A DNA stretch of 64,000 bases from Candidatus Poseidoniaceae archaeon (GCA_965662895.1 CBFIJH010000006.1:32001-96000); one strand, 5' to 3'; counted from the stretch's first letter, positions 1 through 64,000 are shown. The notes: generated from the letters alone by a model not told the origin. Translations and numbers: made by a program.

Positions 1-606
1 GCGAATGTCGTTTTCAAGTTCCGATACCATATCGCCGTATGTCAGGAGAAGGTCCTCTGCAGCATCATCGGTTATGGCCATTTTTGCGTGCGTTCTCGAC
101 ATGGATTTGACGTGAGTTATCGTAATAATTCCGCCACCTTGCACCTCAACGCCTTCTTCTTGGTGATGCTCGTCGTCTTCATCTTCAGATGATGCTCCTT
201 TTCCCATTGAATGCAAAGCGATTTCCAGATGGCGTGGTTTGATGGTTGAAACTCGATCTCGGCCTGCCGCTTCTTCGCAGTGCCGCATGATTCTGGCTAA
301 GAATTTCTCAAGGTGCTCGATGCCGCCTTGAACGGCTGCCGATCCAACTGATTCAACGTGCTCGATTCGGTCAATCATCAATTCACGAGTGCGGTTGTAA
401 TTCAGTCGTGTTCGTTGGGCATCATCAAGCGTTTTCCGCTCAGCATCATTGTCAAGTGTGGCAGCTTCCATCGCTGGAACAAGACGGTCCAGTTCTTCAC
501 AGACAAGCGAAACAAGGCGGTCTTTGACTGCGCCTGCAATTCGCATTGAAGTGTACGTTGATGCCACAGAACCGATGTGACTAGGAGCGTATGGCTTTGC
601 GGGCAT
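1..606 (-). CDS. Multi-histone-fold protein (at least 3 histone-fold-like units), truncated by the window edge
   Basis: Not in the ORF track because it runs off the window. ATG at 606, open for 202 codons to position 1: MPAKPYAPSHIGSVASTYTSMRIAGAVKDRLVSLVCEELDRL...ERKTLDD / RLNYNRTRELMIDRIEHVESVGSAAV...EEAAGRDRVSTIKPRHLEIAL / acidic linker / IITITHVKSMSRTHAKMAITDDAAEDLLLTY. Shows RKT and TIKPRHL histone L2/alpha3 motifs. Confidence 0.75.
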   Translation of the reverse strand, partial: MPAKPYAPSHIGSVASTYTSMRIAGAVKDRLVSLVCEELDRLVPAMEAATLDNDAERKTLDDAQRTRLNYNRTRELMIDRIEHVESVGSAAVQGGIEHLEKFLARIMRHCEEAAGRDRVSTIKPRHLEIALHSMGKGASSEDEDDEHHQEEGVEVQGGGIITITHVKSMSRTHAKMAITDDAAEDLLLTYGDMVSELENDIR

Positions 607-655
607 AAAGCGCCCTCGAATTCCACCTCTTTGAACACACCGAGACGCAGTGCTC

Positions 656-1912
656 CTACCATTCAGTAAGCCAAGGCCATGCCCCATCAGCAGTAATTGG
701 CCGCATACCGTCTTCATCTCGAATCCATGTATCTTCCGAACCAATACTCCCTTCGGCATAGACGAGTTTCGGCTCGATTGCCATTGTACCACCAATCGGT
801 AGCGGCCGGTCAAAGCCTGCTGCAACGACTGGTGATTCATCAAGTTGCAATCCAACAGAATGACCGAGGAATTTTGATTGGTCTGGTTTCATCCCCATGA
901 GGTGCTCTTCATGTCCAAGTTCATGTGCAAGTGCTTGACCTTCTTGCCAAGCCTCGCTGCATAGACCTCCTTCATCGAGAACGCCTACAACGGTTTCCTT
1001 GACAACTATCATGTCTTCCAATCGCTGGTGCCATTCTTCGGACAATGAGCCCAAAGTGAACATCCTGGTCATGTCAACAACGTAGCCACGATGAACGTGG
1101 ACCAAATCAACAAGAACGGGTTCATTGGGCTTGATTTTGTTAAATCCGGAACCCATTCCAGCAAGAGGATGTGGTCCTGAACCTCCGACAGCTGAATCGA
1201 AGAAGGATGGGACACCGCCTGCTCGACCTGAAACAATGACGCCTCGGTTGCATTCAAGGGGAAATCGACGCATCTGAACTTGCCCACCAAAACCTTCACT
1301 TCGACTGATAGCTTCAGCAGCAGCAACAAGATCGAGTTCCGAAACACCTTCGCCTCCAAGTTGGGACACGGCCTCAAACATCCTGAATTGAACTTCTGCA
1401 CCGTAAGTCATCTGTTCTTGTTCCCAAGAAGATTTCACTTCCCTTAAACGATGAATGATGCCTGTAACGTCCTTGCAGTCTCCAAGGGAAGAAAGCGCTG
1501 ACGCAAATCGTTGTGCAAACGAAGAAGGTAGTTCTCCGTATTGCAAACCAGGCGCATTGGAAACACCTCGTGATTTCAAAACATCTGCAAATTGACTCAG
1601 CCGCGGGAAGCGTTCAAGTTGGAACGGTGCGTTGTCTCCACCTGCCTCAAATCGGGCACGTTCAAGAGAACGGCGGACAAAGAAAACGGGGCCGTCTCCC
1701 ACTGAACCTTCAGCTGGTACGAACAACGACCCATCTTGACGCCCTCCTGCAAAATAATACAAGTCGACGGGGTGCTGAATCAATGCGCCTGGTAATGCAG
1801 CGACCCGAAGGGCACTTGCAAGCCGTTTCAAACGGGCTTCAAGTTCAGAAACAGGTACGCGCCAATCTTCGCCTTCCGGCCCGGAAAGAATGGTGGTATC
1901 CCAATCGCCCAT
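656..1912 (-). CDS. Xaa-Pro peptidase family M24 (creatinase N-domain plus pita-bread domain)
   Basis: Metal ligands in VDLVHVHRGYVVDMTR, GHSVGLQLDE, IEPK, SEDT; GGAGGT SD upstream of ATG 1912. Confidence 0.9.
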   Translation of the reverse strand: MGDWDTTILSGPEGEDWRVPVSELEARLKRLASALRVAALPGALIQHPVDLYYFAGGRQDGSLFVPAEGSVGDGPVFFVRRSLERARFEAGGDNAPFQLERFPRLSQFADVLKSRGVSNAPGLQYGELPSSFAQRFASALSSLGDCKDVTGIIHRLREVKSSWEQEQMTYGAEVQFRMFEAVSQLGGEGVSELDLVAAAEAISRSEGFGGQVQMRRFPLECNRGVIVSGRAGGVPSFFDSAVGGSGPHPLAGMGSGFNKIKPNEPVLVDLVHVHRGYVVDMTRMFTLGSLSEEWHQRLEDMIVVKETVVGVLDEGGLCSEAWQEGQALAHELGHEEHLMGMKPDQSKFLGHSVGLQLDESPVVAAGFDRPLPIGGTMAIEPKLVYAEGSIGSEDTWIRDEDGMRPITADGAWPWLTEW

Positions 1913-1958
1913 GCCCTACCTCCAGTGTCGTTATTGAAAATCACTGCGCCTGTCGCAG

Positions 1959-2921
1959 TCATCCAGCCACAGGTTTTGTTTCGGTCAATTCGTAAGCAGG
2001 AGTTTGCTTGATTCGTTCTTCCGCAATCCGGCAGTATTCGGAGGACAAATCAACCCCAAAGTATGTTCGCCCTGATTGTTTCGCCGCAACACATGTTGTT
2101 CCAGAACCATTGAACGGATCGAGAACAACATCACCTGCAAACGTGTACATCTCGATGCATCGGCGCGGAAGTTCGACTGGGAAAGGTGCAGGATGATTGA
2201 CGCGACTCGCCCGTTCCGTTGCAAATCTCCATATCGATTTCGTATGATCAATGAATTCCTGTTTTTCGATGGTATCGATTCGCCCGTTTTCTCGTTCGCT
2301 CTTCGATCGTGGCATCTTGTAGTTTCCTTTGGAAAACACGAGCAAGTATTCGTGAATGTCACGCAGACAAGGATTTGATGCACTTTGGAACGAACCCCAC
2401 GCACACGATGAACCAGCACTTGCAGATTTGTCCCAAATGATTTCACCACGCATCAAGAAACCAAGATTGAGCATGATGTTGTTGATGTATGTCGAGAGTG
2501 GGATGTACGGCTTCCGCCCGAGATTGGCGACGTTCACAACCATGCGTCCACCCGGCGAAAGAACGCGATAACATTCCGAAAACACTTCCTCGAGCAAGTG
2601 AAGATATTCGTGCAGAGACAGATCATCATCGTACACTTTCGATGCATTGTAGGGAGGAGAAGTGACAACCAATTGGACGCAATTGTCTGGGAGCGGCAAA
2701 GAACGAGCGTCTTGTTCAAGGACGACATTCTCAAATTGTTGGGGAAATTCCTGAGGTGATCCAACATCACGACTTGATGCAAGATTTGCATTCATTCGGC
2801 TGTTGTAGTAGGTTGAGGAATCATGGCTTTCTCGTTTTGAGACGCCAAAGGCAGACGTAGCAGTACTCGCACGTTGTCGAGCACCTCCAAGCGAGGAAGG
2901 ATCCTCGGAACGTTTGGCCAT
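1959..2921 (-). CDS. Orphan site-specific DNA methyltransferase, beta class (N4-C or N6-A)
   Basis: Catalytic VTSPPYN precedes HPAPFP and the SAM-binding VLDPFNGSGTT; ATG at 2921 (alternative GTG at 2927). Confidence 0.9.
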   Translation of the reverse strand: MAKRSEDPSSLGGARQRASTATSAFGVSKRESHDSSTYYNSRMNANLASSRDVGSPQEFPQQFENVVLEQDARSLPLPDNCVQLVVTSPPYNASKVYDDDLSLHEYLHLLEEVFSECYRVLSPGGRMVVNVANLGRKPYIPLSTYINNIMLNLGFLMRGEIIWDKSASAGSSCAWGSFQSASNPCLRDIHEYLLVFSKGNYKMPRSKSERENGRIDTIEKQEFIDHTKSIWRFATERASRVNHPAPFPVELPRRCIEMYTFAGDVVLDPFNGSGTTCVAAKQSGRTYFGVDLSSEYCRIAEERIKQTPAYELTETKPVAG

Positions 2922-2994
2922 AACCACAACAACGTTGGTTGACTTATCACTTTTCGCGCCTTTGTCCTATATCAGACGCGCGTTTTGCAACCCA

Positions 2995-3324
2995 TCAATA
3001 GGCTCCAATCATTGCACGAGCTCGCTCGATAACATCCTGAATTCCTTCGATTGGTAACGGCTTTGTCCGTACAAAGCGAAAGGTACTCTTTCCTTTGAGA
3101 TAGGATTCCATGGATTGTGGACGAATATGTGGATGGTAGTACATCGGCAACACGTACAGTCCAACGTGCGATTTCTGAATTCGTAGGGTGATAAACGGCC
3201 TACCTGATGGCGTTTCAATTCTCCAATCTCCGGGTTCATCAATGATCACTGGCAGTCCGTCACACAGTGGCTGAATGATTTGTTTCGCTTCTATCCAACA
3301 GGAGAGGAGAGACTCGTTCTTCAT
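2995..3324 (-). CDS. Small DUF1801/YdhG-like protein
   Basis: ATG at 3324; QKSHVGLYVLPMYYHP...KGKSTFRF resembles the DUF1801-like signature. Confidence 0.55.
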   Translation of the reverse strand: MKNESLLSCWIEAKQIIQPLCDGLPVIIDEPGDWRIETPSGRPFITLRIQKSHVGLYVLPMYYHPHIRPQSMESYLKGKSTFRFVRTKPLPIEGIQDVIERARAMIGAY

Positions 3325-3416
3325 GTGGCCACTATGTTGGACTTCAGTGGATATCGGACAAAAAGAAATCGATGAAAACAATAGGAATGAAAAACTCTCT
3401 CCACGTGGGGGAATCA

Positions 3417-4679
3417 ATGGCGAACGTCCTTACTCTTGACAACATCAACGTCGAGGGAAAAACCGTCTTGGTTCGCGTCGACATAAACAGTCCATTGGAC
3501 CCATCAACGCGTGCCTTTCTCGATGATACCCGCATTCGTGCTATCCTACCAACCATCAACCGCTTGTCCAAGGCAAAAACCGTCCTCATCGCTCACCAAT
3601 CACGACCGGGAAAGAACGATTTCACCAGTACGCTGGGTCATGCCCGTGAGTTGGGACGTCTTCTTGGACAACCGATCAAGTGGGTACAGGACATTCATGG
3701 CGAGAAAGCCATGAAAGCGATTGAAGCGATGAATGATGGCGACATCCTGATGCTCAACAACGTTCGAATGGACGCTGAAGAAGTCGGTGCGAAAGGCGAC
3801 GCTCTCGCACTTTCAGAGACTTCACTGGTCCAAGACTTGGCGAGTGTAGCCGATGTCTTTGTCAACGATGCTTTTGCATGCGCACATCGTAATTCCCCCA
3901 GCATCGTTGGGTTTTCTCATCATCTACCGTGTGTCGCAGGTGAATTGATGGCGCATGAAATTCGACAACTTGATCTCGCACTCGATTCACCTGCACGACC
4001 ATGCATCGCTGTTTTGGGTGGAATCAAAGTTGACGATAGCATCGACGTTGCGCTAAACATGCTGAACAATTCTATTGCGGACGAAGTATGGTTGACGGGA
4101 GGAGTTGCGAACCTTGTGATTCATCTCTCAGGTCACGACATCGGTGAAGGAAACGTCGAATTCCTTCAGAACGAATTGAAAGATGCTTGGGAGCCTACCG
4201 TCGATTCTGCGAAATCACTTCTGGCCACATACGCTGACAGAATCGTCCTCCCGGTTGATGTAGCAGCGAATGTGGAAGGGAACAGAATAGATTTGAAGCT
4301 CGAAGAATTGCCCATCCATGCTCCTTTGTTTGATCTTGGCTTGGATTCAATTCGTGCCCTTTCGACACGTATCAAAGAGGCTGGAACCATCATTCTCAAT
4401 GGCCCTGCAGGCGTATTTGAGATTCCTGATTTTGCATTGGGGACCATCGAAATGTTGAGTGCCTGTGCGGAAACCAATGGATATGCACTGATGGGTGGAG
4501 GCCACACTGCAACGTTGGTGAGTCAACGAGGCATGGGCGATAAAATGGGGCACGTATCGACCGGTGGTGGGGCGTGTTTGGACTACATCGCAGGACGAAC
4601 CCTCCCTGGAATTCACGCTCTTGAGTTGAGTGCACAACGGTATCAATTGGAAATTACACCCATTCTTCACGAAGAATAA
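3417..4679 (+). CDS. pgk: Phosphoglycerate kinase
   Basis: VLVRVDINSP, AHQSRP, NDAFACAHR, LGGIKVDD, GGGHT, HVSTGGGA; likely ATG at 3417. Confidence 0.97.
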   Translation: MANVLTLDNINVEGKTVLVRVDINSPLDPSTRAFLDDTRIRAILPTINRLSKAKTVLIAHQSRPGKNDFTSTLGHARELGRLLGQPIKWVQDIHGEKAMKAIEAMNDGDILMLNNVRMDAEEVGAKGDALALSETSLVQDLASVADVFVNDAFACAHRNSPSIVGFSHHLPCVAGELMAHEIRQLDLALDSPARPCIAVLGGIKVDDSIDVALNMLNNSIADEVWLTGGVANLVIHLSGHDIGEGNVEFLQNELKDAWEPTVDSAKSLLATYADRIVLPVDVAANVEGNRIDLKLEELPIHAPLFDLGLDSIRALSTRIKEAGTIILNGPAGVFEIPDFALGTIEMLSACAETNGYALMGGGHTATLVSQRGMGDKMGHVSTGGGACLDYIAGRTLPGIHALELSAQRYQLEITPILHEE

Positions 4680-4681
4680 GG

Positions 4682-4754
4682 AGCCACAGGGGAGACTCGA
4701 ACTCCCGACCTTCTGATTACGAATCAGACGCTCTACCAACTAAGCCACAGTGGC
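4682..4754 (-). tRNA. tRNA-Thr(CGT)
   Basis: GCCACTGTGGCTTAGTTGGTAGAGCGTCTGATTCGTAATCAGAAGGTCGGGAGTTCGAGTCTCCCCTGTGGCT; anticodon arm TCTGA-TTCGTAA-TCAGA; T-loop GTTCGAG; CCA not encoded. Confidence 0.95.
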
Positions 4755-4836
4755 GTAGACCGAGGGCATGAACGTATGGTCATAATTCCACCGATTCAAA
4801 CACTAGGCTCATGAAGAAGCAGAAGTAGGCACCATC

Positions 4837-6096
4837 ATGAGCGATGATGCAGCAGTGCGCTACACCAACACCGTCCTGTACGATGATCATTTCAACAAAA
4901 TGGTCGGTGACGTACTGCTTCACAACGATGGTTCATGGTCAAGTTCCAACGGTGATGAAGACGTTCTTGAAGAAATCGATGGTTCAAATCGCGTCATCAC
5001 TCGTTCACTCCAGAACTGGCACACGCATCTCGCCATGCAATTGAATGCTCGAGACTTCAGTGATGGTTATCCATTACATCGATGGCTTAATGAGGCTATT
5101 TTTCCAACTGAATCTCGCATTACACCGGACTTTGTTCGAGTAGGAACCCGTGCCGCTGCTGCAGAAATGATTCGTACAGGCTCAACCTTTGCCGCTGACA
5201 TGTATTTCTTTCCAGCTGTCACTGGAGATGTTCTCACGAAGGCCGGGCTTCGAGGCCTCATTGGTGGCCCAGTGAGTGATGCCGCGCTTCCCTCGCATGA
5301 TAATGTTGAATCCGCACTTGCAGAACTTGACCAACTTCTTGCACAAAACAATCCCGATGATTTGGTGCAATACGCCATTGCCACCCATTCAGTGTATCTT
5401 TGTTCCAAGGAGACCTTGCAACAGGCAAGCGATCTTGCGCAGCGACGGAATGGTCGTCTTCACATTCACGTAAGTGAAACCAGAAAAGAAGTCGCAGATT
5501 GCAAAGAAACGAATGGATTGTACCCCGTTGAATATCTCGAATCGCTCGAATTTATCCAGCCCGGTACCATTTTCGCTCATGCTTCTTGGGTGAAGAAAAA
5601 CGAGATTCGAATGATGGCCGAACACAACGTAACCGCTGTTCATTGCCCCTCATCCAACATGAAACTTGCATGCGGAGGTACGCTCTCCTTCCCACCATAT
5701 CGTGATGCAGGCGTAGATATTCGTATCGGAACTGACGGAGCAGCATCAAGTGGAAATGGATTAAATCTCTTGCATGAGGCACGTCTTGCAAGCCTAGTGC
5801 AGCGTCATGACCACTGGGACGCAACGCTTCTTCCAGCAAAAGAGATCTTCAAGATTGCAACCAAGGAAAGTCTGGACTGGGTCGCTTGGAATCTTGACGA
5901 CATTCGAATGCGTCCACGAGGCCGCTCAAACAATCGCCACCTTGCAAATCTCGTCTACAACGGCGGTGATTGTCTCGACGTACTCGTCAACGGGAAGTTT
6001 CTGCGAAAGAATGGAGCGACGAAAACGCTTGATGAAAGACAAATTCTCGATGATTTGGATCAAGCGGTTCATACATATTACGAAGATGTTGAGTGA
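4837..6096 (+). CDS. mtaD: Amidohydrolase, MTA/SAH deaminase-like
   Basis: NWHTH, FAADMYF, HSVY, HIHVSET, HCPSSNMKLA, GTDGAAS motifs. Confidence 0.8.
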   Translation: MSDDAAVRYTNTVLYDDHFNKMVGDVLLHNDGSWSSSNGDEDVLEEIDGSNRVITRSLQNWHTHLAMQLNARDFSDGYPLHRWLNEAIFPTESRITPDFVRVGTRAAAAEMIRTGSTFAADMYFFPAVTGDVLTKAGLRGLIGGPVSDAALPSHDNVESALAELDQLLAQNNPDDLVQYAIATHSVYLCSKETLQQASDLAQRRNGRLHIHVSETRKEVADCKETNGLYPVEYLESLEFIQPGTIFAHASWVKKNEIRMMAEHNVTAVHCPSSNMKLACGGTLSFPPYRDAGVDIRIGTDGAASSGNGLNLLHEARLASLVQRHDHWDATLLPAKEIFKIATKESLDWVAWNLDDIRMRPRGRSNNRHLANLVYNGGDCLDVLVNGKFLRKNGATKTLDERQILDDLDQAVHTYYEDVE

Positions 6097-6648
6097 TTAG
6101 ACTCGACCGTAATACACCAACACGCAGCCTGCAAGAATGCCTCCAACTGAAATCAAGAAGCTCAAGAGCGAATGGCCAAGTGAAACTTCGTAAGAAACCA
6201 CAACCTCTGTTCCTGCCGGAAGGGCACCATCCTTTGCCCCTAAAGCGGCATAATAGGTTCCAGATTCCATTTCCCAAGTGAAACCTTCAGTCCCACTTGC
6301 TCCGGGATTGCCGGCCACAAAGTTAGTGGAACTTCCGTCGCATCCCATGCCTGAAGCAAAAAAGTTCGGCACATCTTCGCAGCGCTTCTTTTCGTCTGCA
6401 TCGACAAGACCAATCCATACATCTTCGCGATCCCAAGTAAGCGTCAGTTCTGCTGCAATGAATGCGGACAAACTGTTCTCTGGTAACGGCTCATCAGAAA
6501 AAAAGGCTTGATTCGGAGCGTTCGGTGTTGGCACATCTTCGACTTCTCCAGTGAATGTGTAGCCAATCATACCTGCTAGGAGAAGGAGAGTGCCGATTCC
6601 GACCAAGAACACGCCACCTTTCCCTCTTGAATTGAACGAATTCAACAT
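6097..6648 (-). CDS. Hypothetical membrane protein (N- and C-terminal TM, extracellular beta-rich domain)
   Basis: Two hydrophobic segments flank an acidic domain; GAGGTG SD overlaps the cax stop; ATG 6648 (alternative GTG 6654). Confidence 0.75.
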   Translation of the reverse strand: MLNSFNSRGKGGVFLVGIGTLLLLAGMIGYTFTGEVEDVPTPNAPNQAFFSDEPLPENSLSAFIAAELTLTWDREDVWIGLVDADEKKRCEDVPNFFASGMGCDGSSTNFVAGNPGASGTEGFTWEMESGTYYAALGAKDGALPAGTEVVVSYEVSLGHSLLSFLISVGGILAGCVLVYYGRV

Positions 6649-6650
6649 GC

Positions 6651-7781
6651 TCACACCTCAAAGAAGGAAAGGGCGAGAATCGTATAACAGGCAAGCAGCA
6701 TAACACCCTCCAGCCAGTTTGTTTTCCCATCATTCAAAATGAAGTTCGCCACAAGAACGGACATGAAGGTTGCAGCAGTCTCAAGGATCCCAAATTCCAG
6801 TGAAAGGTTCACGCCCATAACCCAAGCGAAAAGGACCATCAATGGAGCAACGAATACCGCAATCTGGACGCTTGAACCAATAGCGATTGCTAAGGAGAGG
6901 TCCATCTTATCCTTTCCAGCAACCAGAACCGCAGTAAAGTGTTCAGCAGCATTACCAAAGAACGGCAGGAGTATGACACCAATGAACAAGGTTGGAAGCC
7001 CCCACCCTTCCGCAGCATCATCCACACTATGAACCAAAATCTCTGCCATCCAACCGACAAGGACGGTAGCAAGAATCAATAGAATCCAAGCATCTTTTGT
7101 TGTCATTTTCGGTTCTTCTTTTTCTTCCGCTTCAGCGGTCACATCGAACAGATGCGAATGGGTTTTGAACTGGAAAAACAGCGACAATCCATACATCAGA
7201 AGAAGGACAAGGGATGCATATCTGGACAAATCGAGTATATTCGCATCTGAAGCGCTTGATCCAGAATGATGGGCAGCAGCAGGAATAATCAGTGCAAGCA
7301 CCGCCAACAAAAGCAAACTACCGTTCATCGAGAGAGCCTCTTGGTTGAAGGTTTGCGTTCGGAATTTGTAGCCACCCCACAACAATGCAAGCCCAAGTAC
7401 GAGCAGGAGATTTCCAAGAATACTCCCGATTAAACTCGCTTGAACAAGTTGAATCATGACTTCAGCCTGATCAGCATGTTGAGCAGCGGTCCAAATTGCG
7501 AGTCCTGCGATGATGATCTCCACTGCATTTCCAAACGTTGCATTGAGAAGTCCACCCAAGTTTTCTCCGGCTCTCAATGCGATTTCCTCGGTCGCATGGC
7601 CCATCAAAAATGCAAGCGGCATGATTGCAATCATTGAGAATAAAAAAGTCAACTCAACGTTGTGTTGATACTCAAAGACAAGCGTAATTGGAACCGCTAG
7701 AAGCAACCAATTGAGTCGATTATGAAGTGGATTAAAAGCATCGAGAACTGAATGATGCGTATGTTTGCCATGTTCAGCCAT
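6651..7781 (-). CDS. cax: Ca2+/H+ antiporter (CAX family)
   Basis: Alpha-repeats GGLLNATFGNAVE and GNAAEH, GSILGNLLL, GSSVQIA, NWLEG; likely ATG at 7781. Confidence 0.93.
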   Translation of the reverse strand: MAEHGKHTHHSVLDAFNPLHNRLNWLLLAVPITLVFEYQHNVELTFLFSMIAIMPLAFLMGHATEEIALRAGENLGGLLNATFGNAVEIIIAGLAIWTAAQHADQAEVMIQLVQASLIGSILGNLLLVLGLALLWGGYKFRTQTFNQEALSMNGSLLLLAVLALIIPAAAHHSGSSASDANILDLSRYASLVLLLMYGLSLFFQFKTHSHLFDVTAEAEEKEEPKMTTKDAWILLILATVLVGWMAEILVHSVDDAAEGWGLPTLFIGVILLPFFGNAAEHFTAVLVAGKDKMDLSLAIAIGSSVQIAVFVAPLMVLFAWVMGVNLSLEFGILETAATFMSVLVANFILNDGKTNWLEGVMLLACYTILALSFFEV

Positions 7782-7798
7782 TCGACCACACCAAGGAA

Positions 7799-10700
7799 TC
7801 AATCATCGTTTTTCTTCCGACGAACGGGACGCTTTCGAGTCGGAGCAGCCTGACGCGCAGGTCGTTTTCGCACAGGACGTTTTCGAGGCTTTTCTTCTTC
7901 CTCTTCATCGTCATCGTCATCATCATCGTCATCGTCAAGACCTGCCCAAGAGAGGTCGTCATCATCATCGTCCTCTTCCTCAACCTCTTCGATTTTCTTC
8001 TTTCGACGAGTTTTTCGCTGTACGACGTTCACTGCAAACGGATCATCTTCATCTTCAGGTTCTTCTGAAACCGGTTCGGATTTCTTTTCCTCTTGGGCTG
8101 CTGAGCCCGTTCCGGTGATGTCATCCATATCCACCTCTTGCGTGGTTCCGATGAACTCAGACATCCAATCATCGTTGTCATCATCATCGCCCTTTTTCTT
8201 CTTTTTCGGACCGGAAAGGCTCACTTGAACAATCAGGAGCGCTACAACAAAAATCACAACATTCACAACGACGGCAATCCAAACCAAGACATAAGGTGGC
8301 TCACTCATCGAAGGCGTTACGACCTCTGGTTCTGGTTCGGGTTTCAAATCTTCTTCAAATGTACAAACTGTTTGACCCTCGAGGTTGTTTCGACAAAAGT
8401 CAACCACAAAGACAACCTGTGCAGTCTTTTGATTCCCTGCAGTATCGAGCGCTCGCACCGTTATTGCGTGTTGTCCAGGATCGAACGTTCCGGCTGAAAA
8501 TTCCATGTCACTGACAAGTGAAGACCCATCTGAGTTTACGTCTGTAACGCCCTCAGCATTTGCCCAAGCTGATTGACTCGTAACACCTGTTAAGCCTCCG
8601 TAATTGAAGGTAAATCTGTACTGCAAATCAGCGATTTGGACGTCATCTTCTGCAGCGAACATGAGATTGATTTTGTTACCATAGAGGTACTTTGAACCCT
8701 CAGAGGAAGGAGATGGCGCATAGACAGCAATGGTTGGTGATTTAGCATCGATCTTGAAGGATGTATTGGTAATCACCGCTTGATTGTCCGCACGATCGAT
8801 AAGCGTTGTACGGATGGTGAGGTCACCGGCTGATTCAGAATTTAAGATTCGGAAATCATAGGTGTAGACAGGTCCTTTGTTTGGGTTCGCTTCATTGTTC
8901 GTAACAAGTGTCATTCTCGCCTCGTCGCCTGTTTCGTTGTACCCTGCCGAAGAGAAGATTTCAATCACAGGCAAGCTTTCAACGAGTAATTCACTCGCTT
9001 CAATATTGATTTTGTACAAACCTGGCACCAGCGAAGGGCTCGTGTAGGGGCTTCCGTCCTCATCGATCAACTCCAATTCAATGGTAGGCGCTCGAGTATC
9101 TTCACGAATCTCGCGCGAGTTTGCAGTGCTACCTTCAAGAATTTCAGGATTGCAGTTGTAGAATTCGTCACAAACTGTGATTGCATAGTACATCATTTGT
9201 TCAGAGCCGTCCTCGATTGGAACGTTTCGAATAAGAGTTGGCGAGGTACTACCACCAGCATTGATATCGTCCAGCACAAGCTCCCAACCTGGAGCATCAT
9301 TGGAACTGATGGATGAATCCTCAAATGGATCACCACTGTGCCTCCAAATTTGGTAAGACTCATACGGTTCTGGCAAATTCCCCCATTCCAGAGCAACAAA
9401 ACCTAGATCGCCCCGACTTTCATCGTTGACAATACTGACTCGATTGGGAGGCGTGATATCAATCTCGACTGGACCAAATGAGTTTTGATCCAACCCTCGA
9501 TACTCATATGAACCGTTGGTATGAACGTACTGCGCTTCGCTCGTGACGTAAATGAACCAGTTGAGAATTGCCCCAGTCGGCGAGATTATTTCAGGTCCAA
9601 TCACTATATCGAAAACTTGGGTATTGTCATTCACGAACCCATGATACGTTGTTTGTGTGGCGAACTGTTGCGGATTTGTTGGAACGCCGCTCGATGAATA
9701 AATATGATAACGCTCACCCTCGACTCCAAGTTGATCGGTCCAAGTAACTCGAACAGTACGATTACCGATAAATTCAGCATGAACGTTGGTTGGTTCTTTC
9801 TGCCAATCGCTGAAAGCATCTTCCTCAACGGAATCGCATGAAGTTGAACTTATATTTGCATCAAACAGTCCGATTGCATCGACCGTGACAACGCAATAAT
9901 ATGCCCAACCAAGGGTACCAATTGGAAGGTTGCGAGTGTGCGTATAAGGGGCATTTGAATCCTCCAGCGTGGTATTTTCGTAAACAGATGTCAGGAACGT
10001 TACACCACTGTTGTATACCGAACTGAAAGGCACGCCTGAAACATAGAGATCATAGCGCTCACCAGACTCACCTGGAACACCAAACCACGTCATCACCGTT
10101 TCACCAGAGCCATCAAGATACGACAGGGTATTAACTGAAAAGACGGTAACGTGACCCGGAGGACGGTTGTCTTCGAGGACGGGGTCTGTCAACGAATTAC
10201 CGGACAGGAATCGTAAGTCGACAAAATCCTCGCCTGGTCCCGTCTTGTTTGGAATAAAGTAACTGATGGCGTAATATGCTTCTTCGTTCGTATCTGGAGG
10301 AACCGTGTGCACGTAGGACTCTATGTCCGAACTCAAATTCGCAATCGGCGTTAACTGTTGGTAGATTTGAGCACCGTTGTTGCGGGATATTTCTGTCGTT
10401 GAACGCCAGATTAGAATGGTCGTGTTTGGCAAAGCTGGATTCGTATTTGGAAGCAATGGTGAGTGATAGTTGATCCATGTCAGGGTTGTTTCACTGTCTG
10501 CGAGAGAATACGACGCTTCGAAATACAAAGGTGTTTCAATCGCAGATGTCACCTCTTCGACACCTGCAGTCAACGATGAGACATCAGGGTCGAGTTCTTG
10601 GTGAGTTACAATCGTTCCATCATCGTCCCATTCAACTGTGACGGCGTAATAGAAGGTGTCGTTGGTACCCGCATCCACGAGATAGGAGACAGTATGGCCA

Positions 10701-11089
10701 GGGTGTTGACCACCCTCTGTTCCTGCTGAACTCAAACAACGGACGATTTGTGGGTAGGATGTAATCTCACACGCTGCAACCGTTGCTACAATTTGAGCAT
10801 CGTCGATGGTTGAAGTTGTGATTGGTTCCGAGTGACGATGGACAATGTACGTCGCATCGTGATAGAAGAGCACATTTCCGTTGTACGATTCAATGTTTTG
10901 CCATGAAATCGTTGTTGTTTCCGAAACTGGATCGAAAACGGCTGCGATGTTTTGTGCTTGCAAATTATCTGGATTCGTGTCCGCAGCAGTGGAAACAGGG
11001 GTTAATGGAACAAGCATCAACATCATGAGTAGGACCATGATGACGGCCTTTGGTTGGAGACTACGGTTCAGCGCGTTCGCACCCATCAC
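7799..11089 (-). CDS. Large secreted, C-terminally membrane-anchored protein with about 5 FN3-like and 2 Ig-like domains and a highly charged tail
   Basis: Signal peptide; repeated T(I/L/M/V)xW...Y(I/D/H/Q)xxR/S...YYAV(T/S) units; DTRAPTI and DAKSPTI Ig-like starts; TM VLVWIAVVVNVVIFVVALLIV; poly-D/E then K/R-rich tail. Confidence 0.85.
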   Translation of the reverse strand: MMGANALNRSLQPKAVIMVLLMMLMLVPLTPVSTAADTNPDNLQAQNIAAVFDPVSETTTISWQNIESYNGNVLFYHDATYIVHRHSEPITTSTIDDAQIVATVAACEITSYPQIVRCLSSAGTEGGQHPGHTVSYLVDAGTNDTFYYAVTVEWDDDGTIVTHQELDPDVSSLTAGVEEVTSAIETPLYFEASYSLADSETTLTWINYHSPLLPNTNPALPNTTILIWRSTTEISRNNGAQIYQQLTPIANLSSDIESYVHTVPPDTNEEAYYAISYFIPNKTGPGEDFVDLRFLSGNSLTDPVLEDNRPPGHVTVFSVNTLSYLDGSGETVMTWFGVPGESGERYDLYVSGVPFSSVYNSGVTFLTSVYENTTLEDSNAPYTHTRNLPIGTLGWAYYCVVTVDAIGLFDANISSTSCDSVEEDAFSDWQKEPTNVHAEFIGNRTVRVTWTDQLGVEGERYHIYSSSGVPTNPQQFATQTTYHGFVNDNTQVFDIVIGPEIISPTGAILNWFIYVTSEAQYVHTNGSYEYRGLDQNSFGPVEIDITPPNRVSIVNDESRGDLGFVALEWGNLPEPYESYQIWRHSGDPFEDSSISSNDAPGWELVLDDINAGGSTSPTLIRNVPIEDGSEQMMYYAITVCDEFYNCNPEILEGSTANSREIREDTRAPTIELELIDEDGSPYTSPSLVPGLYKINIEASELLVESLPVIEIFSSAGYNETGDEARMTLVTNNEANPNKGPVYTYDFRILNSESAGDLTIRTTLIDRADNQAVITNTSFKIDAKSPTIAVYAPSPSSEGSKYLYGNKINLMFAAEDDVQIADLQYRFTFNYGGLTGVTSQSAWANAEGVTDVNSDGSSLVSDMEFSAGTFDPGQHAITVRALDTAGNQKTAQVVFVVDFCRNNLEGQTVCTFEEDLKPEPEPEVVTPSMSEPPYVLVWIAVVVNVVIFVVALLIVQVSLSGPKKKKKGDDDDNDDWMSEFIGTTQEVDMDDITGTGSAAQEEKKSEPVSEEPEDEDDPFAVNVVQRKTRRKKKIEEVEEEDDDDDDLSWAGLDDDDDDDDDDEEEEEKPRKRPVRKRPARQAAPTRKRPVRRKKNDD
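7893..7990. repeat. Low-complexity trinucleotide (TCA/TCG/TCT) tract encoding poly-Asp/Glu
   Basis: ttcttcttcctcttcatcgtcatcgtcatcatcatcgtcatcgtc...; encodes EEEDDDDDD and DDDDDDDDDDEEEEE on the minus strand. Confidence 0.7.
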
Positions 11090-11165
11090 ACAATACGTCG
11101 CCGCCGCCTGTTAAGAGTATGCCGATAAATAACGAGAACAACCGACGTATTTGGTCATCATCGAT

Positions 11166-11906
11166 TTACTCCGATTCATCGTGATTTGGTTGGGCGAGTG
11201 GTTGTTCCTTATCGAGTGCAAGAATCTCCTTTCGAGCTTGGGAGAATCGGATCGCAAACGTGTAAATTCCACCAAGTCCAGAGATCAAAACAACTGCCAT
11301 CAGTGGGTTCAATTCAAGATGCTCAAATGGCGATGGAGCCGAAGAGTAATCTTGTACACCAATCAACCAGAAAATACCGGTTAATGCGAGAGCGGAAATC
11401 GTAAGGATGGTTCGGTCAGCACGAGAAAAGCCGCGATAATTTCGACCACCACTCACGGCTTGTGCTTGTGTACCCATGTAGGAGCCCAAGATGGTGAACC
11501 ATGCTGCAGCCCAACCAAGTGCTGGTTCATCAACCCATGCCGCACTTGAAGCGATAGCGATAACCCACATCCCATCGAGAAGTCGGTCAAGCGTGTGATC
11601 AAGGTAGTCACCCCATCGAGAAACTTGTCCTGTTTGGCGCGCAAGTTGACCGTCAAGACCGTCAAGTACCATCGAGAAAGCAATCAAGAACGCCGCTCCA
11701 AGAAGCATCCAAGCGCCAGTATCACTCTTTGGTGCTGTGAAAGCCAGTACACTGGCCATGACACCTACTGGAAGGGCAAGCCAGGTGAGAACTGCAGGAT
11801 TTGTTCTGCCTAAACTCGAGACCAGAGGCGAGACAATCGATTCCCAGCGTTTTCTGAGTTGTTCAAGCGCCATCTCTCTCGCCTTAACCACGGGTAGAAG
11901 GGTCAT
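11166..11906 (-). CDS. CDP-alcohol phosphatidyltransferase family protein
   Basis: Signature DGLDGQLARQTGQVSRWGDYLDHTLDR; ATGA overlap with the upstream kinase. Confidence 0.92.
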   Translation of the reverse strand: MTLLPVVKAREMALEQLRKRWESIVSPLVSSLGRTNPAVLTWLALPVGVMASVLAFTAPKSDTGAWMLLGAAFLIAFSMVLDGLDGQLARQTGQVSRWGDYLDHTLDRLLDGMWVIAIASSAAWVDEPALGWAAAWFTILGSYMGTQAQAVSGGRNYRGFSRADRTILTISALALTGIFWLIGVQDYSSAPSPFEHLELNPLMAVVLISGLGGIYTFAIRFSQARKEILALDKEQPLAQPNHDESE

Positions 11907-12427
11907 ATGCTTATCCAGTCGATTGAATCCTCCACCGAGTTCTCAACTGATGCAGAAGTTTTGAGATTTGATACGAAATGAAGTATAGTTTCAAGCTGGA
12001 TTTCTCCAGACGTGTTGTCGATTTCCAAGACCTTTGCTTTTGGATGGAGCGTGACCAAGTCTGTCCAAACTCCACTGAGAAGTTCCCACTCGACATTTGA
12101 TTCGATCTTCGCTGGGCTATATCCACGACGCGCCGAAAGACGGTCTCGCAACACCGAAGGATTGCAGCGAAGAACAATCGCAGCATCAATTGAGCAATAT
12201 TGAGAAAGATGGCCATCGATGAAGCATGGTTTTTCACCTGTCCAATTCCATTCCGAGAGTTTGGATGTATCAATTTCTCGAAGTCCGTTGTGTTGGGACA
12301 GAGCATTTGCTTCCTGAGCGATTGTTTCCATGGAAAGAACGTGAAATCCATGTTGCTGCAGTTGCGCTGCTAGTGTCGACTTCCCAGTTCCGGGAGAGCC
12401 TGTAATTGCAACAATCCTTGCACACAT
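11903..12427 (-). CDS. adkA: Archaeal AK6/Fap7-type adenylate kinase
   Basis: ITGSPGTGKST Walker A, FIDGHLS, LRCNP...RL..R.GY...KI..N; ATG at 12427. Confidence 0.85.
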   Translation of the reverse strand: MCARIVAITGSPGTGKSTLAAQLQQHGFHVLSMETIAQEANALSQHNGLREIDTSKLSEWNWTGEKPCFIDGHLSQYCSIDAAIVLRCNPSVLRDRLSARRGYSPAKIESNVEWELLSGVWTDLVTLHPKAKVLEIDNTSGEIQLETILHFVSNLKTSASVENSVEDSIDWISI

Positions 12428-12486
12428 CGTCTTCAGGTGAACCAATCGACGTGAAGAGTTAAACATGAGGTTTCGAATGATGCATT

Positions 12487-12723
12487 ATGGCCGCAATCGC
12501 ACTGGTGTTGATTTCAACCGAACCGGGTCAAGAACAACAGGTCGTTGCCGAACTCAGCAACATTCCTGAAATCGATGAGGCGATGGTCCTTTTTGGGGAA
12601 TATGATGTGTACTGCAAAGTGATTGTTGATGATTTCTCAAAACTCTCAGATTTGATTCTACGCAACATTCGCACTGTTCCTGGCGTGGTCGAGACGACAA
12701 CCTTGACTGCTGCTGCCAATTAA
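12487..12723 (+). CDS. Stand-alone Lrp/AsnC ligand-binding (RAM) domain protein
   Basis: LFGEYDVYCKV...IRTVPGVVETTT; no HTH domain. Confidence 0.88.
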   Translation: MAAIALVLISTEPGQEQQVVAELSNIPEIDEAMVLFGEYDVYCKVIVDDFSKLSDLILRNIRTVPGVVETTTLTAAAN

Positions 12724-12737
12724 ACGGAGGTTTGACC

Positions 12738-13478
12738 ATGTTTGGCATGTCGGACCCAAATCAAACCCTTTCCCAAATGCTCCGTTACTTTGAGGAGGGA
12801 CGGTACGAGATGGTCGAGGTGATGGCAACTGAATTCACGTCAATGCTGCTTGCCAACAAGCAACGCGACGGAGCGTTGCAGACCTTGCTCGTCAAAGGCA
12901 TGAGGGTACTGGCGGAGGTGTTGTCAAATCGCAACAAACACAAATTGGCCATTCATGCAACATCCGTTCTTCTTCGAGAGCGAAAAAAACTTGAAAAAAT
13001 TCTCAAACAAACCGCACCTGAGCTCGTATCAAAATTAACCCCGCTGGAACAAGACTTCCGAACGATTGGGCATGTTTACATGAAAGCGGGGAAAGATTCC
13101 AAGGCGCGGAAATTTTTCTTGAAAGCGAGCAAAGAAACTCCAGGAAATCTTGCAGCATTGGTGGCCCTTTGCCAGGTCGATGGTCCAAAAACAAAATACG
13201 CTGGACATCTTGCTTCAGCGGTTGAATCAGCAGGGCCTGTTCTTTTGGAACAAGGATCATATGTTCTTCGCCCTGAAGATGCGCCTGGCAGTCAAATCGA
13301 TCCAGTTCTTGCTGTCTTTGAGACGTCTGAGCGTCAGCATCCATCGTGTCTTGAACAATCTGCTCGTATTCGGAAAGAATGTGAAGAGATTGCAAGCGGT
13401 GTTCAAGCTGCAAACGAGCGACTCCAAACTGCAATGGATTCCTTAACGCCAAAGCACGACTATTACCAATATTCTTGA
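12738..13478 (+). CDS. Hypothetical alpha-helical/TPR-like protein
   Basis: GGAGGT SD before ATG 12738; IGHVYMKAGKDSKARKFFLKA..ETPGN is a TPR-like unit. Confidence 0.7.
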   Translation: MFGMSDPNQTLSQMLRYFEEGRYEMVEVMATEFTSMLLANKQRDGALQTLLVKGMRVLAEVLSNRNKHKLAIHATSVLLRERKKLEKILKQTAPELVSKLTPLEQDFRTIGHVYMKAGKDSKARKFFLKASKETPGNLAALVALCQVDGPKTKYAGHLASAVESAGPVLLEQGSYVLRPEDAPGSQIDPVLAVFETSERQHPSCLEQSARIRKECEEIASGVQAANERLQTAMDSLTPKHDYYQYS

Positions 13479-13479
13479 A

Positions 13480-13557
13480 TGGTAGCGAGGGATGGATTTG
13501 AACCATCGATCTCCGGGTTATGAGCCCGACGGGATATCCAGACTACCCCACCTCGCT
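13480..13557 (-). tRNA. Initiator tRNA-Met(CAT)
   Basis: AGCGAGGTGGGGTAGTCTGGATATCCCGTCGGGCTCATAACCCGGAGATCGATGGTTCAAATCCATCCCTCGCTACCA; A1-U72 pair, GGG/CCC anticodon stem (archaeal initiator hallmarks), encoded CCA. Confidence 0.96.
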
Positions 13558-13657
13558 AGCCCCAACGCCACAGTCCTTCCCTTTGAAACCACCGATGTAG
13601 TATTTTTTCATCCTCTTTCGGCACTGTCTTCTTCAAGGAGGACCTCAAAGAAGAATC

Positions 13658-14473
13658 ATGGGCGGACGAGCAGGGGTCTTCTTGTTGTCGGCACTTTTGA
13701 TGTGTTCAATGTTCTCGGGTTGTCTCGGAGATGATGATGCTGAGCAACAGAAACTTATCGACCTCGTCGTACATTACGATGCAACCAATGGAACGATTCA
13801 ACAATCCTTCATCGGGGGTTTTCAGGATTCATTCACAAGCGTAACGTTTGGTTTTGATTTTGCCCGGACCACCTCCGATTATGGCTTGGAATCCTTCACG
13901 CTTGACCCTGGCGACGGCCGTTCAGTCATCAGTATCGATGCATCCGAATCAGCAAACATTGATGTCGAATACCAAATTCACGGAATGTATACTGTTGTTC
14001 TTGCAGCAACCGATATCAACGGAAATACAGCAAATCAGACCGTGGTGCTCAGGGTTGACCATTCCATCGAGTGGAGTGAGGCAAATTCTGCTGACCCAGA
14101 TACGATGGAAATTAATGCAGCATCGGGAAATGAGATTTCAACTCCAAAAGAAATGGCAATCTCTTCAATCGTTGAGAACCCAGGAAACCCTCTAGGAAGC
14201 CCTGTAAGCATAACTTGGGAATTGATCGACCCTAATTCTGCCAGTAAGGGGACCAAGTCAGCTCAGATTCAAGATGGCGAGGATGCTTCGTGGGATTTTG
14301 ATCTCAACTTTCCGATAAGTGGCATCTACGAACTTCGTTTAACCATCGAGCAAGGACAAGATCGAATCAACATCAACCATGTTGTTGACATCCTCTATGA
14401 GCAAGAAGAGTCCGTTCCAAATCCTTACCAAGCAGATGATGAATCTGAAGAAGAGAATTCTGAAAGTGAATGA
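13658..14473 (+). CDS. Putative lipoprotein with PKD-like domain
   Basis: Signal peptide ending SGCL; PKD-like FDFARTTSD...LDPGDG...Y...GMYTVVLAATDINGN. Confidence 0.75.
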   Translation: MGGRAGVFLLSALLMCSMFSGCLGDDDAEQQKLIDLVVHYDATNGTIQQSFIGGFQDSFTSVTFGFDFARTTSDYGLESFTLDPGDGRSVISIDASESANIDVEYQIHGMYTVVLAATDINGNTANQTVVLRVDHSIEWSEANSADPDTMEINAASGNEISTPKEMAISSIVENPGNPLGSPVSITWELIDPNSASKGTKSAQIQDGEDASWDFDLNFPISGIYELRLTIEQGQDRININHVVDILYEQEESVPNPYQADDESEEENSESE

Positions 14474-14589
14474 AAAGTGAAAACCGATACCATGCGATGG
14501 TGTTGAATTCAATCTTCAGATTTTGTTGGCAATTTGTCCCAATCTTCGCTTGATATACCCTCAGCCATTGGTTTGGAACAAGTGATCCA

Positions 14590-15624
14590 ATGAGCACGAA
14601 AACTAAGAAGAAAACAACAAGTAAGAAGAATGAAGTCCCGACTGAGGATGAAGGGATACCAATGAAAGCCGCAGATGAGGAAGCCCCGGAGGTAAAAATC
14701 GAGGATCTTCCTGGTGTTGGTCCTGCAACTGCAGAAAAGTTGCGTGAAGCGGGTTTTGACGAGCTCCTTGCCCTTGCAGTCATGTCTCCTGCAGACCTTG
14801 CAGAGCAGGCTGAACTTGGCGAAGCTGTCGCTGGAAAAATCATCAATGCTGCCAAGAAGATGGCGAACATCGGCGGCTTCGTTTCCGGTGTAGCGCTCCT
14901 TGACCGTCGTCGAGAAGTTCAGAAACTCTCATCCAAAGTTCAATCAATCGATGACCTCCTCGGCGGGGGATTCGAAACCCAAGCTCTCGTCGAAGTGTAC
15001 GGGGCTTTCGGATCTGGGAAGACGCAAATTGGGCATCAACTTGCTGTCAACTGTACAATGCCAGTCGAGGATGGTGGTTTCGATGGTGATGTCTTTTACA
15101 TCGATACGGAAGACACCTTCCGTCCTGAACGAATTACACAGATGGCTCGCGGACATGGACTCGACCCAGACATGGTCTTGAGCCGTATACACGTCGCACG
15201 TGCATACAACTCAGCGCACCAAATGCTCCTTGCAGAAGAAATCAAAAGAATGAGCAAGGGGCTTAACGTCAAGATGATTATTGTTGATTCGTTAACAAGC
15301 CACTTCCGTGCTGAATTTATTGGCCGTGGAATGCTTGCAAACCGGCAACAGAAGTTGAATCGTCACCTCAAAGACCTCAAGCAGCTCGCTGACGTCAACA
15401 ATGCGCTCGTTTTGGTCACAAACCAAGTCCATTCTAAGCCAGACGCTATGTGGGGAGATCCGACCAAGCCTATTGGTGGCCACGTTCTTGCTCACGCCTC
15501 GACGTTCCGACTCTACTTGCGAAAAGCGAAGGGCGGACGAAGAATTGCTCGACTTGTTGACTCCCCAAATCTACCAGATGGTGAGTGTGTTTACCAGGTC
15601 ACGCAAGAAGGTCTTCGTGATTGA
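14590..15624 (+). CDS. radA: DNA repair and recombination protein RadA
   Basis: Hh[66 protein letters not shown]; no intein. Confidence 0.98.
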
Positions 15625-15682
15625 TGTTCCCTTCCGAAATTGGTTTCAACGTGGAAGTTTGGTACAATACATTCAAGTTAGG

Positions 15683-15703
15683 ATGAAGCAAGATATGCTT
15701 CAT
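15683..15703. promoter_or_regulatory. Perfect inverted repeat overlapping the ftsZ start codon (candidate operator)
   Basis: ATGAAGCA-agata-TGCTTCAT; TATA-like ATTCAAG at 15671-15677. Confidence 0.35.
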
Positions 15704-16829
15704 GCGTCATTTGATTGAGCGAGTGTTGGAACTGTCTGACGACGAGATTGTACCGCAAATGGATTTACAGCCGAGTGGCCAAGGTACCGATGAAGAGCTT
15801 CGAGCCCTTCTCGAATCTCTCCAACCTCGAATCCGTGTTTACGGAGTTGGGGGTGCTGGTTGCAATGCAGTTGGACGACTCGATGCTGAGGGATTGTTTG
15901 AAAATTCCTTTGTTACAGGATATGCGATCAATACAGACGCTCAGGCGCTCCTTATGTCTCCGCTTGAGCATAAGGTGCTTATTGGCCGCACCGCTCGAGG
16001 GAGAGGTGCTGGTGGAGACCCAACAAAGGGCGAGGCCGCCGCACTCGAATCTGAAATGGCGCTTCGAAGCATTACGACCGATACACAACTCGCAATCATT
16101 GCTGCAGGGATGGGTGGTGGTTCAGGTACAGGGGCTGCAGGCCACATTGCTCGTCTCGCAAAAGAACAGGGTGCGATGACCATTGCCGTTGTCACCTACC
16201 CATTCCAATCTGAAGGAGCAACTCGACGAGAAAACGCTGAATGGGGTCTTGAACGATTACGCGAACATTGCGACACAATTTTAGTCATTCCTAACGAGCG
16301 GTTGCTTGAGATTGAGGGCGTGAAGGATTTGCCACTCGCAAGCGCATTCAGAGTTGGGGACGAGTTGCTTGTTCGGTCGATCATTGGTGTTACCGAACTT
16401 CTGACCCGAGACGGAATGGTCAACCTTGACTTTGAAGATTTGAAGGCTGTTATTCACTCGGGTGCTGGAGTCGCAATGATTGGTCTTGGTGCTGGCTCGG
16501 GGCCGGGACGGGCCGAAGAGGCAACTTTGGAGGCGTTGCATTCGCCACTGCTCGACCTTGATTTCAGTGACGCTCGAGGTGCGCTTATCAATGTCGTTGG
16601 AGGTAACAATCTCACGCTTGGGGAGGCTGAAAGATGCGCCCAGATTATCACTGAACGAATTTCACCACATGCAAAAATCATCTGGGGGACAGCTGTTGAT
16701 GAAGAGCTCGATGATGAGATACGGGTCATGCTTGTTCTAACTGGTGTGAAAAGCGAACAGATTCACGGTTCCTCGGATCGACGACAGCGTAAAGCACTGC
16801 GAAGTAGCACAATTGAATTTGTAAATTAA
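15702..16829 (+). CDS. ftsZ: Cell division protein FtsZ (archaeal FtsZ1-like)
   Basis: GVGGAGCNA, NTDAQAL, GAGGDP, GMGGGSGTG, PFQSEG, VIPNERL, VNLDFED. Confidence 0.95.
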   Translation: MRHLIERVLELSDDEIVPQMDLQPSGQGTDEELRALLESLQPRIRVYGVGGAGCNAVGRLDAEGLFENSFVTGYAINTDAQALLMSPLEHKVLIGRTARGRGAGGDPTKGEAAALESEMALRSITTDTQLAIIAAGMGGGSGTGAAGHIARLAKEQGAMTIAVVTYPFQSEGATRRENAEWGLERLREHCDTILVIPNERLLEIEGVKDLPLASAFRVGDELLVRSIIGVTELLTRDGMVNLDFEDLKAVIHSGAGVAMIGLGAGSGPGRAEEATLEALHSPLLDLDFSDARGALINVVGGNNLTLGEAERCAQIITERISPHAKIIWGTAVDEELDDEIRVMLVLTGVKSEQIHGSSDRRQRKALRSSTIEFVN

Positions 16830-17437
16830 TTGCGAACTGCTGCTGCAAGAAGCAATATCAGGGCCAAAAGGGATATCAGTCCGACAGAGTAATCGGTGGG
16901 ACTGAACTTCTCAACGTCCTGACTGAATACTTCTCCATCGTACGACATACCTGGTAGTCGAATGGTTACACTGTTCCATTGATCGCCAGTACTTGCTTGA
17001 TTACCATTTACTGCATTTCCATAAATCGAGAAATCAACAAAAGAAGAATTATCTGCTGGACTGGTAAATGAGAAATTCCACATACGGATAGCGTTTCCGG
17101 ATTCTGTGTGCGTCCATCCATCATCCATAGCTTGAATCAAATTCTCTGATACGTTGTATCCGATTTGACCTTCAGATACCCGCAAACGAAAACCCCCTTT
17201 CTCTCCGCCTTCAAATGCAGGTACGGCCTCAGATTTAACTTCAATTGAAAAATTGTAGGTCGTATTCGATTCAAACGCTCCTGGCAAGCCCAAGACTTCA
17301 ATCTGGGTGCTTGGGTTTTTTTCACCATGGCAGAGGCACCCCTCATCCGCAGATTTTCCAATACCACCCGGTGCAGATGTAGCAGCAGGGATGAAGAGCG
17401 CAATGAGAATCAACGGCAAGAATTTACGCAGACCCAT
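16826..17437 (-). CDS. Secreted, membrane-anchored reeler-like ('choice-of-anchor V'-type) domain protein with a CxCH motif
   Basis: Signal peptide, GCLCHG, GGF, WTHT, WNFSFTSP, GNAVNGN...GD.W, C-terminal TM. Confidence 0.7.
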   Translation of the reverse strand: MGLRKFLPLILIALFIPAATSAPGGIGKSADEGCLCHGEKNPSTQIEVLGLPGAFESNTTYNFSIEVKSEAVPAFEGGEKGGFRLRVSEGQIGYNVSENLIQAMDDGWTHTESGNAIRMWNFSFTSPADNSSFVDFSIYGNAVNGNQASTGDQWNSVTIRLPGMSYDGEVFSQDVEKFSPTDYSVGLISLLALILLLAAAVRN

Positions 17438-17465
17438 CCCCTAATTTTACCACAATACCCCTCCA

Positions 17466-17530
17466 TTTGAACCTTTCATGTTCAAACCAATATGAACAAT
17501 AGTTCAAAAGAGGAACAGGGTGATTTGAAC
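17466..17530. promoter_or_regulatory. Cluster of TGAAC/GTTCA inverted half-sites in a divergent promoter
   Basis: TTTGAAC-N7-GTTCAAA (17466-17486), TGAAC-N4-GTTCA (17493-17506), TTTGAAC (17524-17530). Confidence 0.4.
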
Positions 17531-17538
17531 GCGATAAC

Positions 17539-18027
17539 ATGGATTTTGACCAACCTATCTCCCCTGAATTTGACGCTGAAGAGATTGATGTATTTGCAGA
17601 GTTAACGGGCTCCAATGCAAATAAGATGACAACGCAAGATCCGTTGCAAAGCATCCTTTTGGAAGAAGATGAACAAATTAACGTCGACCCTCACCTCGTC
17701 GCAGAATTACTTCAAGTGCTGGCCCAACACTCGATTCGTCAACACTCTGAGAAAAACCCCGAATTCCTCCCTGAGCAAGCACAACAAGTACATCTCAACT
17801 CCGCCCGTGTAACACTCTCAGAAGATGAGTATCGACTCTCACTACTCGTTGAATTGCAAGACAACCAAAAAATTCGACCATGTGTCCGTGCAGTTCGAAA
17901 CTCCGGAGAATTAAATCTCGTGAATGAAGAACGTGTGCCTTCGGTGTGGAAACCTCTCTACAATTTACTTGAAAATGCTTTCAAACAAGCGATTCAATCG
18001 CTGAAAACTAGTACTTACTTTTCGTGA
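17539..18027 (+). CDS. Hypothetical protein
   Basis: 162-aa ORF filling the gap; acidic N-terminus; codon usage like neighbours. Confidence 0.65.
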   Translation: MDFDQPISPEFDAEEIDVFAELTGSNANKMTTQDPLQSILLEEDEQINVDPHLVAELLQVLAQHSIRQHSEKNPEFLPEQAQQVHLNSARVTLSEDEYRLSLLVELQDNQKIRPCVRAVRNSGELNLVNEERVPSVWKPLYNLLENAFKQAIQSLKTSTYFS

Positions 18028-18410
18028 AGAGTCAAATCCCATGTGATTTGAATTTCATTTTTGAGTGAGTTCGACACTGAGCAATACTTTTCATGAGACT
18101 TTTCGATCGTCCTTCGAATCAGTTTCTCCGGGACATCACCCTCTACATGGTAGATCATGTGTACCTTGGTAAACGACCGTGGATAATCGTCCCTCCGTTC
18201 AGCATCCATATCCACCCAAACTCCTCCGAATTCACGATTTTTTAGTCCGATTACAACATCAACGATTGAGCATGCTCCAATCATCTGGAGAAAAATTTGC
18301 ATTGGGGACGGGCCATCCTCCCAATCGACGTCAATCGACTGTCCGCCTTCATTTTGGCACTCAAGTTTCGTTCCGCCGGACCAATGGACACTGCCTTTCA
18401 TAGAAACCAT
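18015..18410 (-). CDS. OsmC family protein (YhfA-like)
   Basis: GPSPM...GACSIVDV...PRSFTKVHMIY...SHEKYCSVS. Confidence 0.9.
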   Translation of the reverse strand: MVSMKGSVHWSGGTKLECQNEGGQSIDVDWEDGPSPMQIFLQMIGACSIVDVVIGLKNREFGGVWVDMDAERRDDYPRSFTKVHMIYHVEGDVPEKLIRRTIEKSHEKYCSVSNSLKNEIQITWDLTLHEK

Positions 18411-18459
18411 CGCGTCGGTTGGTTCTTGAAGTGGTTATGGGTGGAGCAATCTGAGAAGT

Positions 18460-19686
18460 ATGAGCGGCGAACCAGTTGTAATGCAAAATGGAAAACTACA
18501 CATCCCCAACAATCCGATTATCCATTACATCGAAGGAGACGGGATTGGCGTCGATATAAGTCCAGTTATGATTTCTGTTGTTGATGCTGCTGTTGAGAAG
18601 GCATACAATGGAAACAAGAAGATTGCCTGGAACGAGGTTCTTGCTGGAGAAAAAGCATTCAATGCAACCGGGGAATGGCTTCCCGAAGCAACACTTGATG
18701 CAATGCGAACTGGTCTTGTTTCAATTAAGGGGCCGCTCACAACTCCAGTTGGTGGCGGTATTCGCTCTCTCAACGTCGCTTTACGACAAAAGCTCGACCT
18801 CTTTGCCTGTGTTCGTCCTGTGCGATGGTACGATGGAACACCCTCTCCTGTGAAGGCTCCTGAAGATGTGGACATGATCATCTTCCGAGAGAACAGCGAA
18901 GATGTGTATGCTGGAATTGAATGGGAGGCCGGCTCAGACGGTGTCAAGAAAGTCATTGATTTCCTAACCAACGAAATGGGTGTCGACAAAATCCGATTCC
19001 CGAACACATCCGGCATTGGGATTAAGCCGATCAGTCAGGAAGGAACAAACCGCATTGTACGTGCTGCATTGCAATATGCCCTCGATAACGACAAGAAAAG
19101 CGTCACCTTGGTCCACAAAGGAAACATCATGAAATTCACGGAAGGTGGATTTCGAGATTGGGGATATCAATTAGCAAAAGAAGAATTTGGAGCAGTTGAA
19201 TTGGACGGTGGCCCATGGTGCACAATGAAGAATCCAACAACAGGTAATGAGATTATCATTAAGGACGTTATTGCAGATGCAATGCTCCAGCAAATTATCA
19301 CACGGCCTGCAGAATACAGTGTACTGGCCACGATGAATCTCAACGGAGATTACATCTCAGACGCTTTAGCAGCACAGGTTGGTGGAATAGGAATCGCCCC
19401 TGGTGCAAACATCAATTACGATACAGGCATTTCCATATTTGAAGCGACACATGGGACAGCTCCAAAGTATGCAGGACAGGACAAGGTCAATCCAGGCTCT
19501 CTCATCCTATCAGCCGAGATGATGCTTCGACATATGGGTTGGAGTGAAGCCGCAGACCTCATCGTCAAAGGCATGGAAGGAGCGATAAGCGCTAAAACAG
19601 TGACCTATGATTTTGAACGTCTAATGGATGACGCAACACTTCTCTCCTGCTCAGCATTTGGAAAGGCGCTCATCGCCCACATGTGA
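18460..19686 (+). CDS. icd: NADP-dependent isocitrate dehydrogenase
   Basis: [64 protein letters not shown]. Confidence 0.98.
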
Positions 19687-19692
19687 AGCAAT

Positions 19693-22600
19693 CTACGATT
19701 CACGCAGCCATTGTTTCAATGTTCGACTATTCTTTGCGATACCGAAGCCGAATCGCTCTTCAAAGGCGCGAGCGACGACCGTGAAATCTCCATCATGCGT
19801 TGCAACAACAATTGAGCCTACATTGTCGATTGGTCGATTTGAAAGTGCTGCAGCATATTGCATAATCTTTCGATCAGGGTTCTGTGGATAGATTTTCCTT
19901 CCGTTGATTTTTGTTCGAATGGTTTTCCCGTTGTAATGCTGACGCATTTTGGTTAATTCGTCGTAAATCTCGCTGTGCTCAGTGAGGAATTCATCCATTG
20001 ACAACTTGACCTCATCGCTGACTGCCTCGGATTCGAATTCTTCTGTATTTCCGTCCCACGTACTGAATTCTGACACGATTTGATCGACAATATTGCGCAT
20101 ATTCTCAACAGAAATTGTCGTCTCGAGAACTTCTTTATCCACAAGGGCATTCTCAAATCTTGTTCGTATGTCGTCAATTGAACGTGCGATGTTCTCAATT
20201 TCGCCTCGTACAACTTTTGGTAGCCATAAGTCAACCTTGTTGTTGGCTGCAAGATAGAGAAGATATCCTGCAAAGTGGGAACGTTGATTGGTCGAATCCT
20301 CGAAATGGTTTGAACGATTTAGAATTTCTTGGATTCGCTGATACAATGCATCAATGACGATGTTTGTATCAACCAGTACGAGCGGTTTCAGTGGAAGATG
20401 ACGAAGATATCGACGGTCGCATGTTCGTATTTCAGATTGATAGCGACGGAACAACATGAGTTCCAAGTTTGCAAAGGATTTGTTTCGATCTCGGAATCGT
20501 CCTGACAATTGTGCTCGCTCAAGGATTCGTAAAGCATCCAGTGGACTTGTTTCGCTTGCTTGTTGGGCAAGTGTGTGGATTTCCATTGGTTCTGGATTCC
20601 GCATCAGCATGATTTCTCGATATCGGCGATCAAACGACTTGGAACTCTGTGTTCGATAATCTCGCCGTAATGCGTTTGTGGCAGCGAGCAGGCGGCCTGT
20701 GAACGGCTCTTTAGGAAGTGGTTTTGGATGTTCATCAGGATATGTATGCAACAAGTCAAGTTCATCTTCTTGGAAGACTGTACGGGTTCTCGTTTTCTCT
20801 CCTTCTTCGGTTTCTTCAATGTACTTCTCTTGCTTTTTCACAAAATTTTTCAGCATCGAGGTCGCCTGTGCTGTCTCTTGTATGGATGCTTTGTGTGAGA
20901 CATCGAGGTAGAGTTGGAAACGTTTCGTGATCGCAGCGCGTAGGTTCGGATGCTGTTGAAGGAGTTGTTTTGCTTCCTCCCACTTTTCATCAAAAGCGAA
21001 GTGGATCAAGGCCTTCCTGTAAAGCATGATTTCCTCGTCATAATCAAATTCGTTTGAGTCGGCCGTTCGTTTGAACAAGCGAGCAGCTTGGAGGTTTTTA
21101 CCGTTTGATGCATGAAGCGTAGCTTGTGCGAGAAGCGACCATATGGAACGTTGATGATGCTGTTGATACCATTGAACCAGTGCCTCAATACCGAGGTCGA
21201 ACTCGTACATCAACTGTCGAACTCCTTGAACGATTGCGTACGGAATCGAAGGTTGAGTCAGCACGATTTCAAGCATTTCGACGACTTGGGATGAGTTATC
21301 ACCACGTTCCAACGATAAGCGCGCATTGTTGAGTCTCAGTTTGGAGACAATTGTTCGCAATAGTGTTTCCGATAGCCCAGTTATACCTTTCTCATTGAGC
21401 GAATCAACAAGGTTACTGAGGTGTTTTTCATCAACAAGATGAGACCCTCCTGAAGAAAGGGCGTTGACAATCTGATTGATGGCTAAAATACCCTTCTTTG
21501 GCAATGTTCCCGTCAAATCGAGTTTGTTAACAGACTCCTCGATTCGACCTTCAAGCAACAAGAGGAGTTTGTACTCATCGCTGTCAATCGAATCGGGTAC
21601 ATCGGTCGATTGAATCACTTGCAATGCTTGCTTGCGGGCCTTTCTTGCCGCCCCCCAGCTTGCCTCTTTATGATGTGCACCCAACAAGTGAGCAAGGAGT
21701 AAGGTTTCATGTGGGTAGGAGGAGATGGCTACATGATCGTGAAGTAGAATCGTGGAGAGATTGTCCAAATCGAGTGTTTGAACAAAGACGTGAACCGCAA
21801 GTGATTGAACTTGACTCCATCCTTCGCCATCGTGTTGTTTGAGAAGAATGAGAGCCTGAGCACGAAGTGAAACCGGGAATGCACGTTCTTGCGAAACTGA
21901 AACCAAACCACCCTCGTCAATGTTTTTCATATTGGCTTCAAGCCAGTCGAAGGCTTCTGGATGATCGAGTTGAACCAGAAGGGGAAGAAGTTCGGTACCA
22001 TCTGAGTCATTTTCTAGGGAGATGGACTTGATAATTTCAAGTGCATCATCACTTCGTTCTTCATCGACATAGCGCTGAAGCATTTTCCAACGGATAACAT
22101 CGACACGGTTTGTTGGTGCTTGCTCTTTCATTAGAATGTCCAACCCAATTTCCATCTGAGCTGTGGTTGGATTCATATTTTCCATTGGACCATTTAACCA
22201 AATCAATTTCAGAAGTGCTCGTCCGAGGTTGTCATCACTTTGTGAGAGGTAAGTATCGTCCCAATCGATGTTTGTCCCCATCAGGATTATTGCTAATTCA
22301 TATCGCTCTGCAAGGGACTTGTCCGCTTTTCGAAGCTGTTGAATAATGTCGGTCGTATCAGCACCTGTGTTGAGTGCGATGAGCAGAGAAACAAGTGATA
22401 AATGTCCTTCAAATTCCAAAAGAAGTTGTTCGACATTGGGCCAGTTGCCTGATGAAAGCCGCTTGATCAAACGCTTCATCGCAACGAGTTGTTCCGGATT
22501 GTATTGTTGGTCGGGAATGGACTTGAACAAATCGAGACATGCTTCTGCATCGAAAGGATCAATCGCCGTTTTTGACAGATCGAAATCATCCTCCGATGCC

Positions 22601-23097
22601 TTGACATCTGATTTTACAACCGGGCAAGCTGAAAACTGGCCAAACAAATCGCAGCGTTTTGCCATTTCATGCCACACAGGATGAACACCTTGTTCAAGGC
22701 AATTTGTTCGCAACTCGGTCTCAAGAGAGCCGTGCTCTTCTTCACTCCATGCGTCGGTGTGAATGTATTTGTTTGCAAGAAGAAGAGCAAAACGGAGAGC
22801 TGGAGTTTCATCCTCCATTGAAGCAATTTCATCCGGAGACGGTATTGGAGATTGTTTCCTTCCTCGACGGCGCCCACGGCGGAATCGCGGTGCAGGTGCA
22901 ATCGAATCACCATCCTCGTCTTGCCCAGGAATTTCCGTTTCAAGGACTGCAAGTTTGACCAATTCTTTCCACGGTCTGTCCATCAGAGTGAATTCAGGGC
23001 ATTTACCAACGGCATTCAATCGCCTACTCTTTACTGTCTTGAATCCTGATTCAAGACAGGCTGTGAGATACGTTTCCTGCATAGTGCCCCCATACAA
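19693..23097 (-). CDS. Large helical-repeat protein with C-terminal PIN nuclease domain
   Basis: PIN acidic residues in VLVDTNIVID, VRGEI, PDRKIM, VATHDGDF; about 850 aa helical/TPR-like N-terminal region. Confidence 0.8.
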   Translation of the reverse strand: MYGGTMQETYLTACLESGFKTVKSRRLNAVGKCPEFTLMDRPWKELVKLAVLETEIPGQDEDGDSIAPAPRFRRGRRRGRKQSPIPSPDEIASMEDETPALRFALLLANKYIHTDAWSEEEHGSLETELRTNCLEQGVHPVWHEMAKRCDLFGQFSACPVVKSDVKASEDDFDLSKTAIDPFDAEACLDLFKSIPDQQYNPEQLVAMKRLIKRLSSGNWPNVEQLLLEFEGHLSLVSLLIALNTGADTTDIIQQLRKADKSLAERYELAIILMGTNIDWDDTYLSQSDDNLGRALLKLIWLNGPMENMNPTTAQMEIGLDILMKEQAPTNRVDVIRWKMLQRYVDEERSDDALEIIKSISLENDSDGTELLPLLVQLDHPEAFDWLEANMKNIDEGGLVSVSQERAFPVSLRAQALILLKQHDGEGWSQVQSLAVHVFVQTLDLDNLSTILLHDHVAISSYPHETLLLAHLLGAHHKEASWGAARKARKQALQVIQSTDVPDSIDSDEYKLLLLLEGRIEESVNKLDLTGTLPKKGILAINQIVNALSSGGSHLVDEKHLSNLVDSLNEKGITGLSETLLRTIVSKLRLNNARLSLERGDNSSQVVEMLEIVLTQPSIPYAIVQGVRQLMYEFDLGIEALVQWYQQHHQRSIWSLLAQATLHASNGKNLQAARLFKRTADSNEFDYDEEIMLYRKALIHFAFDEKWEEAKQLLQQHPNLRAAITKRFQLYLDVSHKASIQETAQATSMLKNFVKKQEKYIEETEEGEKTRTRTVFQEDELDLLHTYPDEHPKPLPKEPFTGRLLAATNALRRDYRTQSSKSFDRRYREIMLMRNPEPMEIHTLAQQASETSPLDALRILERAQLSGRFRDRNKSFANLELMLFRRYQSEIRTCDRRYLRHLPLKPLVLVDTNIVIDALYQRIQEILNRSNHFEDSTNQRSHFAGYLLYLAANNKVDLWLPKVVRGEIENIARSIDDIRTRFENALVDKEVLETTISVENMRNIVDQIVSEFSTWDGNTEEFESEAVSDEVKLSMDEFLTEHSEIYDELTKMRQHYNGKTIRTKINGRKIYPQNPDRKIMQYAAALSNRPIDNVGSIVVATHDGDFTVVARAFEERFGFGIAKNSRTLKQWLRES

Positions 23098-23197
23098 CCC
23101 CTCGCCATCCCACCTTTGAACTCACCGCCCAAGTCACAAGAACAAGAGAAACGCATTCAAGTCATTCAATCGTGGCACACACAAGGGAGAGGTCTGG

Positions 23198-23662
23198 ATG
23201 GAGGTTCGAACAATCATCATGCTCATTCATCCTCTGCTTGCAACAGCGTTCGTTTTTTGGCTCATTCGCCAATACGGTTGGAGAAAGAAAGGGATGACAC
23301 TGAAAGGCGAAGCGAGAAAGAAGGCCCTTGAACGACATCAGCGTAATGGAGAATTCATACTCTGGGGCGGAATTGTCCTTGCACTCGTAGCCTTTGTAGC
23401 TCGTGCGATATCGGGTTTCTTGGTCGAGGATGATTGGACGTCTGATTTACTTCCACAAAGCATCCATGGTTTCACAGGCCCAATTGGTTTGATTCTTCTA
23501 TGGTCTGTTGTGCGATATGGCCGAATTACCGCTAACAAAAAACAGAGCAAAGATTCGTTCGCAATCGAGCGTACCAAGCACGGTCGTGCATCCGATTTGA
23601 TGATGGCTTTGGTAATGATTCACGCCTTTTTAGGCTTGATTTACACATTCCAAATCATTTAA
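23198..23662 (+). CDS. 4-TM His-rich membrane protein (DUF4079/cytochrome b561-like)
   Basis: LIHP, ERHQRNG, SIHGFTG, KHGR, IHAFLG. Confidence 0.7.
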   Translation: MEVRTIIMLIHPLLATAFVFWLIRQYGWRKKGMTLKGEARKKALERHQRNGEFILWGGIVLALVAFVARAISGFLVEDDWTSDLLPQSIHGFTGPIGLILLWSVVRYGRITANKKQSKDSFAIERTKHGRASDLMMALVMIHAFLGLIYTFQII

Positions 23663-24642
23663 TCGTCGATTCGGAGTTCAACATCTCGATTCTTCCACAT
23701 CGCCAGCCAACCCGATAGATTCGATTCGAGACCAGGAGGTTGAATCCGGCAACCGCAGGCATTTGCGTGACCTCCCCCGTGTGAATCGAACGTTGTTGCC
23801 AATTTCGAAAGATCAAATCGGTTTTGCCCGTCTGGAAGAAACGAGTTCGCATAGAAACTTGCTGAAAGGGGTGGTCGCATTTTGTTCTCGATTGATCCAT
23901 CCGAATAACCGTGAATGATGCAGCATGCATCGGCGTCTTCTCCGGCATAGGCTGTGATGAGATATCCGTTTGATCTATGCCCAGTATCTTCAAGGCGACA
24001 AATTGCTAGTCGGTCAACAATGGTTGTCTTTTGTTCGATAATTCCCATTAATTCCGTACGCGTACTACGTGCGATTTCCATGCGTTGTTGTACAATCTCA
24101 TCGGCGTAAATTTCATCCATGGAATTCGATGTTTGAAACAAAGAAAGAAGATGATGCATGTAGGTAGAATCGTTGTAATTTAGGGTCCGAGAAAGTTGGA
24201 GAAGTGGGCCGTCTTCTCGAAAGGTATCGAGCGAGATGCCACCGGAATCGAGGTCATCAACCAATGGCATAATCTCCTCGAGATGTGGAAATTCAAATTT
24301 GTCTCGAAACAATTCAAAGGCAAGGCGGGCTGCTGAAGGAGCATGGTCCCAATGGATTCGACCACCCTTTGATGTGAACGATGCCCGCTCCAATTCAGTG
24401 GGTTTGTTTGTGAGATGATGGTCGAGATACCATCCACTGGCTGGGTGGAAGGGCAAGTCGACGGTTACCGTGTAATCATCGATCAAATCGTCGATGATTC
24501 CTGAGCGGATGAGAGCCGCATGAGCAAAATGCACTTCTGCATAAGGGTAGGCTTTCTTCAAAACAACAGCAGCACACATTCCATCCATGTCCGAATCTGC
24601 GATGATTCGACGAACGTCTGGGAACGTTGATTCTGTCGTCAT
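23659..24642 (-). CDS. DHH family phosphoesterase with DHHA1 domain
   Basis: DSDMDG, VDLP, LDHH, SAARL, GGGHANACG. Confidence 0.9.
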   Translation of the reverse strand: MTTESTFPDVRRIIADSDMDGMCAAVVLKKAYPYAEVHFAHAALIRSGIIDDLIDDYTVTVDLPFHPASGWYLDHHLTNKPTELERASFTSKGGRIHWDHAPSAARLAFELFRDKFEFPHLEEIMPLVDDLDSGGISLDTFREDGPLLQLSRTLNYNDSTYMHHLLSLFQTSNSMDEIYADEIVQQRMEIARSTRTELMGIIEQKTTIVDRLAICRLEDTGHRSNGYLITAYAGEDADACCIIHGYSDGSIENKMRPPLSASFYANSFLPDGQNRFDLSKLATTFDSHGGGHANACGCRIQPPGLESNLSGWLAMWKNRDVELRIDD

Positions 24643-24743
24643 ATTCCACGCTCATAATCCGATGTATATTGAACCTATCAGGCATAAAAATCCCGCGAAG
24701 ATATCAAACCATAGCCCTTGTACGAGCGTCTAGAGGAGATGCG

Positions 24744-25148
24744 ATGGAGACCTCATGTGGCGTAATTTTGGTCAACATTGACAGCATCCTTTTGCTGCAA
24801 TACCCGCAGGGTCACTGGGACTTGCCGAAAGGCCACGTTGAGTCAAGCGACAATAATCACGTCGCAACCGTGCGCAGAGAACTGCTAGAGGAAACCGGAA
24901 TCTCAGAAATTGTGTTCGATGAGAACTTTATCGAACGCACGACATACACATATCGTCACAAAGGCCATCAGCGAGAAAAAGAAGTGTTTTGGTTTCTTGC
25001 ATACACAGATTCGCTTGACGTTGAACTGTCACATGAACATCGCGACTATCTCTGGCTGGATTGGGAACAAGCCCTCGCCCAATTAACCCATGATGAAACG
25101 CGGGAAGTTGTCCGAAAAGCATGGAACATGGTGAAGTCTAACAACTAG
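24744..25148 (+). CDS. NUDIX hydrolase, Ap4A-hydrolase-like
   Basis: SCG, HWDLPKGHVE...RRELLEETGI Nudix box, LSHEH..YLW; ATG 24744 after GAGGAG. Confidence 0.9.
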   Translation: METSCGVILVNIDSILLLQYPQGHWDLPKGHVESSDNNHVATVRRELLEETGISEIVFDENFIERTTYTYRHKGHQREKEVFWFLAYTDSLDVELSHEHRDYLWLDWEQALAQLTHDETREVVRKAWNMVKSNN

Positions 25149-25843
25149 ATGTGTTCCAAATCAGAATCATGTTCTGCTTGACGAAGAATTGAGGATGCAA
25201 TACCTGACTCGTTCCCTCGCTTACCGAGCGGTTGCCACAACTTTTCTTCTTCCCCAAGCACCGCTGTAATCCATCTGCTCATCACAAACAGCCAGTCCGA
25301 GAGTCGGTTGACGTAGGTCAAAACAAGGGGCCTGATCGATTGTTCTCCTTCGTGCTGACGTAAGCGGACAATACCCCGCTCAAGTCGGCGGGCAACGGTC
25401 CTAGCATGATGGAGCATTGCCTGTGGAGCACCACCTGCTGGGAGAATAAATGATGTCAATGGCTCGGTTTGTGTCAACCATGCATCCATATCTGAAACCA
25501 ACATGTCGGATTGATTTTCGTTGATGAGAACCATGTAATCTGGGATGTTTTCAGGCGGGCATGCAAGTTCAGCTCCAAGATCGAACAATTCGTGCTGGAT
25601 TCGGGAGAGGGCCGTGTCACAGATGAATTGAACTCTACCTGCACCTTTCCGTTCACCTCCATCGCTGTGTTGCAACGGAATTCGTGAACTTTCCATCCGA
25701 ACAAGGCCGATGATGGAATTCAATTCATCACAGTCACCGACGACTGAGAATCTCAAGTCTGATTTCAATCGTCGACTTCCGTCAACAAGCGAGGATTCTC
25801 CTTCGTCTCCGCCACCTGTGTGAACCCGGTCAATTCGTACCAT
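25145..25843 (-). CDS. PduO-type cob(I)alamin adenosyltransferase
   Basis: VHTGGGDEGESSL, GDCDELNS, IQHELFDLGAELA, FILPAG, LHHARTVARRLER, YVNRLSDWLFV. Confidence 0.93.
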   Translation of the reverse strand: MVRIDRVHTGGGDEGESSLVDGSRRLKSDLRFSVVGDCDELNSIIGLVRMESSRIPLQHSDGGERKGAGRVQFICDTALSRIQHELFDLGAELACPPENIPDYMVLINENQSDMLVSDMDAWLTQTEPLTSFILPAGGAPQAMLHHARTVARRLERGIVRLRQHEGEQSIRPLVLTYVNRLSDWLFVMSRWITAVLGEEEKLWQPLGKRGNESGIASSILRQAEHDSDLEHI

Positions 25844-25867
25844 GCCGTTCCCCTTGTTCGTGGGAAG

Positions 25868-26350
25868 TTATGCTTCTATGAGTGGTTTTCGGGATGAAAA
25901 GCCTTCATCAAGACCATAATACCACTCAATATCTGCTTCTCCGGAAGTCCAAGAATAAAGCATGAGTTGGTTATCGACAACGCCATGCCACTCGATTCGC
26001 CCTGGGTCAAGACCTGCAACTCGGGCCCCTTTCTTCTCAATCTTGGCCACTGTTTGTTGCCAATGGGCAACGAGCCCACCGAGCAACTCAGACATCTCGA
26101 CAACGTGGGGATGTTCAGGAGGGAGGGATTCAAGTAGAATCTCAATCTCTTCGGTCATATCATGTGCCTCGTCAACAATCGCTTGCAAGGCGGCCAACTG
26201 GCGTTCCACGAATGGGAGTGATTCTCGAACTTGTTCGATGCTTAGGATACTCAAATTTTCAAGGTCGAGACGATCAACTTCGTCCTGATGCAAATCCTCC
26301 AACATCATGGGTTGTCCAGAAAACAATGGTTCTCTGTCGAGATTGAACAT
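25868..26350 (-). CDS. DUF2203 family protein
   Basis: SIEQVRESLP, helical hairpin, G..V..LD.GRIEW, YSW..GE..IEWYY.L.EGF..RKPL. Confidence 0.75.
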   Translation of the reverse strand: MFNLDREPLFSGQPMMLEDLHQDEVDRLDLENLSILSIEQVRESLPFVERQLAALQAIVDEAHDMTEEIEILLESLPPEHPHVVEMSELLGGLVAHWQQTVAKIEKKGARVAGLDPGRIEWHGVVDNQLMLYSWTSGEADIEWYYGLDEGFSSRKPLIEA

Positions 26351-26413
26351 GAAGGCATGTTCTTCATGGCACCACTTAATCTCATCGGAGACATTTGATG
26401 CAACGGCTAGGTT

Positions 26414-26671
26414 TCAATGGTTAACTTGAATTTGCGCAGGGGGATTCATTCTCGAAAGAAGACGTTTTCCGAAATACATAACCACATACGCCCATACCGC
26501 TATTTCGATAATCAGGAGCACATAGTACCACTTTCCGAGGGATTCAACCATGGCAATGGGATCAAACGGAACGCCATTGAAACCCATGTATACAGCTTGT
26601 GCAAAGAGATTTGCAGCCGACCAAATCATCACCATAATGAGAAACAACCTGACGGATATGTGCTTGTTCAT
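26414..26671 (-). CDS. Small 2-TM membrane protein
   Basis: Two hydrophobic helices; AT-rich upstream region. Confidence 0.65.
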   Translation of the reverse strand: MNKHISVRLFLIMVMIWSAANLFAQAVYMGFNGVPFDPIAMVESLGKWYYVLLIIEIAVWAYVVMYFGKRLLSRMNPPAQIQVNH

Positions 26672-26756
26672 ATTGATAAATCTACTTTTACGTTCTTTAA
26701 ATTATCTCGTTTCTGTGTGGGCTCCCACGGGTTTCAAGGGAAACCTTCAGATTCGG

Positions 26757-27524
26757 CTACGCTTCTTGACGAATAGGTAAGCGCTCTGCAGCCTGAGAAT
26801 CAAGTCTTGTGAGTTCATCATGAATGGCTTGTATGTATTCTGGAGCCACAGCGGATTCACCACCTTCTCGTTCAAGATAATCTTGCCAAGTACTCGCCTC
26901 ATCGTCGTTTCCAAGAAAAAGATGAATCCTATGAAGCGCAACGTATGCCATTGGATTGAGGTGCTCTTCATCCGCATCCCATCCTTTTTCAAAGCACTCT
27001 ATCGCTCCATTTCTGCCTGTTAGGCGACCTTGCATAAGCGCAACCATGCCGGCTTGGGACCAAGCGCGTGGAAGTTTTCCGATGAGTAAACCCCGGAAAA
27101 CAAGCCAAGTTTCTCCCGCACCCAAAACAACGATGGTCAGAAAGCCAGCCCATTGCTCAACTTGTGAAAGATCGTCCCATGTCATGACCATGAGGCCGAC
27201 TACTCCAACACAGAACATGATGCCGGAGTAAGGCGCAACCAACACATCGCGTTGTGTTTGTGCAAGTTGGTACACGCCCGCAACCAAGCCAAATCCACCG
27301 ATACCTGATAACATGACAAAATGGGCAAAGACAGTCATTGGGTTCGGCGCTGCTTGTCCGATGAGCACCATGGATGTCAAGACAACAACAAGCCAACCAA
27401 AGCGATTGCTGGGTCGAGGAAATGGTTGATTTTTGCTGTTGTAAATCAGAGAAATTCCGACCAACATCTCGAATGCGATGAGCGCCCATCGTAAACTTGA
27501 ATCATCGGTAAATGGAAGTGCCAT
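26757..27524 (-). CDS. Membrane protein (about 5 TM) with C-terminal TPR-like hairpin
   Basis: Hydrophobic N-terminal 145 aa, then AWSQAG...AIECFEKG...NPMAYVAL; GGAG SD. Confidence 0.75.
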   Translation of the reverse strand: MALPFTDDSSLRWALIAFEMLVGISLIYNSKNQPFPRPSNRFGWLVVVLTSMVLIGQAAPNPMTVFAHFVMLSGIGGFGLVAGVYQLAQTQRDVLVAPYSGIMFCVGVVGLMVMTWDDLSQVEQWAGFLTIVVLGAGETWLVFRGLLIGKLPRAWSQAGMVALMQGRLTGRNGAIECFEKGWDADEEHLNPMAYVALHRIHLFLGNDDEASTWQDYLEREGGESAVAPEYIQAIHDELTRLDSQAAERLPIRQEA

Positions 27525-27560
27525 GAGATACGCTCCTTTGGAACATGCAGTGCCTGTCAG

Positions 27561-27983
27561 TCATTCCTTATGATAAGATGTTCCTTTGTTGATTTGAAAA
27601 GCGCGGTACAATTGTTCAAGAAACAGAACTGCAGCAAATTCATGCGGAAATGTCATCTCTGAAAGTGATATTCGGGGTATGTGCTTGCCGAAATCTTGCC
27701 ACCCTTCTGCAGGCCCGATTGCAAAATGTGAATCGGCGGAGAGAAGCGTTAGGGATTTTATTTTTCCAGCAAATTCCATTGAAGTAAACGTTGAGCCATG
27801 CTCATCAAGAAGGAACAACTTTCCGTTCATCGCTTCGAGTTTTGAAACGTACTTGCTCAATTCGTCGCTATGAATGTGTACTGTCAATCCTGTACCTTGC
27901 AACCGAGATTGGTAAGTTTCTGCCAATTCTTTCAACGCTGAGTCCTTTAGGCGGCCGTGAAGATGAAGGTGCATTCTCCCCAT
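27561..27983 (-). CDS. rlmH: 23S rRNA pseudouridine-1915 N3-methyltransferase (SPOUT)
   Basis: LLDEHG..FTSMEFA, FAIGPAEG, ISLSEMTFPHE, LEQLYRAFQI..GTSYHK; ATG 27983. Confidence 0.9.
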   Translation of the reverse strand: MGRMHLHLHGRLKDSALKELAETYQSRLQGTGLTVHIHSDELSKYVSKLEAMNGKLFLLDEHGSTFTSMEFAGKIKSLTLLSADSHFAIGPAEGWQDFGKHIPRISLSEMTFPHEFAAVLFLEQLYRAFQINKGTSYHKE

Positions 27984-28054
27984 AACCTCGCTGAAACGTT
28001 CATCTTTTTCATCTTCATGCGAAAGATGAAAGGATAGGTCGGCGTAGTTCTTCC

Positions 28055-28390
28055 ATGGGTTGGTGGCCATTTGGCAAAAAAACATCGCCCAGAAAGCGCA
28101 TTGATGATCCTTTGAGAAAAGACACGAGGCAGTGGTTATCTGAACTACGAGATGTATGCGAAATGAACTTCGACAACCCAGAAGGTGCGCGCAGAGAAAT
28201 TCGTCAGATGCAGGTCAATTGGCACCAGGCATTTGCTGAAGGCATACTTCCTGAATACAACCGAGAAGGACTTGAAAGCCGCGCATATCGCTTGTTGGCA
28301 TGCTCCGATGATGAATGGATGACATGGCTTGATGATGAAGAATTTTGGAAACCCGGCTGGCGACCTGACCAAGACCTTAACGAGGATTGA
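28055..28390 (+). CDS. Hypothetical protein
   Basis: 111-aa Trp-rich ORF (MGWWPFGKK...), divergent from rlmH. Confidence 0.7.
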   Translation: MGWWPFGKKTSPRKRIDDPLRKDTRQWLSELRDVCEMNFDNPEGARREIRQMQVNWHQAFAEGILPEYNREGLESRAYRLLACSDDEWMTWLDDEEFWKPGWRPDQDLNED

Positions 28391-28415
28391 AGAAGGGTCT
28401 GCGTTTCCTAAGCAC

Positions 28416-29105
28416 ATGGGCCAAGCGACTCTGCACGTGCTCCAAACCTGTCCGTTTTCTTGGAAGGTTCGCGGTTTAATCGAACATCTTGGACTTGATG
28501 TTGATGAAGTACAGGTTAATGCAATGCGCACCAAAAAGGAGCTTTCCTTCACGAACGGGTGGAACAAAGTTCCAGTCTTTACCGATAAGGACGGAGAAGT
28601 AGTTGTCGATTCAACGCCGATTATGATGTACATTGATAACAAATACAACGACGGGGCTCTTGCGAAAAACGAAGATCAAGAACGATATGACACGATGTTT
28701 GCCCATGTTGATGAGGCGTGGAAACGTGCAACAATTCCAATCCTTTACGGTTCACTCGGTGCGGCCCTGAGTACGACTCGACGTGTTTCAAAACTGGAAA
28801 AATTCGGATTCATCTCACGCCGCCTCTATGCGTGGGCAGGATTCCCAATCATGTGGGGAATTATTGCACGAAAACGGGTGAAAAAGGATGGGCGCTCACC
28901 AAAGAAACTTTGGCACGACCTACTCACAGAGTACACATCTTCATTCAATGGCCATCAATTCTTTGGAGGAGAACATCCGAATCTGGTTGATTTTGCTGCT
29001 TTTGGATACATGCGATCGATTTCCCCTTTCAAACAATTCAAACTTCTTGAAGAACATGAATTGGGCATGAAGTGGTACAATTCCATGGAACAACAACTGA
29101 AGTGA
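28416..29105 (+). CDS. Glutathione S-transferase family protein, prostaglandin E synthase 2 (mPGES-2)-like
   Basis: LQTCPFSWKVR, KVPV, VDSTPI, FFGGEHPNLVDFAAFG, WY..ME; ATG 28416. Confidence 0.85.
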   Translation: MGQATLHVLQTCPFSWKVRGLIEHLGLDVDEVQVNAMRTKKELSFTNGWNKVPVFTDKDGEVVVDSTPIMMYIDNKYNDGALAKNEDQERYDTMFAHVDEAWKRATIPILYGSLGAALSTTRRVSKLEKFGFISRRLYAWAGFPIMWGIIARKRVKKDGRSPKKLWHDLLTEYTSSFNGHQFFGGEHPNLVDFAAFGYMRSISPFKQFKLLEEHELGMKWYNSMEQQLK

Positions 29106-29109
29106 TTCT

Positions 29110-29973
29110 GTGAAGACCATCAACATCAAAGGCTTGGAATTCATTCCAATCGATACGGGTAGTTCTTGGCTTGGAAGCGACAAAGGTGGCTGGATTTACG
29201 CCAGTCAACGACCTAGATATGAGGTGCGATTGCCTGCATTTTACATTCTAAAACATCCGCTTAGTCGAAGACAGGTCGCCATGTTGCTTGATGAGGATCA
29301 AAACATCGATTATCCAAATACTCCCATGACAGGATTGACAATTCCTGAAATTGAATCACTCAAAGAGAAAATCGCGATTGGACTCAACGCTCTTGAGTTG
29401 GAAGATGCATATGATGTACGCCTTCCATCCTTCCCTGAATGGAATCATGCTTTCTCGAGCATCGATCTTCAACCAGGAATTGTGGAAATTCTCAGTGATG
29501 CAGCAGCGACCAGCCATCGCGGAGGCATGATGGACGGGCGTCCACGGCCGATTGAGACCAATGGCCCACTTCAATACCATCGACTCGCAGTCGAAATGCA
29601 TCCAAGAAAGGTTGAGTCCTTTGCGACGTCCAACATTCCAGTTGACCGACCGCTACCGAACACAGTCGTTCGTTTCGTTCTTTCTCCACCACGAACCTCC
29701 CCCATTCGCCGGGTTCCTGAGAGAGCAGATCTCATTGGTAACTTGAAAACTGAGATATTTTGGACGACTGTTCTGGGAATCATCCCTTCGTTTTTGATAC
29801 CAATTCTTCGAGGTTTTGAATCGTATGCACTCGATGGTTGGGTCAACCTCCTGTTTGGGGGACTTGTCGCAGGATTTGTTACAGGAGCGATTTGGCGTCC
29901 TCGTCGGCCATCAATAGCATACGAAGAGGGCGTTCAGGAGTCCGATGGGTTGCTCGCTAACGTTTCCCAATAA
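29110..29973 (+). CDS. Degenerate FGE/SUMF1-fold protein with two C-terminal TM helices
   Basis: FIPIDTGSSWLGS...RPRYEVRLPAFYILKHPLS and RLPSFPEW match FGE-sulfatase patterns; no cysteines. Confidence 0.65.
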   Translation: MKTINIKGLEFIPIDTGSSWLGSDKGGWIYASQRPRYEVRLPAFYILKHPLSRRQVAMLLDEDQNIDYPNTPMTGLTIPEIESLKEKIAIGLNALELEDAYDVRLPSFPEWNHAFSSIDLQPGIVEILSDAAATSHRGGMMDGRPRPIETNGPLQYHRLAVEMHPRKVESFATSNIPVDRPLPNTVVRFVLSPPRTSPIRRVPERADLIGNLKTEIFWTTVLGIIPSFLIPILRGFESYALDGWVNLLFGGLVAGFVTGAIWRPRRPSIAYEEGVQESDGLLANVSQ

Positions 29974-32252
29974 GAATCCTTACGAATTGCATCAGCGACA
30001 CAAATCGATGCCATATTGACAATATGTCGAACACCATCTTGGCGTGCCACAAGTTGAACAGGGTGTTTCATACCCTCGAGAATCGGACCTGTCATCTCTG
30101 CATCTGCGAGTTGTTCCAACATCTTGTAAACGATGTTTGCAGATGCGAGGTTCGGCAAAACAAGAATGTTCGCAGCCCCAGTGAATTCCATGAATGGATA
30201 TTCCTTTTGGACGTTCGAATCAAGAGCTGTATCAGCTTGCATTGGACCATCAATGACCAATGTTGGGTCAAGGATGCGTGCAATTTCAACCGCTTCTTCA
30301 ATTCGATCGCTACGTTGTTCACGAGTACTTCCGAAATTCGAAAAGGAAAGCAATGCAACCTTCGGGTCAACACCAAACCTTCGTGCCACTTTTGCAGTCT
30401 GTACTGCGATTTCAGCCAACGTTCGGCTATCTGGATAAACGTTCACTGTCGCATCTGCCAAGAATAGAATCTTACCTTTGATGGTTACCATGTAGCAGCC
30501 GATTAGGCAATGCGCATCGTCAGCAGCGCCTATTGTTTCCAAAACTGGGCGAAGAACGTCGCTGTAATTCCTGCTCACGCCTCCCACAAAGCCGTCAGCA
30601 TCCCCTGACTCAACCATTTGACTAGCGAAATATGGCCGGCTCTTGAGCAAACGCTGAGCATCCGCTTTCGTTACACCTTTTCGTTTTCTTCGTTTGAACA
30701 ATGCATCTGCATAAACGCCTTTCCGACGATCATCGAAACGCGGATCGTAACATTCGTACTCGAAATGAAAATGCAATTCTTCCATCATACGAGCAATACG
30801 TTCCTCCGGACCCAGCAAGATTGGTTTGCAGATTTTCTGTTCAGCCAATTGAGCGGCAGCGCGAATCACTTTCTCATTGTCGCCTTCGGGGAATACGATG
30901 CGCTTGTTTCGTCGACGGACCTGGTTGATGATACTCCGCATAATCGAGTAGGTCATTCCTAGTCGGGCCTCCAAATCCTCACGGTAGGATTGCATGGAGA
31001 ATTCCTCTGGTAAGATGGATGCAACTCCCTCTTCGACTGCTGCTTGAGCGACTGCTGATGCTTCCCAAATCAGAACGCGACGGTCGAATGGTTTGGGAAT
31101 GATGTATTCTGGCCCATATTCCATCGTTGCACCATCGTACGCCTCTGAAATGTAATCAGGTACTGGTTGCTTTGCAAGTTCGGCAAGGGACCGTGTTGCA
31201 GCCATCTTCATGTTCGGTGTAATGTCTCGAGCCCGCACATCAAGGGCGCCTCGGAAGATGTATGGGAAGCCGAGGACGTTGTTGACTTGATTGGGATAAT
31301 CCGAGCGTCCAGTGGCGATAATCGCATCGTTGCGTACCTCAAGAATGTCCTCTGGCATAATTTCTGGTGTTGGGTTTGCAAGTGCGAAAACAATTGGCTT
31401 TTCTGCCATCGCTGAAACCATTTCTTGACTCACGAGTCCTCCTTTTGATAAACCAAGAAGCACATCTGCACCCTTCATGGCATCGAGAAGTTGGCCATCA
31501 TCGCAGTCAGCTGCAAACTTTGCCTTGTATTGATTCAGTTCGCCTCGGTCAAGACGTCCTTTTGTGATGATGCCTTGGGAGTCGACCATCTTGATGTTCG
31601 ATCGCTGAACACCAAGTGCAACGTAGTGTTCTGCACATGCAAACGCAGATGCACCTGCACCTACGACAACAACAGAGATGTCGTCCAGTTCCTTTTCTTG
31701 AAGTTCAACAGCATTCAACAATGCTGCACCGGAAATGATGGCAGTCCCATGCTGATCGTCATGCATGACAGGAATATCCGTTGCTTCTGCAATTCTACGC
31801 TCGATTTCAAAGCATTCTGGAGCTTTGATGTCTTCAAGGTTGATGCCTCCAAACGTCTTGGAAATGTTGACAACAGTCTGGATGAACTCCTCTGGGTCGG
31901 TCACATCGATTTCGATATCAAAGACATCGATATCTGCAAACGTTTTGAGCAACAATCCCTTTCCTTCCATGACTGGTTTGCTCGCTAGTGCTCCGATGTT
32001 ACCAAGGCCTAGAACGGCTGTACCGTTGGAAATAACAGCGACCAGATTTCCTTTAGATGTGTATCGGTACGCATCTTCTGGACGCTCAGCGATTTCAAGA
32101 CAAGGGTATGCAACTCCTGGCGAGTATGCGAGAGAAAGTTCGTGTGCTGTAGAATGTGGTTTTGTAGGTACAACCTTGATTTTTCCTTGAGGCGCTTCCT
32201 CATGGTAATCAAGGGCTTCTTTTCGAAGAAGTTGGTCTTTCTTGTCGTCCAT
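29934..32252 (-). CDS. maeB: NADP-dependent malic enzyme with phosphotransacetylase-like domain
   Basis: EALDYH, LSLAYSPGVA, SNGTAVLGLG, KPVMEGK, NLEDIKAPECF, HDDQHGTA, ATGRSDYPNQVNN, C-terminal PTA domain; true start ATG 32252. Confidence 0.97.
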   Translation of the reverse strand: MDDKKDQLLRKEALDYHEEAPQGKIKVVPTKPHSTAHELSLAYSPGVAYPCLEIAERPEDAYRYTSKGNLVAVISNGTAVLGLGNIGALASKPVMEGKGLLLKTFADIDVFDIEIDVTDPEEFIQTVVNISKTFGGINLEDIKAPECFEIERRIAEATDIPVMHDDQHGTAIISGAALLNAVELQEKELDDISVVVVGAGASAFACAEHYVALGVQRSNIKMVDSQGIITKGRLDRGELNQYKAKFAADCDDGQLLDAMKGADVLLGLSKGGLVSQEMVSAMAEKPIVFALANPTPEIMPEDILEVRNDAIIATGRSDYPNQVNNVLGFPYIFRGALDVRARDITPNMKMAATRSLAELAKQPVPDYISEAYDGATMEYGPEYIIPKPFDRRVLIWEASAVAQAAVEEGVASILPEEFSMQSYREDLEARLGMTYSIMRSIINQVRRRNKRIVFPEGDNEKVIRAAAQLAEQKICKPILLGPEERIARMMEELHFHFEYECYDPRFDDRRKGVYADALFKRRKRKGVTKADAQRLLKSRPYFASQMVESGDADGFVGGVSRNYSDVLRPVLETIGAADDAHCLIGCYMVTIKGKILFLADATVNVYPDSRTLAEIAVQTAKVARRFGVDPKVALLSFSNFGSTREQRSDRIEEAVEIARILDPTLVIDGPMQADTALDSNVQKEYPFMEFTGAANILVLPNLASANIVYKMLEQLADAEMTGPILEGMKHPVQLVARQDGVRHIVNMASICVADAIRKDSYWETLASNPSDS

Positions 32253-32354
32253 TTCGTTCCCCTGAGTTCGCCTTGGACGCATCAATGGTTTGAGTCTTCG
32301 CTCTTTATTAGCGTCATTTGAGGGGTTCCTAATGTTGATTAAAGCCACCGTTGA

Positions 32355-32371
32355 CAATAGAAGAACTATTG
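32355..32371. promoter_or_regulatory. Inverted repeat upstream of the esterase gene
   Basis: CAATAG-aagaa-CTATTG. Confidence 0.3.
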
Positions 32372-32406
32372 AAGGTGCCGAATAGTGTTTGTCTAGAGGA
32401 GAACAC

Positions 32407-33393
32407 ATGCGGTCTCGTATTCTTGCTGCGTTGTGCCCACTTTTGTTGCTGTTAACCTCAATGAGCGGTTGCCTTTCCGAATCGGTGGAAGTTGCACAGG
32501 AATCAGATGGTGAGGTGTTCGCCACCGAACCCGTGGATGTGCGAGAGTGCTTCGAATATGATGACAAAGAACGATGCTGGTTCGTCCATGTTCCTGCAAA
32601 CACCTCGCTTGAATTTTGTCAAGAACATTCTTGCCCCCTGCTCATCGATATCCACGGCCGGCACGTGACCGCCGAACTGCAGAACAATCTCTCCGATTTC
32701 GCCCGCGTCACCGATGAGGACCACACGATTCTCTTGCACCCAGAGGGTATCGGCCTAGGATGGAATTTTGGCTGGTGCTGTGGTGAGGAAGACGACGTCG
32801 GCTTCCTGCTTGCGTTAATCGATCACATGATCGAAAACAGATCAGCTGATGCGAGTCGCGTGTACTTGAGCGGATGGAGCAACGGCTGTTTTATGAGCCA
32901 AGAAATGGCAATGGTGGCCAGCCACAAAATCACCGCTATCGCTTGCATGGCCGGATATACCGAAGAGCCGAAATCGGCCGATTACTCACCCATTCCCGTC
33001 ATGGAATTCCACGGGTTTTTGGATCCAGGCGTCCTCTACGGCCATTCTTCGACCGCGTCTTTTCAAGTCGCGGGCACACTGGAAGGGGACGAGGGCGCCA
33101 TCCAGAACCTCTACTATTGGGCAGACGCTAACGGGTGCTCTGGGCTGGTACCCGACTTTGAGACGGTCGAATCAGACCACTCGATCAAGAAATTCACGGA
33201 GTGCGAAAACGGTTCACAAGCCGCGTTGTACACCTTGAATCTCGCTCAGCACAACCCTTACCTCAACGACTACGAAGGTGCCGACGGCCCCTTCAATGAG
33301 GCGACTTTGAAAGGCAACCCAACGGGCTTGGACATCACGGCCATCGCGTGGGAGTTCCTGCGCGAGTTCGACAAAGATGAACCGATGGCTTGA
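32407..33393 (+). CDS. Secreted/lipoprotein alpha/beta-hydrolase, PHB-depolymerase/LpqC-like esterase
   Basis: SGCL lipobox-like signal, LLIDIHG, HPEG..WN.G.CC, DDVGF, RVYLSGWSNG nucleophile, FHG..D, H; GAGGAG SD. Confidence 0.85.
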   Translation: MRSRILAALCPLLLLLTSMSGCLSESVEVAQESDGEVFATEPVDVRECFEYDDKERCWFVHVPANTSLEFCQEHSCPLLIDIHGRHVTAELQNNLSDFARVTDEDHTILLHPEGIGLGWNFGWCCGEEDDVGFLLALIDHMIENRSADASRVYLSGWSNGCFMSQEMAMVASHKITAIACMAGYTEEPKSADYSPIPVMEFHGFLDPGVLYGHSSTASFQVAGTLEGDEGAIQNLYYWADANGCSGLVPDFETVESDHSIKKFTECENGSQAALYTLNLAQHNPYLNDYEGADGPFNEATLKGNPTGLDITAIAWEFLREFDKDEPMA

Positions 33394-33579
33394 TGCTGTA
33401 TCTACGCCGGCGTTTGTCACCAAAACACAGAATATTTCTTACGTCGTTCTACACCTAAAGAAACTCAAATTCGCTTGCGATTGGCTTCTTTTGAAAGGTT
33501 CTGAATGGTGGTCGATACAACCGTATTCTATGGAAGGACTATGGAGGATGTTGATATCTGAGCCATCAGGGGCAAATGT

Positions 33580-35049
33580 ATGCGTTCACGAATTATTGCA
33601 ACCATCGGGCCAGCAAGCGACAATGCAGAAACGCTTGCAGAAATGATTGAATCTGGCATGAATATCGCTCGACTCAACTATTCACACGGTGATTTCGATG
33701 GTAAAGAACAGACCATACAAAGCATCAGAGAAGCGGAAAAAAAGACTGGAGTACACATTGGTTTGCTCGCTGATTTGCCTGGGCCGAAATTACGACTTGG
33801 GAGATTTGAAGGTGAAGTTGAGCTCTTGCGGGGTGAACTTGTCGATCTTCACTGCGGTTTCGGGGAAGGTCTGCCTCCTCAAAGTACGACCATTCTCGGC
33901 GAAATGGTCAAGGCATTACCGGTCGAATGGAGCGGTTTGTCCAAGGATTTGCAGAAAAGCGATCCTGTTCTCCTTTCTGACGGCTTGATTCGTCTTGAAG
34001 TCTTATCTGCACCCGATTTTGACGGGGAAATCGTTCGATGCCGTGTTGAAGATGGAGGGATTTTGACCCAAAGAAAAGGAATCAATGTTCCAAGAACGTT
34101 GGTCAAACTTCCAGCTGTTGGCCCTCATGATTTGAACTGCCTTGACCACGCTCTTTCTCAAAATGTGGATTTTGTAGCGGTCTCATACGTTCGTAGTGCT
34201 GATGATTTGCAGCCTGCTAGGGAGCGTATTGAAGCCGCTGGTGTGCATACTTGGATCGTTGCAAAAATTGAACATCCTGCAGCTTTGGACGATCTGAATG
34301 CAATTGTCGAAACCGCAGATGTTGTCATGGTCGCACGTGGAGACTTGGGCGTTGAAATCCCTCTTGAGGAAGTGCCTGCTGCACAGGAACGCATTGTCTC
34401 CGCTTGCCTTGAACGTGGTACGCCGGTCGTGGTTGCAACGCAGATGTTGGAAAGCATGGTCAATCATGCACGACCAACGAGAGCCGAAGTCACTGATGTA
34501 GCAACTGCCATACGTCAACATGCGAGTGCTGTGATGTTGTCCGGAGAGACTGCAAACGGTCAACACCCAGTAAAAGCAGTTGAAACGATGGCACGAATTG
34601 CGGAAACGGTTGAACAATCGACTCAAGGACTGCCCGATCCACCTGCACTCGCCGCATATGTCTCAACGCGCGTCATTGCTGGTGCTGCAATCGATATTGC
34701 ACGAGAAACCAATGCAAAGCATCTCATCGTTGGTACAGAACACGGAAATGCTGCGAGATTAATGGCTGCACACCGCCCAAGAATTCCAATATATGCTATG
34801 ACAAATCGTATACGAGCGGCTCGAAGGACCACAATTTTGCCCGGTGTTGAAAGCCTCATTGTTGAAGAGAAATCGCGTGCACGTTCAACCGTTGCAGAAG
34901 CTGTCAAACAACTCTATGATAAAAAGAAAATTCGACCAAACGACACGATTGTTGCCATTTCAGGTTCGCCACTTGCGATTTCAGGAAGAACCTCAACAAT
35001 TCGACTGTTGTTTGTTAACGAAAAAGGCGAATTGACAGACTTGGAATGA
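33580..35049 (+). CDS. pyk: Pyruvate kinase
   Basis: IIATIGPAS, ARLNYSHG, DLPGPKLR, KGINVP, AKIE, MVARGDLGVE, ATQMLESM, MLSGETA. Confidence 0.98.
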   Translation: MRSRIIATIGPASDNAETLAEMIESGMNIARLNYSHGDFDGKEQTIQSIREAEKKTGVHIGLLADLPGPKLRLGRFEGEVELLRGELVDLHCGFGEGLPPQSTTILGEMVKALPVEWSGLSKDLQKSDPVLLSDGLIRLEVLSAPDFDGEIVRCRVEDGGILTQRKGINVPRTLVKLPAVGPHDLNCLDHALSQNVDFVAVSYVRSADDLQPARERIEAAGVHTWIVAKIEHPAALDDLNAIVETADVVMVARGDLGVEIPLEEVPAAQERIVSACLERGTPVVVATQMLESMVNHARPTRAEVTDVATAIRQHASAVMLSGETANGQHPVKAVETMARIAETVEQSTQGLPDPPALAAYVSTRVIAGAAIDIARETNAKHLIVGTEHGNAARLMAAHRPRIPIYAMTNRIRAARRTTILPGVESLIVEEKSRARSTVAEAVKQLYDKKKIRPNDTIVAISGSPLAISGRTSTIRLLFVNEKGELTDLE

Positions 35050-35107
35050 AGTCTTGTTCTACCAACGACACAGGGCCTTTATGTAGTGAAGTGGTTGCAT
35101 TGACTTC

Positions 35108-38100
35108 ATGAGCAAGTGGCGGGGGGACAACCAAAGGCCCCGAAAGGCCCTTTTCTTGACCGCACTTATGCTTCTAGCATCATGGTCTGTTGCTCTGGCC
35201 GGAGTCCCGCTAGCATCAGCACACGAAGCAGAGGATGTCATTTCATGGCCCCTCTCGGGAAGCAACGATACAGGTTGGGTTCAACTTGATGCAGTCGTTG
35301 GCTCGGACCCTATTTTGTCCAGCCAAGCAACCGCTGATTGGATTCTCGAATTCGCGCCCGGTGCAGAAATTTCCAACGTTTCTCTTCAAATCCACGTAAA
35401 CGGATCGGATGGCCTGATGATTGATGAACCACTCATGGTTGCAAACGACATTGGGATCAATCTCTTCGACTGGAGTGGTCTCGGAACCTTAGGAGCGTCG
35501 GACTCTTTCGATGGTGCGAATCCATACGCAGATCGGTTATCACCCAACAGCGCTTCGGGCGCGGGCTGGACCCTGCCTTCAAACGCCGTTATTACAGAAC
35601 TTGCCTTTGAAGCACTTGCTCCGCTCGATCCAATCACTTCGTTTACACCCGTCACGATCCCGCTCTATGGTGCAGTACAACACCCTATGGATGGCCAACT
35701 CTATCTTCAAAGCAGCACATCAATCCTTGTTCTTGATGCAAACAACGATCCGGCGTTCATCGACGCCTACGATTTTAATGACCTGAATTCCGAAATTGTT
35801 GGGATGGGCATCGGGCCCAACAACAACCTCCACGTTGCATTTTCAAATGGGATGTTCAAACTGATTTCCTACGATGATGGCACCGTTAGTGACGGTCTGC
35901 CGGACGCTGGATTTGAAATCGCTCTCTTTGAGGTTCTATCGTCTGGCATCTACACGATGACAAGTGGCGGTACGCTTCTCAAACTCGATGCTTCCAACAC
36001 ATGGAGCCAGGTTGTATCTGCCTCATCGAACAATTGGCCTACATCCACTGAAGTCAATGACCTCCACGAGCAAAATGGGATACTCTATGCCGCTACAAAC
36101 AGTGGAGTGGGGCGTTATGACTTGAATGCAAATCAACCACTTTCGGTCTGGGATTCTGCGAACGTTCTGCACAGCAACAACGTCACAATGATGGAGACTG
36201 CGGGCAACCAGGTGCTCTTTGCCTCTGGTGACAATGGACTTGCAAGGTACAATTGGAACTCAGGTTTTTGGCTCGCAACTTGGAACGATGCAAACTGGTT
36301 GCCTTCCAATGATGTCTCAGGAATTAAAGCATTCCAAGATACGCTCCACATTATGACTGGTGAGCAACTCTTGAGGTACAATTTGACCACTGGAGTATTC
36401 GGATCCTCAATTCCTCTCAACGACATTGCACTTGTTGAATCCGATGAAAACGCCTTATTCGCTTGGTCTCCAAACGGAGAACGTGCCCCCTCAACAATGA
36501 TGCATGTCGCAACGGATGGAGGGCGAATTGTTCTCGTTGAAGCCTCCATGCAGAGTACTGTTGGGCGTGAAATTGTTCTTGCAAGCGGCCCATCGACTCC
36601 ACAACTCTCCGATGCACTCGAACACAACGGAATCCTCTACGCCGCTGGTTATTCTTCTGAGACCATCGATCGGTTTGATGTTGCATCTTCAGTTTGGCTT
36701 ACTCCAATCAACATCGGCAACCCTGTGACATCCCTTGCCGTGACAGGAGACACCATCATCGCTGGAACCCTTGAAGATGGATTGTTCCTTATCGAGAACG
36801 GTTCCATCCGAACCAATATCGCAGCTGGTTCGAACCCGGACGCCAACTCAGAATACATCACGGATATCGCAGCCGTTGGAGATTGTACATCGACCATAGG
36901 TTGCCAGATTCTCTTTGTTCAAGAATACGCTGCATTCCGAGCAGATGTTGATTCAACCGCAGTTGGTTCTGCTACACTCCTTACATCAGATTATTTCCTG
37001 ACGGGACAAGTTGCAGCATATGCTGGCGTGGGTTATTGGGCTTCAGACGAAGGTTTACTTCGCTATGATATTGTGAACGAAACCTTCCTTGCAGCATGGG
37101 GTTCGACCGGAGTTAATCGAGTAGATAATGCCCCTGTAGCGGTTGTGGGAGATGTTCTCCACATGGGACTTGCGGGCTATGGTGTTGCCCGAAAGGACCT
37201 CAGCACCGGGGAAATTCTCCCGCCTTTGACCGCAAGCAACCGTGGTGGTCTACTTCCTTCCGACCAAATTTACGCCCTCGATACCGATGGGTCCAACCTC
37301 TACATTGGAACCCAACAAGGTGCTCGCAAATGGGACGGAAACCAAATGACAAGTTTCGGCCAAGGTTCATCCTGGCAAACACGCCCTTCGCAATTCTTCG
37401 ACTTTGCAATCGAGTCCAGTAGTACCGGAGGAAGTCTCTATGCTGGGACCAACATCGGAGTTTGCAAGTACAGCATCGCAACCATGAGCATCGACGATTG
37501 TCAGAACGTCTACGACGGTATGCCGAACTGGGCAACTTACGTTGTTGGCGTCAACAGTACGACGGTTTTCGGAGGAACGTTCAGCGGCGTAGGACTCATT
37601 GACAAGAGTAGTTTCTCCGTCGATGACACATGGGAAGCAACTGCATCTACCTCGAATGCTCTTGTTGAAATCATCGATGATATTGCCTACATTGGGCTCA
37701 CCGGCATCGGTGTTGCGCGATGGGACATCAACAACAACGAATGGCTCACAACGTGGACCGAAGACAACGCTCTTGACAACGGAAATGAAGAGGTGACAAG
37801 TCTTCTCGCAGACATCCAGCCAGGGTACATTTGGATTGGTGGACGTGATGGTTTCCAACTCCTGGGAACAGCCAACGGGACAGAATTCTATGACATTGAA
37901 AAATCAAACTCGCTCTACAGTGGCAATGGTAATCCGTTCGATTTGACGATGTATGGAAATACGATGTACTATCACCAAGGCACCTCAAGCGACAGCATCT
38001 ACGGCATTGATATTGCAAATTTCACCTCAATTACACCGCTCGATGCTGGTCAACGCATAGGAGAGAATGGAGGTGACATTTCTGGCCTCGAAATCGTTGG

Positions 38101-41100
38101 TGACACCTTACTTGCAAGTGTTGTTTCAGGTCAATGGTGGAATCAAGATGGAAGCGGCGGAATCGTACAATACGATCTATCATCCAACGCATGGAATGCA
38201 TCCGTTTTACCTTCTGGACAGGTCAATCGAGTCACAGCGTTTGAATCATCAAGCGGGCATACATGGGTTTCTTGGGGCGACCTTGGTGTCGAAGTTTACA
38301 GTCCAACGGGGACCAAGCTTGGGTTTTGGGACAACCTTGAATTCCCAATTCGAGAAATCATTGAATACGATGGATTGATTCTTTTTGCCACAGAAGATGG
38401 TATTGAACGATTCAACGAAACCTCATTCGCATGGGAGTCGACATGGACGCCAGGAAATGGAATACCGAACAACATGGGCGATTGGATTGGCGAGTTGTGG
38501 ACAGATGGAAGCCATCTTGTCGTTGGATCTGCAACCTTTGCAGGATGGGGCGGATTCCAGCGCGGAATTGTGGGCCACCTCGATGGAACAACAGGAACAT
38601 GGTCAACGTTTAACACCGGACAGAATGGTATACCAAACGGATATCCATTGTCAATGAGCGAGTGCGGCTCTTATCTCTACATCGGTTTGTACAACAATAA
38701 CGGGGGAGTGGCGTATATGGATTTGAACAGTTCCTCTGTCGTAGGGTCATTCACCACCTCGGTGCTTCAAGATGGTCGGGTCTCTGCCGTGTCGTGTGAT
38801 ACCTCGGACGTCTTGTATGTTGCATACAACTTAGCAAATCAAGGTATTTCGAAATACGATACCTCTGCAAGCAGGTGGATTGCAAGAATTACGACAGGAA
38901 CAAACAACCTACCCGGAGACCCAGTATGGTTCGATGCGATGGATTATTCCAACGGAAAGCTCATGATCGGCTATGATGATGCAGGAGGATTTGCAATTAT
39001 CTCAACGCTAGGGGCAGTGTCAGGACAAGCAAGCCTCCAACGTGTTGGAACTCCCGTAACGTCGGTTAAACACACTGGAACAGAGTGGTTGATCGGTCAA
39101 GCTGGTGAAGCAAGCGGCTACTCACGCGTTGAGAAATTGGGTGGTTCCGGCTTGTACACGGCATTTGAATTGCCTGCACTGGTCAGTGGAAGCATTCCCT
39201 CTATGGCGAGTAATGGGGACAAAATTTGGATTGCAACCGAATCCTCAACTGGAGGAAACGGCGGTGGACCAGCGGCCGCAGGAATCCTGCAAGGCACCTT
39301 CAATTCAACCGGAGGTATCGAATGGGAGGAAGGCTGGGCATTCCCGTTTTCTACCTCCATCAGCGACATGAGATTAGAAGGAACAACCTTGTACGTCTCA
39401 ACCTCGGGAACAGGACTGTACACATTGGACACATTGACAGGCATCTTACAACGACAAACAGGATCGATTCACAACAATCTTGGTGGATTGGGTGTGCACA
39501 CTACGAACGGTGTCTCGACCATGTACGTTGGTTTACTCGGTACATTCTCGACATCTGCTGGAGTCCAATCCTATGATTTGACGGCCCAGCAATTTGGAAA
39601 CGGTCAACTCCTCTCCGGATTGCCGTCGGATAATATCCAAGGATTTGCATTTTCCGCAGATCACGTATACGTTGCAACTCAAAATGGAATTGGTCGATGG
39701 AATGTATCTGCTGACGATTGGGACAATCCACTTACAACCGCAGACGGCTTGCCTTCTTCGAATATTGAAGATGTGAAATTCATCTCCAACTCACTGTACA
39801 TTGCCTCAGCAAGTGGCCTATCTCAATACATCCCAACTACAGGTGCGATTAGTACCAACACAACCGCAGATGGTTTGCTTGGAAATTCTGTATGGTCGAT
39901 TGAAACCTATTCTCCTCCTTCGATAAATCAAGCCGTTCAACTTGTTCTCGGTCATGACGGAGTAGGTGCTGAACGGCCAGGGGTATCGATGGTCGATGCT
40001 TCCTCAAACGCTGTTGTTTCAACCCATCGATTCGACCAACTTCCTTCAAACTACATCACTGCGATAGCATCCGATTATGCCGGCTTACACATTGCCACCG
40101 ATGTTGGCCCTATGGTCCATTATGATGGTTTAACGCAAGAATTTGAAGACGGATTGGCAAGTTTCCAACTTCCATCTTGGCCTGTCTTTCGAATGGACAG
40201 TGATGGAACACATCTCATGCTCATGGGGCTCAATGCCCTTGCAATTGTCGAAGCACACACAACATCGCATGCAATTGTCAAGTCAACAGCCGTTCAGAGC
40301 CCAACAAACGTCGCTGTCGGCACCAGCGGGTTTTGGTTAACGACAAGTGACGCTGGACTTCGAGGGTGGACACCTGCTACTGCCTTTGATGAAATGGAAA
40401 GCCAAACTTCTCGATCGGCTAATCCACTAAACATCGGCTTCAACTCTGAATTCATGGAAATCTCCAACATGACGCACTCTGGCTACCAAATTGATCTCGT
40501 TACGCCAGACAATCCAGTTGAACTTAACGCATCCATTGGACAGGCTGGTGTTCATGGCTTGCTGTTCCAGACTGTTCCACTCATTATGACTTCACCAGTT
40601 TCAAATGCTGCAGTATGGGCAAAGTCTTCCAAACTGAGATACGATGCAATCCTCGAATTGGACAACTCAACAGGCGTAGAGGATGGTCTACAGTTGGCGA
40701 TCAACAACGGACAATTGATCAACGGAACGAGGTTTGTTCCCATCAAACTCATCTCACCTTCAAACGGTTCAATTGAAGTGCGATTAACATACGACTGGGT
40801 TCGATTGGATACGCCCGTTGAAATTTCAGATATGTACGACCGCCCTGATGATGGAGGCGGTGCACTTACGGTTGAGTGGACCTTAGTTCATGACCCTGAT
40901 TTCAGCCGATATCTCGTCTATGTAAGCGATGAACCGTGGACTGCACTCCCAACTGATATTGATCTTGTAAGTCGAATCATCGATAAATCTGAATCCATAC
41001 ACAGTCGTCTGAAAGCAGATGTCACGACAGCAAATGGCGTACCACTTTCAGATGGAGTGGAATACTATGCCCTTGTTGTCGTGGAATACAACAATGGGAG

Positions 41101-43396
41101 ATACGGAATACCGAGTCAAGTCTTTGGCCCAGTGACAACCAGCAACGAAGTCCCTGCACCGCCTGAATGGGCAATTGCTCAACCCTTAGACGGTGGTGTC
41201 GCCGGTGATTTGGAAACAGAGTGGTCTAGATGCAACGCTCTTGACCTCCTTGAGACTCGAATTTATGCATCAACTCAATCAATGACCAACATCCTCGGTC
41301 TTTCCGTTGTATCCTCCGTCGTGCCCTCTGAGGGGAACACTACCATCCTTAGTTTGGAACCCGGCAAACCGTACTGGCTTGGGTTCACATGCGTTGATCA
41401 AACCGGACAAGAAGATGTCATGAATGCAACAATCATTGGGCCCGTGGTTCCAACAGGAGGTGTTGATGACGGTATTGCACCAGCGAAATTGGAAAATGTT
41501 TGGGCCATTGATACCCCGGATGATGAAGGGGGGCGAATTACGGTCGGCTGGGACAAAAGCCCTGCGGATGATTGTGCATATTATGTCGTTTACATGATTA
41601 CAGGCGTCGTTTTCACCACATACCCATCATCAGTCGCTGGATTTTCAGAGTCGAGCATCATCAACAACTGCGATGACAACTCGACAATCGTTTCCCAAAT
41701 TGATGGCCTACCTTTGTCCGATAATTTGGAGTATTACATCGGTGTTGTCGCCTTTGACAGTTGGCTCAATGGGAATATCAATGATGTTGAAATTGTAACC
41801 GCAACGCCACTTGACAATTCAAACGGTGCAGCAATGCCGCCAACACGAATTGAAAACATACAGGCATACGATCATCCGGACGATGATGGAACGGCAATCG
41901 ATGTGGTATGGACTGTCTCAGATGCTGGAGATTTTAGTCACTACATTGTATGGGCCGCTGACAAGCCTGTTGATGATGTGGGGTATTTGTGGAATGCATA
42001 TGGGGACGATCCAGCAAATTGTGGCTGCATCATGATTGACAAGCAGTGGATTGATGAAGATAAGAATCCAATCGAATTGACATTGAACACTGCCCTCTAT
42101 GGGGCTGCAACACAACAGGATGATCAATTCGGTCCATCCGACACACCAAAGTTGATTCAGCCTGGAACCGAACTGTTCGTGACCGTCACAGTTCACGACG
42201 TACAAGGCAATGTCTACACCGATTCATTGCTCTCAGCGAGCGTCATTCCAGTGAACAACTTCGAAGATACAACTCCTCCTCCTAGATTGGACAACATTAG
42301 CCTCAGTGATCGACCAATGGATGATGGTTCAGCGCTCCACCTTGAGTTTGAACTTTCTCCAGCAAGTGACGTCATTCAATACGACGTGTACGCTGCATCT
42401 TGGTCCTTTACAAGCGTTGGAGTAGGAGCGGATGGACCGAATGCTCCGTTGATGACACTCGACCGTAATCCTGACCTACCACTGACCATATCTGAATTGG
42501 CAGGAGATTTGCCAGTTCTACCCGGACAAGAAACGTGGGTCACGGTTGTTCCTGTTGATTCCTCAGCAAATTCGATTCGAACAAATTTGACCGTTGTTTC
42601 TGCACAGTCCATCGATGATGGTGTAACCGACCCAGGCAGTTACTTGCCGAGCATCGGTGGCATTACACTCAAGTGGGTTGAAGAAAGTGAAATTTTGGTG
42701 ACATGGAACCATTCAACCAATCTCAACGTCAAAGGCTACCAAGTTCACATCAGTTCTGAAGACTTCATGGACATCACCGATGCGACATTCGTCGGCGAGA
42801 CGCAAACAGCGAATTCGTATGTGATAACAGAGGCTGTTTTCGACAGTCTTGTCAATTCGTCGAATTGGTTTATTTCAGTAACGCCCTTTGATGAAAATGA
42901 AGTCCGAAATACTGTGGATGCTATGCGAATCAACGCAGTGAATGCTGAAGAACCTGGTGAGAGTGAAAGTTCCGAAAATGGGCTCGAATCGTTGCTAACG
43001 ACACCAAACCTCGTTGCTACTGGACTCGTCCTCATATCACTCTTGCTTCTCATCGCCATCTTCAGAGGAAGAGGAAAGAAGAGTCAGAGTGAGAAGGAGT
43101 GGGATATTCAAACAGCAACATGGGGTATCAGCGATGATGCTTGGAACACGCCAGCACAGTCGAACGTACCAGCTCCGCCACCGGCTGCACCGATTCAAAC
43201 CGATACCCTCTTCCAAGCCGCCGATCGAATCGAACGTCAGGAAAGTGGGCGTGAACAGTACGTTCCGCAAATGCCGGTGATGAACCCAGTCCGAACAAAC
43301 ATCGATGATGCTCTGTTAAACGATCTTGATATCGGAAAGCCACAACAGAAATCAAGTTCGGCCATTGATACATCATTCCTCGATGACTTGTTGTAA
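35108..43396 (+). CDS. Giant (2762 aa) cell-surface protein: signal peptide, Reg_prop-like beta-propeller repeats, about 6 FN3-like domains, C-terminal TM and cytoplasmic tail
   Basis: Repeated LPS(N/D)xIxx motifs, GLARY/GIGRW blades, FN3 units with DxPDDxG loops, TM LVATGLVLISLLLLIAIF followed by RGRGKK; TTTATG TATA-like element about 25 nt upstream of the ATG. Confidence 0.9.
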   Translation: MSKWRGDNQRPRKALFLTALMLLASWSVALAGVPLASAHEAEDVISWPLSGSNDTGWVQLDAVVGSDPILSSQATADWILEFAPGAEISNVSLQIHVNGSDGLMIDEPLMVANDIGINLFDWSGLGTLGASDSFDGANPYADRLSPNSASGAGWTLPSNAVITELAFEALAPLDPITSFTPVTIPLYGAVQHPMDGQLYLQSSTSILVLDANNDPAFIDAYDFNDLNSEIVGMGIGPNNNLHVAFSNGMFKLISYDDGTVSDGLPDAGFEIALFEVLSSGIYTMTSGGTLLKLDASNTWSQVVSASSNNWPTSTEVNDLHEQNGILYAATNSGVGRYDLNANQPLSVWDSANVLHSNNVTMMETAGNQVLFASGDNGLARYNWNSGFWLATWNDANWLPSNDVSGIKAFQDTLHIMTGEQLLRYNLTTGVFGSSIPLNDIALVESDENALFAWSPNGERAPSTMMHVATDGGRIVLVEASMQSTVGREIVLASGPSTPQLSDALEHNGILYAAGYSSETIDRFDVASSVWLTPINIGNPVTSLAVTGDTIIAGTLEDGLFLIENGSIRTNIAAGSNPDANSEYITDIAAVGDCTSTIGCQILFVQEYAAFRADVDSTAVGSATLLTSDYFLTGQVAAYAGVGYWASDEGLLRYDIVNETFLAAWGSTGVNRVDNAPVAVVGDVLHMGLAGYGVARKDLSTGEILPPLTASNRGGLLPSDQIYALDTDGSNLYIGTQQGARKWDGNQMTSFGQGSSWQTRPSQFFDFAIESSSTGGSLYAGTNIGVCKYSIATMSIDDCQNVYDGMPNWATYVVGVNSTTVFGGTFSGVGLIDKSSFSVDDTWEATASTSNALVEIIDDIAYIGLTGIGVARWDINNNEWLTTWTEDNALDNGNEEVTSLLADIQPGYIWIGGRDGFQLLGTANGTEFYDIEKSNSLYSGNGNPFDLTMYGNTMYYHQGTSSDSIYGIDIANFTSITPLDAGQRIGENGGDISGLEIVGDTLLASVVSGQWWNQDGSGGIVQYDLSSNAWNASVLPSGQVNRVTAFESSSGHTWVSWGDLGVEVYSPTGTKLGFWDNLEFPIREIIEYDGLILFATEDGIERFNETSFAWESTWTPGNGIPNNMGDWIGELWTDGSHLVVGSATFAGWGGFQRGIVGHLDGTTGTWSTFNTGQNGIPNGYPLSMSECGSYLYIGLYNNNGGVAYMDLNSSSVVGSFTTSVLQDGRVSAVSCDTSDVLYVAYNLANQGISKYDTSASRWIARITTGTNNLPGDPVWFDAMDYSNGKLMIGYDDAGGFAIISTLGAVSGQASLQRVGTPVTSVKHTGTEWLIGQAGEASGYSRVEKLGGSGLYTAFELPALVSGSIPSMASNGDKIWIATESSTGGNGGGPAAAGILQGTFNSTGGIEWEEGWAFPFSTSISDMRLEGTTLYVSTSGTGLYTLDTLTGILQRQTGSIHNNLGGLGVHTTNGVSTMYVGLLGTFSTSAGVQSYDLTAQQFGNGQLLSGLPSDNIQGFAFSADHVYVATQNGIGRWNVSADDWDNPLTTADGLPSSNIEDVKFISNSLYIASASGLSQYIPTTGAISTNTTADGLLGNSVWSIETYSPPSINQAVQLVLGHDGVGAERPGVSMVDASSNAVVSTHRFDQLPSNYITAIASDYAGLHIATDVGPMVHYDGLTQEFEDGLASFQLPSWPVFRMDSDGTHLMLMGLNALAIVEAHTTSHAIVKSTAVQSPTNVAVGTSGFWLTTSDAGLRGWTPATAFDEMESQTSRSANPLNIGFNSEFMEISNMTHSGYQIDLVTPDNPVELNASIGQAGVHGLLFQTVPLIMTSPVSNAAVWAKSSKLRYDAILELDNSTGVEDGLQLAINNGQLINGTRFVPIKLISPSNGSIEVRLTYDWVRLDTPVEISDMYDRPDDGGGALTVEWTLVHDPDFSRYLVYVSDEPWTALPTDIDLVSRIIDKSESIHSRLKADVTTANGVPLSDGVEYYALVVVEYNNGRYGIPSQVFGPVTTSNEVPAPPEWAIAQPLDGGVAGDLETEWSRCNALDLLETRIYASTQSMTNILGLSVVSSVVPSEGNTTILSLEPGKPYWLGFTCVDQTGQEDVMNATIIGPVVPTGGVDDGIAPAKLENVWAIDTPDDEGGRITVGWDKSPADDCAYYVVYMITGVVFTTYPSSVAGFSESSIINNCDDNSTIVSQIDGLPLSDNLEYYIGVVAFDSWLNGNINDVEIVTATPLDNSNGAAMPPTRIENIQAYDHPDDDGTAIDVVWTVSDAGDFSHYIVWAADKPVDDVGYLWNAYGDDPANCGCIMIDKQWIDEDKNPIELTLNTALYGAATQQDDQFGPSDTPKLIQPGTELFVTVTVHDVQGNVYTDSLLSASVIPVNNFEDTTPPPRLDNISLSDRPMDDGSALHLEFELSPASDVIQYDVYAASWSFTSVGVGADGPNAPLMTLDRNPDLPLTISELAGDLPVLPGQETWVTVVPVDSSANSIRTNLTVVSAQSIDDGVTDPGSYLPSIGGITLKWVEESEILVTWNHSTNLNVKGYQVHISSEDFMDITDATFVGETQTANSYVITEAVFDSLVNSSNWFISVTPFDENEVRNTVDAMRINAVNAEEPGESESSENGLESLLTTPNLVATGLVLISLLLLIAIFRGRGKKSQSEKEWDIQTATWGISDDAWNTPAQSNVPAPPPAAPIQTDTLFQAADRIERQESGREQYVPQMPVMNPVRTNIDDALLNDLDIGKPQQKSSSAIDTSFLDDLL

Positions 43397-43435
43397 CACC
43401 GAGATGCTCAAGGCATAGCGGGTTAAGGGGCAACC

Positions 43436-44194
43436 ATGAGCGGGGTTGTAGGTGGCCCTCGGTCATCGGTATTTTCAACAATGAGGTTCTCAAAGAGAAA
43501 AGGAATCTTCTTGTTTGAGAATCATATCAAGCGTATGAAAATCCATTTAAATAAATTAAGGATTGAAGATTCATCAATTGAAATGGATTCAATACTCGAT
43601 TTCCTATTGAAAAATCCTCCAAAGTTGGCAGAAGGGCTTCTTCGGCTTGAGTGCACCTCTTCCCACAAACTTCATGTTACATACCGTCCCTTTTCAATCC
43701 AAAATGAAGAAGTCGATGCTGTAACAGTTCCAAGTCCTGTTTGGCCAAAACGTGTATCTGGAACAAAGCACGGGGCATGGGAATCTTACATCAAGGCTCG
43801 AGGATATGCAGAGGAGCATGGGGCTGACTTGGCGCTCCTTATTCACGATTTTTCGATTGTAGATTGCGATAGATGCGCGCCACTAATCGTGGATGAAGAC
43901 GGTGTTCTTTGGGCAAGTAACTCCGATCTTTCCGTGCAGTCAATCACATTTGATTTGCTGAAGGATGCCTTACAAATGAAAGGTTATGCCATTCAACGTG
44001 GCCATCTCAATGAGCGCATTGTTGCTCGTTGTGCTGAAGCTGTTGCCGTGGGGAGTGGAGTTGGAGTACTCAAAATCGATTCGATTGATGGCGAACCAAT
44101 CGGAAACGGAAATAAGCATCTTTTCGAATTGTGTAAAACCATCCTCGATGTACAGTATCAAAACGAAAATCAATGGACGGAGGTCTGGAAATGA
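43436..44194 (+). CDS. pabC: Class IV PLP aminotransferase, 4-amino-4-deoxychorismate lyase-like
   Basis: VFSTMR...FENHIKRM, GTKH (PLP lysine), A...GADLALL, IDSIDG; ATGA overlap with the pabB fusion. Confidence 0.7.
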   Translation: MSGVVGGPRSSVFSTMRFSKRKGIFLFENHIKRMKIHLNKLRIEDSSIEMDSILDFLLKNPPKLAEGLLRLECTSSHKLHVTYRPFSIQNEEVDAVTVPSPVWPKRVSGTKHGAWESYIKARGYAEEHGADLALLIHDFSIVDCDRCAPLIVDEDGVLWASNSDLSVQSITFDLLKDALQMKGYAIQRGHLNERIVARCAEAVAVGSGVGVLKIDSIDGEPIGNGNKHLFELCKTILDVQYQNENQWTEVWK

Positions 44195-46401
44195 GATCGA
44201 TGAATTCGATTCGTCAGCTACTCATCGAGCGAGGACTGCTTGGTCAGAACGCTCAGAATTATGGGTCGGCAGATGAATTGATGCTCGTTTCAGCGGGACC
44301 TGAAAGTTATCTCTCTCGATTCTCTCTGTTGTGTGGTCCTTCGAAAAACCGGGTTCTTGTTCGACAACCATCACGTGAGATATTACCGCCTCAGCAAAAC
44401 CATTCCCCACTTTCTGGTGAGATTCGGCTCGAAGAAAGTACAGAATTTGTCTTTCAGCAAGAAACTTGGAACGGTCGATGTTGGATTCAATCACAGTCAA
44501 GTTCGCACTCATCACTCGCAACGGGTTTGAGGGAGGTTTGTCCACAAAGTGCCACTCCTTTTATCGGAAGTCCTCCCGAGGATTTACCCTTTCAAGGCCC
44601 GTTTTGGTCGGGAAGCCTTTCCTACGATCTCTTGCAAATGACGCAACCGATACGTTTGCAATTCCCTCCAAAAGAAGGAACACTCTTGTGTGTTTTATGG
44701 CAAGTTGACCATTGCATTGTTTATGATAAGCAACGCGATTCATTTTTTGTATTATCAACGGACATGGCATGGAAGAACAACGTGTTGGATTGTCTTGAAA
44801 AAATTGATGAAAAAGATGCAACGATTGAAATCCCTCAATCGAACCCTCCAGTCTCAGATTGCAGCGATAAAGAACATGAAAATATCGTCACAGATGTCCA
44901 ATCAGCCATTGTTGATGGTCAATTGTATCAATTGAACTATGGCCGAACCTGGGAAGGTGAGATCCGAGCCGAACCATGGGATATTTTCCGTCATTCTGTC
45001 GCATCGAACCCAGCCCCATATTCTGGTTTTCTGCACATGAAAGATGAAGCGTTTGCACTGGTATCAGCTTCGCCTGAATCGCTTCTTCATACGGAAAATG
45101 GAATCGTTACAACGGCTCCCATCAAAGGTACTGCTCCTCGGGGTGCATCCGAAATCGAAGAATTGCTCCTTCGAGAAGATATGATTTCGGATCGTAAGGA
45201 GCGTGCAGAACACCGTATGTTGGTCGATCTCATGCGGAACGATGTTGGTCGAATTGCCCAACCGAACCAGGTGTGGGTCGACCGTTTTGATGTTGAAGCA
45301 TATGCTGAAGTTCAGCATCTTGTTTCTCGCGTTAAAGGAAAGTTAAGAAAAAATGTTGACCTCTTTGATGCCATTGAAAACGTATTCCCAGGGGGGTCGA
45401 TTACCGGGTGTCCAAGAACTGTTGTCTGTGCAGCAATCGATGAACTGGAGCGGAAATCACGATCTTTTTGGACCGGTTCTATGGGATGGTTTGATCCATC
45501 GACCGGACATTCTTCATGGAATATCCTGATTCGCACTGCAGAACTTCACAAGAAGAATTCACTATGGCATGCTTCCGTAACCGCTGGTGGAGGGATTACC
45601 ATTGAATCCAACCCAAAGTCGGAGGTTGCTGAAGCAAAATGGAAGGCGAACGCTCTTTTGCGTTCGTGTGGATGGATTGACGAACCTGTTACTTCAAATC
45701 CGGGAAAGACTCTGGGAATCCATCCTCTGCCTCTTGAAACGAACCAAAGCAATCATTCAGTCTCATCCGCAATTTACACGAAACAATACAAGAAAAATGC
45801 AATTTTACTCATTGATAACTTGGATTCATTTACGTACAACATTGCCCACGTTCTTTGTGGACTTGGACACGATGTGAACATTCTCTCAGGACGCAAGAAA
45901 TTGCATGTCACGGCTCAACAATTGCTTGATGATTTGCAACCATCGCATATCATTCTCGGACCGGGTCCTGGCTGGCCAGAAGACAGTCCTTTGACCATGG
46001 AACTTGCAAAACTATCACTCAGTGGCGGCACACCGCCTCTTCTGGGAATTTGTCTCGGGCATCAGGCCATCGGAGTCGTGGCAGGACTAAACCTCGTTCC
46101 GAGTCCGATTGGCCCGGTTCATGGCATCCCGGTGAAATGCATGCATGAACATCAAGGCCTGTTTGAAGGATTGGGTGATGTTTTCATGACGCGTTACAAC
46201 TCCTTGACGCATTTATCTGCAGAACTTCTCGAAAACCCAAATCTGATCCTTGATGCAACTGACGATACCGGTTCCTTGGTTCTTGGATTCCACTCAGCAA
46301 ACAGTTCAGTCTTTGGTGTTCAATTTCATCCCGAATCGGTTGGGAGCCAATCTGGAGTTCATATCCTGTCAAAATTTCTAGAATATCGAGCGCATGGTTG
46401 A
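44191..46401 (+). CDS. pabB: Chorismate-binding (PabB-type) domain fused to C-terminal glutamine amidotransferase (PabA/TrpG)
   Basis: GSLSYD, YQLN, SASPE, PIKGT (PabB-type), KERAEHRMLVDLMRND, FPGGSITG; then IDNLDSFTYNI, GPGPG, GICLGHQ, QFHPES. Confidence 0.85.
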   Translation: MRSMNSIRQLLIERGLLGQNAQNYGSADELMLVSAGPESYLSRFSLLCGPSKNRVLVRQPSREILPPQQNHSPLSGEIRLEESTEFVFQQETWNGRCWIQSQSSSHSSLATGLREVCPQSATPFIGSPPEDLPFQGPFWSGSLSYDLLQMTQPIRLQFPPKEGTLLCVLWQVDHCIVYDKQRDSFFVLSTDMAWKNNVLDCLEKIDEKDATIEIPQSNPPVSDCSDKEHENIVTDVQSAIVDGQLYQLNYGRTWEGEIRAEPWDIFRHSVASNPAPYSGFLHMKDEAFALVSASPESLLHTENGIVTTAPIKGTAPRGASEIEELLLREDMISDRKERAEHRMLVDLMRNDVGRIAQPNQVWVDRFDVEAYAEVQHLVSRVKGKLRKNVDLFDAIENVFPGGSITGCPRTVVCAAIDELERKSRSFWTGSMGWFDPSTGHSSWNILIRTAELHKKNSLWHASVTAGGGITIESNPKSEVAEAKWKANALLRSCGWIDEPVTSNPGKTLGIHPLPLETNQSNHSVSSAIYTKQYKKNAILLIDNLDSFTYNIAHVLCGLGHDVNILSGRKKLHVTAQQLLDDLQPSHIILGPGPGWPEDSPLTMELAKLSLSGGTPPLLGICLGHQAIGVVAGLNLVPSPIGPVHGIPVKCMHEHQGLFEGLGDVFMTRYNSLTHLSAELLENPNLILDATDDTGSLVLGFHSANSSVFGVQFHPESVGSQSGVHILSKFLEYRAHG

Positions 46402-46438
46402 AATGACGGCAGTCTTTGGATTGCATTGAGGGAAGAAG

Positions 46439-46825
46439 ATGCCTATCTGTCGACTCTGCTCTGGAACCTATCCCCGTGAATTTTTCATTCATGGAAATGG
46501 ACCAAACACACAAGTTTGTTCCCGTTGTGGAGTCGAGCATGGTTATGTTAGCAAAGATGAGGTTGCGAACCTCTACGATGATACTCTGAAGTCAGCCCGC
46601 CTGAGCACAGTCACACGTCGTTATCGTCCATTCATCTATCTGACCGTTCTATGGGGAATTTACATTACCACAGTTCGCGGTATAAATCCATGGGGATGGT
46701 ACATGCTCATCATGCTGACCTTGCTCACTCTAGCGTCGATTGTTGTCTTCATTACCAGCGGAGCAAGGTACTCTAGCAACCTAGCCCGATTGACTCCAGA
46801 CTATGAACGCCCCAAAGGGCATTAG
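46439..46825 (+). CDS. Zinc-finger (CxxC...CxxC) protein with two TM helices
   Basis: CRLC...CSRC, then two hydrophobic helices. Confidence 0.75.
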   Translation: MPICRLCSGTYPREFFIHGNGPNTQVCSRCGVEHGYVSKDEVANLYDDTLKSARLSTVTRRYRPFIYLTVLWGIYITTVRGINPWGWYMLIMLTLLTLASIVVFITSGARYSSNLARLTPDYERPKGH

Positions 46826-46829
46826 TTCA

Positions 46830-48104
46830 TCACTTTGAATGTATTCTCAAGACATCTCCATCGGAGAGTTGATGATCTGCACCAACAACTCGACGTGTTC
46901 GTCCATCCACACCCTTGATGAAACCATCACCGAGATCGGAGTGGACCTTGTAAGCAACTTGTTTTGCTTGAATTCCTTCTGGTACAACGAGAGCATCAGG
47001 AAGAACATTGCCATCTCCATCCGTCCACTGAGTTTCATCTTGGACAGGATACACGACGATACGTTTGAGCTCTTCAAACAACACTTGGTCGAGTAGCGGA
47101 AGGATACCAGTGCCTTTCATGTTCTGTAGACGTTCTGCCAATACTGCAAGACCCTTCTGTTGTGCTTCACTCATCGATTTTTCTTGATTTAATTCGAACG
47201 AGGTGCTTCCGAGTGTGTAGGTAATGAAGCCTGCTTTGCTTGCTTGGCGTAGTGCAAGTTCGGTTTCAGCAGAGCAAGGTGTAAATGAAGGAAGCACTGT
47301 TTGGAAGTGCTCGACTACACCTTCAGGTGCCAAATCCGCTTTGTTTCCTGCTACAAAGATTGGAAACAGGTGCTCGCGTAACGACGATGCAAGGAGCATC
47401 AGGACGTTGTCTGGCCAATCCCATGGTGAGGTCATATCGGAGTGATTTTGAGAAAAGGCGTCAAAAGCGCGTTGGCATAACACTTCTGTTGCGCCTAAAC
47501 CGGAGAGACGCTCCTGTAGGAACTTTGTGAAACCTTTCACGCCTTCAGCTTGTATTCGCCGAGCTCCTCTGGACCATCCATCTTTGACCAACCCAAGAAT
47601 CCATGCATCCAATTCATTGGTTAGAAAATCCACTTCAGCTTGTGCTTGCTCAATCGCTTCTTCCTTCGTGCTTTTCACACCTGTAGGATTGCCTTCGATG
47701 TCTGTTGTACCTGCAACATCAATCACTTGGATTAATGCATCACAATCTGCTAAATCAGAAAGGAAGGCATTTCCACGTCCCCGACCTTCACTCGCTCCAG
47801 GAACCAATCCCGCAACATCGACAAGCATGCAGGGTACAAAGCGCTGATGTCCATCGCAAGATCCAGTCCTTGGCGTACAGATGCTCCCCCCTCGTTCTTG
47901 AGGAAACTGGGTACGCCCATCCTCCTCCAATCGTTTTCGCAAAACTCCACATGGACAAGGCTTGCGACTTGGAATGAAAGAAAATCCTACATTCGGTTCG
48001 ATGGTACAGAACGGATAGTTTGCAATATCTACAGGGATGAGTGTTGACGCGGCAAAGAATGTCGATTTTCCGACATTTGGCTTTCCAACCAAACCAATAC
48101 GCAC
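46830..48104 (-). CDS. ychF: YchF/Ola1-family OBG NTPase with TGS domain (archaeal type)
   Basis: GKPNVGKST, NYPFCTIEPN, DVAGLVPGA, NKAD, VHSDLG.GFI; likely GTG start 48104 after GAGGCGG. Confidence 0.93.
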   Translation of the reverse strand: MRIGLVGKPNVGKSTFFAASTLIPVDIANYPFCTIEPNVGFSFIPSRKPCPCGVLRKRLEEDGRTQFPQERGGSICTPRTGSCDGHQRFVPCMLVDVAGLVPGASEGRGRGNAFLSDLADCDALIQVIDVAGTTDIEGNPTGVKSTKEEAIEQAQAEVDFLTNELDAWILGLVKDGWSRGARRIQAEGVKGFTKFLQERLSGLGATEVLCQRAFDAFSQNHSDMTSPWDWPDNVLMLLASSLREHLFPIFVAGNKADLAPEGVVEHFQTVLPSFTPCSAETELALRQASKAGFITYTLGSTSFELNQEKSMSEAQQKGLAVLAERLQNMKGTGILPLLDQVLFEELKRIVVYPVQDETQWTDGDGNVLPDALVVPEGIQAKQVAYKVHSDLGDGFIKGVDGRTRRVVGADHQLSDGDVLRIHSK

Positions 48105-48121
48105 GGATTGACCGCCTCGCT

Positions 48122-50083
48122 TCACTCTTCTTCAGATACGCCTGAACGAACACGTGCAATTGCAATATCAAGTTCAGGTAGGTTTACGCGACCATCACCA
48201 TCAAGATCGACAAATTCCATCAGCTTGGCAATGTCCCAAGGAGGTAAGTCTGCAATTTCTGCATTTCGCAATGCTTGCTGGAGTTCATATCCGTCAATGA
48301 GTCCAGAGTCGTCCAAGTCAATTGAGCGGAAGAATTCGAAGATACTGATTTCCTTCTTTTCAAGATAGTCCGACAGCATTTCAAGTTCATTCTTCTCCAC
48401 AGGGAATTCATCGATTTCATCATCATGCAATGTTGAGGAGACTTCAATAATCGTCATACCGCCTTCGTCTTCAACATCCGACCCAATTACAAGAATTGTG
48501 TCGACGCCGACACCGCGCTGCAAGAGTTTACGAATCGAGGATTCACCAGGCTGCATTGAGTAACGAGAGATGTCCGAGGTCGTCGAGACCGATGTATCGA
48601 CTTTCATACCACCAATCGAGGTGCGAATGAGATTGAGGAACAGCAGGATGACACCGATGGAACCAAAATAAAACAAAACAGCTGCAGTAAGGCTGAAGCC
48701 ACCATCTGTCATAACGACATCTTCACTTCCGGAATCAAGAAGAGCTTTTTCTGTGAAGTCTCCCATGAGCTTCGCCACCGTTGATGTTACGCCACCGAAA
48801 GCAATCAACATCGTTGAGAGTGAGGCAGATGAAGGGGAAGCAAGTTGGCGATCTCCCGCAAGAGGATAGGATTCAGCAACGCAGGCAACGGCCATCAAGC
48901 CGCCAACGGTCCACATGAAGCCAATGTCAACGGTTTGAGCCATGTCGTTCAAAGCTCCAAGGCCAATGAAAACATCAAGCGAGGTGAAATAACCGCCAAG
49001 AGCGTACAATGGGAAGAATACCATGGCAAGAGTTGCGGCCAATGCACCAGGTCGTGAAACAACACCGGTTGCATTGCTGAGCGATGTCATGATGATGTTC
49101 ACAGCACCTGCCAAAATTGGAAGCAATGCAAGCGTCATCAAGATTGCACCGATGTTCTCAAGCAACGTTCCAGCATCTGCTGAAGAGAGCATGAACGGTG
49201 GAAGCGTGAAAAAGAGAAGAAGAAGGCTTGCCTTTGTCATCGAATCGGACCAAATCGGTCGGCTCGCCGCTCGTGGAACAACGTGGTAAGCCACAGCGAA
49301 GATGAGAGCAAGAAGTGTCCACGATTGAGACATACGTTCGCCTAGCCAAACGGTTTGAGTTGAATCGACAAGTTCGCCAAAGAAACGAAACTGTGAACCA
49401 AAGATAAACGATGCCAGGGCCATAAACATGAACCAGTTGCTCGCTGAAACAACCTCACCTTTTCGTTGGCCAACAGTAATCAGAACATTGATCATGACTG
49501 CGATAATGATGAAGGATCGTAGAGCATGAAGGAATAAATTTTGAATAAACGCCTCATTTGTTGCGGATAAGTCAAAAATAAGTCCAAGGATGACCGGCAG
49601 GAGCATTGATGAAATTGTTAGAACCGAAAAGAGGAGGCCAGTTAGGCTTGCATTCGCTTCGCTTGCAAGTCGACCCGCTCCTGCTCGCGCTGCAGCGACG
49701 AGCCCACCACCAATGAGAATAGACATGAGACCTGTCATCAAGGTAACATCTACGAATGTGTTGAGTGCGCTTCCGTCATCGTACTCCCAACCTATGCTTG
49801 CAAGTGAGTCAAGTGCACTCGCATCGTAATCATGCCAAAGAGCGAGGAATGTTCCAATAGCGGCAAATGTGAGCCATATCATTCCAAGATTCATCCATGT
49901 TTTGGATCCGTTTCCTCTCCCATCGTTAAACAGGTCAACAATTCCTGCTGGTGCTTTGTTCAGAAGGAAGAGGCCAAATTGACGCATCGGTGCTGCCATG
50001 TTACCAATCCCACGCTGAACGTAGTACGTAGCAAAGCCAACAACGATGAAGAAGAAAATCAGAGCGGGGAATACTGCATCCAT
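48122..50083 (-). CDS. Polytopic membrane protein with degenerate cbb3 oxidase subunit I (CcoN)-like core lacking metal ligands, plus a C-terminal EF-hand pair
   Basis: About 13 TM; CcoN-like blocks TVGQRK...SNWF, [27 protein letters not shown]; EF loops [12 protein letters not shown] and [12 protein letters not shown]. Confidence 0.8.
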   Translation of the reverse strand: [653 protein letters not shown]

Positions 50084-50093
50084 TCATTTCACC

Positions 50094-50366
50094 TCAATCT
50101 GCAAGAACCTCGCCTGCTAGTGTTGACACAATAGCGCCAAGTCCTATGATGAATCCGAGGAGGTAATACCAGATGCCAGAGCCGCCAAGGTTGGACATCA
50201 ATGGAACGATATCTCCAGCAACAGGGATATTGTCCCAACCAAAGATTGTACTGAACAGTCCAAACATTCCAATTGTTACGACTGAGATTAAGACGAGAAT
50301 GATACGGCTGGATGATGGTTCTGCAGTTCCGATGACTGCATCGGGGAGTTCTGTACTGTTCGACAT
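50094..50366 (-). CDS. Small 2-TM membrane protein, coupled to the CcoN-like/EF-hand gene
   Basis: Two hydrophobic helices; its TGA overlaps the GAGGTG SD of the downstream gene. Confidence 0.8.
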   Translation of the reverse strand: MSNSTELPDAVIGTAEPSSSRIILVLISVVTIGMFGLFSTIFGWDNIPVAGDIVPLMSNLGGSGIWYYLLGFIIGLGAIVSTLAGEVLAD

Positions 50367-50467
50367 TATGGGCCCTCATGTGCCTAAGTTGGACATGCTT
50401 GCGACTCAAAGCGCGGTGATAAACATTCACCAAGAGCGCCATTGAAGGATTGAATAAATCGTGTCCA

Positions 50468-51634
50468 TCAGGGAGAGCGAAGAATTTCAGTAAGTGAGCC
50501 ACGTCGTGGCATTGAGGTTCCGAGTGGAACAGGGATTGAACGGTCGTTCAGAAGTTCCTGATTCCAGCGACCTTTGCACGTACAATCCAAGCCTTGGAAC
50601 TCATCCAGAGAACCTGAAACCGCATACCGCTCGATTGCAGCGACAACCTCTGAATCGCACTCACCACAATTGTGAGATCCTCGGATTTTACCTCCAGCTG
50701 TTGGGTGTATAATAAGACGTGAAATTTGATCATCATCTCCGTTCTTACCACCATTTGGATGTACAATGTGATGGCTTTGCTGGATAAGCTCCACCAACGA
50801 CCATAGCCACGGTGGCCGGTATTCCCGATGTCGGTGAAGCCGATCAATGATTGTTCCACGTTGAATATTCATTGGATTAATCGAGATTTCATCGCTCCGT
50901 TCGGCAACTGCAGCGATCCAATGAATGCAATGATCAAGCGCATCTGCTTCGCTCATAAATGGAGGTTTGAACATCAAATAGGTCTTGACTCGGAGTTTAA
51001 ATTTCCTGAGTCGTTCAACTGCACGATCCCACGAAGCAACCGAAAATCCCTTGTTCACGTGGAACCGAAGTACTTCATCATCATACGCTTCAAGTCCAAT
51101 TGCAACGGTAAAATTTGGATTGATTGATGTCGCCCATTCCAATTTCTCTTCTGTCAGTTGTTCAGTACGACTTTCCACGATAAGTTCTTTTCCGAGGTCA
51201 AAACAATCTCGGAGAACTGTTTCTTGAAAATCAACTGGAATTTCTCGGTCCTCAAGCAAAGACCCGGAAGTGTACACCTTCACCATCGCATGATTTTCGA
51301 AATTGTTGAACTTCTCCTTTGCATGCTGCCACTGTGCGTGGAGATCCTCGCTGTTCACATCGTCTCGAGTATCATTGAAGTAGCCACAAAACGTGCAACC
51401 GGATGACCACCACCAGTGACATCCTTTCGTTCGAAGAATAACTGTTACAGCACTACATGGCTCACCATGGATTGTCATTTCGGGTGTTGAATAGACCGTC
51501 GCAGGGAAGGATGCATCCCAGGACTGCTGGCGCTCCTTCGCCCATGGTGTATTTGCTGGTGCTTTCACAAGATCATGAATCTTGAGACTTTTTGAGTCTT
51601 CGCCGAGCATGGTAAGGCCTTTGCCCGATGACAT
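50468..51634 (-). CDS. Archaeosine biosynthesis radical SAM protein RaSEA (TIGR01210-like)
   Basis: ILRTKGCHWWWSSGCTFCGY, VKVYTSGS, VESR, AIGLE, KPPF, YRPPWLWS, RGSHNCGEC...CTC. Confidence 0.92.
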   Translation of the reverse strand: MSSGKGLTMLGEDSKSLKIHDLVKAPANTPWAKERQQSWDASFPATVYSTPEMTIHGEPCSAVTVILRTKGCHWWWSSGCTFCGYFNDTRDDVNSEDLHAQWQHAKEKFNNFENHAMVKVYTSGSLLEDREIPVDFQETVLRDCFDLGKELIVESRTEQLTEEKLEWATSINPNFTVAIGLEAYDDEVLRFHVNKGFSVASWDRAVERLRKFKLRVKTYLMFKPPFMSEADALDHCIHWIAAVAERSDEISINPMNIQRGTIIDRLHRHREYRPPWLWSLVELIQQSHHIVHPNGGKNGDDDQISRLIIHPTAGGKIRGSHNCGECDSEVVAAIERYAVSGSLDEFQGLDCTCKGRWNQELLNDRSIPVPLGTSMPRRGSLTEILRSP

Positions 51635-51648
51635 GGACAGCCCTCTTC

Positions 51649-52503
51649 CTATTCCTCTTCAAGGATTCGTTTGAAAATGACGTCCGAACCGGCCTTGATG
51701 AATTGACCCTTCGGATGGTCTGGATGCTTCGCTTCAGCAGAGATGACCAATGGCTCATAAAGCGCTGCAGGAACGCGAACGTCAACTCGACTTCCAAGCC
51801 GGATCATTCCATATCGCTCGCCTCGGCGTAGTTCATCCCCAATCCCTCTCCATGGAACAATCGTTCGGGCGAGTGCTCCTGAAATCTGAATCACCTCAAT
51901 TCGTTCATTATTCGAGGATTCAAGGACTGTTCGAACACGTTCATTGTACTCGCTTTCTTTTCGATACGCCGGAGCAAACGGCCCTCGAAGTTGCCCTTTT
52001 CCGGTTCGATGTTCCATTGCAACAATCGACGAAGCGAAGGGAGCACGATTAACATGAACATCGAGCGGAGACATGAAAATAGCAACACGCCAAACATCTG
52101 TTTCTTGCCCCTCATCAACCACTGGGGCGAAACGTTGTTCGGTTTCAAACAAAAGTGGATTGTTGCATGGCTGTGGGTACCAATCTCCGGTCAACTCATC
52201 GGTTTCTATACCGCCTTGTTCACGTTCAGATCGTGAAGGGCGACGCCCTGTGGAGCGCTCCCGACGTACAAACATCACATGGCCATCCGCAGGGGAAACC
52301 AATACCCCTGCATCTTGCGGAATCGGCCGGTCAGGATCTCTCCAAAAATTTGCAAAGAACACTGCAATCATAAGACATAGAACACCAAGAAGGGGCATGA
52401 GCCCGTTAAGGGGATCAAGATAGACTCCACCAACAAGAATCATGATGCCCGATATTGCGAAGGTCGCAACCGGCGCATGCCCCCCTTGGGCGAGACCTGC
52501 CAA
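51649..52503 (-). CDS. psd: Phosphatidylserine/archaetidylserine decarboxylase proenzyme
   Basis: FWRDPDR, VSPADG, IFMSPLDVHVNRAP, NER, QISGALARTI, GMIRLGSRVD autocleavage site. Confidence 0.93.
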   Translation of the reverse strand: MAGLAQGGHAPVATFAISGIMILVGGVYLDPLNGLMPLLGVLCLMIAVFFANFWRDPDRPIPQDAGVLVSPADGHVMFVRRERSTGRRPSRSEREQGGIETDELTGDWYPQPCNNPLLFETEQRFAPVVDEGQETDVWRVAIFMSPLDVHVNRAPFASSIVAMEHRTGKGQLRGPFAPAYRKESEYNERVRTVLESSNNERIEVIQISGALARTIVPWRGIGDELRRGERYGMIRLGSRVDVRVPAALYEPLVISAEAKHPDHPKGQFIKAGSDVIFKRILEEE

Positions 52504-52514
52504 GGCGTTTCACC

Positions 52515-53294
52515 TCAATTATCAGACCAAGGGTCGACGTCCGAATTCCAGGTTTCTTGTGATGAAGATTCGGAATCGTCTTCTTCGGGTTTGGTTTCTG
52601 CAGGTGGTTCCTCAGCAGCGGCTTCCGTTTCCACTCCTTCTTCGGTGCTTGCCTCTTCATCAGTTTCAGGATTTTCTGAAGTTTCTTCTTCGGTGATTGA
52701 TTCTGCTTCTTCGACAGTCATCTCTGCTGCTCGGGCCTCAACCATCTCGTCCATTCGTTCTGTAAAAGCACGAGACATGTGTTGCGATTGTCGCTCTGCT
52801 TCGACTGCGCTCTCAATCATCTCATATCGTTGCTTGATTGCTTTGTTCAAATCTTCAAACAGCGTCATGTGTGCAACATACCAATCATCCCGCGCTTTCA
52901 TTTCTGATACGGCGAGTTTCAAGTCGTTGTCAAGTTCTTCTGCGATTCCGAAGACTTTGCCAAGACGATCTTTCTCACGTGAATACTTTTCCTCCATTGT
53001 TTGAAGGGCAGGCTCAAGATGTTCAACCCGCTTGTCAGCCTTCGTCGCTTTCATTTCGAGTTCGCGAATTCGGAAATCTTTCTCAGCGATGAGGGATTCT
53101 TGTGCTTCTCGCTCGATCTCTTTGTCAATGATTTCTTTTTCAAGAACTTCGATTTCAGCTCGAGCATCAACGAGTTCTTTTTCTTGAGTTTCATAGGCTG
53201 CGAAGAGTTTTTTCAACCGGTCCGTTTCAGTGGCGAGTGCCTCTTCAAGTTGGCTGATTTGAACTTCAGGGGTGAGGGTTCCTTCTTCACTCAT
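52515..53294 (-). CDS. Acidic coiled-coil protein
   Basis: Heptad-rich residues ~10-195, E-rich disordered tail ending WNSDVDPWSDN. Confidence 0.8.
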   Translation of the reverse strand: MSEEGTLTPEVQISQLEEALATETDRLKKLFAAYETQEKELVDARAEIEVLEKEIIDKEIEREAQESLIAEKDFRIRELEMKATKADKRVEHLEPALQTMEEKYSREKDRLGKVFGIAEELDNDLKLAVSEMKARDDWYVAHMTLFEDLNKAIKQRYEMIESAVEAERQSQHMSRAFTERMDEMVEARAAEMTVEEAESITEEETSENPETDEEASTEEGVETEAAAEEPPAETKPEEDDSESSSQETWNSDVDPWSDN

Positions 53295-53381
53295 ATGTTC
53301 ACCCGGAGGAATGCCTCCATTTCAACCCAGTCGCCTTTACCCTATGAAGACGACGCTTCGTTGAGAACGAGAATACACTTC

Positions 53382-54335
53382 TCATAGCGAATCCGTCGCT
53401 TCGACTAGTGCTCGTGCGATTGGTATCTCGCCCATCGAATGGCCTGCATCAGGAATCATGTGTAAGACCGAATTTGGGAGTTGCTTGTGAAGTTCCCAAG
53501 CGCTCTTTGGAGGGCAAACCATATCATATCGGCCTTGAACAATTGTTGCTGGGATGTGGTCAATCGCTTGTGTATTCTTCAGGATGTATCCATCTTCAAC
53601 GAAAATTCCGTTGATAAAGTAATGGCATTCAATTCTTGCAAATGCTACTGCGAAGTCGAGATCTTCTGCCTTGTCAAGATATTCAGGGTCGGGAAACAGG
53701 CGACTTGTCGCCATTTCCCACCTCGTCCATTCTTTTGCTGCATTGCGTCGAACGTTGACATCTTCACTCGTCAATCGACTGTAATATGCAGGAATGAGGG
53801 TTGATTGCTCTTCTCTAGGAATGTGTTGTTGGTACGGTTCAAATGCATCTGGAAAGACATGACTTGCTCCATCTTGATAGAACCAATGCAGTTCTGATTT
53901 CCTACACATGAAAATGCCTCGAAGGATGAACGAACGGACGCGTTCTGGATGTGAAATCCCATAGATAAGCGATAATGTTGAACCCCAAGAACCCCCGAAA
54001 ACATGCCACGTATCAATGTTGAAGTGGTTGCGAAGCGCCTCGATATCAGAGACAAGGTGCATGGTCGTGTTTTCTTCAAGATCAGCATAAGGTGTTGATT
54101 TTCCACAGCCTCGTTGGTCGAACTGAATGATGTTCCATTTCTCTGGATCGAAATATTGCCGGTACGAGGGTTGGCTTCCTCCTCCAGGCCCTCCGTGAAT
54201 CACGATGACAGGTATTCCATCAGGGTTGCCAGCACATTCCCATGCAATCGTGTGTCGGTCTGAAACCGACAGCATTCCAGTCGCATATGCTTCAATTTTT
54301 GGATACAAGACGTCATCGATGGATTCTGAGCCCAT
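53382..54335 (-). CDS. pip: Prolyl aminopeptidase (S33)
   Basis: LYP, HGGPGGG, FDQRGCGKS, FGGSWGST, ARIECHYF, VQGRYD, AGHS; ATG 54335. Confidence 0.96.
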   Translation of the reverse strand: MGSESIDDVLYPKIEAYATGMLSVSDRHTIAWECAGNPDGIPVIVIHGGPGGGSQPSYRQYFDPEKWNIIQFDQRGCGKSTPYADLEENTTMHLVSDIEALRNHFNIDTWHVFGGSWGSTLSLIYGISHPERVRSFILRGIFMCRKSELHWFYQDGASHVFPDAFEPYQQHIPREEQSTLIPAYYSRLTSEDVNVRRNAAKEWTRWEMATSRLFPDPEYLDKAEDLDFAVAFARIECHYFINGIFVEDGYILKNTQAIDHIPATIVQGRYDMVCPPKSAWELHKQLPNSVLHMIPDAGHSMGEIPIARALVEATDSL

Positions 54336-54405
54336 ACTCCGACCGATGGGGATGAGGATGATGTTGCTTTCGATGCCTTTTTTGGACGTATTGACTCGCA
54401 GAAGC

Positions 54406-55032
54406 ATGAAGCAGGCAACGGACATATTCAACGACTGGGCACATCGAGGCAAAGATGAGGGTATGGAACGCGGGCATGGGCCTTCGGTCAGAGAAATGCT
54501 CGATGTTGCCATCGAACGTGTTCTTTCCAAGAACGAATCGTTTTCATTCGCTGATTTAGGATGCGGAAATGGTTGGGTTGTTCGATTGGCTGCTCAACAT
54601 GAACAGTGTGTGAAAGCGGATGGATTCGATGGTGCTGAGCACATGATCGAGAAGGCAAAAGCAGTTGATGGTAACAACGGATATCACCTTGCAATGTTTC
54701 CACAAACCAAACCTCCACAACAATACAACCTCATTCATTCTATGGAATTCATCTACTATCTGCACGACCCGAAACAGATGTTGCAAACCATTCACGATGA
54801 TTGGATGACTGAAGGAGGTTGGGCTGTCATCGGCATCGATCATTATCGCGAAAATGAGGAAAGTCTCGGTTGGCCACAAGCACTCGATGTGCACATGTCC
54901 ACCTATTCCGAGAAGGAATGGATTGCGATGTGGAACGACGTTGGCTTTACGAATATCCACGCTTGGCGAGCGAACAAGTCACCAGGCAAACCCGGAACGT
55001 TGGCCATCATTGGGATGAAAACTCAACATTGA
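54406..55032 (+). CDS. Class I SAM-dependent methyltransferase
   Basis: FADLGCGNGW, GFDGAEHMI, HSMEFIYY; ATG 54406. Confidence 0.9.
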   Translation: MKQATDIFNDWAHRGKDEGMERGHGPSVREMLDVAIERVLSKNESFSFADLGCGNGWVVRLAAQHEQCVKADGFDGAEHMIEKAKAVDGNNGYHLAMFPQTKPPQQYNLIHSMEFIYYLHDPKQMLQTIHDDWMTEGGWAVIGIDHYRENEESLGWPQALDVHMSTYSEKEWIAMWNDVGFTNIHAWRANKSPGKPGTLAIIGMKTQH

Positions 55033-58000
55033 TCCCGAGTTCCATTCCTTGTGGGCCGCACATTCTCACATCGCCTTTGAAGAACGGACATTTCTTACAG
55101 GTATCGATAAATTCCATAGGGAGGCGTTTCGGTTCAACCGTACCGTTCGGATCAGCCGTTAACTTGGCCATCCAATCAAGGAGATTGAGCAGTTCCTTTT
55201 CAGCTTCTACGAACAGTTTCTCAGGCATTTCAACGAGCCTTCCTGTAGTTGCTATGAGTAAAGCAGGAGGGCGAATCTCTCGACGTTGATCGATTGGTTT
55301 TCTCTCCTCTTGACGGCGGTAGACCAAAGAATAGAGGGTGAGTTGAAGCCTGTGATTTCGCAACATTTGATGTTCAGCATCGTTTAGTGGGGAAAACGAA
55401 AGTGGTTCTTTCAACGACTCGGCCAACGGGTGTGTTTCGAGTTGCGATTCGCGTGCACCAGAGGTTTTCAAGTCAACAACCTGCAACCATGATCGCCCTC
55501 CTTCAACACCTGCCAAGACAAGATCTGCTTGTCCTTCAAACAGCAATTTTACGGAATTGATGAGAGTTAAATGCGACTGATTGAGTTGGGTGAGGGGCGT
55601 TCGTAGGAGACCTTCAAAGTTGATATCATGATCATAAAAGAAAGAGGCTTCCGTACGCAATCCTTCGATTTGACGGCCATTCACTTCTTTGCCATCAACC
55701 ATTCTTCCCAATGCTCCATTTGTGAGGCGTTGTGCAAGTTCAATGATTCTCTCACGGGTTTGTTTTTGTTCATCATAGGAGAGACGGTGCCACTCGGGTT
55801 GCGAGTGCAATGCGTCATCAATTTCCTCGGGTGAAAGAAGACGATTGTTTTGAGCGTTCAGCCATACTGGACCAAGATCAAACTTTTCCGAGATTATTGT
55901 TGCAGGGTTGGCCAATCCAATCTCGACAAGTCTGTGAAACATCGAACCAAATGATGTTGCAGTAGGCCAACCAATCGATGTTTGTTGCAAATCTTCTCCT
56001 CCTGAGCGGTCTTTGAACTCCTCTTCTGTATGGGTCGGACTTGAATATCCTGTGATCTGAAACGGTTCGCTTTGCCAGCCTCTCATATGCGATAACCAGT
56101 ATCGACGGCGGCATGAGTTTGCAGTATCTAATCCGTGTGCAGTCATCCGGAGTAAAGGTGATTGGTGAACCAATTGTTGTTCGATTTCCGACTCCACGCT
56201 TGATTGTGCCAGTTGGTCTTCAATCGCTAACCAATTCGATAAAACAGATGTTGATGTTTGGGTTGAAAAGCAATCGGGATGATGATACATCCGTAACTGT
56301 TGAAGCGAGCCTTCCATGAACCCGCTGGTTTGGAAAAGAGCAAAGGGGTTGAATTTGAGTTCTTGCTCGCCGTATTCCTCCAAGCGTTCACCAAGTACGT
56401 CGTTTTCAAGGCTCCAAACTTGTTCATTTCCAGAGCACAGCCCCATGTATCGGAAACCGTCAAGCATCAAATCACCCATGTTGTTGCCCTTTGACTTCAC
56501 CTTCATCGTAACCATCGAATTTTCATCGATGGAGCAGGAAGCATTTGGAGAGCCAACGAAAATGAGGCGGTCTTTGACTCGCGTGAGTGCTACGTAGAAT
56601 TGGCGTCGTAGTTCCGCTTGGTTCTGGGCCCGGTTCAATTGTTCTGCTAACATCCAAAGAGCATCTTCGGGTTTGTCCTTTGATTTCCATGGCTGAATCC
56701 TTCCAGCAATGACATCGGGCGTAATGAGAACGTTGTTTTGTGCTTCAATGCTTGAACTACGGCGCCCTGCTTCAAACAGTCCAGTAACCACGACAACTGG
56801 CGCCTGCAGTCCTTTTGCACCATGGATTGTCATGATTTGAATGGCTCCACTGGTTGGTGTTGAACTCGCTTGAGGCCCCTTATTTCCAAGTGTGGAATAG
56901 GCACGCATTTGTTCTCGAATTGCTCCTGGTTCATGGCCTGTATCCGAACCAATTTTTTGAACCAATGCACACCACATCTCGGCCACCTGCCTTTCGGACT
57001 CATCGGGGAATGCAATCAACAAATCGCTGTAATCCAATACGGCGTCGAAAACCTCGTACATTGCTCCGTGTTGAACCAATTTGGAAAATGCAGTAAGAAG
57101 TGGTCCTTGTGGTTCTGAAGCGAAATATTCTGCAGAATGGAGGAAATAATTTTCCACATCGCTCGCCTCAAAAATTTCCTCAAGTTGAATGGAGGAGGCC
57201 CCGATGATTGGCGAGCGGAGAAGAGAATGCGCAGCATGTCTCGAATGAGGTTGGGCAAGGAGATCCAATACTGCCATCAATGGTTGAACCACTGGTTGTT
57301 TGAGCAACTCTCCTTGCTTATCCGCCATGACTGGTAAACCTCTCGACTGAAGACGCTCAACTAGATCAGGAATATGTTTGCGAGAATGAACCAGAATCAT
57401 GATGTCGTCAGGAGATACGCAATCTTCGGGTTCAACATCGACATATTCACCTTCTTCAGCGGACCATATACGGGTTGGTGAACCTCGAACCAAAGCATCG
57501 AGCCTTGATGCGATGAGTTCATGTTCCAAATGGCGAAGATTTGCATTTCTTGCATCATAGAGATTGTATCCTTCAAGCATATCCAAAGGCAATACCTCGG
57601 CATTTCCTTGTGTTGGAAGAAGCCATTCAATCGCTCCAACACGAGAGGTTTCACGACCTGCCTCAAGCGGTTGCGCCGTTGCATGAAAATCGCCCGGGAA
57701 CTGGTGATGTCGAGCATCGAATGTATCATCAAACATGTTATTGAGCGTACGAAGCAATCCAGGGGCTGTTCGGAAATTTGTTCGCAATTGAATGTGCCCC
57801 TCTGCGCGCTCTTGGGCACGATCATCATGCAATGCAAGCCCTGCATCATCAATGCCAAACGAAACAAAGTCCCAAGGAGCTGACTGCTCTTCTCGAGAAT
57901 AGTCGGATGCCTGAATAAACGAGCCCGATTCACCCCCTGCACCAACTGGGCGAGGGTCACGACCAAATCCTTCTCGAGTAAACGATTCCAACCTTGATTC

Positions 58001-59980
58001 ATTTTCTTCCATTGCATTCGCAACACGAATGGATGCAACCATACGACGCATGACCGTTACTTCGGCTTGTCTGAATCGGTAAATGCTCTGCTTCATGTCG
58101 CCGACTATGCAGATGGTTGGATCCCATGGACCGGCCGGTGCAGGATGCTCCTCTGAAATCCCCTCTCGACGACCCCAGAGCCGGGAAAGAAGACGTGCAT
58201 GCTCAGGGTTTGTATCCTGATATTCATCAATAATGAATGCTCGATATCGGGCTCGGATTTTTTTCAAAAGGGCGAAGCGGCGTTGCAAATCCTGATGTTT
58301 TTGTTCATCTCCTTGCAGAAGAGTTAGCGCCCTTCGTATGTGTTCATCTGACCAAGACTCGGCCCCGAGATCATCCAATGCTTGAACAGCTTCCGGAGGA
58401 TACCAATGCCGGACAATTGCGGGACACCGAACAAGCAACAAATCCCCTACCATCACTTGAACATCATCAAAATCATGCGCTTCCTCCTGAGACTTTAGAT
58501 GACGAAGCAGATCCTGACACCCAGAATGAACAGTGTACAAATCATTCAGTACGTCGACCTGAAGTTCTTTTGAAACACGCATCTTTGCTTGAGGGGGGTC
58601 TGTACCGAATTCAAGATTAAGGGGGCTTTGATCATAACGTTCATTGGCGTCTCTGTATAGGAAGGGTAGCGATGGATTTAGACTGTAAGCAACCTTGGAA
58701 AGCATGAAAACAAGTCGTCCGTCATCTGGGTTGTGGATTCTGTCCTGCAATCGTTGTGCTGCATTCGATGCAAGTGTTGAAATTTGAGATTTCAGGGTTT
58801 TGTCGTTCTTTCCTTTGAGCACCGAGGACCAAGTCATCAACCCTGCAGGCCAACCTGCCAGCGAATTGCTACGTGGAAAGTTTCCACCTTTGAGAAGAAT
58901 TGGCGTAACCTCGTTTAATTGGGAAAAGGAAGCGGCTGCGGATACAACTTGATACAGCCACTTGAGCCGTTCTATTGGGCCGTCTGGCAATGGCTCCCTT
59001 GCAAGATGGGCGAGTTGATTGAATCGCGTGTTGGTTGTTTCCACTTGTGCTGGTGCGACAAAGATGGAATGATATTGCAGAAAAATATCCGCCCATTCAT
59101 TGAGTATGGTTTGAACATCCTCAACCACTGGATCGATTCGATCTTGGCATTCCTGTAAAATCATATCTTCAATCAATCGATAATCTGGAGGCGTTCCACC
59201 GTCCCATGGTACGTTCAGGCGAATTGAACGTGATCGAAGACGACGCCTTGATTCCTCAACGAAAAGGGACGATTCAAGAAGGCCTTCCAACACGGTCTGA
59301 GCACTTTGTTGGCCACCGAGCCGGATGGCCAATCGGTTCCGGGCGGAGATGAAAGCATCAGCAGATTGAAGCATTCCAGCCTCAATTGCATCGCGTGCAT
59401 TACGAATCCTCCACGCTGCATTTAATGCCTGACTTCGAAGAAGTGGAGCCTTTTCTTCAGGCAATTGATCTCTGCTCAAATGAATAGCGACTGAATCGAT
59501 ATGCGGTGCTAGAATCTCAGAGAGAAAAGCGTCGATTGTTGAAATTGGTGCGGTCTCAAGCAGCGACATAAGCATCGAAACATCGCCTTGATGGCGAAGG
59601 CGAGGGTCATGAATTCCCATCCTATCATCTTCTTTGACCGGGTTTGCACGAAGTGACTGAATCCTTTGACGAATACGAGAACGTAACTCAGATGCAGCTT
59701 TACGAGTGAATGTAATTGCAACGATTTCTTGCGGCAAAAGGCCTTTCCACTCGTTCAATGGTGTCCGTTCACGCTTCGCAGCCATGACTTTCCCAGAGCC
59801 AAATGGCTCTTGCCGAATTGGAGGAGGCAGAACATATGTTGCTCGTTGTTCGGCAGAGAGGAGGTGTTGTACGTAACGTTCTGCCATGACAGTCGTTTTT
59901 CCAGTTCCTGCTCCAGCGTCCAAGGCTATATGCTGGTCGAGATTTAGTCCAAGACGTTGACTTCGGTTGAATGACATCAT
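55007..59980 (-). CDS. addA: AddA-like UvrD helicase with RecB/PD-(D/E)XK nuclease domain
   Basis: AGAGTGKT, AITFTRKAA, STIDAF, IDEYQDTN, VGDMKQSIYRFR, TNFR, MTIHGAKGLQ, YVALTR; nuclease GQADLV...VVDLKT...QLTLY. Confidence 0.9.
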   Translation of the reverse strand: MMSFNRSQRLGLNLDQHIALDAGAGTGKTTVMAERYVQHLLSAEQRATYVLPPPIRQEPFGSGKVMAAKRERTPLNEWKGLLPQEIVAITFTRKAASELRSRIRQRIQSLRANPVKEDDRMGIHDPRLRHQGDVSMLMSLLETAPISTIDAFLSEILAPHIDSVAIHLSRDQLPEEKAPLLRSQALNAAWRIRNARDAIEAGMLQSADAFISARNRLAIRLGGQQSAQTVLEGLLESSLFVEESRRRLRSRSIRLNVPWDGGTPPDYRLIEDMILQECQDRIDPVVEDVQTILNEWADIFLQYHSIFVAPAQVETTNTRFNQLAHLAREPLPDGPIERLKWLYQVVSAAASFSQLNEVTPILLKGGNFPRSNSLAGWPAGLMTWSSVLKGKNDKTLKSQISTLASNAAQRLQDRIHNPDDGRLVFMLSKVAYSLNPSLPFLYRDANERYDQSPLNLEFGTDPPQAKMRVSKELQVDVLNDLYTVHSGCQDLLRHLKSQEEAHDFDDVQVMVGDLLLVRCPAIVRHWYPPEAVQALDDLGAESWSDEHIRRALTLLQGDEQKHQDLQRRFALLKKIRARYRAFIIDEYQDTNPEHARLLSRLWGRREGISEEHPAPAGPWDPTICIVGDMKQSIYRFRQAEVTVMRRMVASIRVANAMEENESRLESFTREGFGRDPRPVGAGGESGSFIQASDYSREEQSAPWDFVSFGIDDAGLALHDDRAQERAEGHIQLRTNFRTAPGLLRTLNNMFDDTFDARHHQFPGDFHATAQPLEAGRETSRVGAIEWLLPTQGNAEVLPLDMLEGYNLYDARNANLRHLEHELIASRLDALVRGSPTRIWSAEEGEYVDVEPEDCVSPDDIMILVHSRKHIPDLVERLQSRGLPVMADKQGELLKQPVVQPLMAVLDLLAQPHSRHAAHSLLRSPIIGASSIQLEEIFEASDVENYFLHSAEYFASEPQGPLLTAFSKLVQHGAMYEVFDAVLDYSDLLIAFPDESERQVAEMWCALVQKIGSDTGHEPGAIREQMRAYSTLGNKGPQASSTPTSGAIQIMTIHGAKGLQAPVVVVTGLFEAGRRSSSIEAQNNVLITPDVIAGRIQPWKSKDKPEDALWMLAEQLNRAQNQAELRRQFYVALTRVKDRLIFVGSPNASCSIDENSMVTMKVKSKGNNMGDLMLDGFRYMGLCSGNEQVWSLENDVLGERLEEYGEQELKFNPFALFQTSGFMEGSLQQLRMYHHPDCFSTQTSTSVLSNWLAIEDQLAQSSVESEIEQQLVHQSPLLRMTAHGLDTANSCRRRYWLSHMRGWQSEPFQITGYSSPTHTEEEFKDRSGGEDLQQTSIGWPTATSFGSMFHRLVEIGLANPATIISEKFDLGPVWLNAQNNRLLSPEEIDDALHSQPEWHRLSYDEQKQTRERIIELAQRLTNGALGRMVDGKEVNGRQIEGLRTEASFFYDHDINFEGLLRTPLTQLNQSHLTLINSVKLLFEGQADLVLAGVEGGRSWLQVVDLKTSGARESQLETHPLAESLKEPLSFSPLNDAEHQMLRNHRLQLTLYSLVYRRQEERKPIDQRREIRPPALLIATTGRLVEMPEKLFVEAEKELLNLLDWMAKLTADPNGTVEPKRLPMEFIDTCKKCPFFKGDVRMCGPQGMELGINVEFSSQ

Positions 59981-62900
59981 TTCAACTCACCTCCAATCGA
60001 TGCTGATGGACATGCACTCTGAAGGGAACAGTAGGAGCAATGCGCCCCAGGTGTTGGATGGTTCCAGCCTAGTTCACTCGCTTTTTGCGCTCGAAGAGCA
60101 ACTGTAATCCGTGAGTTCAACCATGCTCGGAAACTGTTGCTTTCCGGACTTGCGTCTTCATTAGGAATGCGGAAATGGTTTGTCGAGTATGTGGTTGATC
60201 TCCCGATATTGAGGTGTGAGGTAAGGTGAAGGAAACTCGGATCGACCTCGACAAAGTGCACAGTATCATCCCCAACTTCTGAGATACCAACACCGATAAC
60301 CCGATCGCCAGGGTGTGCTATCTCCCAAGCACGAGCATACAAAGCAAGTTGGATTTCCTTGAAGAGACCAGAGACATGACGTGCTCCTGCATGACCAGGT
60401 TTTGGCCCCTCTATGGTTTTGATGTCTCGAATGATGATGAAGCGTTTTGCTGGGCCTTCTTTGCCGAAAAAAATCAACGGGATTGCCCCTGCATCTTCTG
60501 CAAACAGACCTTGTTGAGTCAGGTTTTCGATATCCTCTTCGGAAAAGACAAGGTGATCGACGCGATCGATACGGCCACGTACTCGTAACGTGGACAGTTC
60601 CATTGAGTCATTGAGTCCTTCAAGATCAACATGCAATTGACCTTCTCTCTGAAGAGCCCATTCACTAGCAATAGGAGCAGCCGATGTTAATTCAAGGTCG
60701 GCAAGAAGGAGGCGCCCTAACCGCCCACCAATCGGCAATTCCTGAGTACCCTCAATCCACGCATTCCACGCTTCTGGCGAGCATCCAATCAAATCGTTGC
60801 AGCGGTGAACAGAGACGGCATTGGTTCTTGCGAGCCACGGTGCAAGTTCTGACAACCGTTGCAAAACACTTCCCCATATCTCTTCAACAGAGCACTGTAT
60901 GCCAAGGTGCATTGGTGAACCAATCAAAAGCGGTTGGCCACCAACTTCGATTCCAAGCATCGTCAAAATGTGTTCTTCAATCGAGTGAACAAGCGTTCCT
61001 TTCGTTAATGGAGCGATGTCCTCAGAGGGCTCTGGCGACGATTCTGTAGCATGCAGCACTTGTTCTGTCCAAGCTTGACGAGGACAAATTAACCACGGAT
61101 TCAATCGACTCGTAGACCAAGTCTTTGCTTCCGAATCCTTGTGTTTCGTTGTAAGGATTGCATCCAACGAATCTGAATTGTATTGTGGTGGAGGAAGTGG
61201 CCTTGGGTCAATGGAGGGGCCTCGCGAAATTCCATTCCTTTTGAATCCAAGATGGGGGTAATCAGCTGCAGTTCTACCCCCAGCGACCTTCGCTTGAGAA
61301 ACCGTTGGTTGGACAATAACGCTCGTAGTCGTCAAGAGATTCTTTCTCAATGACCAATCCATTGTGCTCCCATTTTCCAGTGATTTGAACGTTGGCTGGC
61401 GTCGTAAACGATCGATGTGGATGTCCCGTTCGTATCGAGACGCGATTGCATTGGATGACTGAACAACCGCACTTGGTTGGCGGGTTGCTTTGAGTTCAAG
61501 CCCTGCTTGTTGCTGTTGGTCTCGTAGAGAATTCTCGGCTCGTTCAAGGGTCACCTCATGACCGTGAATAGCCAATGATGAGGTGCAATAGGTCACAACA
61601 TTGCCATCCTCTCGAGATATCATTGACCATCCAGCACCGTCCGAGAGGGAGGTTTCAATAAAGAATGGAGGACTCCTCAGTTGATTCAATTTACCATCCA
61701 GTTCCACAATCGAAAGATACTCTGCAAGCGGTGTTGAATTCCCCGTTGATTCATCGTATTCCGTTTCAAACAGGAGCGCTTGCGTGCTAGCATTGAGCAA
61801 GGATTTGAACAAATGGCGAGATCGTCGAATTGGGAGATCTCCGTCAGTCAAGCCAAGTTCAACTCGCACTGAATCGTCAACCCAAGGAATGCGATCTGGT
61901 TTCATCGACCAGGATTCTGAATCGAGACCAACAAACATTGTGATATCTGCTTTGGCTCCATAGGCCTCAAGAGGCGTGCAAACGAGGACATCGGAATGTT
62001 CAACCCGTGGCGTTGGTAACTTTGTTTCCTCAGCAGCGAGTCTGCACAAATCAGTGAAATTGACGCTCGAGTCATATTGAAGCAATGCATCGATTGTTTG
62101 GACCCAAGCTTGTATTGCTCCTACTGAAGCGTCGTATCTTTGGGTTCGGCCGAATAAACTCTCCCAATCGCATGCGCTCAGCATCAACGAAAGGACGTCC
62201 CTCGGAGACAAGGTTGCTCTCGGTAAAGGAAGATTTACGCTTGATGATGTCCCAATGAATTCTTTTTCGAGGTATGTTCGTTCATCGTCATTCAACAGTG
62301 CTGACCAAGAGATTGCGAGGCATTGGAACCACCATTGTGTTTCCTCCAGTTTTCTCATCTCTTCTTTTCGACGGTAGTCCTCCATCGAATATGGCTTTGC
62401 AGCAGACAATGAACCAAGCCATCGTTGCAGAGCACCTTTTCCACCGAGAACATGAAAACTCCGCCCGATGTTCTCAATCACATCCAAGTGAGGCCTGGGC
62501 CGCCAATCTTTATGGACGGGGTGTTCTAGTTCTGAAAACAGATTGTCCAAGATAGGGAATGCGCGTGATTGGACAATGTCAAACAACTTTGTAGCAGACC
62601 AAGCATCTTGGCCGTTGGAGATGGACAAGAAACGAAGAATCGCTTGAACGGCTGATGAACTGCCAACGACATCCACTTGGGTGTTGCATGTTATCCCAAT
62701 TTGATGCAATCGGCGAACCCAATCGGTATGTCTATGTTTATCTGCATCAACAAGTAAAACTGAGCCTGTTGAATGATTTTTGTACAGTTGTAAAGCCGAG
62801 ATCGCTGCATCCATCACTTGATTCGCTTGGTTGAAACTCAAAATATGAACGCCCTCTGTTGTGTAATCATTCAATTTCGATTGCCGATCGAAAATCTGGT

Positions 62901-63669
62901 GTTGAGGGACCCAGGTTGGCAGTTTTTCCTCGACCTCAATCGCTTTGATTTCATCATCGATGTACGCCCCGTGGAATCCGAGGCGGAAAGACCCAGAAAC
63001 GCATATGTGATGAAGCGGGCGGCGAGAAGACAGGGCTTTGAAAAACTGCTTTTCAAGTTCGGAAAAATCTGGTGGGTGATTGAGGAGAACGATTCCAGAA
63101 ATTGTACCAATCGTATACGGAACAGAGACTTCTGCATCCAACAGGTAGGAGGAAATCCGGGAGAGCACATGATGTTCATGAAGAAGACCTTCTTTTTGGA
63201 ATGTCGAGAGAATTCGCTCTGCTTCATACGCGCCGGGATCTTCCCCCCATTTCGAAAGAATTTGTTGGTTGGTCGCATATGAATGGAGTTTGAGTAAGCG
63301 TTCCGATTTTGAGACTGTCCATGGTCGAGTCGGATCAGGATGAAGACGAGGGAAACGATGTTGCAGTGCATTTGTTGCAAATTTATCATGAGCTTGGATA
63401 AGACCAACCGATGATTTTGGAACCACCACTGGAAATCGAAAATCAATGGCAAGGGATGTGACAAGACCTTGAAATGTTGTATGTCTGCTGGAATCTACTG
63501 TGCCAGTTTCTTGCAGAATGGATTGAATCGAATTCGTGCGGGTTCTTTCGTTTGGATAGATTACAAGGAGGTCATCGCGCCCATTTGCTATATCTGCAAG
63601 TAGCCATGGAGGGACAATAGTCTCTGGAGGGCATGGTTCAACTGTGATGTTCAATCTTTGACCCCCCAC
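59977..63669 (-). CDS. addB: AddB-like inactive-helicase protein with PD-(D/E)XK nuclease domain
   Basis: WSTSRL...CPRQ, GTLVH, RGRIDRVD, IRDIKT, QLALYA, CSYCSLQSAC; ATGA overlap with addA. Confidence 0.85.
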   Translation of the reverse strand: MGGQRLNITVEPCPPETIVPPWLLADIANGRDDLLVIYPNERTRTNSIQSILQETGTVDSSRHTTFQGLVTSLAIDFRFPVVVPKSSVGLIQAHDKFATNALQHRFPRLHPDPTRPWTVSKSERLLKLHSYATNQQILSKWGEDPGAYEAERILSTFQKEGLLHEHHVLSRISSYLLDAEVSVPYTIGTISGIVLLNHPPDFSELEKQFFKALSSRRPLHHICVSGSFRLGFHGAYIDDEIKAIEVEEKLPTWVPQHQIFDRQSKLNDYTTEGVHILSFNQANQVMDAAISALQLYKNHSTGSVLLVDADKHRHTDWVRRLHQIGITCNTQVDVVGSSSAVQAILRFLSISNGQDAWSATKLFDIVQSRAFPILDNLFSELEHPVHKDWRPRPHLDVIENIGRSFHVLGGKGALQRWLGSLSAAKPYSMEDYRRKEEMRKLEETQWWFQCLAISWSALLNDDERTYLEKEFIGTSSSVNLPLPRATLSPRDVLSLMLSACDWESLFGRTQRYDASVGAIQAWVQTIDALLQYDSSVNFTDLCRLAAEETKLPTPRVEHSDVLVCTPLEAYGAKADITMFVGLDSESWSMKPDRIPWVDDSVRVELGLTDGDLPIRRSRHLFKSLLNASTQALLFETEYDESTGNSTPLAEYLSIVELDGKLNQLRSPPFFIETSLSDGAGWSMISREDGNVVTYCTSSLAIHGHEVTLERAENSLRDQQQQAGLELKATRQPSAVVQSSNAIASRYERDIHIDRLRRQPTFKSLENGSTMDWSLRKNLLTTTSVIVQPTVSQAKVAGGRTAADYPHLGFKRNGISRGPSIDPRPLPPPQYNSDSLDAILTTKHKDSEAKTWSTSRLNPWLICPRQAWTEQVLHATESSPEPSEDIAPLTKGTLVHSIEEHILTMLGIEVGGQPLLIGSPMHLGIQCSVEEIWGSVLQRLSELAPWLARTNAVSVHRCNDLIGCSPEAWNAWIEGTQELPIGGRLGRLLLADLELTSAAPIASEWALQREGQLHVDLEGLNDSMELSTLRVRGRIDRVDHLVFSEEDIENLTQQGLFAEDAGAIPLIFFGKEGPAKRFIIIRDIKTIEGPKPGHAGARHVSGLFKEIQLALYARAWEIAHPGDRVIGVGISEVGDDTVHFVEVDPSFLHLTSHLNIGRSTTYSTNHFRIPNEDASPESNSFRAWLNSRITVALRAQKASELGWNHPTPGAHCSYCSLQSACPSASIGGELK

Positions 63670-63691
63670 TCCTTAGCAAAGTAGACGACCG

Positions 63692-63698
63692 TATAAAA
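63692..63698 (-). promoter_or_regulatory. TATA box for addBA (probably leaderless transcript)
   Basis: TTTTATA on the minus strand about 23 nt upstream of the GTG at 63669. Confidence 0.5.
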
Positions 63699-63953
63699 GC
63701 AAACGTGCGCGAGTTTTGTTATTTTTCTTGATCTCGTCATGAAGATAGATTGTTCTTGTCGGAATGCGGGGCAGAGCATTTCGAAACAAGAAACATTCTT
63801 GTTTTGCTCATATTCAATCATGAATGTCAAGATTTAAATAGTTTCCAAGGCATGTATATCCTCCGGCGTGTCTTTTTACCCCCTTAGGCTTCGAATAGTT
63901 TACGAGTGTAAATTGAATCATGTTGGATAAAAATGGAACATGGAGGAAGAAAA

Positions 63954-64000
63954 TTGACAGAAAAGTGTGATGAATGCGGAAGTTTTGACTTGAATACAGA
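63954..64000 (+). CDS. 5' end of a zinc-ribbon protein, probably transcription initiation factor IIB (partial)
   Basis: GGAGGA SD, then TTG ACA GAA AAG TGT GAT GAA TGC GGA AGT = MTEKCDECGSFDLNT, a TFB-like CxxCGS start; only 15 codons visible. Confidence 0.45.
   Translation, partial: MTEKCDECGSFDLNT

Follow-up and report, generated by a model that had tools for sequence, protein, structure and literature searches.

A minus-strand gene at the left end of a 64,000-nucleotide stretch of DNA from a Candidatus Poseidoniaceae archaeon (hereafter the window; G000:C6:32001-96000) encodes a 261-residue acidic chain that is almost certainly a member of the 'cluster 5 acidic quadruplet' histones of the Poseidoniales (Marine Group II), described in 'Histone diversity in the archaeal domain of life' (Nat Commun 2026;17:5254, PMC13260811; preprint 10.1101/2025.06.26.661778). 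The family is already known through this 2026 publication, and the gene is not a discovery. From the structural models we are confident that the N-terminal half of the chain is an intrachain handshake pair, or double histone fold. The C-terminal half, which follows an acidic linker, is by profile comparison a shortened internal duplicate of the N-terminal half. The genome that contains the window measures 1.86 Mb in 26 contigs and is 92% complete.

The 202 open codons that a sequence-only reading of the window had noted at its left end are real and belong to a conserved family. Direct reading places them on the minus strand, running from window position 606 to 1 and off the left edge. As that reading had advised, the genome sequence left of the window was retrieved; the frame continues there for 59 codons, giving a full gene at G000:C6:31824-32606 (L001:1324-2106, minus) plus the stop codon, with 261 residues and four histone-fold units. 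Our ORF list gives the frame as 1..855 (-) with an open 3' end, the start having been taken as an upstream TTG inside the neighboring peptidase gene. The TTG at 855 was rejected, since a frame starting there overlaps the 3' end of the peptidase gene and since the N-terminal motif M-[PA]-A-K-P-Y, conserved throughout the family, starts from the ATG at 606-604, which we therefore take as the start of the gene. A chance ORF was likewise rejected in view of 366 homologues at E <= 1e-3, matches in 169 of 301 sampled genomes of the class, and the conserved N-terminus.

Table 1 Coordinates of the histone-fold gene, its structural units and its neighbors. Window positions are counted from the first nucleotide of the window; features outside it carry genome or locus coordinates.
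Feature	Position	Strand	Basis or remark
Histone-fold gene, codons 1-202 of 261	1..606	-	start set by conserved family N-terminus
Codons 203-261 and stop codon of the histone-fold gene	G000:C6:31821-32000 (L001:1321-1500)	-	left of the window
Unit 1, aa 5-53: alpha1 8-18, L1 beta bridge 21-22 (MRIAG), alpha2 25-53	448..594	-	AlphaFold2 model
aa 54-69: L2-like R-K-T-L motif, degenerate alpha3, Arg-rich connector	400..447	-	pLDDT 57-58
Unit 2, aa 70-133: complete histone fold, T-I-K-P-R-H-L motif	208..399	-	AlphaFold2 model, Pfam, profile
Linker, aa 134-162: acidic, disordered, poorly conserved	121..207	-	pLDDT 31-47
Unit 3, aa 163-202 in the window: alpha1 163-173, L1 bridge 177-178, alpha2 180-204/207	1..120	-	models
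Unit 4, aa 208-256	wholly left of the window	-	models
Spacer, 49 nt, peptidase stop to histone ATG	607..655	-	direct sequence reading
M24 metallopeptidase / creatinase-N gene	656..1912	-	Pfam Peptidase_M24 72 bits, Creatinase_N 38.9 bits
Loci of the divergent subfamily	L039-L043 (G437, G422, G367, G443, G372)		

The spacer upstream of the histone ATG contains GAGGTGG at -27..-21 and GAGGG at -11..-7, both of which are possible ribosome-binding sites, and no TATA-like box was seen by eye in its 49 nt. In 19 of 21 Poseidoniales loci, an M24 peptidase gene is located upstream of the histone gene in the same orientation; L022 and L037 are the exceptions. Our crude ORF caller put a further frame, probably a spurious one, between peptidase and histone gene in six of the 19, and in L033 an antisense frame displaced the histone frame. 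Downstream of the histone gene the neighbors vary among Poseidoniales loci. We take the pairing with the peptidase gene as conserved gene order and not as functional coupling; from the sequence we infer that the two genes may be co-transcribed. Two genes upstream of the histone gene, at window positions 1959-2927 (-), is an N6/N4 DNA methyltransferase gene (PF01555, 171.6 bits). Downstream, left of the window and on the opposite strand, are the genes for the large and small subunits of exonuclease VII (257 and 58.8 bits; L047:2260-3507 (+) and L001:4-225 (+)), and near them are genes for a CorA transporter, an Fe-S assembly protein and a DUF3147 membrane protein, the GTG start of the last overlapping the histone stop codon.

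In the passages and tables of PMC13260811 available to us, cluster 5 comprises 130 sequences with medians of 262 residues, pI 5.2 and GRAVY -0.35 (Table 1 of that paper). The chains have four predicted histone-fold motifs, occur exclusively in Poseidoniales and one related genome outside, and are always encoded by the sole histone gene of their genome. Our protein fits these medians, with 261 residues, pI 5.40 and GRAVY -0.41. A search of its 92% complete genome with PF00808 and PF00125 gave this histone-fold locus only, besides one 12.5-bit match in a 420-residue frame on contig 11. Four histone-fold motifs are present in one chain, as a firm doublet in the N half and its five-helix duplicate in the C half; units 1 and 3 are without a firm alpha3, and the L1 loop of unit 4 has shrunk to a kink. 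By eye, the 'Single 5' entries from the genus MGIIa-L2 in the source table of PMC13260811 are near-identical to our protein, and the motif NYNRTRELM occurs at least 103 times in that table; the exact protein sequence was not found among the source-table entries listed. Length, pI, GRAVY, taxon, sole-gene status and the four folds all match, and nothing in these passages separates the protein from cluster 5.

Comparison with the catalogued histone families, which the sequence-only reading had proposed, therefore leads to the cluster 5 acidic quadruplets. That reading had mentioned a Poseidoniia-specific doublet class and held that a third or further fold would make the protein a multiplet. A lineage-specific family it is, but one published as a quadruplet, and the extra folds do not make the protein a new multiplet, as the published class already has four units (PMC13260811). 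Our literature search found no bench study of Poseidoniales quadruplet histones, and the passages available to us of Schwab et al. 2024 (PMC11390915) and of a review of double histone folds (PMC13088155) mention neither Poseidoniales nor the family.

An AlphaFold2 model of the whole chain, calculated from 37 sequences, has a mean pLDDT of 76 and a pTM of 0.48. In unit 1, helix, MRIAG loop and long helix appear as had been read from the sequence, with little or no alpha3: aa 54-69, which contain ERKTLDD, are non-helical in the model, and a clear alpha3 is missing from the unit. Unit 2 consists of alpha1 (70-80), alpha2 (89-116), an L2 bridge (121-122) and alpha3 (124-133). Superposition of aa 1-140 with solved double histone folds in VIA-align gives Z scores of 13.9-14.8 and rmsd values of 2.1-3.0 Å over 130-138 residues. 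Two Melbournevirus doublets score 14.8 and 14.1, single-chain constructs of H2B-H2A and of H2A.Z about 14, and M. kandleri HMk (1f1e) 13.9 (rmsd 2.5 Å, 130 residues); it is because of these matches that we assign the N half as an intrachain handshake pair. Lower scores were obtained with SOS (Z 12.2), SAGA Spt3/TAF-like chains (Z 10.9) and the DUF1931 protein 1wwi (Z 10.4). In a Foldseek search of the PDB with the full model, no match reached E <= 0.001, the best being H2A-H2B single chains at 3e-3, so that VIA-align was required to reveal the strength of the N-half match. With a predicted N-half doublet at Z 14-15, the case of a protein with no histone folds, considered in the sequence-only reading, does not apply; its view of a single chain in which more than two histone-fold units form pseudo-dimers within the chain agrees with the N-half doublet and the duplicated C half.

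The N half superposes at Z 10-15, over about 130 residues, on HMk (1f1e), the Marseilleviridae H2B-H2A and H4-H3 doublets (7n8n, 9cvt), SOS (1q9c) and DUF1931 (1wwi). Unlike these double-histone-fold proteins, our protein has an acidic linker followed by a second doublet in shortened form and lacks a firm alpha3 in unit 1, and the passages available to us of PMC13260811 report no predicted four-helix-bundle tetramer for cluster 5. In the viral structure library BFVD, the protein is matched best by histone doublets and longer multi-histone chains of giant viruses, with E values of 5.9e-4 and weaker. The multi-histone chains (Marseillevirus LCMAC102, 336 aa; Clandestinovirus H2B/H2A) share with our protein the presence of more than two folds per chain. 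The best match covers 326 alignment columns (E 5.9e-4), sequence identity is 9-12%, and the rmsd of 21 Å over the whole chain means that the arrangement of the modules differs or is undefined. Viral quadruplets assemble nucleosomes, according to the passages of PMC13088155 available to us, which is not predicted for the Poseidoniales protein.

At the sequence level, unit 2 was read as H2A/NF-YC-like, and the profile searches agree. A 30-member family profile matches HmvA (8bdk) among PDB sequences at E 2.1e-7 over aa 72-131, H2A.Z/H2A at E 3.9e-6 to about 1e-3 and NC2 alpha at E 8.4e-5, and all of its PDB matches fall on unit 2. In the profile alignments, the family motif k-T-i-k-p-R-H-L aligns with L2/alpha3 of H2A and HmvA; the T-I-K segment of L2 is common to unit 2 and the HmvA (8bdk)/HMfB type. 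The Pfam Histone model matches aa 67-132, and the protein stays under the gathering score of both PF00125 (20.2 vs 26.4 bits) and PF00808 (14.1 vs 21.4 bits). PF00125 matches 35 of 37 relatives at E <= 0.01. Searched singly with phmmer against PDB sequences, the protein gave a chance-level match only (CcmE, E 0.1), and it had no match in NCBIfam.

The most conserved stretch of the family is aa 54-69 (R-K-T-L-D-D ... R-T-R-L), with a majority-residue fraction of 0.87 in set A1 and 0.78 in set A2 and with conserved basic residues R57, K58, R65 and R67. An R-K-T-type L2 motif is named as a histone signature in PMC13260811. High conservation combined with low model confidence is as expected of a segment that would become ordered on a partner. 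Of 69 invariant columns in the 37-sequence alignment, 52 are located at or before aa 126.

The whole protein has a net charge of -13. Its N half is close to neutrality, with pI 6.59 and net -1, the linker (aa 136-157) has pI 4.05 and net -8, and the C half has pI 5.51 and net -4; the family-wide medians are similar. Fourteen alignment columns contain at least 80% K/R, twelve of them in the N half (K4, R22, K28, R57, K58, R65, R67, R72, R74, R118, K123, R125) and only two, R171 and R231, in the C half. In the AlphaFold2 model, most of the twelve are in or beside loops or near helix starts, positions that would correspond to the DNA-contact sites of canonical histones. HMfB-type histones and HmvA are basic singlets of ~70 residues that dimerise between chains and polymerise on DNA. 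In contrast to such nucleosomal archaeal histones, our protein is an acidic single chain of 261 residues (pI 5.40) and does not have their basic charge.

The same genome encodes MC1 (95.2 bits; G000:C7:33437-33691, L018) and Alba (49.8 bits; G000:C7:85203-85358, L017), and the quadruplet histone is therefore not the sole candidate DNA-packaging protein. No HU/HTa-type gene was found in this genome (92% complete). MC1 and Alba could cover chromatin functions without the quadruplet histone.

The explanation that we moderately favor overall is that the N module is a DNA-binding pseudo-dimer, to which the C module and the linker are auxiliary; DNA binding by the N module, judged on its own, is evenly poised. 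The N module (aa 1-135) would be a conventional intrachain pseudo-dimer, with basic residues kept at loops L1/L2 and at the alpha1 N-termini, and it would bind and bend short DNA, acting as one 'dimer-equivalent' and building no nucleosome-like stacks. The C module, from which one L1 loop and almost all of the conserved basic residues have gone, would most likely be a protein-contact or capping module, and the acidic linker would act as a flexible spacer, possibly competing with DNA. With MC1 and Alba in the cell, we would expect the protein to play an accessory architectural role and not to serve as the bulk chromatin protein. The published survey, in its passages available to us, leans against DNA binding (PMC13260811); that the N module may bind DNA is what we infer here from its sequence.

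Clearly less probable to us is that the histone fold was co-opted as a non-DNA-binding protein scaffold, as in TAFs, the SOS histone domain and DUF1931, with both modules serving as platforms for protein-protein interactions. The authors of PMC13260811 suggest such a role: in the passages available to us, AlphaFold3 predicts neither DNA wrapping nor four-helix-bundle tetramers for cluster 5, AlphaFold3 combined with MD gives no wrapping or nucleosome-like assembly, and it is stated that cluster 5 'might not bind DNA' and was maybe co-opted for another function. The overall acidity of the chain, the SOS, SAGA Spt3/TAF-like and DUF1931 structures among its neighbors, and the MC1 and Alba genes all fit a scaffold. 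Against a scaffold stand the conserved basic residues, which cluster around the loops and helix starts of the N module, the R-K-T-type L2 signature kept in unit 1, the alignment of T-I-K-P-R-H-L of unit 2 with L2/alpha3 of H2A and HmvA, and the near-neutral charge of the N module itself. PMC13260811 also states that the C termini pair between chains; our own complex prediction for two copies of the C half, which scored 0.02 vs a mark of 0.42 with controls not included, weighs neither for nor against such pairing.

The acidic spacer that had been read after unit 2 is present and disordered in the model. It is the least conserved region of the protein (majority-residue fraction 0.43 in A1 and 0.32 in A2), and its length and sequence vary among relatives. 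This variability speaks against the chaperone-like alternative of the sequence-only reading, in which the protein would be an acidic partner or antagonist of MC1 and Alba, acting through the linker and the C module; we consider it quite improbable, even though the linker is acidic throughout the family (median net -7 over 30 sequences) and both basic proteins are encoded in the same genome.

Beyond the linker, the whole-chain AlphaFold2 model shows helices at 163-173, 180-204 and 211-244, bridges at 177-178 and 248-249, and a short helix at 252-255. Unit 3, the beginning of which had been noted from the window, is thus present, and the fourth unit is outside the window. Comparison of the N and C halves with hhalign, using a 30-sequence alignment, gives a probability of 94.5 and a P value of 7.5e-8 over 94 columns, and the elements follow one another in the same order in both halves. 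The counterpart of unit 1 is unit 3 (prob 92.9, P 3.6e-7), which speaks against the possibility, considered in the sequence-only reading, that unit 3 is an unrelated helical domain, and the last part of unit 2 pairs with that of unit 4. Gaps in the hhalign alignment indicate that the C half is without the L2 segment of unit 1 and ~21 residues spanning L1 and the start of alpha2 of unit 2.

Modelled alone from 21 genome-derived fragments, the C half reaches a pLDDT of 85.5 and a pTM of 0.74 and forms five helices (model positions 11-21, 28-55, 59-73, 76-91, 99-102). Unit 4 retains alpha1 and alpha2, the latter shortened, with a kink of two residues at a conserved glycine between them. In an all-against-representatives search, the lone-half model matches the AAA+ lids of RuvBL at Z 8.3 (71 aa, rmsd 2.1 Å), which the C half had matched at Z 8.8 in the VIA-align comparison, and double histone folds at Z 7.9 (8uqe), 7.7 (1wwi), 7.6 (7n8n) and 7.5 (1q9c and 1f1e). 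The doublet matches span about 100 of 109 residues at an rmsd of 4-5 Å, the lids ~70. Given the tie between lids and doublets, and Z values that for both are in the 'middling' range for helical models, structure alone is no proof of a C-half pseudo-dimer. The top Foldseek match of the C half is HMk 1f1e (prob 0.99, E 0.16). As an argument for a C-half pseudo-dimer, the duplication signal in the sequence appears stronger than the structure matches. We read the C half as a version of the N module that has degenerated and become compact, with only one L1-L2 bridge left.

The histone fold and AAA+ lid domains have been proposed to share a deep evolutionary relationship. In the relatives there are weak Pfam matches to lids, Cdc6_lid in 2 of 37 (A1) and LonB_AAA-LID and AAA_lid_14 in P0172 aa 225-254, which may echo the structural likeness of the C half to lid domains. 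A Pfam scan of the protein at E <= 10 found no ATPase family, and a histone doublet precedes the C half. The C half thus resembles domain III of RuvBL1/2 in structure in a protein without an ATPase core and, unlike AAA+ lids, duplicates the histone doublet of the N half at the level of sequence. That the N half alone is histone-derived and the C half an unrelated AAA+ lid-type helical domain fused to it is most unlikely, for although the RuvBL lids are the best structural matches and the weak Pfam matches accord with them, the 94-column alignment of the two halves, the wider coverage by doublets, the top Foldseek match and the lack of an ATPase core all speak against a fusion.

The 366 homologues, obtained by a word-indexed search, are nearly all 257-281 residues long; those with a name are assigned to Poseidoniaceae or 'Euryarchaeota archaeon', and the automatic JGI label is 'histone H3/H4'. 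An exhaustive HMMER search of 1.84 billion cluster representatives gave only 78 matches at E <= 1e-3, consisting of full-length relatives and fragments, and the family is therefore small and closed. Within the class, the gene is found in 133 of 140 genomes of its own family, in 34 of the 114 genomes sampled from the order's sister family, in the single genome of a third family (1/1) and in none of the 45 genomes of the two remaining families. Since it was not found in 80 of the 114 sister-family genomes, several of which are 91-97% complete, the gene must be dispensable there. Presence and absence in the sister family split cleanly by genus (f2; g14-g18, g20), with 0/15 or 0/18 in several genera, which suggests lineage-specific loss.

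The source table of PMC13260811 already contains, in the part available to us, one divergent sequence from class JANQNL01 outside Poseidoniales; our phylum-wide genome search gives five genomes. These belong to two families of another class of the same phylum, measure 3.1-4.4 Mb, and encode a divergent subfamily of 233-262 residues with 20-26% identity, recovered by the subfamily profile at E 2e-64 to 8e-115. Three of the five divergent relatives pass the PF00808 cut-off. The gene neighbors of these copies differ from those in Poseidoniales.

Marine Group II are among the most abundant planktonic archaea, and we know of no cultured model for them. Their only histone-fold gene encodes an acidic four-unit chain, which PMC13260811, in the passages available to us, leaves functionally unplaced. 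To this description we add the duplication statistic, the asymmetry in basic residues between the two halves, the presence of MC1 and Alba in the same genome, the pattern of absence by genus in the sister family and the extra genomes in another class. As the N module keeps the conserved basic residues, it is the obvious construct for DNA-binding work. A bolder possibility, which we regard as doubtful, is a division-of-labour histone, in which an H2B-H2A-ordered DNA-binding pseudo-dimer would be combined with a DNA-mimicking linker and a collapsed copy sliding to an AAA+-lid-like helix-strand-helix bundle. If this were true, one natural chain would show both ends of the relationship between the histone fold and AAA+ lids, the family would be older than Poseidoniales, divergent copies being present in another class, and highly abundant ocean archaea would have a non-wrapping, self-regulated form of histone-DNA binding.
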